Shown: positions 1 through 64,000 of the stretch, one piece after another
How positions within the stretch are numbered: the first letter of the stretch is position 1
Layout: each line of letters opens with the position of its first letter
Assembly (NCBI GenBank): GCA_964016885.1
Contig: OZ024740.1
Span: forward strand, 397,792,001-397,856,000
Origin: Eledone cirrhosa
Taxonomy: Eukaryota
Direction: 5' to 3'
DNA length: 64,000 nucleotides
Translations under genes and position numbers: made by a program
The notes under the pieces: model-generated
The model's database searches: none
Told to the model about the DNA's origin: nothing
Seen by the model: the letters and a program-made list of their open reading frames with translations, nothing else

Positions 1-1050
1 GGAGCTGCAGTCCTGGGTCAGAAAAAGACCGAGGGATAGCGCTTGGAAACTGGAATGTCTCCAGGCGCTCACTGCCCTCTCCCAGTTGGGCACCAGTATC
101 GGTGGAACATCCACCTCGGCGTTCTATAGAGGACTAGTGGAGGGGAGGAGCGACGACGTTCTCGGAGAGATCCTGGGCGTCGAAGAAGATCAGCTGCTTG
201 CTCTCTTCCGGAGAACTTTCAACCCGGGGCCTATGGATAACTTCCAAAAATCCCTGGCCTGGCAGTGCTACCGGGGAGCGCTGCCGGTTCGAGATAAGCT
301 CTACAGGCACGGAAGTGCCGTCAGCCGAGCCTGTCCGAGATGCGCGCATAGCGACGAAACCGTTGTGCACGCACTCGTTCAGTGCCCGAGCATTGCTGAC
401 TTGTGGAGCTATGTCGAACAGTTGCTGTCACGTGTGGGACTGATCCGGTTGTCGACTGAGTCCATTGTGCAGATGGTCTCGCCGTCTTCCTTTAAGGAGG
501 AAGGGCAGGCGGTTTTCATCTGCCTGGTGGCCATGGCGAAAGAGATTGTGTGGTGGACAAGGTTAAAAGGATTAAAGACAAACACTTTCCTCTTCGGCGA
601 ATCCCTGATTAACTTTTTCAAGTTTCACTTGAAGAGGAAAATCAGGGTGGAGAGGTAAGTGCTGCTTTCTAGCAAGTTTGTTGAAAGGTGAGTGAATGTA
701 GCGAGAATGTTCCGAGTGAATGGGACCACTCTGAATATACGTCTGTAGTTTGAGAGATGGACAAATTGAGAGAGGGCGCTTGCCCTGGTAGTCAGGGTGG
801 CCGTGGTCTTTTGTGTGGTTTTCGCCATGAGTAACCCTCGGAGGTTTCCCCCCTATTGGGAAATTTTTCATTGTTTCAATTTTCATTTTATTGTTTATAT
901 ATATATATGTTTTATGTCTTTTTTCTTTTCTTATATAAATAATAAAAATATTTACACGCACAAAACCCACATCGTACCGTCCTGTTCGTCTGTGATGTTT
1001 TTCTTGATGTCAGCCCTTGTGTCCAATAAAGAAATTATTATTATTATTAT
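1..1050 (+). mobile_element. Tx1/L1-group LINE 3' end (zf-RVT region, 3' UTR, AATAAA and (ATT)n tail), disrupted
   Basis: ORF 86-658 has RGALPVRDKL and CPRC...ETVVHALVQC and is closely similar to the C-terminus of the element at 26232-27398. Premature stops at 656-658 and near 690. The element ends aataaagaaattattatt. Confidence 0.85.
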
Positions 1051-1104
1051 AATTGTTATTTTTATTTTCTTTCATTATTGTTTCAATCTTTCTAATTTCT
1101 CATT

Positions 1105-1145
1105 CTTTATTCTGATGAAGGACTAGCATCCGAAACGTTGAGACC
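1105..1145 (+). ncRNA. Partial or minimal hammerhead ribozyme-like motif
   Basis: CTGATGA (1112-1118), then A-GGA ctagca TCC, then GAAA CGTT (AACGTT palindrome). Stem I pairing is poor. Confidence 0.4.
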
Positions 1146-1227
1146 CTCTTCCTGCTATTTCAAGTGTTAACCTAATATATTCCTTCCATATACTGTACCG
1201 ACTGTGTTGTTATTTCTGTTTACCTTT

Positions 1228-1243
1228 TACACACACACACACA

Positions 1244-1338
<95 letters not shown>
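1228..1338. repeat. (CA)n microsatellite
   Basis: Direct reading. Confidence 0.95.
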
Positions 1339-1344
1339 CAGAAT

Positions 1345-1525
1345 AGAAGCGGTAAAAACCAGTTAGACCATTACTCACCATACCAGAGTACTCGATAATT
1401 GGGGTAGTAGAGTGAATAATATGAAAAATTCGGGACCCTGACGACTCAGCTCCTGCCGTTTCCAAAGTTTGGATCTAGCTGTTGAAACGGCAGGAGCTCA
1501 AACATCGAGGTCCCGAATTTTCCAT
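1345..1525. mobile_element. Penelope-type terminal fragment with fold-back palindrome (family also at 3390-3590 and 42770-42990)
   Basis: Shares the accagagtactcgata..gggtagtag segment and the inverted GAAACGGC..GAGCT arms with the other copies. Confidence 0.6.
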
Positions 1526-1576
1526 ATATATATATATGTACGTATGTATGTATGGTCCCGTAACTCCCGAGGGAGT

Positions 1577-2270
1577 CTTAGGAGCGCCGTATGCCAATTC
1601 TATTACAGGTCAAAAGTTTTCTGATTTTGGTATCCAATCTCTTAATTTTGTTTAGGTTCCAGGTTATAATATTGAAGCTGCAGGTGACAACTGGGATCGC
1701 AAGCGCATTTAGATAATTATTTCTCGAGTTAGCTCCGTTTTCATGATAGCACGGTAGCATTCCTTCTTAGTTTTCTCATTCATGCTGGCGTGGTGAATAC
1801 CTTGGTCTTCATTGATCCCTAGATATCTGTAGACTTGTTCTTGTTCCCTAATTACTGTATTCACATCTATTTCCATTGAGTTTGTGCTTGTAATTCAGCC
1901 TTTCTTGAATGTTGCTTTGGCGCATTTTTCCAGTCCAAACTCCATATCCACATCATCGCTAAACACCTTGACTGTTTTCAGCAGTCCTTCCAATTCGTTG
2001 TCATTTTTGGCATAGAATTTTAAGTGCCATCCACATAAAACAGATGATTTGTGGTTTTTGCTGTCTATTTTGTAGCCATATTTTGTTTTGTTGAGCGCTA
2101 AAGACAGCGAGAAAACGAATCGCCCTGTAAAAATACCACAATGGGTACTTATGCTACTGGAATTTATAGTTCTATCACTGTGTGACAGTGATAGATTTGT
2201 ATTCCATATAGACATGTTGTATATCAGGAAGTTTGATATTACTGGGGACATTTTCAGAACACCCAAAGTT
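1577..2270 (-). mobile_element. R4/Dong-type (RLE) non-LTR retrotransposon RT fragment, degraded
   Basis: LKFYAKNDNELEGLLKTVKVFSDDVDMEFGLEKCA and a YRYLGI motif, homologous to the RT at 43934-44686. Confidence 0.8.
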
Positions 2271-2277
2271 ATTGTTA

Positions 2278-2490
2278 TTATTGGCAGAATCGATAGGGCG
2301 TCGGACACACTGCTTCGCGGCATAGAGTTACGGCGCTTTACATTCTGAGTTCAAATCCCGCCGAGGTTAGCTTTGCCTTTTATCCTTACGTAGTCGATAA
2401 AATATAAACATCACGCGCTGGGGTCGATTTAATCGACTTTCTCCTCCCCCGAAATTGCTGGTCTTGTGCCTATATCAGAAACTATTATCA
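2278..2490 (+). mobile_element. tRNA-derived SINE family A, diverged copy
   Basis: B-box gagttcaaatcc followed by gccgaggttagctttgccttttatccttacg..gtcgataaaat (resembles the Nin/Deu-type SINE central domain) and an (ATT)n tail. Confidence 0.85.
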
Positions 2491-2781
2491 TTATAGAGAA
2501 CTTTTGTGAGATCAACGAAGAGGACAAGGAGATCCTTGTCATGCTCTCGTGCTTTTTCCTGCGGTTGGCTCACACTGAAAATCGTGTCCACAGTGCCTCT
2601 ACAAGATCGAAAGCCACACTGATTCAGGCAAAACTGAATTGGCTAGAGCATTTCTAAGACTGTTCAAGATGACCCTGTCAAGAAATCTTCCGGCAACACA
2701 GAAAAGGTAAAATACCTTATATATATATATATATATTTGTGAAGGCTGTGTTGTTGCTGGATAAAGTGTATTTATAAATAA

Positions 2782-2860
2782 GAGGAATAATTTCCCTTTC
2801 ATCAGTTGTCTTCTGGGGGTCATATTTATATGTTAAGTATTTCCGTAGAAAAGGCAAGAA
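2782..2860 (-). ncRNA. Degenerate copy of the rearranged hammerhead-like motif
   Basis: Minus strand reads UC UUGCCU uuucuacg GAAA UACUU ... AGACAA CUGAUGA plus a hairpin, the same order as 25553-25622. Confidence 0.35.
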
Positions 2861-2959
2861 TCGTCTAGTTTCTCGAAAGCTTGGGTAATGGAATAATTAT
2901 AGTGCTGTTTATTATGTAAGTAAATAATATATATATATTTATATATAATAATAACAATA

Positions 2960-3150
2960 ATTGTTTCTACTTTTGGCACAAGGCCAGAAATTACCCAGTA
3001 CATTACTGGTACTTTATTTTATCGACCCCGTAAGGATGAAAGGCAAAGTTAACCTCGGCGGGATTTGAATTCAGAATGGCAAGGGCCGTAACTCTATGCG
3101 CCAAAGCATAGCGTCCGACCCTCTACTGACACTGCCAATCCACCGCCATA
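2960..3150 (-). mobile_element. SINE family A
   Basis: ttttggcacaaggccag...atcgaccccgtaaggatgaaaggcaaagttaacctcggcgggatttgaa, flanked by (AAT)n. Confidence 0.9.
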
Positions 3151-3257
3151 ATAATAATAATAATAATAGTAATAATAAATATGAAGATTAAATCCTAAGA
3201 GGGCTCGTTAAGGGTGAAAGCAGCGATTCTTTGCTTAAACTTTAATCTGTTCTTATA

Positions 3258-3319
<62 letters not shown>

Positions 3320-3389
3320 GTGTGTGTGTGTGTGTGTGAATAAGTGTGTTTATATATATATATACACACACGCACATATATATATATAA

Positions 3390-3590
3390 CGAAGGAAGTG
3401 TGGTAAGAAACCAGGTGGACCATAACGCACCAGAGTACTCGATACTTAGGGTAGTAGATTGGATAATAGGAAAAGAGTCAGGAACTCGACCGCTGAAACT
3501 CCGACCGTTTCAACAGCTAGATCGAACAATTTGGATCTAGCTGTTGAAACGGCCGGAGCTCAGCCGTCGGGGTCCTGACTCTTTTCCTAT
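3390..3590. mobile_element. Penelope-type terminal fragment with fold-back palindrome
   Basis: Arms aggaaaagagtcagga...tttcaacagctagatc and gatctagctgttgaaacggccggagctcagccgtcggggtcctgactcttttcct. Confidence 0.65.
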
Positions 3591-4544
3591 ATATATATCA
3601 ACGTGTGTGTGTATGTGTGTTTCAGAATTCTTGACTCCCCCACAACCACACAGCATACGAATTCATGTAATTTGTCAACTTTACTTATGTATACATAAAG
3701 TCGTGTCTTCAAACAAGTTCGATTTATATTTGACCCATTTCACCTTACTTGCTCCACATATCTACAATTTCCAGCTGTGCTGTGTTCAATAACTTTGAGT
3801 GAGCGTGACTGAAAATTACTAAATTTACGTAAATACATGCATACTTGTAACCGTATGTGAATGTATGTGTGAGTGTGAGTTTATGTATGTATGTGTGTGT
3901 GTGTGGATTTGTGAATGGATTGTATTCATATTCTCTCGGTTCAAAACAGTCCTTTTATGTTAAATTTAGAAATATTCACGGCAGCCACCACCATCACCAG
4001 CAGCAATGACAACAACAGCAATGACAACAACATCAACAGCATTCTTTGGCAGAAAATGTAGATCATTGAAAAAAACACCCTACGATAATTTACTTTTTAT
4101 CGCCTTACACTGCAAGTTTAAATTACAACAGGATGAAGAGTGGAAGTATCTACCTCTCATCCATACAGGCTTCATAACAATACATACTCCTCATGCATTT
4201 GGTTTGGTTAAAACCCGACTATACCTCATCTCTACAAATATTTGAAATCGTGGCAAATCTATAATTCATAAGTATCTGGAATATTGTTCTATTTGTCGCG
4301 ATATGCATTTGGCTGATGGGTTTTTAACAAGCTTGACTATAGAATGTAATGAAATACATTATTGAACTTTATAAGATAACGTGTTACGGTTTCAACAACC
4401 TGAACTATGGAACCAAATCGACAACATAATCAAAATCTTTTGAATAATTAAACAAGTTCGGGTGCTACACTTTAAATAACGTTAATTATAAACCTTATAA
4501 ATGACGCTCTACCGATACTGCCAAACCACCGTTGCCATAAATAA

Positions 4545-4730
4545 TTCTTTCTACTTTTGGCACAAGGCCAGCAATTACCCAGTGCATTACTGGTACTTTA
4601 TTTTATCGACCCCGTAAGGATGAAAGGCAACGTTAATCTCGGCGGGATTTGAACACAGACCGTAAAGGGACGTAACTATGCTAGAAAGCATGGCGTTCAA
4701 CCCTCTATCGATACTGCCACTTCACCGCCC
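4545..4730 (-). mobile_element. SINE family A
   Basis: Same consensus as 2960-3150. Confidence 0.9.
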
Positions 4731-4799
4731 TTCACCGTTGAAGGGAATCACTGAGTGGACTTTAATTGATCGATTTCATCAATATACACTCTTGATAGG

Positions 4800-5016
4800 T
4801 GCAATGTGTCCAAACACGGAAGAGCCGAACTCTCGCCGTCATCGCCCCCATCTCTCTCGCCCGCCACATCGCTCTGTATAGTGAGCAAATGGGGTCCCAC
4901 GTGCTGGCCTCCCCATAGCCCCGGCGGTCAGAATGGCAAAGGTGTTTCCCCGGAAGATGGCAAGGGAAATGCGCTGGAAGAGCCATTCCATCTCGCGAGG
5001 CTCACACCTGTGGCTG
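4800..5016 (-). mobile_element. 3' end of a CRE-like RLE retrotransposon (second copy at 19980-20190)
   Basis: Minus frame EWLFQRISLAIFRGNTFAIL resembles the C-terminal QRxSxxxxRGN motif of CRE-clade elements. About 200 nt are shared with 19980-20190. Confidence 0.6.
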
Positions 5017-5268
5017 GTCAAAATTATGAAAGTGTTGGGAGTGTTTGAAAATTGAAACTTGTGAGAGTTCCAAACGCAGAAAATAACTGTAAAATCTGTC
5101 GAACACTATAGATAATAGTTGAGAAAATTGCTAAATTACCCTTAGAGATGGAAAAAGTGGATAGATGGAGCCGCCACGTCTTTAATTTTTCAAACTATTA
5201 TCTATAGATATCGACTGTTATTATAATTATTTTCTACGTTTGGGACTCTCATATTTTCAAATTTTGAC
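5017..5268. repeat. Long imperfect inverted repeat (fold-back)
   Basis: gagagttccaaacgcagaaaataa / ttattttctacgtttgggactctc and ctatagataatagtt / aactattatctatag. Confidence 0.8.
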
Positions 5269-5397
5269 TGTATAGAACGCAATCGAAAACATAATCGAAA
5301 TATTCAATATAACGAAACAAGTTGGAATGTTATGCATTCAAGAACTTTAACTATCGAACGAAATCGAAGATATAATCGAAATTTTTAATATAATTGA

Positions 5398-5552
5398 TTC
5401 TACTTTTGGCACAAGGCCAGCAATTATCCTAGTGTATTACTGGTACTTTATTTTATCGACCCCGTAAGGATGAAAGGAAAAGTTAACCTCAGCGGGATTT
5501 GAACATAGACCACAATAGGCCGTAACTCTATGCTGCAAAGCATGGCGTCCGA
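5398..5552 (-). mobile_element. SINE family A
   Basis: Consensus match. Confidence 0.9.
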
Positions 5553-5679
5553 AATTTTTAATATAATGAAACATTGTTATGAAAATCGATGAATTTATGC
5601 ATCAAAATAGAAAATAAGAACATTAATTAAACACAAGGGCCTCGTTAGTTATGATTAAAAAATTGATTATTATTTTGGA

Positions 5680-5875
5680 TTAGCAGTATCGGTAGTGGAT
5701 CGGACGCCATGCTTCGACGCATAGGGTTACGGCCCTTGCCATTCTGAGTTCAAATCCCGCCGAGGTTCACTTTGCCTTTTATCCTTACGAGGGTCGATAA
5801 AATAAAGTACCAGTAATGCACTGGGATAATTGCTGGCCTTGTGCCAAAAGTAGAAACAATTATTATTATTATTAT
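5680..5875 (+). mobile_element. SINE family A
   Basis: Consensus match with an (ATT)n tail running into the GGT array. Confidence 0.9.
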
Positions 5876-5887
5876 TGGTGTTCTGTT

Positions 5888-8800
5888 TGTGGTGGTGTTG
5901 TTGATGGTGGTTGTGGTGGTGGTGTTGGTGGTGGTTGTGGTGGTGGTGTTGGTGCTGGTTGTGGTGGTGGTGTTGGTGGTAGTTGTGGTGGTAGTGTTGG
6001 TGGTGGTTGTGGTGGTGGTGTTGGTGGTAGTTGTGGTGGTGGTGTTGGTGCTGGTTGTGATAGTGGTGTTGGTGGTAGTTGTGGTGGTAGTGTTGGTGGT
6101 GGTTGTGGTGGTGGTGTTGGTGGTAGTTGTGGTGGTGGTGTTGGTGCTGGTTGTGGTGGTGGTGTTGGTGGTGGTTGTGGTGGTGGTGGTGTTGGTGCTG
6201 GTTGTGGTGGTGGTGTTGGTGGTGGTTGTGGTGGTGGTGGTGGTGGTAGTTGTGGTGGTGGTGTTGGTGGTGGTTGTGGTGGTGGTGTTGGTGGTAGTTG
6301 TGGTGGTAGTGTTGGTGGTGGTTGTGGTGGTGGTGTTGGTGGTGGTTGTGGTGGTGGTGTTGGTGGTGGTTGTTGTGGTGGTGTTGGTGGTAGTTGTGGT
6401 GGTGGTGTTGGTGCTGGTTGTTGTAGTTGTGGTTTTGGTGTTGGTGTTGGCGGTGGTTGTGGTGGTGGTGTTGATGGTGGTTGTGGTGGTGGTGTTGGTG
6501 GTGGTTGTGGTGGTGGTGTTGGTGGTGGTTGTGGTGGTGGTGTTGGTGGTGGTTGTGGTGGTGGTGTTGGTGGTGGTTGTTGTGGTGGTGTTGGTGGTAG
6601 TTGTGGTGGTGGTGTTGGTGCTGGTTGTTGTAGTTGTGGTTTTGGTGTTGGTGTTGGCGGTGGTTGTGGTGGTGGTGTTGATGGTGGTTGTGGTGGTGGT
6701 GTTGGTGGTGGTTGTGGTGGTGGTGTTGGTGGTGGTTGTGGTGGTGGTGTTGGTGGTGGTTGTGGTGGTGGTGTTGGTGGTGGTTGTGGTGTTGGTGTTG
6801 GCGGTGGTTGTGGTGGTGGTGTTGATGGTGGTTGTGGTGGTGGTGTTGGTGGTGGTTGTGGTGGTGGTGTTGGTGGTGGTTGTGGTGTTGGTGGTGGTTG
6901 TTGTAGTTGTGGTTTTGGTGTTGGTGGTAGTTGTCGTGGTGGTGTTGGTGGTAGTTGTGGTGGTGGTGTTGGTGGTGGTTTTAGTGGTGTTGGTGGTGTT
7001 GTTGATGGTAGTTGTGGTGTTGGTGTTGGTTGTGGTGTTGGTGTTGGCGGTGGTTGTGGTGGTGGTGTTGGTGGTGGTTTTGGTGGTGGTGTTGGTGGTG
7101 GTTGTGGTGGTGGTGTTGGTGGTGGTTGTTGTGGTGGTGTTGGTGGTGGTTGTTGTAGTTGTGGTTTTGGTGTTGGTGGTAGTTGTCGTGGTGGTGTTGG
7201 TGGTAGTTGTGGTGGTGGTGTTGGTGGTGGTTTTAGTGGTGTTGGTGGTGTTGTTGATGGTAGTTGTGGTGGTGGTGTTGGTTGTGGTGTTGGTGTTGGC
7301 GGTGGTTGTGGTGGTGGTGTTGGTGGTAGTTGTGGTGGTGGTGTTGGTGGTGGTAGTTGTGGTGTTGGTGATGGTTGTGGTGGTTGTGGTGGTGTTGGTG
7401 GTAGTTGTGGTGGTGGTGTTGGTGGTAGTGGTGGTGTTGGTGGTGGTGTTGATGGTGGTTAGTGTTGGTGGTGGTGTTGGTGTTGGTGGTGGTGGTGGTG
7501 GCTGTGGTAGTTATGGTGTTGGTGGCGGTAGTGGTGGCGTTAGTGGTGGTAGTTGTGGTGGTGTTGGTGGTGGTGGTTGTGGTGTTGGTGGTGGTGGTGG
7601 TTGTGGTGGTGGTGGTAGTTGTAGTGGTGTTGGTGGTGGTGGTTGTGGTGTTGGTGGTGGTGGTGGTGGTAGTTGTGGTGGTGTTGGTGGTGGTAGTTGT
7701 TGTGGTGGTTGTGGTGTTGTGGTGGTTGTGGTGGTGTTGGTGGTGGTGGTTGTGGTGGTGGTGGTAGTTGTGGTGGTGTTGGTGGTGGTGGTTGTGGTGT
7801 TGGTGGTGGTTGTGGTGGTGGTGGTAGTTGTAGTGGTGTTGGTGGTGGTGGTTGTGGTGTTGGTGGTGGTGGTGGTTGTGGTGGTAGTTGTGGTGGTGTT
7901 GGTGGTGGTAGTTGTTGTGGTGGTTGTGGTGGTGTTGGTGGTTGTGGTGGTGTTGGTGGTGGTGGTTGTGGTGGTGGTGGTAGTTGTGGTGGTGTTGGTG
8001 GTGGTAGTTGTTGTGGTGGTGGTGGTGCTGTTGGTGGTGGTGGTTGTGGTGTTGGTGGGGGTAGTGGTGGTGGTGGTAGTTGTGGTGTTGGTGGTGGTGG
8101 TTGTGGTGGTGTTGGTGGTGGTGGTAGTGGTGGTGGTGTTGGTGGTGGTAGTGGTGGTTGTGGTTGTGGTGGTGTTGGTGGTGGTAGTTGTGGTGGTGTT
8201 GGTGGTGGTGGTTGTGGTGGTAGTGGTGGTGGTAGTTGTGGTGGTGTTGGTGGTGGTAGTTGTGGTGGTGTTGGTGGTGGTAGTGGTGGTGGTGTTGGTG
8301 GTGGTGGTTGTGGTGGTGTTGGTGGTGGTGTTGGTGGTGGTGGTTGTGGTGGTGTTGGTGGTGGTGTTGGTGGTGGTAGTTGTGGTGGTGTTGGTGGTGG
8401 TAGTTGTGGTGGTGTTGGTGGTGGTAGTTGGGGTGGTGTTGGTGGTGGTAGTGGTGGTGGTGTTGGTGGTGGTAGTTGTGGTGGTGTTGGTGGTGGTAGT
8501 TGTGGTGGTGTTGGTGGTGGTAGTTGTGGTGGTGTTGGTGGTGGTGGTTGTGGTGTTGGTGGGGGTAGTGGTGGTGGTGGTAGTTGTGGTGGTGTTGGTG
8601 GTGGTGTTGGTGGTGGTGTTGGTGGTGGTGTTGGTGGTGGTGGTTGTGGTGGTGTTGGTGGTGGTGGTTGTGGTGGTGTTGGTGGTGGTGGTTGTGGTGG
8701 TGTTGGTGGTGGTGTTGGTGGTGGTGTTGGTGGTGGTGGTTGTGGTGGTGTTGGTGGTGGTGGTTGTGGTGGTGTTGGTGGTGGTGTTGGTGGTGGTGGT

Positions 8801-10000
8801 TGTGGTGGTGTTGGTGGTGGTGGTTGTGGTGGTGTTGGTGGTGGTGGTTGTGGTGGTGTTGGTGGTGGTGTTGGTGGTGGTGTTGGTGGTGGTGTTGGTG
8901 GTGGTGGTTATGGTGGTGTTGGTGGTGGTGGTTGTGGTGGTGTTGGTGGTGGTGGTTGTGGTGGTGTTGGTGGTGGTGTTGGTGGTGGTGTTGGTGGTGG
9001 TGTTGGTGGTGGTGGTTGTGGTGGTGTTGGTGGTGGTGGTAGTTGTGGTGGTGGTGTTGGTGTTGGTGGTGGTGGTAGTTGTGGTGGTGTTGGTGGTGGT
9101 GGTGGTTGTGGTGGTGTTGGTGGTGGTGTTGGTGGTGGTGGTTGTGGTGGTGTTGGTGGTGGTAGTTGTGGTGGTGTTGGTGGTGGTAGTTGTGGTGGTG
9201 TGGGTGGTGGTGGTTGTGGTGGTAGTTGTGGTGGTGTTGGTGGTGGTGGTTGTGGTGGTAGTTGTGGTGGTGTTGGTGGTGGTGGTTGTGGTGGTGTTGG
9301 TGGTGGTGGTTGTGGTGGTGTTGGTGGTGGTGGTTGTGGTGGTAGTTGTGGTGGTGTTGGTGGTGGTTGTGGTGGTGTTGGTGGTGGTGGTTGTGGTGGT
9401 GGTTGCGGTGGTGTTGGTGGTGGTGGTTGTGGTGGTGTTGGTGGTGGTGGTTGTGGTGGTAGTTGTGGTGGTGTTGGTGGTGGTGGTTGTGGTGGTGTTG
9501 GTGGTGGTGGTTGTGGTGGTGGTTGTGGTGGTGTTGGTGGTGGTGGTTGTGGTGGTGTTGGTGGTGGTGGTTGTGGTGGTAGTTGTGGTGGTGTTGGTGG
9601 TGGTGGTTGTGGTGGTGTTGGTGGTGGTGGTTGTGGTGGTGGTTGTGGTGGTGTTGGTGGTGGTGGTTGTGGTGGTGTTGGTGGTGGTGGTTGTGGTGGT
9701 AGTTGTGGTGGTGTTGGTGGTGGTGGTTGTGATGGTGTTGGTGGTGGTGGTTGTGGTGGTGTTGGTGGTGGTGTTGGTGGTGGTAGTTGTGGTGGTGTTG
9801 GTGGTGGTGGTTGTGGTGGTGTCTGTGGTGGTGTTGGTGGTGGTGGTTGTGGTGGTGTTGGTGGTGGTGTTGGTGGTGGTGTTGGTGGTGGTGGTTGTGG
9901 TGGTGTTGGTGGTGGTAGTTGTGGTGGTGGTTGTGGTGGTAGTTGTGGTGGTGTTGGTGGTGGTAGTTGTGGTGGTGGTTGTGGTGGTAGTTGTGGTGGT
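5888..10000. repeat. 4.1 kb degenerate (GGT/TGT/GTT/AGT)n array with 21-24 nt and larger higher-order units
   Basis: Direct reading. Triplet phase is kept except for a shifted block at about 7460-7715. Confidence 0.95.
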
Positions 10001-10213
10001 GCCACAATTATCAACGCCATCCCAGGACAGTGGGGACGCCGGTGTATACCGCCAAAATCATATATTTGTAATTATACAACAATACAATTTAGTTTTTCTT
10101 TGTTGTTGTTGGTGGCGATGTTATTGTTGTTGTTGTAGGTGGTGGTGGTTGGGGGGGGCGTGTGTCCTGTACTTATTTTCAGCTACTATCGTTATTTTTT
10201 GTTGCTGGTGTTG

Positions 10214-10244
<31 letters not shown>

Positions 10245-10329
10245 CCTTCTTCTCTGGATGATATAGGCGACTGTGATGATGGTAATAGTTGTGATGATGC
10301 TAGAGGTGATGATGGCGGTGGTGGACTAG

Positions 10330-10614
10330 GTTGATGATGATGATGAAGGTGATGGGGGATGATGGTAAGAATGCTTAAGGTGGTGAGGACTGGGATCATA
10401 GTAGTGGTGGCGGTGGTGGTGGTGTTGTTGGTGATGATGATGATAATTATGATGATGGTGCTGATGATGATGAGAATGATGATGATGATGATGATGATGA
10501 TGGGGATGGTAGTAAAGAGGATGACGGCAGTGGTGATGATGATGATTATAGTTGGGGTTCGAAACTGATGGTATTGGTGGTGATGGGGGATGATGGTGAT
10601 GGTGATGATGATGG

Positions 10615-10646
<32 letters not shown>

Positions 10647-10830
10647 GCGGTGGTGATGATGATGATGGCGGTGGTGATGATGATGATGGCGGTGGTGATG
10701 ATGATGGTGATGGTGATGATGATGGTGATGGAAAGGAGGACAATGATGAAATAATGATGGTCATGGTGATTATAATAACTATAAGAAGGGGGTGGTGGTG
10801 TTGGTGTCTGGTGGTGGTGGTAGTGATGGG
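10330..10830. repeat. (GAT/GGT)n low-complexity tract
   Basis: Direct reading. Confidence 0.9.
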
Positions 10831-11426
10831 ATGGAGAAATGTGTAACAGCCTCCCTGCTCTTCATCCCCTCTCATGCATCTCCATCACCTGCTTCTCTAT
10901 TATTCTTTCACCAACAACCGATTTTTGTACACACGCGTGCACACGCACACACGCATACATATTCACACACACACGCGTACGACATTCAAGAAGCCATAGT
11001 CATACACTTATATACACTTCCACAATATTAAAAAAAAAACAGCGCAGAGAAACTTTTATCTACATGTACACACACACACGCAATATTTAAGGATACTTAT
11101 TAATACACCCATCCACACACACACACACACATATATGTATGTGCAAACACATTCACACACACATACACCACACACAACACTCACACTACACACACACACG
11201 CGCACACAGACACGCACGCACACACACACACACACACATATATGCAAACACACTCATTCACACATACACCACACACACACACATATATACATATATGCAA
11301 ACACACGCACTCATACACACACATCTTTCTCCTCCCACTGTCCCTCACCAAAGCTAACAACCTCTGACTCCACTTCGTCTGATTTCAGTGTGGCGTGATT
11401 AGATATTCGTTATTTTATTAGATATA

Positions 11427-11758
11427 CAGTTGTCCCCCGGTATTCGCGGGGTTTACGTTCTTAGAGCATTAGAGCATCCGCGAAAAGTGAAAAATTAGGC
11501 ATATTGGATGTGGTCCATAAAAATGCCTAAAACGTCAAAATATAACGTAAGATATAGGCCGGCTAATGCAGTATATTGTTAATAATTTAGCGTTTAAAAG
11601 CGTGAAAAAAAATGTATTGCTACGTAAAAAGCCATAAAAAAATCGCGGAAGATATATACGATTTCATGAATACGCGGTAGTTTTCACGAACAATTATTAG
11701 TACCATTCTGAAGAAAATTCCGCGAATAACCGGGACCGCGAATGCTGGGGGTAGACTG
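11427..11758. mobile_element. Tc1/mariner-pogo (Tigger-like) MITE
   Basis: Imperfect TIRs cagttgtcccccggtattcgcgg / ccgcgaatgctgggggtagactg, flanked by TA on both sides. Confidence 0.8.
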
Positions 11759-11887
11759 TATTTTGTATGATGTATATACATACCTACTTTTCATCTGTAT
11801 TTCTGAAATGAAGAATTAACATTATTATACACTGATTTATTCAAACTAGATCAGGACACCACCCTGTCTATATCAGTGTAAAAAAAT

Positions 11888-13830
11888 ATGTATGTATGTA
11901 TGTTCTTCTGGTTTTATAATTTCACAAATTCTTTTCCAATAGAGAGAGAGTCGGTTTCTAACATAGACACAAGACTCTCTCATTGGAATTTACACAACAT
12001 CAACTTGGTAGATATGTATGTATACATGCATGTGTAGATATGGATGTTATTGTATGTGTGGATGTGTATGTTTTGAGTTGTATGTGAGCATGTGTATATG
12101 CTTTGTATGTGAGCATGTGTATATGCTTTGTATCTGTACATGTGTATATGCAGTTATTAGATGCAACATTTTTGGAATGTTTTACATATTTTTACTGTTC
12201 CATTAATGGATTGTACTTGTAATTTCCTAATTAGTTGTGCTATTTCTGTTCCTGTGAAGCCTAGCTTCTCAAGATTTGTATTGAGGCAGTTACTAACATA
12301 CCCCAGTGTCCCAATAATCACAGGCATAAATCTGAAGGTGTAATCAGGGTGGAGTATCTGCAGATTTCTCACCAGTTCTGCATAAATATTCTCCTTTTCG
12401 CTAATCTTTGATATTATATTGGCATCTGCTGGGCAGCTAATTTCCACTACTGTGCATGCTTTCTTCTCCCTGTCCCATATCATAATATCTGGTCTGTTAT
12501 GCCTGCATTTTATTGGGGTTTTTACTGGAACATTCCACCAGTACTCTTTCATATGATGTACATGGGTGTCTTCCACATTGCTGTAGCTTTTAATGTGTTT
12601 ATTATCGGAGCTATCTTTTTTACTAACTGCATTGTACAGTGTTTTGGCCACTATATCATGCCTCATAGGTAGATAGTACCGCGATGACATCTTTGGACAT
12701 CTGCTGATGACATGGGTGATATCCTCGATGTTAGTTCTGCAGAGTCTGCACTTGTTATCACATCTAGGTGTTTTGCCTGCATCCCTATCTCTTTTGTGAA
12801 TCAGGTATTTCGTGTTAATCTCCTGTTCTTGGATTGCAAAAGCGTATCCTTCAAAGTGGGAGCCAATATAGCGGTTGTTGGTCCAAGATAGACTACTTTC
12901 CTTATCTATATTACTCTCACTCTGGAGTTTCCTGGCACCATATCCATGCATGATTTTTTGCTGATAAGCATGCAGTTGTTCATCCATGGATTCACTGCGA
13001 TACTGCTGAGCGACTTCCCTGGGTGTGAGTTTTTGATTATCACACAGGGAATATCTCTCGAGGAGTTCCTTTCCAACTCTCATGATCTTATCTGTTTCAT
13101 GCAGATAGACTTGCTTGAGAAACGGGCTCCTACGCTTCGAGGTTCGTAGATGTTGTGGGAGAGATATGATGCGACATTCAAATGCTGTCTGGACTGATGT
13201 TAGGCCTCTGCCTCTCTGCTTACATTTCAAGTAAAGGCGGTCTATGTCACTGTTGATGTGGAAGTTTCCGGTGTTTTTTAGTATTTTTCGAGTTCCAACA
13301 TCAACTGCTCGGATTTCATCTATCGTCCAATTGAGTATTCCAAACGTTGATGTTAGGACAGACACAGCAAACACTTTGTGAGCCACTGTTTTGTTTTGCG
13401 CAGAGAGTTCCGATGACCAAATCTTTCTTAATCGGGTGTAGTATTCCCTGGTTACGCGTTCCTTATTACAGATACCATTATAGGATATGTTCTCATCTAT
13501 CCCCAGGTATCTGTAGCATCAGATATCGGTGAAACAGTTAGGCCATTGATGACAATGTTGCTAGATTGGGTTGTTGTTTTCCCCGCTTTACAGTCATGTA
13601 CGAGCATTTATCTTGGCCAAACTCCATTCCTATATCCTTTGAGAACGTTGTAACCAGGTCAAGATTTTTCTTCATCCCATCCATGTTCTTGGCATAGAGT
13701 TTCAGATCGTCCACAAAGAAATTATGGGTTAGGTTCGTATTTCTGTCCTCCTGTGAGCCAATGATGTATCCCTCACATTTCTTGAGCAGAAAGGGCAAGG
13801 GGTTTAATGACAAGGTGAATAATATCACAG
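11888..13830 (-). mobile_element. 5'-truncated R4/Dong-like RLE retrotransposon within (TACA)n
   Basis: FVDDLKLY RT motif. ORF 12157-13386 has a CRLC..HVISRC zinc knuckle, RHD, and the RPDIMIWDREKKACTVVEISCP restriction-like endonuclease. (TATG)n lies at both ends. Confidence 0.88.
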
Positions 13831-14027
13831 TATGTATGTATGTATGTATGTATGTATGTATGTATGTATGTATGTATGTATGTATGTATGTATGTATGTA
13901 TGTATTTAAACATGCATTCATATCTGTATATTTGAGTGTACGTACGTATGCACATACGTATGTATGTATGTATGTATGTATGTATGTATGTATGTATGTA
14001 TGTATGTATGTATGTATGTATGTATGT

Positions 14028-14600
14028 GAGGAGGGTAATTTTGGACACCCTGCAGGACAAAAGACAAAACCTGACAAAGGGTGGAAGAACTCATAAGAGT
14101 CAACGGCCATCCAAAAATGTGTAAATATGTATATACACATGTATATGTGTGCATGTGTATGTATATGCGCGGGGACATAGAAATAGTCGGGCTGGACACC
14201 CGATCGCGCGGTTAAACCACTGGGAGTGAAGGACCTCTAGCCTTTGTCAGGGCATTCTTCTAGGAGAAGGCAACTCAGGAAACTGGGATAACTCCGACAT
14301 AAAACCTGCGGCTCAGTAGTTACGTATAATGTTGATCTTTTCTTCTTTTCGGGTTATAGCTACTGTCGCTCAGAGAGTGGGATTGGCTCAGTGCACAGTC
14401 TTTCCTCATTTTAAAAAAAATGTTCACGCACAGGCATTGCACGATAGAATTAATTAATAATTATTAATAATAGTATATCGTGCAATGGTCATACTTTATA
14501 ACGAGGGGGCAACCCTCATGTATGTATGTATGTATGTATGTATGTATGTATGTATGTATGTATGTATGTATGTATGTATGTATGTGTGTATGTATGTATG
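14028..14600 (+). mobile_element. Non-autonomous RTE-derived element (5' UTR-like part plus 3' tail and (TATG)n)
   Basis: gggcattcttctaggagaaggcaactc resembles RTE 5' regions. The tail tcgtgcaatggtcatact..aacgagggggcaaccctcatgtatg recurs inverted at 43990-44032. Confidence 0.45.
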
Positions 14601-14925
14601 TGTGCATGTATGTGCATATGTATATACGTATATATGTTTGTACGAAGGAATGCATATGTATATGCATTTATATGTATGATATAAAATAGTTAACTGCATC
14701 GTGTAGAGAACCACTTGATAGTTACCAAATTCTAGAAGTCTTTGGTGTCCAAGTTCTGTTTTCCACTAATATATTACTATCCTTTGTCGCTGTTTAGATG
14801 CCACCTCTGATCAAACTGACAAAAGTCTTCCAGCATTTACCATCCCCATTCTCTTTATTTTGTTTACAATTAAGACAACAGAATATAATTTCTTGGTTAT
14901 TTGCTTAACACGTTAGCTTGTGGTC

Positions 14926-15754
14926 TACTCTCTGGTTCCAAATAATAGGGGTGTCTGGAATAAGCCGGAGGTGGGGGGTGGACATTTGCTTAATTATAAG
15001 CGGGAAGTTGGAATAAACGGTGTGGGGTGAGACCAGTAATTGTATAGTGTACGTTTGCAAATATGGGATTTCTTGTAATGTTTTTTTAATTTTTTGTCAT
15101 ATATAATGTGTTTTTTTTTTTTTTTTTTTTTTTTGTGAAGGCGCATGGCTTAGTGGTTAGAGCAATAGGCTTGCAATCGAAAGGTTGTGAGTTCAATTCT
15201 CGAACCGGGTGATGTGTTGTTTCCTTGAGCAAGACACTTTATTTCACGTTGCTCCACTTTACTCAGCTGAAAATGAATACCAGCAATAGCTGGAGGTTTA
15301 ACCCTGCGATGGACTGGCGTCCTGTCCAGGGGGAAGTCTTGTGTTCTCAGTCGCTTCGCCGGGATAAGCACCGGCCAAATGAGCCTTCTGGCTTAAGACA
15401 GACTTTAGACTTACGGCCTGCCCAGCCAGTGGGATGGCGTCATCGTATGGCTAAGACAGCACGTGCTGTGACCAGCGGCGCCGAATGGCGCCCGACAGAC
15501 TGGTCGGTCAAGGTGATCAAGGTGATAATGTTTTTTAATGTAAAATAAAATTATTAGATTCTCCAGCTTCTGTATCAATAGGAATCACTTACAATAACAT
15601 TTCGCCGGAGATAGATTAGCAAAATTTAATAAGCGGGAGGTGGGGGTATTGGTGGAATAATAGCGAGTGGGGTTAGAAAACATCTGAAAATTAATAAGCG
15701 GGAGGGGGCGAACAAAAGCGGGTGGGGGGCGGCGATTATTCAAGACCTGAGAAT
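14926..15754. mobile_element. Non-autonomous DNA transposon-like repeat interrupted by a SINE (second copy at 31743-31998)
   Basis: Shares gttccaaataatagg, cagtaattgtatag and acaataacatttcgccggagatagattagcaaaatttaataagcggga with 31743-31998. Confidence 0.7.
15136..15525 (+). mobile_element. tRNA-derived SINE family B
   Basis: A-box tggcttagtggttag, B-box gagttcaattc, then ccttgagcaagacactttatttcac (CORE-like). Inserted in the DNA element. Confidence 0.85.
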
Positions 15755-16193
15755 AATTGAAATTTGGTTTCTTTTTTTAACGTGTCGAACGACTGGATAA
15801 AGGTTTCTTCGCTGGTACAGCGACTCTTTTGTCTCATCGTCTCACACTATATGATCATCAATATACTAAATATTCAGATAATGGTGCAGATACAAAAGTA
15901 TTAATATGCTGAAAGGTATCATGCATAGTTATGTCTATCATGCAGAAATGTCTACAACAATATTATTCGGATGGTGGACAGATGAAATCCCAATTATCTG
16001 GTCTTGAAGCTTCGGAGAGGAGCATGGCATTCGTAGCCATAATCACAAATGTTACACTTTTCTTACACACCTTATGCATATGTAACTTGTTAAAGCTTAC
16101 TGAAGACATCTTTAATCTATTGTCAGTTGCATCTTCACTCCAGTTTCATCACAGTGTTATATCATCTTTTTATGGTATGGAAACATCATTAAT

Positions 16194-16312
16194 GTGAAGG
16201 CGCGTGGCTGAGTGGTTAGAGAATTGGATTCGCAATCGTGAGGTTGTAAGTTCGATCCCGGACCGGGCAATGCGTTATGTCCTTGAGCAAGACACTTTAT
16301 TTCACGTTGCTC
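16194..16312 (+). mobile_element. SINE family B, 5' part
   Basis: gaaggcgcgtggctgagtggttagag...gttcgatccc...ccttgagcaagacactttatttcacgttgctcc. Confidence 0.85.
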
Positions 16313-16534
16313 CTTCTATCTAGAGTTGCGACCGATAGATAGTATTAGCAATTGGAAAGACCAACGGAAACACTGTTTCCTCGGTCCGGGAAACTGAGAA
16401 ATGTAATTGTAAATAGAAACACAATTAAAAGGTAAATGAAAGATACAAATATGAGCACTAAGTATCTAATTCAAGTTACAGAACAAATCAATATATAAAT
16501 ACGTTTACAGATCAACAGTTAAGATTAACTGAAA

Positions 16535-16706
16535 TAATTGTTTCTACCTTTGGCACAGGGCCAGCAATTATCCCAGTGTATTACTGGTACTTTATTTTAT
16601 CGACCCCGTAAGGATGAAAGGCAAAGTTAACCTCGGCAGGATTTGAACTCAGACTCTTTGCTGCAAAGCAAGGCGTCCAACCCTCTACCGATACTGCCAA
16701 TCCACC
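16535..16706 (-). mobile_element. SINE family A
   Basis: Consensus match. Confidence 0.9.
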
Positions 16707-16897
16707 AGATAGAAAGCATGAATGATTGAAAATCTAAGAACGAAAACAGGAGGGAGATACGGGGGGGGGGGGGTTGAAAAAATAATGTTGTCAGTATAAG
16801 ATAATTTTAATAAGAGAAGTTAATATGAAGCCGAAGGTAAGCGTAAGTAACAACAGTGGAATGGAAGGCAAGATTGAGATGACTTTTCTGTGACATT

Positions 16898-17388
16898 GCA
16901 GTATCGGTAGAGGGTCGGACGCCATGCTTTGACGCATAGACTAACGGCCCTTGCCATTCTGAGTTCAAATCCCGCCGAGGTTAACTTTGCCTTTCATCCT
17001 TATGGGGTCGATAAAATAAAGTACCAGTAATACACTGGGTAATTGCTGGCCTTGTGCCAAAAGTAGAAACAATTATTAATGCTGTTCATATGATGGTGAA
17101 TTGGCAGTATCGGTGGAGCGTCAGACACCATGCCTTGCAGCATAGAGTTACGGTCTTTACGGTCTGAGTTCAAATCCCGCCGAGGTTAGTTTTGCCTTTC
17201 ATCCTTACGCGATCGATAAAATAAAGTACCAGTAATACACTGGGTAATTGCTGGCCTTGTGCCAAAAGTAGAAACAATTATTAATGCTGTTCATATGATG
17301 GTGAATTGGCAGTATCGGTGGAGCGTCAGACACCATGCCTTGCAGCATAGAGTTACGGTCTTTACGGTCTGAGTTCAAATCCCGCCGA
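16898..17388 (+). mobile_element. Tandem 2.5 copies of SINE family A (about 206 nt unit including spacer)
   Basis: The identical linker aatgctgttcatatgatggtgaattggcagtatcgg occurs twice. Confidence 0.9.
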
Positions 17389-17700
17389 GCAAAATGCTTT
17401 AAAAAATCGGTTTTTCGCCTAATGCGGTCCCTGGGGCAAAAAATAAGAAAACCTTTTTGCTGAAAACGACATAAGTAATGCAAATTTTGAAGAAATCGCC
17501 TAGATTATTGTTCCGTTATGCCTTTAATGCATAAAATATGCGGTTTTTCGCCTAATGCGGTCCCTAGGGCATTGAAATTTGAAATATTTGTTGCTCAAAT
17601 CACTCACACGAGTGTAAAGTTTGAAAAAAATCGGTTGGGTGGTTCTCGAGTTTTAGGGAAACAGACAGACAGACAGACATTCTCCGTTTTATATATATAG
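17389..17700 (+). mobile_element. Helitron-like 3' end with (ACAG)n
   Basis: aagtttgaaaaaaatcggttgggtggttctcgagtt..acagacagacagacattctccgttttatatatatag, a layout typical of non-autonomous Helitron ends. Confidence 0.55.
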
Positions 17701-18375
17701 ATATTACAATATAAAAAAATATATAATATTTAGTATGTATTATATTATTTATTATATATAAATTAACGATTTTATTTATTATATATTTACGATTTGCGTG
17801 TAGGCAAGTCTCTCTGGAAATAGAGTTGGAGGGATACTGAAAGTATTAAGAGGCCGTGAGGGGGTAGTGGCCTCAAAAGTTTGAGAACCTCTGATATATA
17901 TGGTCAGCGCTTCACAAAGATAGAGAAATTACTACAACAGAAATACTATTAAACTTTCGGGCGAAAAAGGATTATAAGTGGACCAGATGAAAACTGCACA
18001 GAAGAGAGATACAGAGAGGAAGGTAGGCAGATAAGGTGGAGAGGAAAAGAAATGTATACAAAGAAAGAAAATATAAAGAAAGGAAGAAGAAAACGATTGG
18101 TATTAGTTGCTACTGAATATATGCCACGTGCCAAATGATGTCATATCATGTTTGAATTACTGCTTAGATGCGCCATTAGTTCAGTTACGGTAGCTGGATT
18201 AAGATAAGAGAGAAAGAAGGAAAGTACAAGATAAGGAAAATATATTCGTAAAGTGATACGCACACATAGACATACATATACATATACATATACATATACA
18301 TGATTTCATACATACATACATTATACATAATACATACAAACAAACATACATACGCAGACACACATTCACAAACTC

Positions 18376-19174
<799 letters not shown>

Positions 19175-19581
19175 AGGTAGTAGGCACGATACAAATAACA
19201 AGAGGCATACTAGATTGGGTATAGTGATAACAATAAAGAGCAGCTACTAGAAAGGGGCATGGTAAGGTGAATGTGATAACTATAGGTACAGGTAGTGGCA
19301 ATAAGGTTTTCAATAGGGCTCAAACACCTGCAGCTTAATCACAGTGTCTTTAAGTACTTTGGATCGAGCTTTTCACCTGTTCACGCAAGCATCTTTCCCT
19401 TTTAATATTTCTATTAATATAAATATAATATATATATATATATATATGAAAATGTTCAAGACCCCGACGGCAGAGCTCAAGCCGTTTCGATATATATATA
19501 TATATATTCAAATATATATACATACATACACAAATGCACATATACACACACGCGCACACACATACATATATACACACACAC

Positions 19582-19634
<53 letters not shown>

Positions 19635-19708
19635 CATATATACATATGTGTGTGTGTATGTATATGTATGTTTGTGCGTGAGTGTATGTGTGCATTTGTG
19701 TATGTATG

Positions 19709-19744
<36 letters not shown>

Positions 19745-19979
19745 AATATACATACATGATGATGATGATGGCGATGACTTCGATACGAAGATACATTACA
19801 TTAAAGGGGTTCATACTGTCCTCCCAGCGTGAAGGTTTCTGGCAGGCCAAGCAGCTTCACAGAGGCTTCCTCAGTGCATTAGCTCGTATTTTCAAGGGAA
19901 ATCAGGTGCAACAAAAATGAAACATTGATTACAGTTTAAAACAGACCCCTGCTATAATTGCAGTGTGAATCACAAAGAT

Positions 19980-20190
19980 ATGGTCCGAACGTGGAAGGTT
20001 CGAACCCCTACTGGCATCGCCTCCAACTCTCTCGCCTTCCCCATTGTATGGTGAGCAAATTGGTCCCACGTGCTGGCCTCCCCCATGCTCCGGCAGACAG
20101 AATGGAGAAAGCGTTTCTCCGGAGGATGGTAAGGGAGATGCGCTGGAAGAGCTATTCCAACTCGCGAGGCTCGCACCTGCGGCTGAACCT
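19980..20190 (-). mobile_element. CRE-like retrotransposon 3' end, copy 2
   Basis: Homologous to 4800-5016; reads LFQRISLTILRRNAFSIL. Confidence 0.6.
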
Positions 20191-20272
20191 GTCGGAGAGC
20201 GACACTGAGTGATATCTTATCAGTATATTTTATCCATCCATCGAGATATCTAAATATCAGAGACAAATACAT

Positions 20273-20380
<108 letters not shown>

Positions 20381-20446
20381 AGGTTTAGCAAATAATGAAA
20401 AAGTTTCAAAATAAATTTAAAAAAATTGACTTTACTTATTATAGTT

Positions 20447-20530
20447 ACCTTTACCGAATCGGTTTCGAATCTCAAAAATAAACGGAGACCATACGGCCTT
20501 CGTTGCAAAGAAAGATTCTCGTCAGAAGAT
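20447..20530 (-). ncRNA. Type I hammerhead ribozyme (inverted copy)
   Basis: AUCUU CUGACGA GAAUCU...AGAUUC GAAA CCG AUU CGG UA AAGGU. Confidence 0.8.
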
Positions 20531-21088
20531 TCTTTTTATTCGAAGAATATAAAATTCTTGAATTTAAATTACGAACTAGCGCTATCCAAAACTGTTCCCG
20601 AGATGAGAGTAAATGAAGTGGAATCAATTTTTTCAAGGGCCGAAGTAAAGATAGAGGCAGAGGGAGGTAGGTCAAACGGCCACCACTATCACTAGCAGCA
20701 GTCGGAACGACCAAATTTTTTTCTCAACATAGAGGAGAATAGTAATAATAGACCTGATTATATATGTTCTGGCTCGTTAATTTATTAACCTGGCATTGAA
20801 CCACATTGGCATATGGTTGGACAATACATGTGTCCCTTAGCGCTTTGTGCGTGTAGGAACACATATCCTATTATTACTATTCTTCTCTATGTTGAGAAAA
20901 AAATTTGGTCGTTCCGACTGCTGCTAGTGATAGTGGTGGCCGTTTGACCTACCTCCCTCTGCCTCTATCTTTACTTCGGCCCTTGAAAAAATTGATTCCA
21001 CTTCATTTACTCTCATCTCGGGAACAGTTTTGGATAGCGCTAGTTCGTAATTTAAATTCAAGAATTTTATATTCTTCGAATGAAAAGA

Positions 21089-21172
21089 ACCTTCTGACGA
21101 GAATCTTTCTTTGCAACGAAGGCCGTATGGTCTCCGTTTATTTTTGAGATTCGAAACCGATTCGGTAAAGGT
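21089..21172 (+). ncRNA. Type I hammerhead ribozyme
   Basis: Stem I ACCUU/AAGGU; core CUGACGA 21094-21100; stem II GAAUCU/AGAUUC; GAAA 21153-21156; stem III CCG/CGG; GUA site, predicted cut after 21167. Confidence 0.85.
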
Positions 21173-21360
21173 AACTATAGTAAGTAAAGTCAATTTTTTA
21201 AAATTTATTTTGAAACTTTTTCATTATTTGCTAAACCTGATTATATATGTTCTGGCTCGTTAATTTATTAACCTGCCATTGAACCACATTGGCATATGGT
21301 TGGACAATACATGTGTCCCTTAGCGCTTTGTGCGTGTAGGAACACATATCCTATTATTAT

Positions 21361-21430
<70 letters not shown>

Positions 21431-21519
21431 GTATCTATGTATATAAAAAAATCCAGAAGCAACAGGGGGTTGTGTGGTTACTGGATAAAGTGTATTTAGA
21501 AATAAGAGGAAAGCACAAA

Positions 21520-21570
21520 TGAGGGATATTTCTCATCATCAGTTGTCTGTTGGAGATTAAGGACATTTCT
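21520..21570 (-). ncRNA. 5'-truncated copy of the rearranged hammerhead-like motif
   Basis: Minus strand reads GAAA UGUCC uuaaucuccaac AGACAA CUGAUGA UGAG aaauaucc CUCA. Its downstream flank is shared with 2755-2790. Confidence 0.35.
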
Positions 21571-21579
21571 ATATATAAG

Positions 21580-24500
21580 CTCCAGTCTTTTCACAAAGAC
21601 ACGATCACAACAAATACAACAACAACAACAACAAAAGAGGGAACTGCAACCCTATCCAATGTTGTAACCACAAATCCAATCAAAAACTGCTCTCTGAACA
21701 AAAAAAAAAAATCTTTATTTTTTAGCCGTGAACTTGGCAAAAGAGATAGAGAAAAACATTTTAGCCATCACCCAACACCATCCTTCCTGTCACTAACACA
21801 CAATCACAAAACAAGCCCCCTGCAATAGTCAAAACCAGCCACCACACTAGCCTCCACATTCTTACTCAATACACAAGGTATCAGCCCATCCATCAATGCA
21901 CAGAAATGGAAGGTCCAATTCACTGAGGATTGGGTTGGTAACCATCCATTTCACATCCCCTTCTTCATTCTTACTGAAACCCACCTTGACAACTCCCACT
22001 TGGAGGCCGAAGTAAGAGTGAGAAATTTCTCAACCATCCGTGCGGATCGTGTTGGCAGAAGGAAGGGTGGAACTGCTATTTTCTTGCATGATTCCTTTAC
22101 GGCAGATGGCAACACAACATTCTCTAATGGATACTGTGCGCAATAAAGCCAATGACCTGACATTAGTTGGGCTCTATAGGCCACCACAAACACCCATAAT
22201 CTGCTTCAAAGAATGCCTCAACAGTATTAAATGCTTTATTAAACAGTGCCATTCTAGCAACATACTTTTGATGGGAGACTTTAATCTACCCTGTGTCGAT
22301 TGGTCTACATGTAGTTTGAAACCAGGCTCCACAGCCTCAACCACTGACAAAGAGGCTGTCGAGTCACTTCTTGACTTTATGAATGAGTTTTTCTTGTCCC
22401 AACTTGTCCTTGCACCAACGAGGCATCAGAAGAACATTCTGGATCTAGTGTTTAGTAACCACACTAACACTATACATAATATTACAGTGGAAAACACCCT
22501 TCTCTCATACCATGACATGGTTCTTTGTAACCTGAGATTCCGCCAGCTGAAAGCTAATCCTAGGGTCCTCTCTCCAGCCCACCCATTTGATAACATGGAT
22601 CTCTACAATGCCAATTGGGATGCAATTATGAACGAACTATCACATGTCGACTGGTCTTTTACACACGCACACACTTCCACCAACATCAAAATATCTTGGC
22701 AGATCTTTGTAGACACTGTCACAAATATATGTACAAAACACACCCCACCAAAACCTGTGAACAAAACCAAGTGCAGTATCCCCCAAAACAAAAAAACAAT
22801 TATCAGAAAAATAAAAAGAACAAACAAAAAAATTTCAATGGCTATCACCCTGCTTGAGTAAAAAGAATATAACCTCCAGCAATGCATGATGACCATCATC
22901 AATAACCAGGGAATAGCTGAAGAGAGGTGGGCCATTGAGAAAATCAAACTCACCCCAAAATGTTCTTTTCATTTGCTAAAAAACACAAGGTCACCGTCTT
23001 TACTGTTGGCCCCCTAGTTGATGAAAATGGCACACTCCAGGACAATGCCAAAACCATTGGCGAGATACTGCAGAAACAATACTGCTCTGTTTTCAGCAAT
23101 CCTGATATGGCCGATCTGGGCTGTATCAGTGATGTTAACCCCCAACACACTATATCAGACATAACGTTTGGCGCTCCTGTTGTCTTAGCGGCAATAAACG
23201 AAATTAAACACAATTCAGCAGTAGGCCCTGACAGGTTCCCTGCTTGTGTCCTGAAGGTGTGTCGACACCAACTTGCATCTCCTCTTGCTAATCTGTGGAG
23301 GAACTCACTGGACACTGGCTATATTCCTGAAAACTTTCTGTCCCAGTCTGTTGTCCCAGTCTTCAAAAAGGGAAATAAGTCCCTTGCAGTGAGCTACCAC
23401 CGATCTCACTCACCTCTCATATTATCAAGGTATTTGAGAGGGTGGTGAGATCACGAATAACCCACTTTCTTGAAATCAACGACCTGCTAAACTCCAACCA
23501 ACATGGGTTCTGTAATGGAAGGGACTGCCTAACGCAGCTCCTGCATCACTTTGACAATGTTTTGAGAGCCTTGAGAGAGGGCTCCAACACTGATGTCATC
23601 TACCTTGATTTCAGCAAGGCCTTCGACAGGGTTGATCATAAGATTCTACTGAAAAAACTATCCAATGTTGGTGTCTCTGGAAGGTTACTACAGTGGATCA
23701 AATGTTTCCTGACAGGCAGAACCCAGCATGTTGTAGTCGAAGAAGTAAAATCAAGCCCTGCCAAAGTCAACAGTGGCGTCCCACAAGGCACTGCTTTGGG
23801 CCCACTTCTTTTCATCATCTACATTAATGACATTACTGACATCATCAAGCACATCAATATCAGAATCTTCGCAGATGATTCCAAACTCCAAAGGGTCATC
23901 AATGAGGTGGGTGACCGGACTTGCCTTCGGTCAGACCTACTAGCTGTTATCCAATGGGCAGAAATGAACAATATGCTGTTGAATGAGGATAAATTTGAAT
24001 TAATCCACTTTGGAAAAAAGGATGCCCTGAAACTACCATACTCTCTTCCTTCGGGTGAAACTCTAGTGGCATCCAATAACATCAGAGACCTGGGAGTAAT
24101 TATGGTGGATAACAACATAAGCTGGGTCACTCATATAAACAGCAAAGTTGATATGGCCAGCAGAATGTGTTCCTGGATTCTCAGAACCTTCCAGTCGAGA
24201 GATATCCACACTATTATCCTTTTCTTCTCCACTTTTGCCCGACCCCACCTTGAATACTGTTGTCCACTGTGGTCACCCCACACGAAACAAAGTATTATGA
24301 AAGTTGAAGCACCCCAAAGGTCAATTACAAAAAAGATAGATGGCATGACAGGCCTTGACTATTGGAATCGATTAGAAAAGCTCAAACTTTATTCTCTCCA
24401 ACGTCGCCGTGAGTGGTACATTATCTACATGATGTGGAAAATATTCCATCAGCTTTGCCCAAATGATGTTGGCATCACCTTTAGTGTACACCCAAGGCTT

Positions 24501-24841
24501 GGGCCCCGTGCTATCCGCCCGCAACAAAAATCTCACTCGCAACACATAACAACAACGCGGCACAATTATTTCACCTCAATTGACCCTGCACTCTTTAACA
24601 CTACACCAAGACACATCAAAGCAGAGACAGACCCCATCAAGTTCAAGAAGTCTTTGGATAAATTCCTTCAAGAAATCCCGGATAAGCCTCCTATACCCGG
24701 ATATGCCTCTGTAAACAATAACTCTCTGATCGAGTGGGTCATGCTGCCCAAACACTGATTTGTAAGACTTTGCCAGGTGGTGCTATTAAGTTAGACATGG
24801 CCTGGGCCAATACTGGCCGAAACCTATCAAAGTTATCAAAG

Positions 24842-24844
<3 letters not shown>
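21580..24844 (+). mobile_element. CR1-group LINE ORF2 (APE endonuclease + RT), frameshifted
   Basis: YRPP, GDFN and LDLVF endonuclease motifs (22040-22861). GPD (22960-23448); YLDFSKAFD, GVPQG, YINDI, FADD and RPHLEY (23442-24758). 3' tail tatcaaagt twice. Confidence 0.92.
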
Positions 24845-24928
<84 letters not shown>

Positions 24929-25018
24929 CAGTTGATTGACTTTCGTCAAATCGGACCTAGGAAACTATGTTTCCATTGGTCTTTCCAGTTGCTAATACTA
25001 TCTATCGGTCGCAACTCC

Positions 25019-25067
<49 letters not shown>

Positions 25068-25137
25068 TGAAAAATGGCGTGCTGTGTTGATGCAAATGTG
25101 ATATACAAATTAAAATTAAGAATTAGAAATAGAAGCC

Positions 25138-25213
25138 AGGACTATCCATCATCAGTGGTCTACTAGCCATCATAGGTATTTCTTCGCATTACAGACCATA
25201 TACCTCCGGCTAG
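25138..25213 (-). ncRNA. Candidate non-circularly permuted hammerhead ribozyme
   Basis: CUAGCC gg AGGUA UA UGGUCU guaaugcgaa GAAA UACCU augau GGCUAG u AGACCA CUGAUGA u GGA uag UCC. Confidence 0.5.
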
Positions 25214-25552
25214 AGCAATACAATAACTAAAATAAGTTATTGGGATAAAAAGAATTGGGCGGAGAAAGAGAGACAGGTAAACAAACACGAATGGTGAGGC
25301 AACGTAAAGACAACAAAAATGAGAAAATTAAGTCAATGATTCATTTGAACATAAGAACTTGCGAATTTTGACGAGAAGACGAAAGACACATCTTAACCGT
25401 GCGAAAGTAAGCGAGGAAAGAATTTCGCACGGTGTGAGACGATGGACTTTTTCCTCTCTTTACGTTGCCTCACCATTCGTGTTTGTTTACCTTTCTCTCT
25501 TTCTCCATCCAATTCTTTTTATCCCAATAACTTATTTTAGTTATTTTTCGCG

Positions 25553-25622
25553 CTAGCCTGAGGTATCTGGTCTTTAATGCGAAGAAATACCTATGAGTAG
25601 ACAACTGATGATGGATAGTCCT
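25553..25622 (+). ncRNA. Candidate non-circularly permuted hammerhead ribozyme, copy 2
   Basis: AGGUA UC UGGUCU uuaaugcgaa GAAA UACCU augagu AGACAA CUGAUGA u GGA uag UCC. Confidence 0.45.
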
Positions 25623-25649
25623 GGCTTCTATTTCTAATTCTTAATTTTA

Positions 25650-25724
<75 letters not shown>

Positions 25725-26231
25725 TACATTTAAATAAGTTTAAAAGCTCTACAACGCGTAGAAGATTAACGGTACCCCACCCTCACCCAATAATTATATT
25801 TTCCTCACCAAACTATCAAAACACACATCTATTTGTATATACGCTACAATTTATGTGCATTTTATGAGGAGACAGATGGGAGAGATAGATATAGATATAG
25901 AGAGGGGGAGAGTTTGGTGGTAATTGATATATATTTCTATTTATTTGCCACCAGGGCATCAAAGATTGGGACAAATACAAAGGTGGGGAGTTTACATACA
26001 TTTAAAAAGACGTGTAAAAAAACATATAACAAATTAAATTTAACAATCGATGTCCTCAATAGGGAGGGGCGTTGACATGGGTCGCACACACCCCCGAAAA
26101 ATGGTGCAACCCTCCTCTTCAGGAGCACAAAGAGCGGGTGCTTCCTTCCTCTTCTCATTCTTCTCCTCTCTCACCTACAGGCTGATATAGAGAGAAGGCC
26201 CATTCACTCGGGCCATTCTCGCTACTTTCAC

Positions 26232-29200
26232 TCATCTTTCATAAAACTTGCTGGGGTAGAGCACCTCTCTCTCCATTCTGATCCTTCTTCTAAAGTGGTA
26301 CTTGAAAAAAAATACCAGTTGTTGGCCGGAGAGATAGGTGTCTGACTTCAGCCCTTTAAACCTTGTCCACCATACAACTTCTTTCGCCATGGCTATCACA
26401 CAGAGGAAAACTGCCTCTCCTTCGTTTTTGAAAGGGGGAGGCGGTTTGATTGTGACAATGTTCTCGGTGGTCAACCGGATTGGTCCCACCCGCGACAGTA
26501 GTCGTTCTACATAGCCCCACAGGTCAGCAACGCCCGGGCAGTGTACGAATGCGTGTGCGACGGTTTTCTCGTCACGCACGCATCTTGGACAGATCTTCTT
26601 CGAGGGGTCCCTACCCGGGCGCCCGTGTCTGTAGAGCTTGTCCCGAACGGGTAGAGCTCCTCGGTAACATTGCCAAGCCAGGGACTTTTGGAAGTTGTCC
26701 ATCGGTCCCGGGCGAAACGTCCTACCAAACAGACTGGCCAGCTCGTCTTCCTCCATGCCCAGAGCCTCTCCGAGAGCGTCGTCGCACTTACTGCGCACCA
26801 ACCCTCTATAGAATGTTGAGGTTGAGTCTCCACTGATTGCCGGATCCGCTTGCCAGAGCGCCGTGAGCGCCTGGGCACATTCAATGTGCCAGTCGCCCAC
26901 TTTTCTCGGTCTTTGCTTGACCCAGGATTGCAACTCGGTGAGTGAGACGAGTCTCGGAAAGGCTCGCCTCACAAACAGGGCCCACACCGGCTGACCGGTG
27001 AGGAATACCTGGAGGTGCCGTAGCCTTAATGCGTGTCTACGCATCGTCAGCCACGGCATCCCCAGCCCTCCGTTCGAAGGGTGTTGACAGCAGATGGATC
27101 TTCTCACCAAAGGAGCCCGCTTCTTCCAAAGAAATCGGAAGAGCGCGCGCTCCATTTTGGCGAGTCTTTTCTCTGGGCAAAGCACGACGGTCAAGCGGTA
27201 GTAGATGACGGACGCTATATAAGTGTTCGCCACCTCCGCTCGACCTTTCAGGGATAGTTTGCACTCGGCCCACTTCTGGGCGAGTGCAAACACCTTGCCC
27301 GTTACCTCGTCCCAGTTTTTCTCCACCTGGAGGTCCGGTCCGAACCAGACCCGAGCAGCTTCACCGGTCCCTCCGTCCAGCGTCCGATGCCCCTCCACGT
27401 CCCGAGTTGCAAACCGACGGACTTGTCCCGGTTCAGCTTGGCTCCTGTGAACCTTTCATATTCCTCCAGTAAGGTGCCGATCTGTCCGATTTCCGAGGCG
27501 CACGACACCATTACTGTCACGTCATCGGCGTAGGCCGACACCGCTTTCCGCAATCCCGGTTCCAAGGGGATGCCCTGCAACAGCTCCAGCTTCCTCAGTA
27601 GTGGCTCGAGAGCCAGCACATACAGGAGGGAGGAGAGAGGGCATCCCTGTCGAATGGATCGCGTGATTTGGAACGGCTCCGAGAGGTAGCCGTTCACCTT
27701 GACCCTCGAGCAGGTGTTGCTGCTGTGCATTGCAGCAATCCAGCCTCTGAAAACGGGTCCGAAGCCTGCCGCCGCGAGCACCGAATCCAGGTACCGATGG
27801 TCAACCCTACCGAACGCTTTAGATTGATCCAAGTTGATCAGGGCCCCACCAAAGCCGGGTTCGTTCCCTACCCTCTCTACGATGTATCGCATGAGGTGGA
27901 GGTTGTCGTGTATGGACCTGGACGGGATTGCGCATGTCTGCGCTTCTCCCACCAGGTTCCCGACGACAAGCGCCAACCTCTTCGCTAACACCTTGGCCAA
28001 AATCTTTAACTCTGTGTTTAGCAGAGTTATGGGCCTGAAGTTATCTATGTCATCCCCTTTGTTCTCGTCCTTCCTCACCAGCGTGACTACGCCCTTGGTC
28101 ACAGAACTGGGAATTCTCCCGTTCTGTTGCCAGTTGCAGTAGACCGCCTCGAGGAGACCGGAGTACAAGCCCGCCATCGCTACATAAAGTTCGTATGGTA
28201 GACCATCGAGACCCGGAGATTTGCGTTTGCCGCATTGGCTCAGCGCTTCCCCTATTTCAGCGGCTGAAATCGGCCTCTCGCAGGACTTCGCCTCCCCGTC
28301 CGAGAGCCGCGCCAGACCGTCGAGGTATGGACCGAAATCCATGGCCCCACCCGGCCCGCCGCCCCTCCCGAACAGTCGTGCAAATCGCCGTTGAAAGGCC
28401 GCGCTCATCCGCTCAGGTTCAAGGATCACGCGTCCATCCTGGTCCTTCAAAGACCGAATCGTGGACTTGTTTCCACTTTTTGCCTCTGTCACTCGGGCCC
28501 AGCTAACAGCTTTGGCTCCCTCGTTACCCAGAGCACGTATTTTACTCCTGACAACGCAGCCCTCGTGCTTCGCATCAAAGAACTGGTCTAGGGCCGTTCT
28601 TGACGCCAGCAAGCCGGCCACGTTGCCACTCCTAATCGCCTCTTCTACTCTATTTGTTAATTCCCTTTCAGTTCTATTCCTATCTGATGCTAATTCCCGA
28701 CTAAAACCTATCGATTCTATTCTAATTTCTCTCTTGAGAGAGCCCCACCACCTGTTGTTGACAATTGCCCCCGTCAAACGCTGCTTAACTAGTGTGCTAA
28801 TCCGCTTACTGTAAGCTTTGTTTGTCGGTAAAGACAAGTTTAGCTTCCAGTAACCGGGTCCCTGTCTATGAGTTCTATCAAGGTTGACCACTCCGGTCAC
28901 CAACTTGTGATCCGAATAGTCAACCATGAACATTCGTGGACAGCTTAATATGTCCCTATCCTTATTTCTAACTAGGAACCTATCTAGGTACGACCTAGAT
29001 GTTCCGCTGCGATTACTCCACCTCCACCGTGGCACAGTCGGAAAATCTAGTCGATATCTATCGGCCAGATCAAATCGGCCGATTAATCGTTTGAGGCTGT
29101 TACACCCCCCCCTCTATCGGGACATGCCCCTACATAGTTCCAACGTGCATCCAGGATACCATTCCAGTCCCCCACCAAAAGCAAGGAGCGAGACGTTCCC

Positions 29201-29589
29201 AGGAAATTCTCCAGGCGTCGGAAGAAGTCCGGTCGCGGTGTCCCAGATGGGGCATACGCTGCCACCAGCCTGAAAGCTCCACCTTCACCACTGCCGACGT
29301 CTAAAACCACCAGTCGACCCTCCGGGTCCAGGTGTACCTTCTGTGTGGCAAGACCCAGGTATTTTCGCAGCAGAACGACAACCCCACCCCCACCCCTCGG
29401 CTGACAGAGAGATACGTAGATCTCAAAGTCGTCGAAGATGGGGGCCAGTTGGCGCTCGCTGCTGATCCTGGACTCGCAAATAACCATTACATCCACTCTG
29501 TGCGACCCGAGGTCATTTAAGAGTTTGCCCTGTTTCCAGGACATCCCCAAGCCGCGTGCATTCACACATCCAACTCTTATATTGGCCAT
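26232..29589 (-). pseudogene. Tx1 ORF2: APE endonuclease, reverse transcriptase, C-terminal zinc finger (two frameshifts)
   Basis: NARG, YAP, GDWN, YLDRF, SDHK; KSPGLDG, FRPITLLN, DQSKAF, RQGCPLS, YADD; CPRC..HAFVHC. Confidence 0.92.
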
Positions 29590-29631
29590 GTTGGTGCTGA
29601 AGAGGTAAAAAGGAAGAGGAAAGGAAATTAC

Positions 29632-31375
29632 TTACCTCTTCGTCTCCTGGGGGCCAGGCTGCACAATTTCCATGGGGGTGTTGGAAGGGTTGTTTGGTGG
29701 GGTGGTGGTTTGTGGTGGGGTGAGGACATCAGTGTGTGGTGGGATTAGGGTGTTTGGTGGGGTGTGGGTGTCTGGTGTGGGGGTGGGGAAACATCTCAAT
29801 AGGACGCTGTTATGTGGTTTGGTGCAGTTGGTCCCCACATGCATTGGATGGTTCTTTTTCAAAGTTACATAGGTTTCCGTTGGGACCCTAATCATCATTA
29901 GGTGCGGTTTGTTCGCTGCGTAGGTGAAAGTGATCCCTTCGGTTTCCACCGAAGGGTTATTTTCTATCGCTTTCATCAACGTTTTATTGTTCTTGTTAAT
30001 GTATGTATAGAGTTTTTGTTGTGTTGTGTTTGTTTTTGTTTGTTGTTCTTGCGGGTGTTTGCGTTTTATAGTACGTGTTATGTTTTGGGGAGGGGTGGTT
30101 TTTTTTATTTGTGATGTTTGTTCTGTTTGTGCTGGTGGCTGTGTGTTTGTGGCATTTTTGTTGATGTGGTGCCTTTTTTTTCCTTTTCACCTGTTGAAAG
30201 GGTTCTCCCTCGTCGTCACTGGGTGACGTTGATACGGAGTCCTCTTCCGTGTTGTTGGGGAGGGGTATATTTTGGGGTTTTGTTGTGGTTGCTTTTGTAT
30301 TTGTTTTAGGTGGGGAGGGGTTGGGTGGAACAGTGTTTTGTGTTGTTATTTTTCCGTGTTGTTGTGGTTGTTGTTGTTGTTGTTGTGGTGGTTGTGTTGT
30401 TGTGTTCGGGGTTGGCAGAAGAGCCTTTTTTTGTTTGACTCGTTAATTGAGGACAGGCAGCCCTCAGGTGACCCCTGCTTAAGCAGTGGTAACATGACGG
30501 CCGCCTTCCCTCCACTGAAATGTTTATATAAGTTAGCCCGTCCAGAGGCACGCGTTGTGGGATATTCGCTATTCGTTCTGTGCTCATTTGCACCAGAACT
30601 TCTACGGTGGTCCCACCAAATACACCTCCGGCGGACTTTCCTATTGAAATTATCTTGTCTTCGTCAAAGTTAATTATTCCACATAGTATCCACCAAATAT
30701 TTACATTTGGTGTGATACTCATTATTTTTATTCTTTGTGTCCTTTTTCCCCTGTATGTGGGGTAAAAGGTGAAGCGGGGGGACACAATGGGTGCTACCGA
30801 GTACTTTTGAGCTGTTGACTGGTTGTTCATTAGCACCGAAATGCTACCAAACAGTTTACCTTTTTTTATGAAGGTTAAGTCCTTCATTGCATCTTTTAGA
30901 ACCAGCTCAATTTTATTTTGTGATAATTGAGCTGGTTTTCTTGTTTCGTTCGATATTGTCCTGAAAACCACAGTTTTCAGGACAGCTTCTCTACGTAATT
31001 CCTGTGGAGAATTGATGCTAAAGCACCGTTTTCGCCAAAAGTCACGAATTGTTTTGCGTCTTGTAATAGTTGTTTAGCATTTGTCATGTCTATTGGCGTG
31101 TATAGTTCGTTTTTTTTTACGGTCTGTGCGAATGTTGTTTTGGTGTTGTCTTTTTTGTTACTGTCACTGTTGATAATATTGGTGTTGCTATTGTTGCAGT
31201 TGTTGGTTGTGGTGTTGTTGTCATTGTTCTTGTTGTTGGTGCTGGTATTATTTACCGGGTTTGGTTTCGTGGTTTCGATATTTTTCACGTTTTTCGATGA
31301 TGCGAGGGGGGACGGCTGCAAGCTTTGTACTTCTACCTTCCCTCCACCACTTTTCTTAGTGGGCGTGGCACTCAC
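29632..31375 (-). pseudogene. Tx1 ORF1 gag-like protein with CCHC zinc knuckle, broken
   Basis: CX2CX4HX4C in ORF 30306-30971; TFAQTVK motif in ORF 30977-31375; low-complexity linkers; lies directly upstream of ORF2. Confidence 0.75.
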
Positions 31376-31742
31376 GACAGTCTACGAGGTGGAAATGGCA
31401 TCCATTGCCACCAAGTCTACAGTTTTTAGATAAAAATTGAAAATTCCGCCCCAGAAAGGGGCGAAAATTAGTTGACTCAACGTCTGACGGCCCAGGCAAG
31501 GGGTTAAACTAAACAATGTTATTAAATTGAGCAATAAACTCACAGTTTTTTTGACAACAATCCGTAAAAATCCGGAGCAAAGTAAATCACGTCTATATCA
31601 AGTGTTAATTGATATAGAAAGTGGGATTGGAAGAGAGTAACGTGTAGTAGATATAGAGAGGGGATTAGAAGAGAGTTCCGTGTAGTAGGTCTTGAGAGGG
31701 GAGTTTTGTGTGATAGACATAGAGAGTCGGAGACTTTGGTGG

Positions 31743-31998
31743 ACTGTCGTGTTCCAAATAATAGGAGGGGTGGGAATGAGGGGGAGTGGCTTGAGAAATC
31801 AGTAATTGTATAGAGTACGTTCGTAAAGATAGGATTTCTTGTAAGGTTTTTTTTTTGTCGTATATAATATTGTTTTAATGTAAAATAAAATCTGGTGTAT
31901 CAATATGAATCATTTACAATAACATTTCGCCGGAGATAGATTAGCAAAATTTAATAAGCGGGATGGGGGGGGGGGGGATAATTCAAGACCTGAGGGTA
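31743..31998. mobile_element. Non-autonomous DNA transposon-like repeat (uninterrupted homologue of 14926-15754)
   Basis: Colinear sequence similarity. Confidence 0.7.
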
Positions 31999-32432
31999 CG
32001 TGAATTATTGACGGACGTAAGAATGAAAACTCAATACCGAAGTAGAGTTTAGATATTCATTTATTATGGCTAAGTGATGAGCCTCACAGGATCATTAGAC
32101 AAGACTGGTTATCCCGTGAGTGCACAGGTGAAGCTTTAGAGTAACAAAGCTCAGCAATAGCCATAGTAAATGAATGTGTTTAAATAATATATATATATAT
32201 ATATATTAGAAAGTGAGGTTTTTTTTACAAAATGAAAAATAACCGAGGTGTCCTACACGAGTGAAAGTATGAAGAAAAAAAAGATGAAATCGAAAATGCA
32301 ACTGGAGTCTTATTTAAAAAAAAGATATATATTTATTTGGTTCCTTTACCGGTTTCGCAGTTCTTCTGCTTTTCAAAAGTAGAGTTGAGATGGAGGGTCT
32401 GTGGTTTTTCTATATATATATATATACAGTAC

Positions 32433-32494
<62 letters not shown>

Positions 32495-32779
32495 TTCGAG
32501 AGTAACCAATCTTAAAGAAAGAGATGGAGATAGAAGAGGAGAGATTGGTGAATTAGTTAGAAGCCAAAGCGTAAAGGCATGTGCTCAATGTGCAATATGC
32601 AGTAGAAAGCAGCTAGGTGGCTGAGTTCATGCAGAAGTTAGGCGCGCAGAGCTGGAAATATTCATTAGTTAAGCAAAACAAGACCACACATTTCACAAGG
32701 AAGACATTATTAAAAGATTGTCAACATATTTTAGTTTGATGTAAGTAATGTAGAGAATAATAATAATAATATTAATAAT

Positions 32780-33163
32780 AATTGTTTCTACTTTGGGCAC
32801 AAGGCCAGCAATTACCCAGTGCATTATTGGTAATTTATTTTATCGACCCCGTAAGGATGAAAGCAAAGTCAACCTTGGCGGGATTTGAACTCAGATCGTA
32901 AAGGGACGTAACTATGCTGGAAAGCATGGCGTCCGACCCTCTACCGATACTGCCAATCCACCGCCTTAATAATATTTGTTTCTACTTTTTGGCACAAGGC
33001 CAGCAATTATCCCAGTGTATTACTGGTACTTTATTTTATCGACCCCGTAAGGATGCAAGGCAAAGTTAACCTCGGCGGGATTTGAACTCAGTTCGTAAAG
33101 GGACGTAACTGAGCTACAAAGCATGGCGTCCGACCCTCTACCGATACTGCCAATCCACCGCCC
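32780..33163 (-). mobile_element. Two tandem SINE family A copies inserted in the Penelope left arm
   Basis: Absent from the right arm, where only (ATT)n is present at about 37144-37172. Confidence 0.9.
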
Positions 33164-33180
33164 TAATAATAATAATGTCC

Positions 33181-33299
33181 GTTTACAATTGTTTCGCTAC
33201 TCCATATAATATTTCTGGATCAAATGACTATATATCATTATTGATCTGGTTCAGTTGAAAATAATTAACATTTTTCAAAACAGAGCGGCTCATCGGAAC
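33181..33299 (-). ncRNA. Type I hammerhead variant (CCGAUGA core, long stem II)
   Basis: Reverse complement of 37021-37139. Confidence 0.6.
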
Positions 33300-36200
33300 T
33301 TCAAAGGAATATAAATTAAAATAAGGAGAGAATGTTACATAATGTAATGTTCCATATATTGGTATTTCACTATGGTGTCCTGAGTGTATCAATTGTCAGC
33401 CATAATCAAGCAGTATTCATCTGTCGAGGCTGCATTGTGTGAGATCTGCCTATGGGTAACAAGGTAGCCGCCAATGGACAAATTTACCTTACTAATTAGA
33501 GGGTGGTTTCAGGGGAAGTAACTCCTCGAGGGATTAGAAATTGTGGGTAGTTTATAGTTAAGTGCTAATTTTTAAATTTTTAATTGAGAGACAATGTAGG
33601 GGAGGTAACTTATAATTATCTAAGTTAGTTATAGCTATTTAACTTATTAGCTACAAGTAAAAATGGGGCTAGATGACTATGTTGGATCAAATATTCGGTT
33701 GGCGAAGGAATTAGCCCTTCGATGTTGACAGCTAATAGTTACCTCTGTTCTATCGTTATTCGGTAGAGGTCGTGATAGAGTTATGTAATATGCTTCGGTA
33801 ATACAGAGATCACAAGATTTTCTTCGTCCATTGAACGGTTGGGACCTAGCTGAGATATCCTATGTTAGTGAGAGTTCAATGTTGGTTAATTTAAGGTTTT
33901 TAATGAGCCTAGCTAGAGATGTCGAACATCTGTTGTTAGGGTCTCGGAAGGAAAAAGAGTGCGCGTTATAGCGTACCTTAAAAGGGTTAGAGGTAGACCC
34001 GATATAGGAGCTGGTATTAGAAGCAGTTTTAACCGTGCACCTATAGACTATGTTGGGTGTCAGGCAGTGTCCATTTAGTGGGCATGCATTAGGGTAACGG
34101 CAGATGCAGTTGCTTCTGCGGTTAGTGAGAGTAGGGTAGTTTAACCTAAGTTTAACCTAAGCGGTCAGTGTTAGAAGGATTAGATGGGGGAGGTGTGCTA
34201 CTAGAGTAAGTATTGGTGTAGTGGCGTGGTGTATTTGACAGGGGTGGTAATACCGCGGTGTGGGAGTTATACTGTCTTAGTTTATGATGGTTACTGAATG
34301 CGATGTGGCTAGCTAGCTTAGGTGTTGTGGAGAATGAGATTTTAATGTTATTTTTATTAAAGAGTTTGTAATATCTATGGTTGGGGGGCGGGGGATGTTT
34401 AGATAGGATAGAGAAGATGCGTTTAGGGATATTAGTGACTAGATTATATGAGAATGGGGGGTTAAGCCAGGTGATATTTCTAGGCCTATTCCTTCTAGGG
34501 GTTCTAGTGGAGTTGGTAGGGGCCTTCCTAGGGTTATTATTACCTGGGGATTTGTTATTTGTCATCCCATTTCTCATTCCTATTCTAGGGTTGATTTTTA
34601 GTTTGCCACTATTAAAGTTCCCTGTATAGGTGCTGTAACTGCTAAAATTCCGGCGAATCTGGCTATATGCTAAGGTATTTTTAGTTCTAGTGTTAAGTTT
34701 ATTATGGTGAATTGCTGTGTTATGGCATTTAGGTATGTAGTAAATGGATTGTTCATAACCAGATTCAGAAAGAGCCTTATTATAATATGGTGCATGGTTT
34801 ATAAATATCTCCTCATTTGCTGATAGCATGGAGATCCTATACGAGATAGATTTGATTACTACTCTGATGTCTGCCGGTGGGTGGTTAGAGTGTAGGCTAA
34901 TATATGTGAGTATTTCACCTGTTTATGGTAAGGGTAATATAGGTTATTGTTAAGATCCAGGGTGACGTCTAGGAAGTTTACTACTTAATGGTTCGGCTCG
35001 ATGGTGATAGAGAGACCGTTATTTTTAAAGAATCTATGTAATTGTTTTTTGAGCAAATCAATGCCCCGATTAGTGCAATTGTGGACTACAAATAGGGCGT
35101 CGTCCCTGTATATTCCGCCTTGCAAGGGTTGGATTTCGTCTCTGATGTTATGTAATAGGTAAATTCCAACTAAATTGCTGATTTGCGCAGAGTCACTTGA
35201 GCCCATCGTGATGTCAAAGTTGTCTGTTCTGTCTTTTCTAGTCCAGAGTGTTCCGTTGAATTCAATGATGGTCTGCCTAGCCATAAGTATGATGTCAATC
35301 TCATTATTGGTTATGTCCGAGTTGGTGCTGGCTAGGGTTAGTGCTTTGTTGAGCAGTTCCGGGGTTATTGAAGCGTAATAGCTGTCGATGTCAAATTGGA
35401 TGAACCTCATAGATTGCTTGGACCATAGATCGGAGAACCATCTAATGACTTGGCCGGTGTTGGACCACAACTTGTAGGTGATATCATCCCGTAGTCCAGG
35501 GATGATCCTATCAAGGATGTTCTTACTGATACGACCCAGGTCGGATGTGGTTGGGCTTATAAGTCTAATAGATGGGTTCTCTATAAAGTTTGGCTTATGA
35601 TACTTGAGAGAGAACCTTTGGGTTGTTGGTACATAAGGGTGGGTAAATCTATCCAGATGCAAGTCCTTAACCAAAGCCTGCGCTTTTCGGTTAAGTACGT
35701 TTACACTGGAGGGTATAGTTTTTTTTATAGTTTTTATTAAGTTCCTTAAGAATGAATGAGTTGTAAGTTTCAGGAGTCATGGTGTATAGATTTTTAGTTT
35801 TGTCAGACATAACATGTAAGAGGTGGCTATCTTTAAATTTGTTTATAGTTGTTGCTAATTTAGTGAGGAGATTATTCTTGTGTCTATAATGCTTTTTGAA
35901 TTTAATGCTCCTGACGAAGTTGAATAGATCTTTCTCAAAAGGGTCCAGCAGGATGTTAGAAATACCTTAGCATATAGCCAGATTCGCCGGAATTTTAGCA
36001 GTTACAGCACCTATACAGGGAACTTTAATGGTGGCAGCGGCCTGCTCCCCACTCCAAGTAGCAAGCTAAAAATCAACCCTAGAATAGGAATGAGAAATGG
36101 GATGACAAATAACAAATCCCCAGGTAATAATAACCCTAAGAAGGCCCCTACCAACCCCACTAGAACCCCTAGAATAAATAGGCCTAGAAATATCACCTGG

Positions 36201-37020
36201 CTTAACCCCCCATTCTCATCTAATCTAGCCACTAATATCCCTAAACGCTTCTTCTCTATCCTATCTTAACATCCCCCGCCCCCAACCATAGATATTACAA
36301 ACTCTTTAATAAAAATAACATTAAAATCTCATTCTCCACAACACCTAACCTAGCTAGCCACATCGCATTCAGTAACCATCATAAACTAAGACAGTATAAC
36401 TCCCACACCGCGGTACCACCACCCCTGTCAAATACACCACGCCACTACACAAATACTTACTCTAGTAGCACACCTCCCCCATCTAATCCTTCTAACACTG
36501 ACCGCTTATATCTCTGTATTACCGAAGCATATTACATAACTCTATCACGACCTCTACCGAATAACGATAGAACGGAGGTAACTATTAGCTGTCAACATCG
36601 AAGAGCTAATTCCTTCGCCAACCGAATATTTGATCCAACATAGTCATCTAGCCCCATTTTTACTTGTAGCTAATAAGTTAAATAGCTATAACTAACTTAG
36701 ATAATTATAAGTTACCTCCCCTACATTGTCTCTCAATTAAAAATTTAAAAATTAGCACTTAACTATAAACTACCCACAATTTCTAATCCCTCGAGGAGTT
36801 ACTTCCCCTGAAACCACCCTCTAATTAGTAAGGTAAATATGTCCATTGGCGGCTACCTTGTTACCCATAGGCAGATCTCACACAATGCAGCCTCGACAGA
36901 AGAATACTGCTTGATTATGGCTGACAATTGATACACTCAGGACACCATAGTGAAATACCAATATATGGAACATTACATTATGTAACATTCTCTCCCTATT
37001 TTAATTCATATTCCTTTGAA

Positions 37021-37139
37021 GTTCCGATGAGCCGCTCTGTTTTTAAATATGTTAATTATTTTCAACTGAACCAGATCAATAATGATATATAGTCATTTGA
37101 TCCAGAAATATTATATGGAGTAGCGAAACAATTGTAAAC
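37021..37139 (+). ncRNA. Type I hammerhead variant (CCGAUGA core, long stem II)
   Basis: GUU CCGAUGA GCCGCUCUG...UGGAGUAGC GAAA CAAUUG UA AAC. Confidence 0.62.
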
Positions 37140-37264
37140 GGACATTATTATTATTAATATTATTATTATTATTCTCTACATTCCTTACATCAAACTAAAA
37201 TTTGTTGACAATCTTTTAATAATGTCTTCCTTGTGAAATGTGTGGTCTTGTTTTGCTTAACTAA

Positions 37265-37308
<44 letters not shown>

Positions 37309-38751
37309 TATAGTGAACGAATGAAGAGTAACATGGGTTGGCTGTATATCATATATTCACGACGCAGAGTACTCACAACCTCTAACTGGATTACCTATAA
37401 CGATAACTTTCTAAGATTTCTGACTATAAAATTTATAAGGATTTATATTATAGTATAATATCATATTTAAAGTGTTTGCAAACATGAGAAAGAAAAGACT
37501 TAAGATTTTCATCAACCCGAAGGTAATCCAAATTAAATTATATTAAAAAATTATCATTATATAATTTAGAAAATAATTACAATTATAAAGTTAAAATTAG
37601 AAATCTACTAGAATTCTTCAATATCACCTAACTGTAATCTTTGTACTATGAAGACCCTATTAATAATTAATAATTATGATAACTTAATTAACAAAAAAAG
37701 TGAATTATTCTCAAATTGCTTACATAAAGCTACATCTACATTCCAAGCCTCACAAAAAGTCAGGAAAAAACATTGAATAAATAAGTTTTGATTTTGACAT
37801 TTATTATCAACTGAGTTCGTAAAACGATACTATAACAGATTATAAAACCTTCTAATAATTTTTATTATTTACGATATGATTAATGTTAGATTAAGGGTTC
37901 TACATAAACATATAAATTGTTAACATGATCTTTTGATGAGTATGCATATCATTTGATTGTTTAAATACATTTAATTTTCGTTTTTTTTTTTGTATTTTTA
38001 AATTATATAGCTTATATATTTGACACTTATATGGACTCGTAAACCATTCATTTATTTATTTTGAATCTGTGTTTTATGATTCAAGAAGTTTGATTTGTAT
38101 ATTTATAGTATATATCCTAGTTGACTAATTTTTTCCACTTAACTTGATGTAAAACTTTATTTATAACACTATTAACAGTAATTATATTTATTTGTCAGGG
38201 TTGAACAAATGAGCAACGATGGTTGCTAGACACTGTACGGCTTAATTCGGGATGTTTGTTTACAAACACACCGAGCATTATAATAAATGTTCGGTGAATC
38301 CATACGTACATATATATATGTGTGCATGTATGTATATATATATATACATATTACTGTACGTCTGTATACATATATGTATGTACGTATACATACTTATATA
38401 TTTATTATATTATATATAACTGACTAATATTGTCTTAAACTTTAAACAGTATACTCTTTATATAAATTTAGACAAATGCATATATCTAGTTTAATAATAT
38501 CCTTTTTAAGTACATTTATATGGCTTTTGGATACTTAAGGGCATTCTAATTTTAACTTTATAATTGTAATTATTTTCTAAATTATATAATGATTATTTTT
38601 TAATATAATTTTTTAATATAATTTAATTTGGATTACCTTCGGGTTGATGAAAATCTTAAGTCTTTTCTTTCTCATGTTTGCAAACACTTTAAATATGATA
38701 TTATACTATAATATAAATCCTTATAAATTTTATAGTCAGAAATCTTATGCC

Positions 38752-38956
38752 ATTTGATTAATTCACTATTTCTAACTAATATAAGGATTCGAAATTTAAC
38801 GGTCATCCGGATGCGCTGGGATATATATATTTGATTAATTGACTATTTCTAATTAACTTAAGGATTCGAAAATAAACCGTGATATAACTACACCCAGATA
38901 TATGTTTGATGTTTTGATTAATTGACTATTTCTAACTAATTTAAGGATTCGAAATT
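38752..38956. repeat. Three tandem copies of an approximately 78-83 nt unit
   Basis: ttgattaatt(g/c)actatttctaa..aaggattcgaaa occurs three times. Confidence 0.85.
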
Positions 38957-39444
38957 AATCATTCCCCAAGCTATGCCCAAATATATATTTATATATATAT
39001 ATATTTACCTCATCTAATTATACGCTGTTTATCCATGACAATACAAGTCTCCCTCCCTGTGTTTATACTATAAAACTTATTTTTTCTCCTCTTCTCTCTA
39101 TCCTTAATCAATTTTCTTTTGCTTTCGTGCATAAGATAATTCTATACTTCTAGTCATTCTCTCTTTCCTCATCTGTTTCTCTCTCCGTCTTCCTGATGTG
39201 TTATCCATATATTACTTTATTTAAATTATTTAAATTTTTAACAGTTATGTAGGTTTATATTATATTAGTAGTTATTTATTATTATGTATCTTTATAAGCT
39301 TTCTCACGCGCACCCTCTGTATTATATGTAATTTTTTCATGTCTCAATCTTAAAGTATATAAATATTGAGTTTTGTCATAACTAATTCACTGCCATGACT
39401 GAATTTTAACCATCAACATAGTCAAGGTATGTCAAGCATCAACT

Positions 39445-39510
39445 TATTTTATCTGATGAGCACGTACTGTTGAAATAGCTCAGTACCTCTGAAATATGTA
39501 TAATAAAATA
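39445..39510 (+). ncRNA. Minimal type I hammerhead ribozyme (Penelope type)
   Basis: UAUUUUAU CUGAUGA ..GUACUG loop CAGUAC.. GAAA U AUGU A UA AUAAAAUA. Confidence 0.72.
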
Positions 39511-39647
39511 TACTTGATCACATAAATGTCTATATTTGTTAATATTTTGAATTAATATTAATAACTCCGGAAAACCATTACTGTGGAGTGCTTCTAATCT
39601 ATTGTGAAACTTTATTCATTGATTTATTCATTGAACCGTGTTTAACC

Positions 39648-39679
<32 letters not shown>

Positions 39680-41430
39680 AATGAACTAACTCTCTACCTA
39701 TACCTTGCTGGGATGGCTAATTAGGCTGATTATTCTGTAGTTCTGGCAGAGTCTTAAGTTTTCGTTTTTTGGGGAATGAGTAGCATCAGTGATTGGGTCC
39801 ACAACTTTGGCCACCTTATTGTTACCAATGTCTTCTGACAGATATCAGTGCCTTGGTAAGTTTTGGCCTTTCATGTTTTATGAGATCAGATGGAATGTTA
39901 TTGACTCCTCGCGATTTACCATTTATGAGTGTGCACTGCCTCTTCACCTTCCTCCTGGAGAATTGGAGTATCCTTGGTGTGTTGCTTTCTTTTTATTAGT
40001 ATTTTGAGGGTTTCATAAGCATCCTTCCTCTTTTTATTCCAGCTTCGGTGTTTTTGCACTAGTCTGATATTCACTTCACTTTAGCTTCCCTCATTTCCTT
40101 CCTGACCCTCCTGTTCACAGCGTTGTATTGTTGTCTTGCCTCCTGGTCTTCCTCAAGTCACATCTTAAATCACATAAGTCCAAGATACCATCAGTGACTC
40201 ATGGTTTCCTTTTTCTTCTCTTTCTCCCCAGCACTTCTAAAGCTGTTTCATGAAGTGCTTCCTTGGTGTTGTTGGTTAAGTAGTTAATATCTTCTAGAAG
40301 GATGCGGTCAGCAAACCTGCAGCCTACGTTCTCCTCAAACATTACTACAACCCTAGGATCTCTTAGTTTGTCAGCATCAAATTTGATATACGTGGCCCCA
40401 TTTATCATGGATCTTTTTCAGTTTAGTGCTATCACAAACCAAATCATGACCACTGTCAACATCTGCACCAGGGAAAGTCCTAGTACTGGCCTTATTGATA
40501 CTTGACTTGAACTTTTGAGGTGCGTTCTGCCATTGGGTGTATACTATGTTGTTCTTCATGAGGTCTTGTGTGGGAAGAATATGCTGGCTAGGGTCAGCTT
40601 GTGAGTTCTAGCGAATTCTAGTAGGTAGAGTGCACGATGGTCTGTTTCTCCAATCCTGAATCATCCTATTATCCCAGTCCATTGGTCGTATGCACCCGAG
40701 CCTACTTTGGCATTTTAGTCTCAGTTTCCTCAGAGGATGAGGATGCCTTTTTTTAGGAGCCCTCCTGATGATTTTCTTCAGGTCTTCATAGAACGTTTCA
40801 ACAACATCGTCACAATTTCATGATGGTAATGTTCTGTGGTCTTGCAACCAAACGCTTGGTGATGGATCTGCTTCATACAAGCGTACAGCTGATGAGTGAG
40901 CTCACTCTAGCTTTATTAACGATGAAACCTACACCATGTTCGTGATAGGTGTCACCCTCACTGTACCACACGTTGTGGCCTTCATCTGAAGCTGTCTCAC
41001 TAAATCCAGTCCACCTGACTTTAACCAGCCTTAAGATATCCCATATGTATCTGGCAAGTCCTTCCACAAGCATATAATGTGCAGTCGTTTCATGTCTGAA
41101 AGACAGTATTTTCTTCTGAAAGGTTGATGGTTCTTGAAGTGGGTGTCATTGTCATTGTTGTCGTCGTCCCAGTTGCACATTGGTCACCTTCACTCAAGGA
41201 AATAACTGTCGAGAGCGTCGTCTTTAGTTTTCCGGGCCTCGACCGATCCGGCATGTTATTTGACTGTTCGTCTATTCTGACTGTTCTGACCTTTCAATGG
41301 GCCTTAGAATACTTGGCAGTGCATATCTTCCTCTCCTTCATTATGTTTAGCCTGCCAATGAAAGCAGTCTCCAGGATGTGGTTGAAAAACGTTTTTTGGA
41401 GCCAATAGCCAATACTGAAAGGTGAGAACC
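39680..41430 (-). mobile_element. Degraded RTE-clade LINE (APE endonuclease to start of RT)
   Basis: WDILRLVKVRWTG, HEHGVGFIV, TRTFPGADVDSGHDLV and LEVLGRKRRKRKP fragments. Confidence 0.8.
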
Positions 41431-41496
41431 AATGTTACCGTCCAACCCTAAGGATGCCACTGCCGGACATCAAGGTACTATCGCTACCCGAATACT

Positions 41497-41601
<105 letters not shown>

Positions 41602-41638
41602 TATTGCAACGTTTTTCGAAATATTCACTTCTGCGTTC

Positions 41639-41713
41639 ACAGATTGATTTTTTTAGTTTCAGAAGATCCCGTTAAGGGTGAAAGCAGCGATTCTTTGCTT
41701 AAACTTTAATCTG
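41639..41713 (+). ncRNA. Degenerate type I hammerhead (CAGAAGA core)
   Basis: ACAGAUUGA..AGUUU CAGAAGA uCCC guuaa GGGu GAAA GCA..UGC UU AAACU UUAAUCUGU. The 3' half is repeated at 3206-3251. Confidence 0.55.
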
Positions 41714-41740
41714 TTATTTTAATAAACACACACACACACA

Positions 41741-41840
<100 letters not shown>

Positions 41841-42611
41841 AATATATATATCATCATCATCTGCTGAGGAAATAATTAGAACATTCAAGGTAACCAGACG
41901 TACATGTGAATTCTAATTGAAAAAGGCTCTAACAGAAATATATCAAAAAGTCAAGGTCCATTCTGAAATGATTACAAAATATAAAGTGACGAACCAAGAT
42001 ATATGAACAGATAGATAGAAAGCCTGGATTTGATGACCTGAACTCCACGATATTGGCCTGAACATGTACGCGCACACATACCTACCTATCCTCCACGTCC
42101 CTCAGATCGAACTCCAAATCGCTAGGATGGTGGACGATTGCGTTAACTATTACGCTAAAGTACCGTCTGGAATTGATGGTCAGCGGCTCTTAAGCGAAGT
42201 AATTAACATAATCACTCGGCATCCGAGAGGTGTGAGGTTTACCTTTTAGGCACCTCTGTCTATTTTATTCCGTCTCCAGAAGTACCTTGCCCGATTTTCT
42301 CAAATTTCATTTATAGAGTACGACTATTATCTTGGTCATTTGCATTAGAACGCAGACATTTAAAATTGCCCCAATGCCTCTGGTTATACACTTGAAATAT
42401 TCTTCTGAAAAGAGGGAATTATTGTCCTGCGGCTCTTTACCATAGTGGTTAACGCAATCGGCCGGCATCTGAGAGATGCGTGGTTTCATTACTCTGCCCA
42501 TTTTTTCCACCTCCAGAGGTACATTACTCGATTTTCTTAACTATTATTTGTAGTGATCGACTATCATTATGGTCATTTCTGTTTGGACGCATACATTTCA
42601 TATACATACAT

Positions 42612-42700
<89 letters not shown>

Positions 42701-42725
42701 ACCCGGTAACTTACCACACCTTCAT

Positions 42726-42769
<44 letters not shown>

Positions 42770-42770
<1 letters not shown>

Positions 42771-42990
42771 AAAGAGGGCGTGGTAAGATACCAGGTGTAC
42801 CATAGCGCACCAGAGTACTCAATACTTAGGGTAGTAGAGTGGGTAATAGGAAAAGAATCAGGACCCCGACGGCTGAGCTCTGGCCGTTTCGACAGCTAGA
42901 TCCGAACTAAGCCACCACTGGTAGCTTAGTTCGGATCTAGCTGTCGAAAGTTCGGAGATCAGCCGTCGGGGTCCTGACTCTTTCTCTCTA
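42770..42990. mobile_element. Penelope-type terminal fragment with about 135 nt fold-back palindrome
   Basis: tcaggaccccgacggctgagctc..tttcgacagctagatccgaactaagc / gcttagttcggatctagctgtcgaaa..tcagccgtcggggtcctga. Confidence 0.7.
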
Positions 42991-43039
42991 TATATATATA
43001 TGAAATGTATGCGTCCAAACAGAAATGACCATATATATA

Positions 43040-43114
<75 letters not shown>

Positions 43115-43206
43115 CTACTTCACTCCTACTTAGCAAAATATATACCTCTTTTCATCATTGAATAACTAGACTGATGCACTGTTAAATATAATCTTGTTCA
43201 ACTACA

Positions 43207-43422
<216 letters not shown>

Positions 43423-44077
43423 TACCTTGTATTCTCTCTTACGCCCACCCCTATCACCCTCAGGCTCACTCAGATGCGCGCGTTTTGAAAACAGTTTGGA
43501 GTTAAGGGTGTAAGGTTAGCGTTCCCAGTTCCCCATACACCCAGACATAGCAGGTGTGAGCCTGATGGGGTGTTTGGTTGTCTGTCTTTGCTGCTGGCTT
43601 GCTTCCACGCGTGCGTGCGTTCGTTGGTCGGCTTGTGTGCTCCACATTGTGTGTGTGTGTTTGTATTCATTTGTCTCCATGTGTGTTTATGCAAGTTTGC
43701 AAGTGTCTTGGCGAGCGTGTACAAGCATGTGGTTGTGTGAATGCTAAGTTGCGGCATATGTGTGGGTCTGTATGTACGTGAAAAAGTGTTTATGTGTGCG
43801 AAATGTATTTGTTTATGTCAGAGTGTGCCTTATATGTGGCTACATGCCCGCATATCAAGCCAAATGTGTACTAAAGCTAACATGCACGTTAAAGCGTGCG
43901 ATCACGGTAATGTTTACATGTTTATTAATGTGATTGCCGTCTGCGTCTGTATACATACATACATACATACATACATACATACATACATACATGATGGCTG
44001 CCCCCTCGTTATCGAGTATGGCCATTGCACGAAAAAAACATAATAACGACAATAATAATAATAATAATAATAATACT

Positions 44078-44136
<59 letters not shown>

Positions 44137-44137
<1 letters not shown>

Positions 44138-45825
44138 TTGGGAGGCGTGAAGATCAAGAGAGGTATCTTCCAGGGAGATAGTCTGTCCCCTCTGTTGTTT
44201 GTCCTTGCCCTGATGCCCCTGACCATTATACTGCGAAAAGTGAGCGCAGGATACAAGTTGGGAAAGGGAGAGCTTACCATCAATCACCTCCTCTTCATGG
44301 ACGATCTTAAGCTCTTCGGGAAGAGCGAGAAGGAGTTGGATGTACTTGTTGACACTGTCCGTATTTTCAGCAATGATATATGTATGCAATTTAGTATTAG
44401 TAAGTGTGGAGTCCTAGTGATGAGGAGGGGTAAATTGAGCAGAAGCAACGGAATCCAGGTACCAACAGGTGAGATGATAAAGGAAATTGACACTGAAGAA
44501 GGATACAAGTATTTGGGTGTTCTGGAGGCTGATGACATCAAGAACAAAAAAATGAAGGAATTGATAAGAACTGAATACATTCGGAGAGTAAGGAGCGTAT
44601 TAAAGTCACATCTGAACAGTAGGAATACCATAAGTGCAGTAAATTCCCGAGCTGGTCTATTATTAGGTACAGTGCGGGAATTCTGAGATGGAATGTTGCT
44701 GAACAAAAAGAAATGGATAGGAAGACTAGGAAATTATTGACTATCTACAACATGTTCCACAAGAGGAGTGATGTCGATAGACTCTACTTAAGGAGATCTG
44801 AAGGTGGAAGAGGTCTTATCAGCATAGAGGACTGTGTTCAGATGGAGAAAAACAACCTACACAAATACGTGACTGATAGTTAGGAGCCAATGCTCAGAAC
44901 TGTACTGAAGGAGAGGACAATAGACCAGGGAATGTCCAGGGAGGAAATAACAACAAGGAGAAAGAGCAGCCTTCAGGAAAAATCCCTTCATAGTACCTTC
45001 TTTGAGAAAACTGAATTCAGAGATCCACAGACATGGAACTGGTTGAAAAGAGGAGACCTTAAAAAGGCTACAGAAGGAATGTTAATGGCTGCGCAAGAGC
45101 AGGCCCTCAAAACGAAGTGGTTTAAACACCATATTTACAAGGAGGAGGCTAGCCCACTCTGCAGGATCTGTGGAGAGAGAGAGGAGACTGTGGCTCACAT
45201 TGTATCCGAGTGTAAACACCTAGCCCAGACTCACTATAAGGGCTGGAGACATGATGTGATGGGCAGGGTGAGCCACTGGCACCTATGCAAAGTAAACAAT
45301 TTACCACATTCTGAGAAGTGGTATGAGCATAAGCCAGAGTCAGTGATAGAAAACGATCAGGTGAAAGTGCTGTGGGATTTTAGGATACAGACGGACAACA
45401 AACTGGAACACAATAGACCTGACCTGGTGGTTGTGGACAAAGAAAAAAGATCGTGCCTGATTATGGATGTGGCCTGCCCATTCGACACGAGAGTGCAAGA
45501 GAAGGAGAGAGAGAGAAAATTAACCGATACCAGGACTTAAAGTGGGAGGTAAAAAGGATTTGGAACTGCCATGAAGTCAAAGCGGTCCCGATTGTCATAG
45601 GCGCACTAGGTACTATTTCAAAAAGTTTCCAGGGATGGTTAAAAAAAATTGGCCCCTTCACGCTTTTTGGAACGCTTCAAAAGGCATGCTTGCTGGGAAC
45701 AACAAGAACCCTCCGATACGTCCTGAATATCTGAGGCTGCAGGTAGTGGCTTGATACTCATTTCAACAAACTTTCCAGTTAACTAACATCAATGACTGAG
45801 ACTCAAAGAACAATAATAATAATAA
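44137..45825 (+). mobile_element. 5'-truncated R4/Dong RLE retrotransposon in (AAT)n
   Basis: GIFQGDSLSP, FMDDLKL, YKYLG, CRIC..HIVSEC, RHD, RPDLVVVDKEKRSCLIMDVACP, PIVIGALG; (AAT)n on both sides. Confidence 0.92.
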
Positions 45826-46120
45826 TGATTTCTTTATTAACCACAAGGGTTTACATAAAGTAGACATTAAGGACAGTACAGGACAATACAGGACGGTACA
45901 AATGGGCATTTCTGCGTGTAAAAAAAACAAAAAGAGAGGATGTAACAAAAAAATAACAAAGAAAAATTCCCCAATAGGGGGGAGAATCCGAGGGACATTT
46001 GTGGAGAAAGCCCATTAAAAGGCCACAGTGACCCTGACCACCAGGGCAAGTGCCCTCTCCCAGTTTTCCACCTTTAATTTACAGACACATGCTCAGAGTA
46101 GGCCCATTCACTCGGGCCAT
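45826..46120 (-). mobile_element. Tx1 LINE extreme 3' end
   Basis: Homologous to 700-1050 (cccttgtg..aataaagaaat, ccccctattggg) and to 26190-26220 (gcccattcactcgggccat). Confidence 0.75.
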
Positions 46121-46302
46121 AATAATAATAATAATAAGAAGAAGAATAAAAAGAAGCGAGGAAGGTATCAAAAGATATAAATAGACTGGGTTGGTGACTC
46201 GGTCAAACAGCTAACAACAACAACACCAAAATAATTATGTTGTATCTCTAAACTCTCTCAAAATGTTTAGTTTAAACGATGTCAAATCTAAACTATAATA
46301 TA

Positions 46303-46610
46303 ATTGTTTCTACAATAGGCACAAGGCCAGCAATTATCCCAGTGTATTACTGGTACTTTAATTTATCGACCCCCGTTAGGATGAAAGGCAAAGTTAACTT
46401 CGACGGGATTTGAACTCAGAATGGCTCAGAAGGGCCGTAACTCTATGCGTCAAAGCATGGCGTCCGACCCTCTACCGATACTGCCAATTCACCGCCCTTT
46501 GTCTAAACTATAATATAATAATAATAATTGTTTCTGCTTTTGGCACGGGGCCAGCAATTGTCCCAGTGTGTTGCAGGTGCTTTGTTGTGTCGGCTCCGTA
46601 GGGATGAAAG
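46303..46610 (-). mobile_element. SINE family A, one full and one partial copy
   Basis: Consensus match. Confidence 0.88.
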
Positions 46611-46734
46611 AAAAAAAAAAAAAAAAATGATAAGCAACAAGTCGAAAAATTATAGAACAGAACACAGACAGAAGCAAACGCAACAACAAACACAAATTTC
46701 AAAAGTTTTGAACACAACAACCCCTACTTCCCTT

Positions 46735-46824
<90 letters not shown>

Positions 46825-46860
46825 AGCAGCAGCAGCAGCAGCAACAACAACAACAACAAC
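46735..46860. repeat. (CAG)n/(CAA)n microsatellite
   Basis: Direct reading. Confidence 0.95.
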
Positions 46861-47019
46861 ACTAGTAACCGATGTTACTGGCCTTGTAAAACGAAAAACG
46901 CAAAGGTAAAAAAAACAAAAAAACCTAAGTCACACATTCAAACATTACAATGAAACTTATGTTTATTTTTGTTTTTTTAAAGTTTTTATCTATTTATTTG
47001 TTTATTTATTTATGTTCGT

Positions 47020-49312
47020 CTACAGCGTGATGGTGCCACGCTAAAATCACCGGGGGTGATGAAATCTCTGGGGGTGATGAAATTACCGGTAGTTATGTAA
47101 CCATACATTTACTAATCCTCGATATGAGTGTTTAAATGTCGAACCTAAACAGTTCGAATAACGGTGAAGTGGAGACTGGAATGTCATGTGACAGACTCTC
47201 ACCCAGCAGGTGCTCCCTGGCCCAGCAGCAGGAACCGGGCTGTCATCCAAATACTGCTGGTGTTGGAGGAAGAAGAAGAAGGAAAGGGACCAGAACCAAC
47301 TGGACGAAAGAATTGAATAGAACTGTTATGCAATGTTACCTGAAGAGTAACCCCAAGGAAAAAGGGTATAGGAAACGGATGCATAACATCTGGAACGAGA
47401 TTGGTCTATTTAAATTAGATGAACAAAAAATGGCCGGGCAGGCTCGGGTAATAAGAACTAATGGGTGGATAAGCGAGCTGGAACTGGAGGAACTGAGCAG
47501 AGAGATTAGGTTGGAAATGGAGAGTGGAGTATGCCAGGCAAACGAGCCAGTGGGAAATGAAGGTGAAGAGGTTGAGAGAACGGAGGAAGCATCCGAAGCA
47601 GACAATGATCTGAATGCTGAAATAAATAATACCTGGAACAAAGATACGGCCATTGAGGAAATGAATGCTGACGGGCTAGGACAAGATTTGGTTGATATCC
47701 TAAATTTAGTGGTAGATGAAATGAACAATGATAGTGGGAAACTTATGAACCTAGGATTTGTAGACAGGAAAAAGTTAAAAGAAACAACAGTTAAGGTAAA
47801 CAAAGTCATCCCATGCCTTGAGGCGAGGAGCCTTCACCAGTGCAACAATATCCTCAAAGCAACAACAAATGTGGTGAGGAAATTACTTGGCAGAACAGCG
47901 AGAGGAAACAACAAACAAGAAAGATCAGAACCTTGGTGGAAGAAACGACTGAATGGTCAAATCAGGGAAATAAGAAATGACATTGGAAAGCTTGAGTCCC
48001 TACTGAATGGGACACTAAAAAACATAGACACTAAAAATAGACTGGAAATAAAGTACAAAACTAGGAGGAAAAAGCTAAATATTATCATAGAGGAACTGAA
48101 GCAACACATTGTAGCAAATAGTGCAAAGATTAGGCGATACGAGAGCAGAGTCAGTCAGTATAGACAGAACCGCATGTTTGACAACAAACAGAAGATGTTG
48201 TTTGGACAGCTTGAAGGGAAAGAAAGAGGCAACGACTTGATCCCTGAGGCGGAACAAACTAAGACATTCTGGAGAGGAATATGGGAGCAGGATGTTAAAC
48301 ATAATGACGAGGCAGTGTGGATTGAGACAGTACAAAAGGAGATTAGTCAACAGACACACCAACAAACTGATTTGAATATCACAGTTGAAACTCTTAAGGG
48401 GCAGGCCAAAAAACTAACCAACTGGAAATCATCAGGCCCAGATGGTGTGCAGGGATATTGGATTAAAAATATAACATCCCTCCACCCGAAACTGACAACC
48501 ATGTTCAATGACTGCTTGATGTCAGGTGAGGTACCAGAGTGGTTGACAAAAGGTACCACAGTTCTGGTAATGAAAGACCGAATCAAGGGTAATGATGTTA
48601 CCAACTATAGACCTATCACATGTCTGTCCGTAATGTGGAAACTGTTAACAAGCATTGTGTCTGAGGAAATCTACCATCACCTCCACATAAACAACTTGTT
48701 ACCGGACGAACAGAAAGGATGCCGAAAGAAGTCCCGTGGTACAAAGGACCAGTTACTTATTGATAAGATGGTAATGAGGAATTGCAAGAGGAGACACACT
48801 GGTCTTGCCATGGGATGGCTAGACTACAAAAAAGCATTCGACATGGTACCTCATTCTTGGATCACCAAAAGCCTAGAGATCTTCAAGGTGGCAGATAACA
48901 TCAGACAGTTGTTGAGCAAAAGTATGAAGTCCTGGAAAACAGAGTTAACATCGGCTGGAGAATCCTTGGGAGGCGTGAAGATCAAGAGAGGTATCTTCCA
49001 GGGAGATAGTCTGTCCCTTCTGTTGTTTGTCCTTGCCCTGATACCCATGACCATTATACTGCGAAAAGTGAGAGCAGGATACAAGTTGGGAAAGGGAGAG
49101 CTTACCATCAATCACCTCCTCTTTATGGACGATCTTAAACTCTTTGGGAAGAGTGAGAAGGAGTTGGATGTACTTGTTGACACTGTCCGTATTTTCAGCA
49201 ATGATATATGTATGGAATTTGGTATTAATAAGTGTGGAGTCCTAGTGATGAGGAGGGGTAAATTGAGCAGAAGCAACGGAATCCAGGTACCAACAGGTGA
49301 GATGATAAAGGA
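47020..49312 (+). mobile_element. R4/Dong retrotransposon 5' portion (N-terminus + RT), 3'-truncated
   Basis: About 725 uninterrupted codons from 47136: WTKELN..CY, PWWKKRL, NWKSSGPDG, YRPITCL, EQKGC, DYKKAFD, GIFQGD, FMDD. 48967-49311 nearly matches 44137-44482. Confidence 0.92.
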
Positions 49313-50459
49313 GACGAGCTGTGGGAAAACGTGCCTGGCGAACGGCGACCACACCTGTTCACCGTCAAGGAAGCACCAGAGATGTCGCACCCTCAGCGCA
49401 TGTTTGTGCATCATCAGCCATGGCATGCCCAGTCCTCCACGCAACGTCTGGATCGTCTGACCATGGGAGCGCGTCCCTTCCACAAAAAGCAGAAGAGGAG
49501 GCGCTCCCTTTTGGTGAGAGTTGGGCTGGAGCAAGGGACGACGGTGAGGCGGTAGCAGATGACGGATGCGATGTACGCATTCGCCACCTCCGCCCGGCCT
49601 TTCAGGTACAGCTTCCTCTCGGCCCATTTCTGGGTGAGGGAGACCACCCTGCTCGTCACCTCGTTCCAGTTTTTCTCCATCTGGAGGTCCGGTCCGAACC
49701 AGACCCCGAGCAATTTAACCGGTCCGTCCGTCCAACGCCCCACGACGCTGTCGGACGGCATGGACTTGCCTCTCCAGGTGCCGAGCTGCAAGCCCACCGA
49801 CTTTTCCTGGTTTATCTTTGCTCCTGTCACCGCTTCGTATTCCTTGAGAGCGGTGCAGAGCATCTGGACGTGTCTGGTGCTCGACATCACCACGGTGACG
49901 TCGTCGGCGTAAGCCGACTCAGATTTCCCGCATCCTAGTTCGCGTGGGACGCCCCTCATAGCCCCCAGTTTGTGCAGTAACGACTCGAGAGCCAATACGT
50001 ACAAGAGGGACGAGAGGGGACAACCCTGGCGGACTGAGCGCATGATGCTGAACGGCTGCGACAGGTGACCGTTCACCCTCACAACTGAGCAGATGTCGCA
50101 GTACATTGCTGCGATCCAACCCCTGAAAACGGGCCCGAAACCGGCTGCCTCGAGGACCGAATGCTTTGGATTGATCCAAGTTGATCAGGGCCCCACCCGT
50201 GCCAGGTTCCTTAACCACCTTCTCTATGATATATCGCATGAGGTGGAGGTTGTCGTGTATGGATCTGTCCGGAAGTGCGCATGTCTAGCCTCTCCCACCA
50301 GACCCTTGACGACAAGCGCCAACCTCGTTGCTAACACCTAGGCCAAAATCTTGAACTCTGCGTTTAGCAGGGTTATGGGCCTGAAATTATCGATAACATC
50401 CCCCTTGTTCGGGTCTTTTCTCAGCAGGGCCACTGCTCCCCGGCTCACAAAACTGGGAA
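49313..50459 (-). mobile_element. Internal Tx1 RT fragment fused to the Dong copy
   Basis: RQGCPLS, YADD, VKLLGVWFG and GGLGMPWL; homologous to 26945-28110. Confidence 0.9.
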
Positions 50460-50476
50460 TGATAATAATAATAATA

Positions 50477-50566
50477 ATTGTTTCTACTATTGGCACAAGG
50501 CCAGCAAATTACCCAGTGCATTACTGGTACTTTATTTTATCGACCCCGTAAGGATGAAAGGCAAAT
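50477..50566 (-). mobile_element. SINE family A, 3' half
   Basis: Consensus match. Confidence 0.85.
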
Positions 50567-50792
50567 TCACATTTGTTTTTATCCACATTTATTTTTATAT
50601 CGAATAAATAAAATTTAAAAAACATCCCCTCTATTTCTGTGTATGCAATTGACCGTAAAATTGTAAAGTAAAAATACGGATTATAGAATATATTAAGAAT
50701 TTCTTACCTTCTCCAATAAAAAAGATCTTGTGAAATATACACATTCACAAAATAGCAGTAATGAACTTCGGTTTTCACACTCAATATATATA

Positions 50793-50839
<47 letters not shown>

Positions 50840-51189
50840 GCGTGCGTGTATACATGATGATGATGACTGCCATAGCCAAACACATAACGCTAGGGCTTGT
50901 GAGGCGAGCAGGGAAATACTCAGCGATACCAATGCAAGCAATAGCCAGACACACAATGCTAGAGCTTCGAAGCCGAGCTCTAGCTGTGGCTCCGTGGCTC
51001 TATAGCTTCCTTTGGCTTCGCTGTGCTAAAGCACCGCTCGCCTTGGAAGCTCTAGTTGTGGATCTGTGGCTATAGATTCCTCGGCTTCGCCGTGAAGAAG
51101 AATTCTTTTGCTTCTCATTTTGCCAACTAGAAGAAGGTAGAGCTTCCATGGTGAACGGTGCTTCTGCTACATTCTACCTTCTTCTAAGT

Positions 51190-51470
51190 TATATGAATAT
51201 GAAGAGAGTGTCCAAGCGCAGAAATGCTTTAAAGATTGCTTATAAAATAAGGTGAAGTCTCTTAAAAGACGGAAAAAATATTTGCCAGCGACCGCTATGA
51301 AGAATTGACCCCCATATTGTCCAGATATCTTCTAGCCGCTATCTGGAAAATATGGGGTTCAATTCCTTATACGGTCGTTGGCAAATTCTTTTAAGGTTGT
51401 TCATTCTATTCTACAGGCTATCTATACAGCATTTCTGCGCTTAAGCACTTTCTTTATACTTATATAATTA
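51190..51470 (+). repeat. About 280 nt imperfect rod-like hairpin
   Basis: aagcgcagaaatgct/agcatttctgcgctt, tttgccagcgaccg/cggtcgttggcaaa, ccccatatt/aatatgggg. Confidence 0.85.
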
Positions 51471-51617
51471 TATATATTCTTATCGCTTCAAAAGCCAAAA
51501 ATTGGGTTTCCTATATTACATTATATATATATATATAATTGGGCTTCCTATATTACATTATATATATATATAAAATTGGGTGTCCTATATTACATTATAT
51601 ATATATATATATATATA

Positions 51618-51960
51618 AATGTATGTATAGTATATTTGGCAATATACCGTATGTTTAATTAAAAACATTTAGAAGACCATACGCTATCAGTTTTAAAGTA
51701 GTGACTATGTCATTTACTTATTTTCGGCGAAAGAAGGGAGAGAGGTTGACAGTCTGTTTCACGCTGGTTGGCGTTCATCAGAACCACGCACTCCCCTACT
51801 TCTGCCGAAAATTATAGAAGCTGGATTCTTATAGAATTTCCGTAATAATCAGGAGCTGATTATACAGAGCGATTGCCGGTACAGCAAAAATTAGGAATTA
51901 GGATTGGTGCTCTGAAATAGCGATGTATACATGAATGTATGTATAGTATATTTGGCAATA
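51618..51960 (-). mobile_element. Candidate non-LTR retrozyme monomer (316 nt) with terminal redundancy
   Basis: 27 nt direct repeat aatgtatgtatagtatatttggcaata at 51618-51644 and 51934-51960 encloses a canonical hammerhead; no ORF. Confidence 0.55.
51721..51811 (-). ncRNA. Canonical type I hammerhead ribozyme
   Basis: GGUU CUGAUGA ACGC caacca GCGU GAAA CA gac UG UC AACC. Stem I extends through an internal loop (GGGAG/CUCCC, UUUUCGGC/GCCGAAAA). GUC site. Confidence 0.9.
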
Positions 51961-52174
51961 GACTGCGTCTAAAACTATTGGTTGCCAGTAGATGAAGGGG
52001 GCCCACCTACATATAGAATGCTATCATTTAATTTTTATAATGAATAAATAACATTTTCAAAAAATACATAAGTGGAAACAAAACAATGCAACCAAATTTT
52101 TGCGAAAAAATATCTTACCTTCTCCAATAAAAAATATGTATTTTGCGAAATCCAGAGACTTTCAATAATGACCA

Positions 52175-52680
52175 GAAGTCGACCCTAAATAGTACTAATA
52201 GACCACATAGGAATAATAAGGTTGTTACCAAAGGGCCAGAAGATTAACAAGTCAACCCTAAATATTACTCTAGGAAAGCCATGAACGACACCATGAACGA
52301 CATCTTTTAAACTTTAATTTTGAAAGTAGGTTTATAATTATCAATTTTCATTGTACTTTTATAGCTGTCTCGGTAGCCTAGTTGGAGGAATCATAGCCGT
52401 TGGTGATCCTGGTCTGAAGTTCGATCCTGTTCGGGAGTAGGGTTCCTGGTAAACCTCTTCAGTTTTTTTCTATTGGTTGTAAAATAAAAACTGACCAGGA
52501 TCGAACCCATGGTCAGGATCTCCACCGTCTCTAGTACCTACCGCTAGGCCACAGAGACAACTACGAAATTTTTACGAAAATTCATACTTATAAACCTACT
52601 TTAAACATTTTCAAAACAAAATGATGGGGTGTCGTTCATGTCATTCTTAATGTTATTGCTCCTACTTAAGGTCGACTTCT
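52175..52680. repeat. About 500 nt fold-back element with tRNA-like A/B boxes; second copy 52967-53393
   Basis: gaagtcgacc/ggtcgacttc, catgaacgacacc/ggtgtcgttcatg, aaagtaggtttataa/ttataaacctacttt, gttcgatcctg/caggatcgaac. Confidence 0.8.
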
Positions 52681-53412
52681 AAATCATTTGGGTGTTCCAT
52701 AAACTACATCCTCGTTTTGTTTCTCATCTATCTAGACTATATTTTAACCTGTAACCAATGTTTCATTTCTGTTGCACCTCATTTCTCCCACTCTCTCTTT
52801 CTCTCTGTGATATTTGAATTTACTATGATTTGGGCTTACGGTGTTCATATATACTGTTTATGTTTTAGCATGTCTGTTAGATTCAAACTTACAATGATTG
52901 GCATTATATATATATATATCCTTTGTTTGTTAAAATAATCAATTTAAATTAATTCAACAGTTAAACACACATGGGAATAATAAGGTTATTACCAAAGAGC
53001 CAGAGGATTGACAAGTCGACTCTAAATATGACTAATAGCTCTAGGAAAGACATGAACGACACAACAGCTTTGTAGCTTTGATTTTGAAAGTACGTTTATA
53101 ATTATTAATTTTCATCATGCTATTGTAACTGTCTCGGTGGCCTAGTTGGAGGAAACATAGACGGTGGTGATCCTGGTCTGAAGTTCGATCTTGGTCGGGA
53201 GTAGGGCTCACGGTAAACCTTTTCAGTTTTTTTTCTTTGGGATGTAAAATAAAAACTGAAAAAGATTACATGTACCTCTCGACCAGGATTGAACCCAAGA
53301 CCAGGAACTCCACCACCCCTAGTATCCACCGCTAGTCCACTGAGACAGCTACGGAAATCATATGAAAATTTATACTTATAAAGCTACTTTCAATATATAT
53401 ATATATGTATAT

Positions 53413-55532
53413 AGTGTAATTAGAGTGTGTAACTAATGAAGAATTACACACTCTAATTACACTTAGGTGGATCTTTGCATATCTACACTATTAGATTCAG
53501 TTTCCTTTCTTCCTTAGGTTATCCAAATATTTTCACTCTTGTTAAACATACATAGTACCGGAGATAGTGTGGTATCTGTCAGGGTTGACGAAGTAGAGGT
53601 TTCCAGTTTTGTCCGAGTGCACCATGATGTCGTTGGTGTTTTCATACTCGGTTATTTTGCTACGGAGTTGTTGTAGGAATCTGTTGTGTCTGGGTTTGAA
53701 TTTAATGCTCTTGACCAGGTGGAAAAAGTCGTTCTCGAAGGGTGAGAGCATAGGGTTCGGAGGGGGAGATTTGTAGGTATTGAATCCGAATCTCTCCTTG
53801 GTGTCGAAGTCCTGATTGTTGCGGTATCTATCGTAGAAAAAAGTTCTCCATCTTAGTCTTTTCGCAAAAAGGTCGATTTTTTTAACCTGGTTAAAAACAT
53901 CTCCCTCCGCATATCTCGCTAGTCCGCTAATGAGCAGATATTCGACGAACACGCGCCTCATTACAACCAGGCTCTCAAGCGGAGTGGCTTCCGGGAGGAA
54001 ATATCCTTTTATCCAGCTTCCCTTAGCGGAACCAGTAGGCGACACCGCCGCTCACGCAACGTAACGTGGTTCAATCCTCCCCATAATGCCGAGGTGGCAA
54101 CACCTATCGGAAAAATCTTCTTTAGACTCCTCGAAAAACACTTCCCACTACAACACCGCTACCACAACATAATCAATAAAAACACCATCAAACTCTCCTA
54201 CAGCACCACACCTAACTTCGCACAAAACATCGTCTCCTCAAACAACAAAAAACTCAACCCCTATGGAAGAAATAACCTAGACATCAGTAGAGAGCCGACC
54301 AGGAGGTGTAACTGCCCTGATAGATCTACGTGCCCCCTCAACAACAGATGCAGAGAACGTAACGTGATCTACCAGTTCAACGTGAGGACGGACACCTCCA
54401 ACAAAGCTTATATAGGATTAACCGCGTGTGACTTCAAGACCCGGCTCTACCAATACCGTCATACTTTCCGAAACCCGGTCCGGCGACATGCCACTACACT
54501 TTCGGGCCACATCTGGGACCTCCAAGATAATGATATAACCTACAATCTCACTTGGAGCTTACTTTCCAGAGCTAACTCTTACACGGGAGGACGCCGTCCG
54601 TGTAACTTATGCTCGGAGGAAACATTACAAATGCTGTTTTCGAAGGACCAACTCCTAAACAAGAAAGACGAACTAGTAACCGCATGCAAACACAGATTGC
54701 GTAGGACTTACCTCGCCCTCAAACCCCATAACGACCCGGGTGGGTAGACAAGGGCTGACCCCCCAACTTGCCGAATAAGTTAGAGGAAACCCCAGCTTAC
54801 ATAGGTAGTTGTATCTCTTTTCTTTTCCTCTTTGTCTTCTTCTTCCCTCTGTCTCATCCTATCACTTCCTTCCACCCACTATTTTCTTCCTCGTCTGCTT
54901 TTCCCCTTTCGCCTACCCCGATGCACCCCATCGGGCCTCTGTAGCATCAGTTCCCCCACCCCTGTAATTTTAAGATAGATTTAGCCTAATACGTTTTACC
55001 AACTACTTATAGCAGAGGAGTTAAACCCCTTTAATTTTGTATCAGTTTTGTAATTTCTACTCTCAACTTTCTATTCTCAACCTATTAACCTGTAATTGTA
55101 AGATAGCATTGTGATTTTTTTTATTCATTTCTCACTATCTAACTTTATATATTTTTTTTATTTCTTTCTATTATCTTTTATTGTCTCCTACTCTCATTCG
55201 ATTTACCTATTCTATAACCTCCCTCCTCCACTTCATACACTATCCTTAGATTCTGCTGTATACATATCACTTTCAACGCCTAACCGCTCCACTCACTCCC
55301 CTATTGTTCTACAGGCAAGTTCAGCCACCCCTACCTCCCACCAAATGCCATGATAGACTTATTTGTGTTTACAACAAATTTTAACCAATTCTCTTGACAA
55401 CTACAATCTTCCCATATAAGGAAGTACCCCCTTGACAAGTTCGGTTATTTATTCACCAGGCTAAAAATTCTAATTTAGTTCAGAAATAGCCGTCGAAACG
55501 GCTTGAGCTCTGCCGTCGGGGTTATACTGTTT

Positions 55533-55540
<8 letters not shown>
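53413..55540. mobile_element. Penelope-like element with 5' inversion: N-terminal part on minus (about 53540-53905), GIY-YIG C-terminus on plus (about 53905-54747)
   Basis: KRLRWRTFF, PFENDF and SDKTGNLY on minus. WFNPP, KLSYST, CNC..CPL..C..NVIY..AYIGLT..FKTR and CNLC..E..LLNKKDEL..CKH on plus. Confidence 0.9.
55414..55538 (+). ncRNA. Degenerate type I hammerhead at the Penelope 3' end
   Basis: CCCC(C) UUGACAA, stem II CGGUUAUUU/AAAUAGCCG, GAAA CGGC..GCCG UC GGGG. The core differs from CUGACGA at two positions. Confidence 0.6.
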
Positions 55541-55565
<25 letters not shown>

Positions 55566-55582
55566 GTATGTATATATATATA

Positions 55583-55629
<47 letters not shown>

Positions 55630-55630
55630 A

Positions 55631-55676
<46 letters not shown>

Positions 55677-55702
55677 AATATATATATATGTGTGTGTGTG
55701 TA

Positions 55703-55744
<42 letters not shown>

Positions 55745-56341
55745 AATATATATATATCAGGTCATTAAGTACGAAATGTCCGATATTTCGGATTGAAAGA
55801 GCTCGAGGAAATGATTGTATGTATATGTTTATATGTTTTCATAAATATGTGTGCGTGCATGTGAGTTAACACAAAGAACAATAACAACAGCAATAATAAC
55901 ATCAAGCATATATTTTTAAAATAAATTAAATAATTTATTATTTCTATTGGATTCTTTAAAAATAATAATTATAATAATGATAAAGACAAATTTTCAAAAA
56001 ATGAGTTGGTAGATTTCTGTCTTTCTGTTTCTTGTTTCTTTGTTATTTAAATGAAAATAACTTCAATGTTTGACAATAGTTGCCCCCTGAGTGACAGCAG
56101 CTGGCAGGAATAAAATTTAAACGAGATCGATAAAAAAAAAATTATAAAAAAAACAAAAAAAAAACAAACAAACAAGAAACAAACAAAAAACGTAATTTAA
56201 AAGTTATATATATCCATGATAGTTGAATGTATGTAATTTATATATCTTGTTTGATAATGCCATCTGCTATTCTAACTTTGGGTGTGAGTTGTTTCTTCTT
56301 TTATAATTAAATATATAAGTATATAATATCTATAAAAAAAT

Positions 56342-56545
56342 AATTGTATTTTCTAATTTAGGCACAAGGCCAGCAATTTTGAGGTGATGGGAAAGTCGAT
56401 TAAATCGAGCCCAGTACAGTACTTGACTATTACTAAATTTTATCGACCCCAGAAGGATGAAAAGTAAGGTTGACCTTGGCAGGATTTGAACTGGGAATGT
56501 ATAGAACCGTTACAAATGCCGCAAAGCATTTTGTCCGACGCTGTA
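56342..56545 (-). mobile_element. SINE family A, older subfamily
   Basis: ggcacaaggccagcaatt...atcgaccccagaaggatgaaa..ggatttgaact. Confidence 0.85.
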
Positions 56546-56868
56546 AAAATATAATCCTATAAATTAGTAAAAATATAAACAAAAGACAAGTGAATTGAAA
56601 TGATCGTTGTGATAATGGGAATTATAATTGACAATACAATAAATAACGGAAGGCGGTAAATATAATAAAATCTTTGTGACTGTTTGATAAAAGGAATAAG
56701 AAAAAAAAATTCTTCGACGGAATATAAATATTTGAAGATTTATGTATTTTTTTCTTTCCTAATCCTAAATTACCAGAGATCATTTTAAAGGGCGTATTCG
56801 GTACATCACATCATGGTATCTTGACTACTTTCAGAGTACAAGAGCGCATAAACATACACATAGATATA

Positions 56869-56936
<68 letters not shown>

Positions 56937-57097
56937 GGGTTGCAAAAATAATGTTTTTGTCATGAGGAAAAAAATTAATCATAAAGGCAATTGGTAGTGG
57001 TGATATATATTTATATATATATATATATATATAAATATATATATGTATATATATATATATAAATGTATGTATATATACATATATACATACATATATA

Positions 57098-57137
<40 letters not shown>

Positions 57138-57213
57138 GGTGGTGCTCCAGCATGGCCTCAGCCAGTCGGTTGGAACAGGTATAAGATTAATATATATATA
57201 TGTGCGTGTGCGT

Positions 57214-57257
<44 letters not shown>

Positions 57258-57557
57258 ATAAAATAACGCTGGTTCTGATGATGATACCAAAGTTTGTGAT
57301 GGTGATGATGATGATAACAAGGAGGAGGAAGGCGATAATGGCAAGGATGAATGCGATGATGTTAACAACAAATGATTATATTTAACAAAGTTCATTTGAC
57401 TAGGCACGAAGTAAAATGTTTCCTAAAAACGTGGGGTATAATCGATTGAATATGCCTGAATAATCTATTGGTTCTTGGATTTCATCTAACCTGGTTGACA
57501 CATACAGAGGTTGGTAACGGCGGGTTTTTACATTGGAGCCAAGAAGAGTTAGACTAA

Positions 57558-57856
57558 ATATTGTAATGCTCTCCCAGCGAACGTCACTGAAACCGAGAAG
57601 GCTGGGAGTGAGAACACATATTGTAATGCTGTCTCAGCTAACATCATTTTGAAACCAAGAAAGGTGGGAGTGAGAACACATATTGTAATGCTGTCTCAGC
57701 TAACATCATTTTGAAACCAAGAAAGGTGGGAGTGAGAACACATATTGTAATGCTGTGTCAGCTAACATCATTTTGAAACCAAGAAAGGTGGGTGTGAGAT
57801 CACATATTGTAATGCTGTCTCAGCAAATGCCAATCTGGAACTAAAAGGGGTGAGAA
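57558..57856. repeat. About 62 nt minisatellite, about 5 copies
   Basis: catattgtaatgctgtctcagctaacatcattttgaaaccaagaaaggtgggagtgagaaca repeated in tandem. Confidence 0.92.
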
Positions 57857-58266
57857 TTTGTGGAGTTAATCATTTAGTTCTACAAAGTCTCTTGAGCGCG
57901 GCACATTGGTGTCCTTTTCGCCTGTTCAAGGGGTAAAGTAGGATAGAGTACTTGTTCCTATGCTATTGCAATATTTCTGTGAGCTGTGCTTGAAAATCAT
58001 CGCCAGTCAGTTCACAGGTGGAGTGTATATCTACATTTAGGCTAAGGTTCGCTAGGGAAGAACTGCGATATGTATATCCACAAACTTATCTTCTCTGATG
58101 AGTGGCATTACTTTGAATAAGCAGCGACAGCCTTTGACATATTGGTTAACATGATATGAAGAAGAATTGAAATGGTGAATTAACCTGAACTTCTCTGAAC
58201 CTTTAATTTTTACCTTTATATAAATAAAAACTCACACACACACAGCACATACATAGATACATACAT

Positions 58267-58311
<45 letters not shown>

Positions 58312-60705
58312 CATACATAAACAGATACATACACACACACACACGTGTGCGTTTGTAATACTGGAGTTTGTATGTGATTGAATGAGTATATTTACGTATG
58401 AGTAGATGTGACTATTTGAGCAAGTGGAGAAAAGGTAAAAGAAAAAGATAAAGGAAGACTGAGTGTATATGTGTATACTTGTGTGAAGGGGGAATGAAAA
58501 AGAGTGGAAGACTAAGATTGCACTGTAGTTAATTAGCTGTATTGTTTTGGCTTCCCTTATTAGCACCATTATATATTTCTGACAACAGTCTATGGCACTG
58601 TCGAAAAAGAGGACAGGAAATGCTTCCTCGTGGCTTGGCGGATATGAAATTAGAGATAGACTTGGTGTTGGAATTGATACATGATGACAACTGGTTCAGA
58701 TGTTAGGTATTCACTCGTGTTGAAAAAATTTAACTTCTATTATGATTCCATTCATATCCAATATACATTGTAAGAATAGGAGTCAACTTTAGTATTTGAT
58801 TGGTGTTATCAGTAACGGATTTAGGTCTCACAAAAATTAAGTCTTTTAATTGTTTCAAGTTTTCTGTAGATTGTGAGGTTGTAGCTTAATTTTTAGCTTC
58901 TGTTTACAGTTGTCACTGACTGATATTTTATTTTGTTGATATATATATATGTGACTTGAACACAGAACATCTAGGCCTGTATCTTAATACTGCAAAACAT
59001 TTTGTTCCCTATTCTAACGATTCCACCAACCTACCATCGATTAAAAAATATATATAAACATTTGCTGTTGTTTAGCACCAATTCAGACCAGATTGAGCAA
59101 GAAATACGACCAAAGGTATTCTAATCACAACCATCTAGTCTTTTTATATATCTAGAGGTACATTGTCCGAGGTTGCCTTCCATTTTAAAGACAGTAAGGT
59201 TTGATTTGAATGAGCTTTGGTTGTTATTTCTAGCAGGTCGGCTGACAAGCCCTCTGCATCGAGGTTCACTTGTTGGTTCAGGCTGTTTCGTTGACAAGTG
59301 TCAATGTAGTTTTATTTATTTATTTGTTTGTTATCTAATTCTCAAGCAGCGATTATTTCAACATGTATTTGAACCTCTGTTTATGCAGTTCTAAATTGAA
59401 TCTTTGTACAATAAATTTGCATTTCGAGTCAAATACTACATGAAATTACATGGTAAATGATGTTTAAAAGACTTAAAACGCTCATAAAATGTTAAAAATA
59501 GCAATAAAAATGTTTTTCAGACTTAACTCAGAGAATATCCAATACTTGGTCATGGCAACTGCCTAAAAACAATATATAAAGTGAATTGCCGGACTTTTGG
59601 TGACCAGAAGTGTGTAATCAATGGAGGAGCAGCCCTATTATGAGTCTGGTATCATTTCACTGGTAGATGATAATTGAACTGAGGCAATAGAGAGTAGGGT
59701 GTCTTGAGATGGTGATGGATTTTCTTTGGTTTGTAAGAGTGGTTAGTGCAGAAGTGATACGCGATAGCGAGGAGAGTGTGTTTGTGAGCCAGAGATTCAC
59801 TAACCTGAGGTAATTTGCATTAGCTGTATTTGTTAATACATATAATACATGCTTTTGCTACTAAAAATGAGGACAATGTTAAAGACAACTACAGTGGTGG
59901 TGATAGGGATTATTATTGTTGTTGTGGTTGTTGTCGCTGCTGTTGTTGTTGTTGGTGTTGTTGTTGTGGTTGTTGCTGTCGTTGTTGTTATTTTTGTTGA
60001 TAATCTTATTATTATTATGATAATGATGATGGTGTCGAATGATAAAGATGAAGATAACAATTATCGCAGCACCGTCGTCATATATAGACTTGCTTAAATT
60101 GTGGATGATATATAGATAAAAATCAATAAAATAATATCGACGAAAGTGACGAAAATTATGCCGATGATGATTATGAAAAGAAGAAAAAAACCGATTACAA
60201 TGAGAGCGACAATGATACATGATAAATATGTTGACCAGATGAAGGATTGTTACAACAACGATGACGACATTGGTCGGTAAATATGTGGAAGATGTTAATT
60301 TTGGCATGAGTAGATACGAGAAGTCATTATATGAAGAGCATTAGGTTAAATGAAAGGTGGTGATGGTGTTGGCATTAGTATTGATAGTAATGATAATAGT
60401 TGAGGCTGCTATGGTAGATTATTTGGATTTCAATTTAGCAGCATCGATTCCAAATGATATATTTAGACAAACAGATGAAAGTAAATAAACAATTTTTGAA
60501 GATAGAAAGATAACAAAAAAAAAAAAGGCAATGCTGTTCATTGACCATGTAGAAACATGTATTTATATATGAATATATGCATGTATATTAATATATATAT
60601 ACAAACACACATGTATACAGACATATATATGTATGAATATATGTATGTCGATATACTCGTGGTATATGAGATCATTTATATGCATATATGTATACATAAA
60701 TACAG

Positions 60706-60778
<73 letters not shown>

Positions 60779-60870
60779 TACGCATATATATTTTTTTACG
60801 AAAGCGTAGGGGGTATGTATTTCTTTTCATTTTTCTTTCTCGTGATAGTGCAAACACACACGCACACACA

Positions 60871-60929
<59 letters not shown>

Positions 60930-61200
60930 GCACACGCATATATGCGCACAGGTACACACACACACAAACATCAAGTAAACCTTCATTTGAAAGGACATAG
61001 AAAAGGAGAACAGGTTATTCAACGGGACACAACTCCAAGTTAATTGTCCTCATAAAGTCTTATATCATATATATTAAATCAATAGCCGTTCATATGTGAA
61101 AATAAAAAAAATAATATGCGAAAAACTAGCTGTGTTTAAATTTGATTGACTGATATATTATCTGTGTACAATTCTAAAAACTGCGAACTATATATATATA

Positions 61201-61387
61201 ATTGTTTCTACGGTTGGCACAAGGCCAGCAATTACCCAGTGCATTACTGGTACTTTATTTTATCGACCCCGTAAGGATGAAAGGCAAAGTTAACCTCGGC
61301 GGGATTTGAACTCAGAATGGAAAGGGCTGTAACTCTATGCGTCAAAGCATGGCGTCCGACCCTCTACTGATACTGCCAATTCACCGC
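61201..61387 (-). mobile_element. SINE family A with apparent target-site duplication
   Basis: Consensus match; gcgaactatatatatatataat is present on both sides. Confidence 0.9.
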
Positions 61388-61594
61388 GAACTATATATAT
61401 ATAATGTTGGCCGCGGCTGCTTCGAAGAATCGATCTCCATATCTTCTAAGATATTGAGTTCGATATATGCTAGCGGCCGCTGTCAATTTTTCCGTCTCTA
61501 AGGGATTTTAACTGATTTTTATAAGCTATCTTATAGCAAATGACTTTAATTGTATTTATTTTCTGCACTTGAGCACCCCACATCTTCTTATGAC

Positions 61595-61629
<35 letters not shown>

Positions 61630-61636
61630 ATATATG

Positions 61637-61667
<31 letters not shown>

Positions 61668-61868
61668 GTGTACATACAGAGGACGAAATAAGATTTTTAT
61701 GACTTTTCAAAATTATTTACTCTCCCTGTATAATATAATATAATATATATATTTATGTATCTAGCATATATATATATATTTCTCTCCATCTCTTCTTTTT
61801 AATTGTTTGCCTGTAGGTATTTCGTAATGTTTACTGAGGTTGGATATCTAAACAAAAATAATTAAACA

Positions 61869-61931
<63 letters not shown>

Positions 61932-62540
61932 CTTTCTGCGCTCATTTTTAAACAAACTATTTACGTACATATATTACGCACACATATTACATTACATAAA
62001 AACAAACTTAAACACTAACTAATTCCTCTAAACTCATAACTCATTCATTCTTTTACTTCTTTTCACATTATATCCTTAATAACATTAATATTTTTATTTT
62101 AATAATACATATTAATAATTTCTTTTCCTCGTACATATTATTAAACCCTTCAATATACAAACCTTAATTTAATATTATTCTTAATCCCTTTTTCTCTTCA
62201 TGCATAAACCTCATTAACTTTTAATTTCAAATTCTTTTAAATTATCTATTATCCTCCAACGGCTTTTTAACTTCTCTCTGTGAGACAATATATATTTTTT
62301 TCTCAGTTGTAAAGGCTATCTCTCTCTCTCTATCACCCACCCATCTCTCCTCCTCTCTCATCCTTTCTTCTTATACTCCTCCCCTACCATTCTTTACTCT
62401 CATCTCCTCCTCTTCCTTACCTTTTCCAATCCCCCCTCACTTTTTCCCAATCTCATACATCAATCTTAAATTATTTTTCATATGTTGATTTAAAACTTCA
62501 CTATTCACAAGTTTTTTTTAAGCTTCATATCATGTATCCC

Positions 62541-62611
62541 TATTTTATCTGATGAAAACGCAGATATCATCCCATGATGATATTTGTTTTTGAAATGCGC
62601 ATAATAAAATA
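62541..62611 (+). ncRNA. Minimal type I hammerhead ribozyme (Penelope type)
   Basis: UAUUUUAU CUGAUGA ..CAGAUAUCAU loop AUGAUAUUUG.. GAAA U GCGC A UA AUAAAAUA; palindromic stem III; follows a pyrimidine-rich tract. Confidence 0.8.
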
Positions 62612-62639
62612 CTTGGAACTCTTTTAACCATCTTTTGAT

Positions 62640-62693
<54 letters not shown>

Positions 62694-63289
62694 GTAAAAA
62701 AAAAAAAAGACATTGTTTGTAATAGAAGCATGCAACATGTTTTGATTTAGTTAATGCTTCTATATCGACTAGAGAATCTTTTGACTGGAGCATGAATACT
62801 CTGTTGGTGACTTTGTACAGTAGTAAATAGAGGTACATCCTTTTTTTGTGTGTGATTTTAAAAGACAAAAATGGAAACATTGTGTTTTTAAAAGACAAAA
62901 ATAGAAACATTATTGAAAATACAACGTTTGGAAGACAATAAACATACATGATTAAAAGAAAATATTTTAAAAAATAGATACAACAGTCGTTTTTTTCAGG
63001 CGAAAGAAATTGTACTATTACTGAGTGACACAATGACTGTTGTTGTTTAGTCCAGATCAACCCTGATCAAGAACAGCAATGGTCAACGACAGTCATTCCG
63101 TGTTTTATTGAAACACATTGTTTTTTTAAAAACTACATTAACCAATATGACCAGGATCAGAATTGAGAAGAGATCTGGTTGTTATTCATGTATTTACTCC
63201 ACATACATAAACATAATTATCATTATAACAATGTGGTATTTTCCTTCAAGTGATTGTTCATTTACTCAAATATTGAGCCGAAACAATTT

Positions 63290-63500
63290 TGCATGGCAAA
63301 TTATATAAAGAAGAACGTTTATTTATTTAGTTTTGCTCCTGTTCATAATCAGCATGACTTTAGCAAATGTTCTACTGGAACGGTGATGATGTTCATGATT
63401 AGGATGCTGAAAATGTCCATGATTATGAAATTACTTTTGTATTAAGTCATCAGCATAACTTCTGGAATGTTCCAGATGCTTAATTTTAGAAGAAAATAAT
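63290..63500 (-). mobile_element. Ancient L1/Tx1-like RT remnant
   Basis: Minus strand tatgctgatgac (YADD) followed about 100 nt later by acaggagcaaaactaaataaa (TGAKLNK). Confidence 0.4.
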
Positions 63501-63591
63501 TAAATATATTAGCTTTGGTCAGGATATTGCACATCTCATTTTTTTTATTGCTGTTTACCACGATTACATGCGTGTTATCAGTATTTACTTC

Positions 63592-63659
<68 letters not shown>

Positions 63660-63704
63660 TCTCTCACACACTCACTCATGTAAGTATGTATTTATGTATG
63701 TATA

Positions 63705-63744
<40 letters not shown>

Positions 63745-64000
63745 TATATACATGCCTCATAAACCTTCATATATACACGCAAGAAAAAAAAAATGCATAT
63801 GTATACTCAATCACGCATATATGCATTTGTACATATTGCATTGTACAGGAAACATATCTAGTTTCATTGTTAAGCGAGATCTTGAAATTAGGTGCTATTT
63901 TTTCCGGGCAGGTATAAGGCTCCCGATGTAAACAGGAAGGGGGAATGGGAAGTTGTAGTGGGTATGCTTTTGCCGTTGGCATTGTTAGGGCAAATGAAGT

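What the first reader, a model, noticed from the sequence alone, without database searches (positions are those of the whole stretch)
20381..21360. 483 nt hammerhead unit present as 1.25 tandem copies plus an inverted copy: intact ribozymes on both strands
Seen: the layout is A'(20381-20751)-B-A(20868-21238)-B with few differences, so it is recent. Both hammerheads keep their cores, and the one stem I difference (ACCUU vs AUCUU) leaves a G-U pair. Transcription in either direction would meet a ribozyme and could also form about 370 bp of dsRNA. Inference: rolling reverse transcription of a circular RNA followed by Penelope-style inversion.
Basis: partly seen in the sequence, partly recalled or inferred. 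Interest (0 to 1): 0.72.

Follow-up and report, generated by a model that had tools for sequence, protein, structure and literature searches.

The report
Two-armed retrozyme with Penelope insertion footprint
This is one of thousands of copies of a 483-base non-coding repeat with a hammerhead-ribozyme fold that sits in TA microsatellites, often as two back-to-back arms ending at two different fixed points, a footprint it shares with a protein-coding Penelope-like retrotransposon of the same genome, whose kind of enzyme likely copies it.

Summary
Observation confirmed: inverted arm 20375-20751 plus direct arm 20752-21357 (1.25 units of 483 nt), a type I hammerhead on each strand, TA repeats on both sides. 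It is not unique: at least 2,577 end-motif hits genome-wide, subfamilies 70-100% alike, compensatory changes in the hammerhead, no attached ORF found. It files as a non-LTR retrozyme (non-autonomous Penelope-like element). Arms end at two fixed sites 113 nt apart. All 78 simple inverted insertions are head-to-head. Of 59 with both ends scorable, 55 pair one end of each kind, 4 pair two short ends and none pairs two long ends. An RT/GIY-YIG-coding family here does the same (18 of 18). The inversion is therefore likely made during insertion, by priming on both cut strands, not afterwards. One insertion has arms from two subfamilies. A circular template is compatible but unproven, and the partner enzyme was not found. 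'Ribozymes on both strands' is a by-product: read-through RNA is predicted to bury both in dsRNA. Inverted copy, one-sided tail and opposite-strand hammerheads are published Penelope features. The scan noted this footprint before on other DNA, in this genome and others.

The parts
20280..20374 (.). left half of the (TA)n target microsatellite
   Evidence: TRF TA x49 at 20280-20377; sequence
20375..20751 (-). inverted arm, 5'-truncated (unit positions 107-483), ending at the short end site E1
   Evidence: L087; L001
20447..20530 (-). type I hammerhead of the inverted arm; G-U in stem I; predicted cut after 20452; weaker fold (stem I probability 0.21-0.29)
20751..20752 (.). head-to-head junction of the 5' ends of the two arms
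20752..21357 (+). direct arm: last 10 nt of a unit, one full 483-nt unit (20762-21244), then the tail; ends at the long end site E2
20762..20874 (+). internal copy of the 113-nt tail; its first 60 nt are among the best conserved stretches of the unit and hold a hairpin motif shared with sister repeat families (candidate RT recognition site, inferred)
21089..21172 (+). type I hammerhead: stem I 21089-93/21168-72, core 21094-21100 and 21153-56, long stem II with inner hairpin, 4-bp stem III; predicted cut after 21167
21244..21244 (+). position of end site E1 in the unit (read through in this arm)
   Evidence: 92 of 112 single-arm insertions end here (sample enriched for E1)
21245..21357 (+). terminal 113-nt tail (E1 to E2), present on this arm only
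21358..21445 (.). right half of the (TA)n target microsatellite
   Evidence: TRF 21364-21445; sequence

Best explanation
This is one copy of a non-coding, hammerhead-bearing 483-nt tandem repeat family (a non-LTR retrozyme) that was likely inserted by a Penelope-like RT/GIY-YIG enzyme acting in trans. Shown: family size, TA targets, two fixed 3' ends, head-to-head arms, one end of each kind per inverted insertion, covariation in the hammerhead. Inferred: the enzyme nicks both strands of a (TA)n site; one nick primes reverse transcription at E1 and the other at E2, 113 nt downstream on the RNA; each cDNA runs for a variable distance, through unit boundaries and usually through the ribozyme site; the two 5' ends are then joined. 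The template is inferred to be an RNA continuous across the cut site, either a ligated monomer circle (about 50%) or an uncut tandem transcript (about 50%). The two arms usually come from the same subfamily but at least once from two, so two RNA molecules can probably serve one event. This copy is probably a dead end for circle production.
For: Copy number: 187 + 2,390 hits of two E1 motifs, 785 hits of an intact-core pattern, controls 0. 194 of 209 scored 3' ends are followed by TA repeat. Inverted insertions: first set 55, of which 39 E1+E2, 4 E1+E1, 0 E2+E2, 12 with an unscorable end; binomial p = 2e-9 on 39 of 42 after dropping one of a duplicated pair; second set 23, of which 16 E1+E2, 0 same-kind pairs, 7 unscorable. 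None tail-to-tail. Positive control: an ORF-coding family (L191, 1154 aa; BLASTP E = 7e-16 to the L062 ORF, which hits Pfam RVT_1 and GIY-YIG) shows one tailed and one untailed arm in 18 of 18 insertions with both ends scored. Published: inverted 5'-truncated copy with a tail at one end (PMC8557442, PMC3846280); tail = distance between two RT start sites, both strands cut and extended in vitro, protein predicted to be a dimer (PMC11167929). Hammerhead: 89.7% of cells paired, 7 pairs with changes on both sides, slid controls 23-56% paired; both core motifs intact in 207 of 245 copies. Units alike at insertion: discordant sites show no order bias (255 vs 257), and private alleles are in only some units 151 times against 8 in all. 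Two-subfamily arms at L237 (23 of 175 sites differ).
Against: No autonomous element sharing the unit's sequence was found, so the partner is inferred from the footprint only. No RNA evidence. No target-site duplication can be read in (TA)n. 19 of 78 inverted insertions had an unscorable end. Samples were anchored on motifs, so end frequencies in single-arm copies are biased, and 11 of the 18 control insertions were found with a query that included the inverted tail. In longer contexts the equilibrium fold disfavours the hammerhead (stem I probability about 0.01 in 20752-21360). Covariation counts come from related subfamilies and count sequences, not events. The L191 ORF itself hit no Pfam family at E <= 0.1. 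The known tail is 30-40 bp, not 113.
Confidence: 0.78

Rival explanations
1. One reading: one reverse transcriptase rolls round a monomer circle, and the inverted arm is made afterwards by fold-back or a later inversion.
For: 156 of 226 arms cross the cut site; arrays of near-identical units up to 10 long (L121: 1 difference in 4,655 compared sites); the unit has stayed about 483-488 nt through 30% divergence. Circles are shown for coral, mussel and axolotl retrozymes (PMC7229834).
Against: Fold-back copying of the first arm cannot give an inverted arm that carries sequence absent from its partner or ends at the other fixed site; the 5' breakpoints of the two arms differ and vary; L237 has arms of two subfamilies. 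The circle part remains open; the 'later inversion' part does not fit.
Confidence: 0.12
2. These are ordinary 5'-truncated ends (pseudo-LTRs) of an autonomous Penelope-like element whose ORF was not sampled, not an independent retrozyme.
For: Same footprint as ORF-coding families; Penelope insertions are mostly truncated (PMC8557442). A weak look of a decayed endonuclease C-terminus in one reading frame (by eye, from recall) was not confirmed.
Against: Copies long enough continue into another unit, not into an ORF; subfamilies at 70-80% identity keep the same non-coding unit; the two frames tested hit no Pfam family and the protein search returned only the repeat itself in its 150 scored matches.
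Confidence: 0.06
3. The locus was kept as a bidirectional ribozyme or dsRNA regulatory element of the host.
For: A read-through RNA would form a very stable hairpin (about -710 kcal/mol).
Against: It is one of many similar insertions; the arms have drifted like other copies; the ORFs listed in 17000-64000 are retroelement-like or simple repeats by inspection (exons not searched); the hairpin would silence both ribozymes.
Confidence: 0.04

Closest known systems
Metazoan non-LTR retrozymes (Cervera & de la Pena 2020, PMC7229834; Li, Clavereau & Pollet 2026, bioRxiv 10.64898/2026.07.22.740005)
   Same: Short non-coding tandem unit, one type I hammerhead per unit, thousands of dispersed monomers to multimers, co-occurring with Penelope-like elements.
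   Different: Unit of 483 nt is above the 170-400 nt of the invertebrate circles reported but within the 51-972 bp of the 2026 survey. The parts read describe no fixed 3' ends, tails, TA targeting or head-to-head arms. Here no pLTR homology to an autonomous element was found, whereas 24 of 57 Xenopus families matched known TEs.
EN+ Penelope-like elements (PMC8557442, PMC3846280, PMC4209133, PMC11167929)
   Same: Partial tandem plus inverted 5'-truncated copy, head-to-head, tail on one end only, AT-rich or (TA)n targets, type I hammerheads, opposite-strand hammerhead pairs 100-700 bp apart.
   Different: No ORF; tail 113 nt against 30-40 bp; hammerhead has a full 4-bp stem III rather than the minimal form; both end sites are AT-rich and merge into the target, whereas the Anolis element starts at RNA sites not homologous to the cut DNA.
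L1 twin priming
   Same: Two primers from the two target strands give a 5' inversion.
   Different: Both start points are fixed sites, the arms overlap in sequence by hundreds of bases, and the 5' end of one arm is not tied to the start of the other.

Membership tests
non-LTR retrozyme | short tandem units, each with a type I hammerhead | tested here: met
   483-485 nt units in arrays up to 10; both core motifs intact in 207 of 245 copies; covariation. This locus has 1.25 units with one hammerhead per strand.
non-LTR retrozyme | no protein coding, no LTR/PBS/PPT | tested here: met
   Longest open frames 83 and 98 aa, no Pfam hit; no attached ORF in the 68 loci scanned for ORFs. PBS/PPT not searched separately.
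non-LTR retrozyme | many dispersed genomic copies | tested here: met
   at least 2,577 end-motif hits
non-LTR retrozyme | self-cleavage of the transcript | not testable with these tools
   Isolated + hammerhead is the minimum-energy fold; a weak excess of 5' ends near the cut site; no assay.
non-LTR retrozyme | accumulates as monomer circular RNA | not testable with these tools
   only contigs of runs not on record as RNA were available
Penelope-like insertion footprint | inverted 5'-truncated copy, head-to-head, tail at one end only | tested here: met
   78 of 78 head-to-head; 55 of 59 scorable pairs have one tailed arm
Penelope-like insertion footprint | tail of 30-40 bp | tested here: not met
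   113 nt; about 58 nt in the ORF-coding L191 family
autonomous Penelope-like element | RT + GIY-YIG ORF between pseudo-LTRs | tested here: not met
   no ORF in or attached to sampled copies
non-autonomous derivative of a named PLE family | sequence shared with the pLTR of an autonomous element in the genome | tested here: inconclusive
   none in 50 GIY-YIG loci, 14 loci of the L191 family, 20 ORF 3' flanks or a profile search of 340 loci; only a small part of the genome's PLE families was sampled

The most novel reading that the evidence does not exclude
A Penelope RT/endonuclease dimer inserts asymmetrically: each subunit holds its own RNA, one is obliged to start at the near site and the other at the far site, and a clan of ORF-less retrozyme circles hijacks it through a shared hairpin just behind the near site. 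The 113-nt tail and the two-subfamily insertion L237 make this readable from the genome and testable in vitro.
Probability: 0.3. Interest if true: 0.68.

Novelty: new member of a known kind. Interest (0 to 1): 0.42.

Why it matters
Two questions are open in the papers read: which enzyme mobilises animal retrozymes (PLEs proposed; PMC7761336 notes no conserved motif that points to the partner), and how Penelope's inverted copy and one-sided tail arise (PMC8557442, PMC11167929). This family gives a counted footprint for both: a near-strict pairing of unlike ends shared with a coding PLE family, an unusually long tail, a conserved hairpin shared by sister repeats, and one insertion with arms from two subfamilies. 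The locus itself is ordinary, and the scan has already noted the same footprint in other families, so the added value is modest.

Tried and rejected
Rfam: 0 matches in the window. Partner search: GIY-YIG family search and 50 loci, the unit's 83-aa frame as protein query, the abundant L191 family, local alignment to 20 ORF 3' flanks with shuffled controls (the one high score, L010, is a separate unit copy lying downstream past TA repeat), 40 further loci picked on tail or ribozyme motifs, profile search, the L063 hit (a sister repeat, separate from the neighbouring Neptune-like ORF): no partner. RNA: no RNA holder listed; contigs only. L1-type twin priming on one linear RNA with the tailed arm stopping at E1: rejected as the rule, since those 5' ends are scattered, although this locus happens to fit. 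Pile-up of 5' ends at the ribozyme cut (true cut between unit positions 406/407; the scripts marked it one base off): 16 observed against 7.2 expected in 403-416 (p = 0.003), 12 against 5.7 in the E1-anchored subset (p = 0.014), but a 21-nt window at 212-232 is enriched as much and TA microhomology confounds it: weak hint only. The first structure string was mis-indexed (disregard) and corrected. Tail fold is not clearly better than shuffles (z = -1.5). Sequence look-up in earlier findings: nothing. Supplements of the papers were not read and may describe similar families. The host taxon was not tested; a cephalopod was guessed from recall for paper searches only.

Full report
Observation. The sequence and repeat search show an inverted pair and a direct repeat at spacing 483 between two TA tracts. 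Base by base, 20381-20751 and 20868-21238 differ at 5 of 371 positions, and the two copies of segment B at 1 position up to 21357. A geometry scan found type I hammerheads at +21094 and -20525 among 4 hits in the window, and the ACCUU/AUCUU change is as described. Rfam reported nothing. I define the unit as window 20762-21244. The predicted cut is after 21167 (unit position 406).

It is a large family. The unit gave 2,678 candidates in G000, with the best at 97-99% identity. Exact patterns gave 307 hits for a ribozyme 25-mer, 785 for an intact-core pattern, 187 and 2,390 for two end motifs and 1,254 for the tail start; reversed controls gave 0. Older subfamilies at 70-85% identity keep the same unit. 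The youngest has arrays of up to 10 near-identical units. Pieces of the unit are in contigs of 4 of 4 public runs laid, none spanning this insertion.

The hammerhead is conserved as a structure. Both core motifs are intact in 207 of 245 copies, and core positions are 98.5-99.6% conserved against 93% for stem II. On 31 diverse copies the correct structure has 89.7% of cells paired and 7 pairs with changes on both sides, in stems I and II and the inner hairpin; slid controls have 23-56% paired. These counts reflect a few subfamily-level events. The isolated + ribozyme is its own minimum-energy fold. The - copy is weaker (stem I probability 0.21-0.29), and in longer contexts stem I falls to about 0.01 or less. 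Activity is untested.

Two fixed ends. Mapping copies shows 3' ends at unit position 483 (E1) or 113 of the next unit (E2), so the tail is 113 nt; 194 of 209 such ends run into TA repeat. Of 174 distinct elements (1 cut by a locus edge), 112 are single arms (92 E1, 13 E2, 7 other; sample enriched for E1), 55 are simple inversions and 6 are complex. Among the 55: 39 E1+E2, 4 E1+E1 (two are one duplicated locus), 0 E2+E2, 12 unscorable; p = 2e-9 against independent ends. A second set of 51 elements, mostly picked on the tail motif, held 23 inversions: 16 E1+E2, none alike, 7 unscorable. All 78 are head-to-head. The window copy is E1 on the left and E2 on the right.

The footprint is Penelope's. 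PMC8557442 (passages) and PMC3846280 (passages) describe partial tandems with an inverted 5'-truncated copy, mostly head-to-head, and a 30-40 bp tail often at one end only. PMC4209133 (part 1 of 4) reports opposite-strand hammerhead pairs 100-700 bp apart. PMC11167929 (parts 1-2 of 4) shows in vitro that a PLE protein cuts and extends both strands, starts at two internal RNA sites that bound the tail, does not need ribozyme cleavage, and is predicted to be a dimer. Within this genome an abundant coding family (80,576 candidates; 1154-aa ORF at L191, BLASTP E = 7e-16 to an RVT_1/GIY-YIG ORF; no Pfam hit of its own) has a tail of about 58 nt and unlike ends in 18 of 18 insertions with both ends scored among 34 loci examined (L151/L153 and L193/L194 counted once each, L204 left out as ambiguous, 11 found with a query containing the inverted tail).

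No partner found. The unit shares no sequence with 50 GIY-YIG loci, the L191 family or 20 ORF 3' flanks, and no ORF is attached in 68 loci scanned. A profile of the end-plus-tail region found only sister non-coding hammerhead repeats, at least four families, that share a hairpin motif at the tail start (the best of these profile hits is E = 0.001, the others weak). The first 60 nt of the tail are 97-98% conserved across subfamilies. I infer this is the enzyme's recognition site.

Template. 156 of 226 arms cross the cut site, so most templates were continuous there. Units within an insertion were alike at insertion: pooled divergence within arms is 2.7% and between arms 2.8% (in the 29 insertions with both measures 1.4% and 2.6%), discordant sites have no order bias (255 against 257), and private alleles are rarely shared by all units (8 against 151). 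This fits a monomer circle but also young homogeneous tandem transcripts. A small excess of 5' ends near the cut is a weak hint of cleaved RNA. In 31 of 40 inversions the partner arm is within the closest 10% of sampled arms. L237 is the exception: a clean head-to-head E1+E2 insertion whose arms differ at 23 of 175 sites and sit with different subfamilies. This suggests two RNAs in one event; later gene conversion is the alternative.

The both-strands idea. A read-through RNA of 20381-21360 folds into a hairpin of about -710 kcal/mol in either direction, with 99-100% of the ribozyme's bases paired and stem I probability 0.0. The antisense arm is made first in both directions, so the ribozymes are predicted to be silenced. 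With one ribozyme per strand the locus cannot yield a monomer. Whether it is transcribed is unknown.

Comparison and novelty. The family meets the testable criteria of non-LTR retrozymes (PMC7229834, passages and parts 3-4 of 6; bioRxiv 10.64898/2026.07.22.740005, parts 1-3 of 5, which already argues that they are non-autonomous PLE derivatives; PMC7761336, passages). Five paper searches listed no paper that, in the parts read, counts unlike-end pairing or describes a tail of about 110 nt; most subscription papers and all supplements were unseen. PMC13282606 (passages) was read only for context. Earlier notes of this scan describe the same footprint in other repeat families of this genome and of other genomes. 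I reached the reading before seeing them, and they are not independent support. Two of them propose one RNA copied from both ends; L237 argues that two RNAs are at least sometimes used.

Verdict. Real, a new member of a known kind. The counted end rule, the long tail and the chimeric insertion are useful for testing the mechanism. Interest 0.42.

Noticed in passing
L237 1499-2039 (G000:C1:22,639,165): Head-to-head E1+E2 insertion whose two arms belong to different subfamilies (23 of 175 sites differ).
   Followed up: partly
L121 1528-7338 (G000:C1:149.205-149.211 Mb); L126, L127, L128: Youngest 485-nt subfamily: arrays of 3-10 units almost without differences within or between loci; probably active very recently.
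   Followed up: partly
L063 5810-6719; L340, L314, L326, L336; L290, L318; L298, L316: At least four sister non-coding hammerhead repeat families (one with a 459-nt unit) share the tail-start hairpin motif, TA targets and inverted layouts.
   Followed up: partly
L191 2865-6326 (G000:C4:126.486-126.489 Mb): Very abundant young Penelope-like family with open frames up to 1154 aa, its own hammerhead and a tail of about 58 nt; no Pfam hit at E <= 0.1.
   Followed up: partly
L062/L063 about 5400-5600 of L063: Neptune-like family whose 3' repeat has a hammerhead-like motif with a U-for-C core variant and a 3' half resembling this unit's; judged by eye.
   Followed up: no
L122, L123 (G000:C3:88.917-88.937 Mb): Unit copies embedded in another tandem repeat and amplified with it as a higher-order array; left out of the unit-concordance test.
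   Followed up: no
window 21829-24758: Broken LINE-like element (endonuclease and RT frames by inspection) right of the insertion.
   Followed up: no
window 5887-10001: 4.1-kb array of a 24-nt G/T-rich unit with extreme strand skew (171 copies).
   Followed up: no
window 51781 (-), 62549 (+), 34152-35776 (-), 53923-54747 (+): Two other hammerhead-like motifs and two Penelope-like ORF fragments (by inspection) elsewhere in the window.
   Followed up: no
window 16890-17389 and 32772-33173: Two related arrays of about 200-nt units (2.1-2.4 copies), SINE-like by eye.
   Followed up: no
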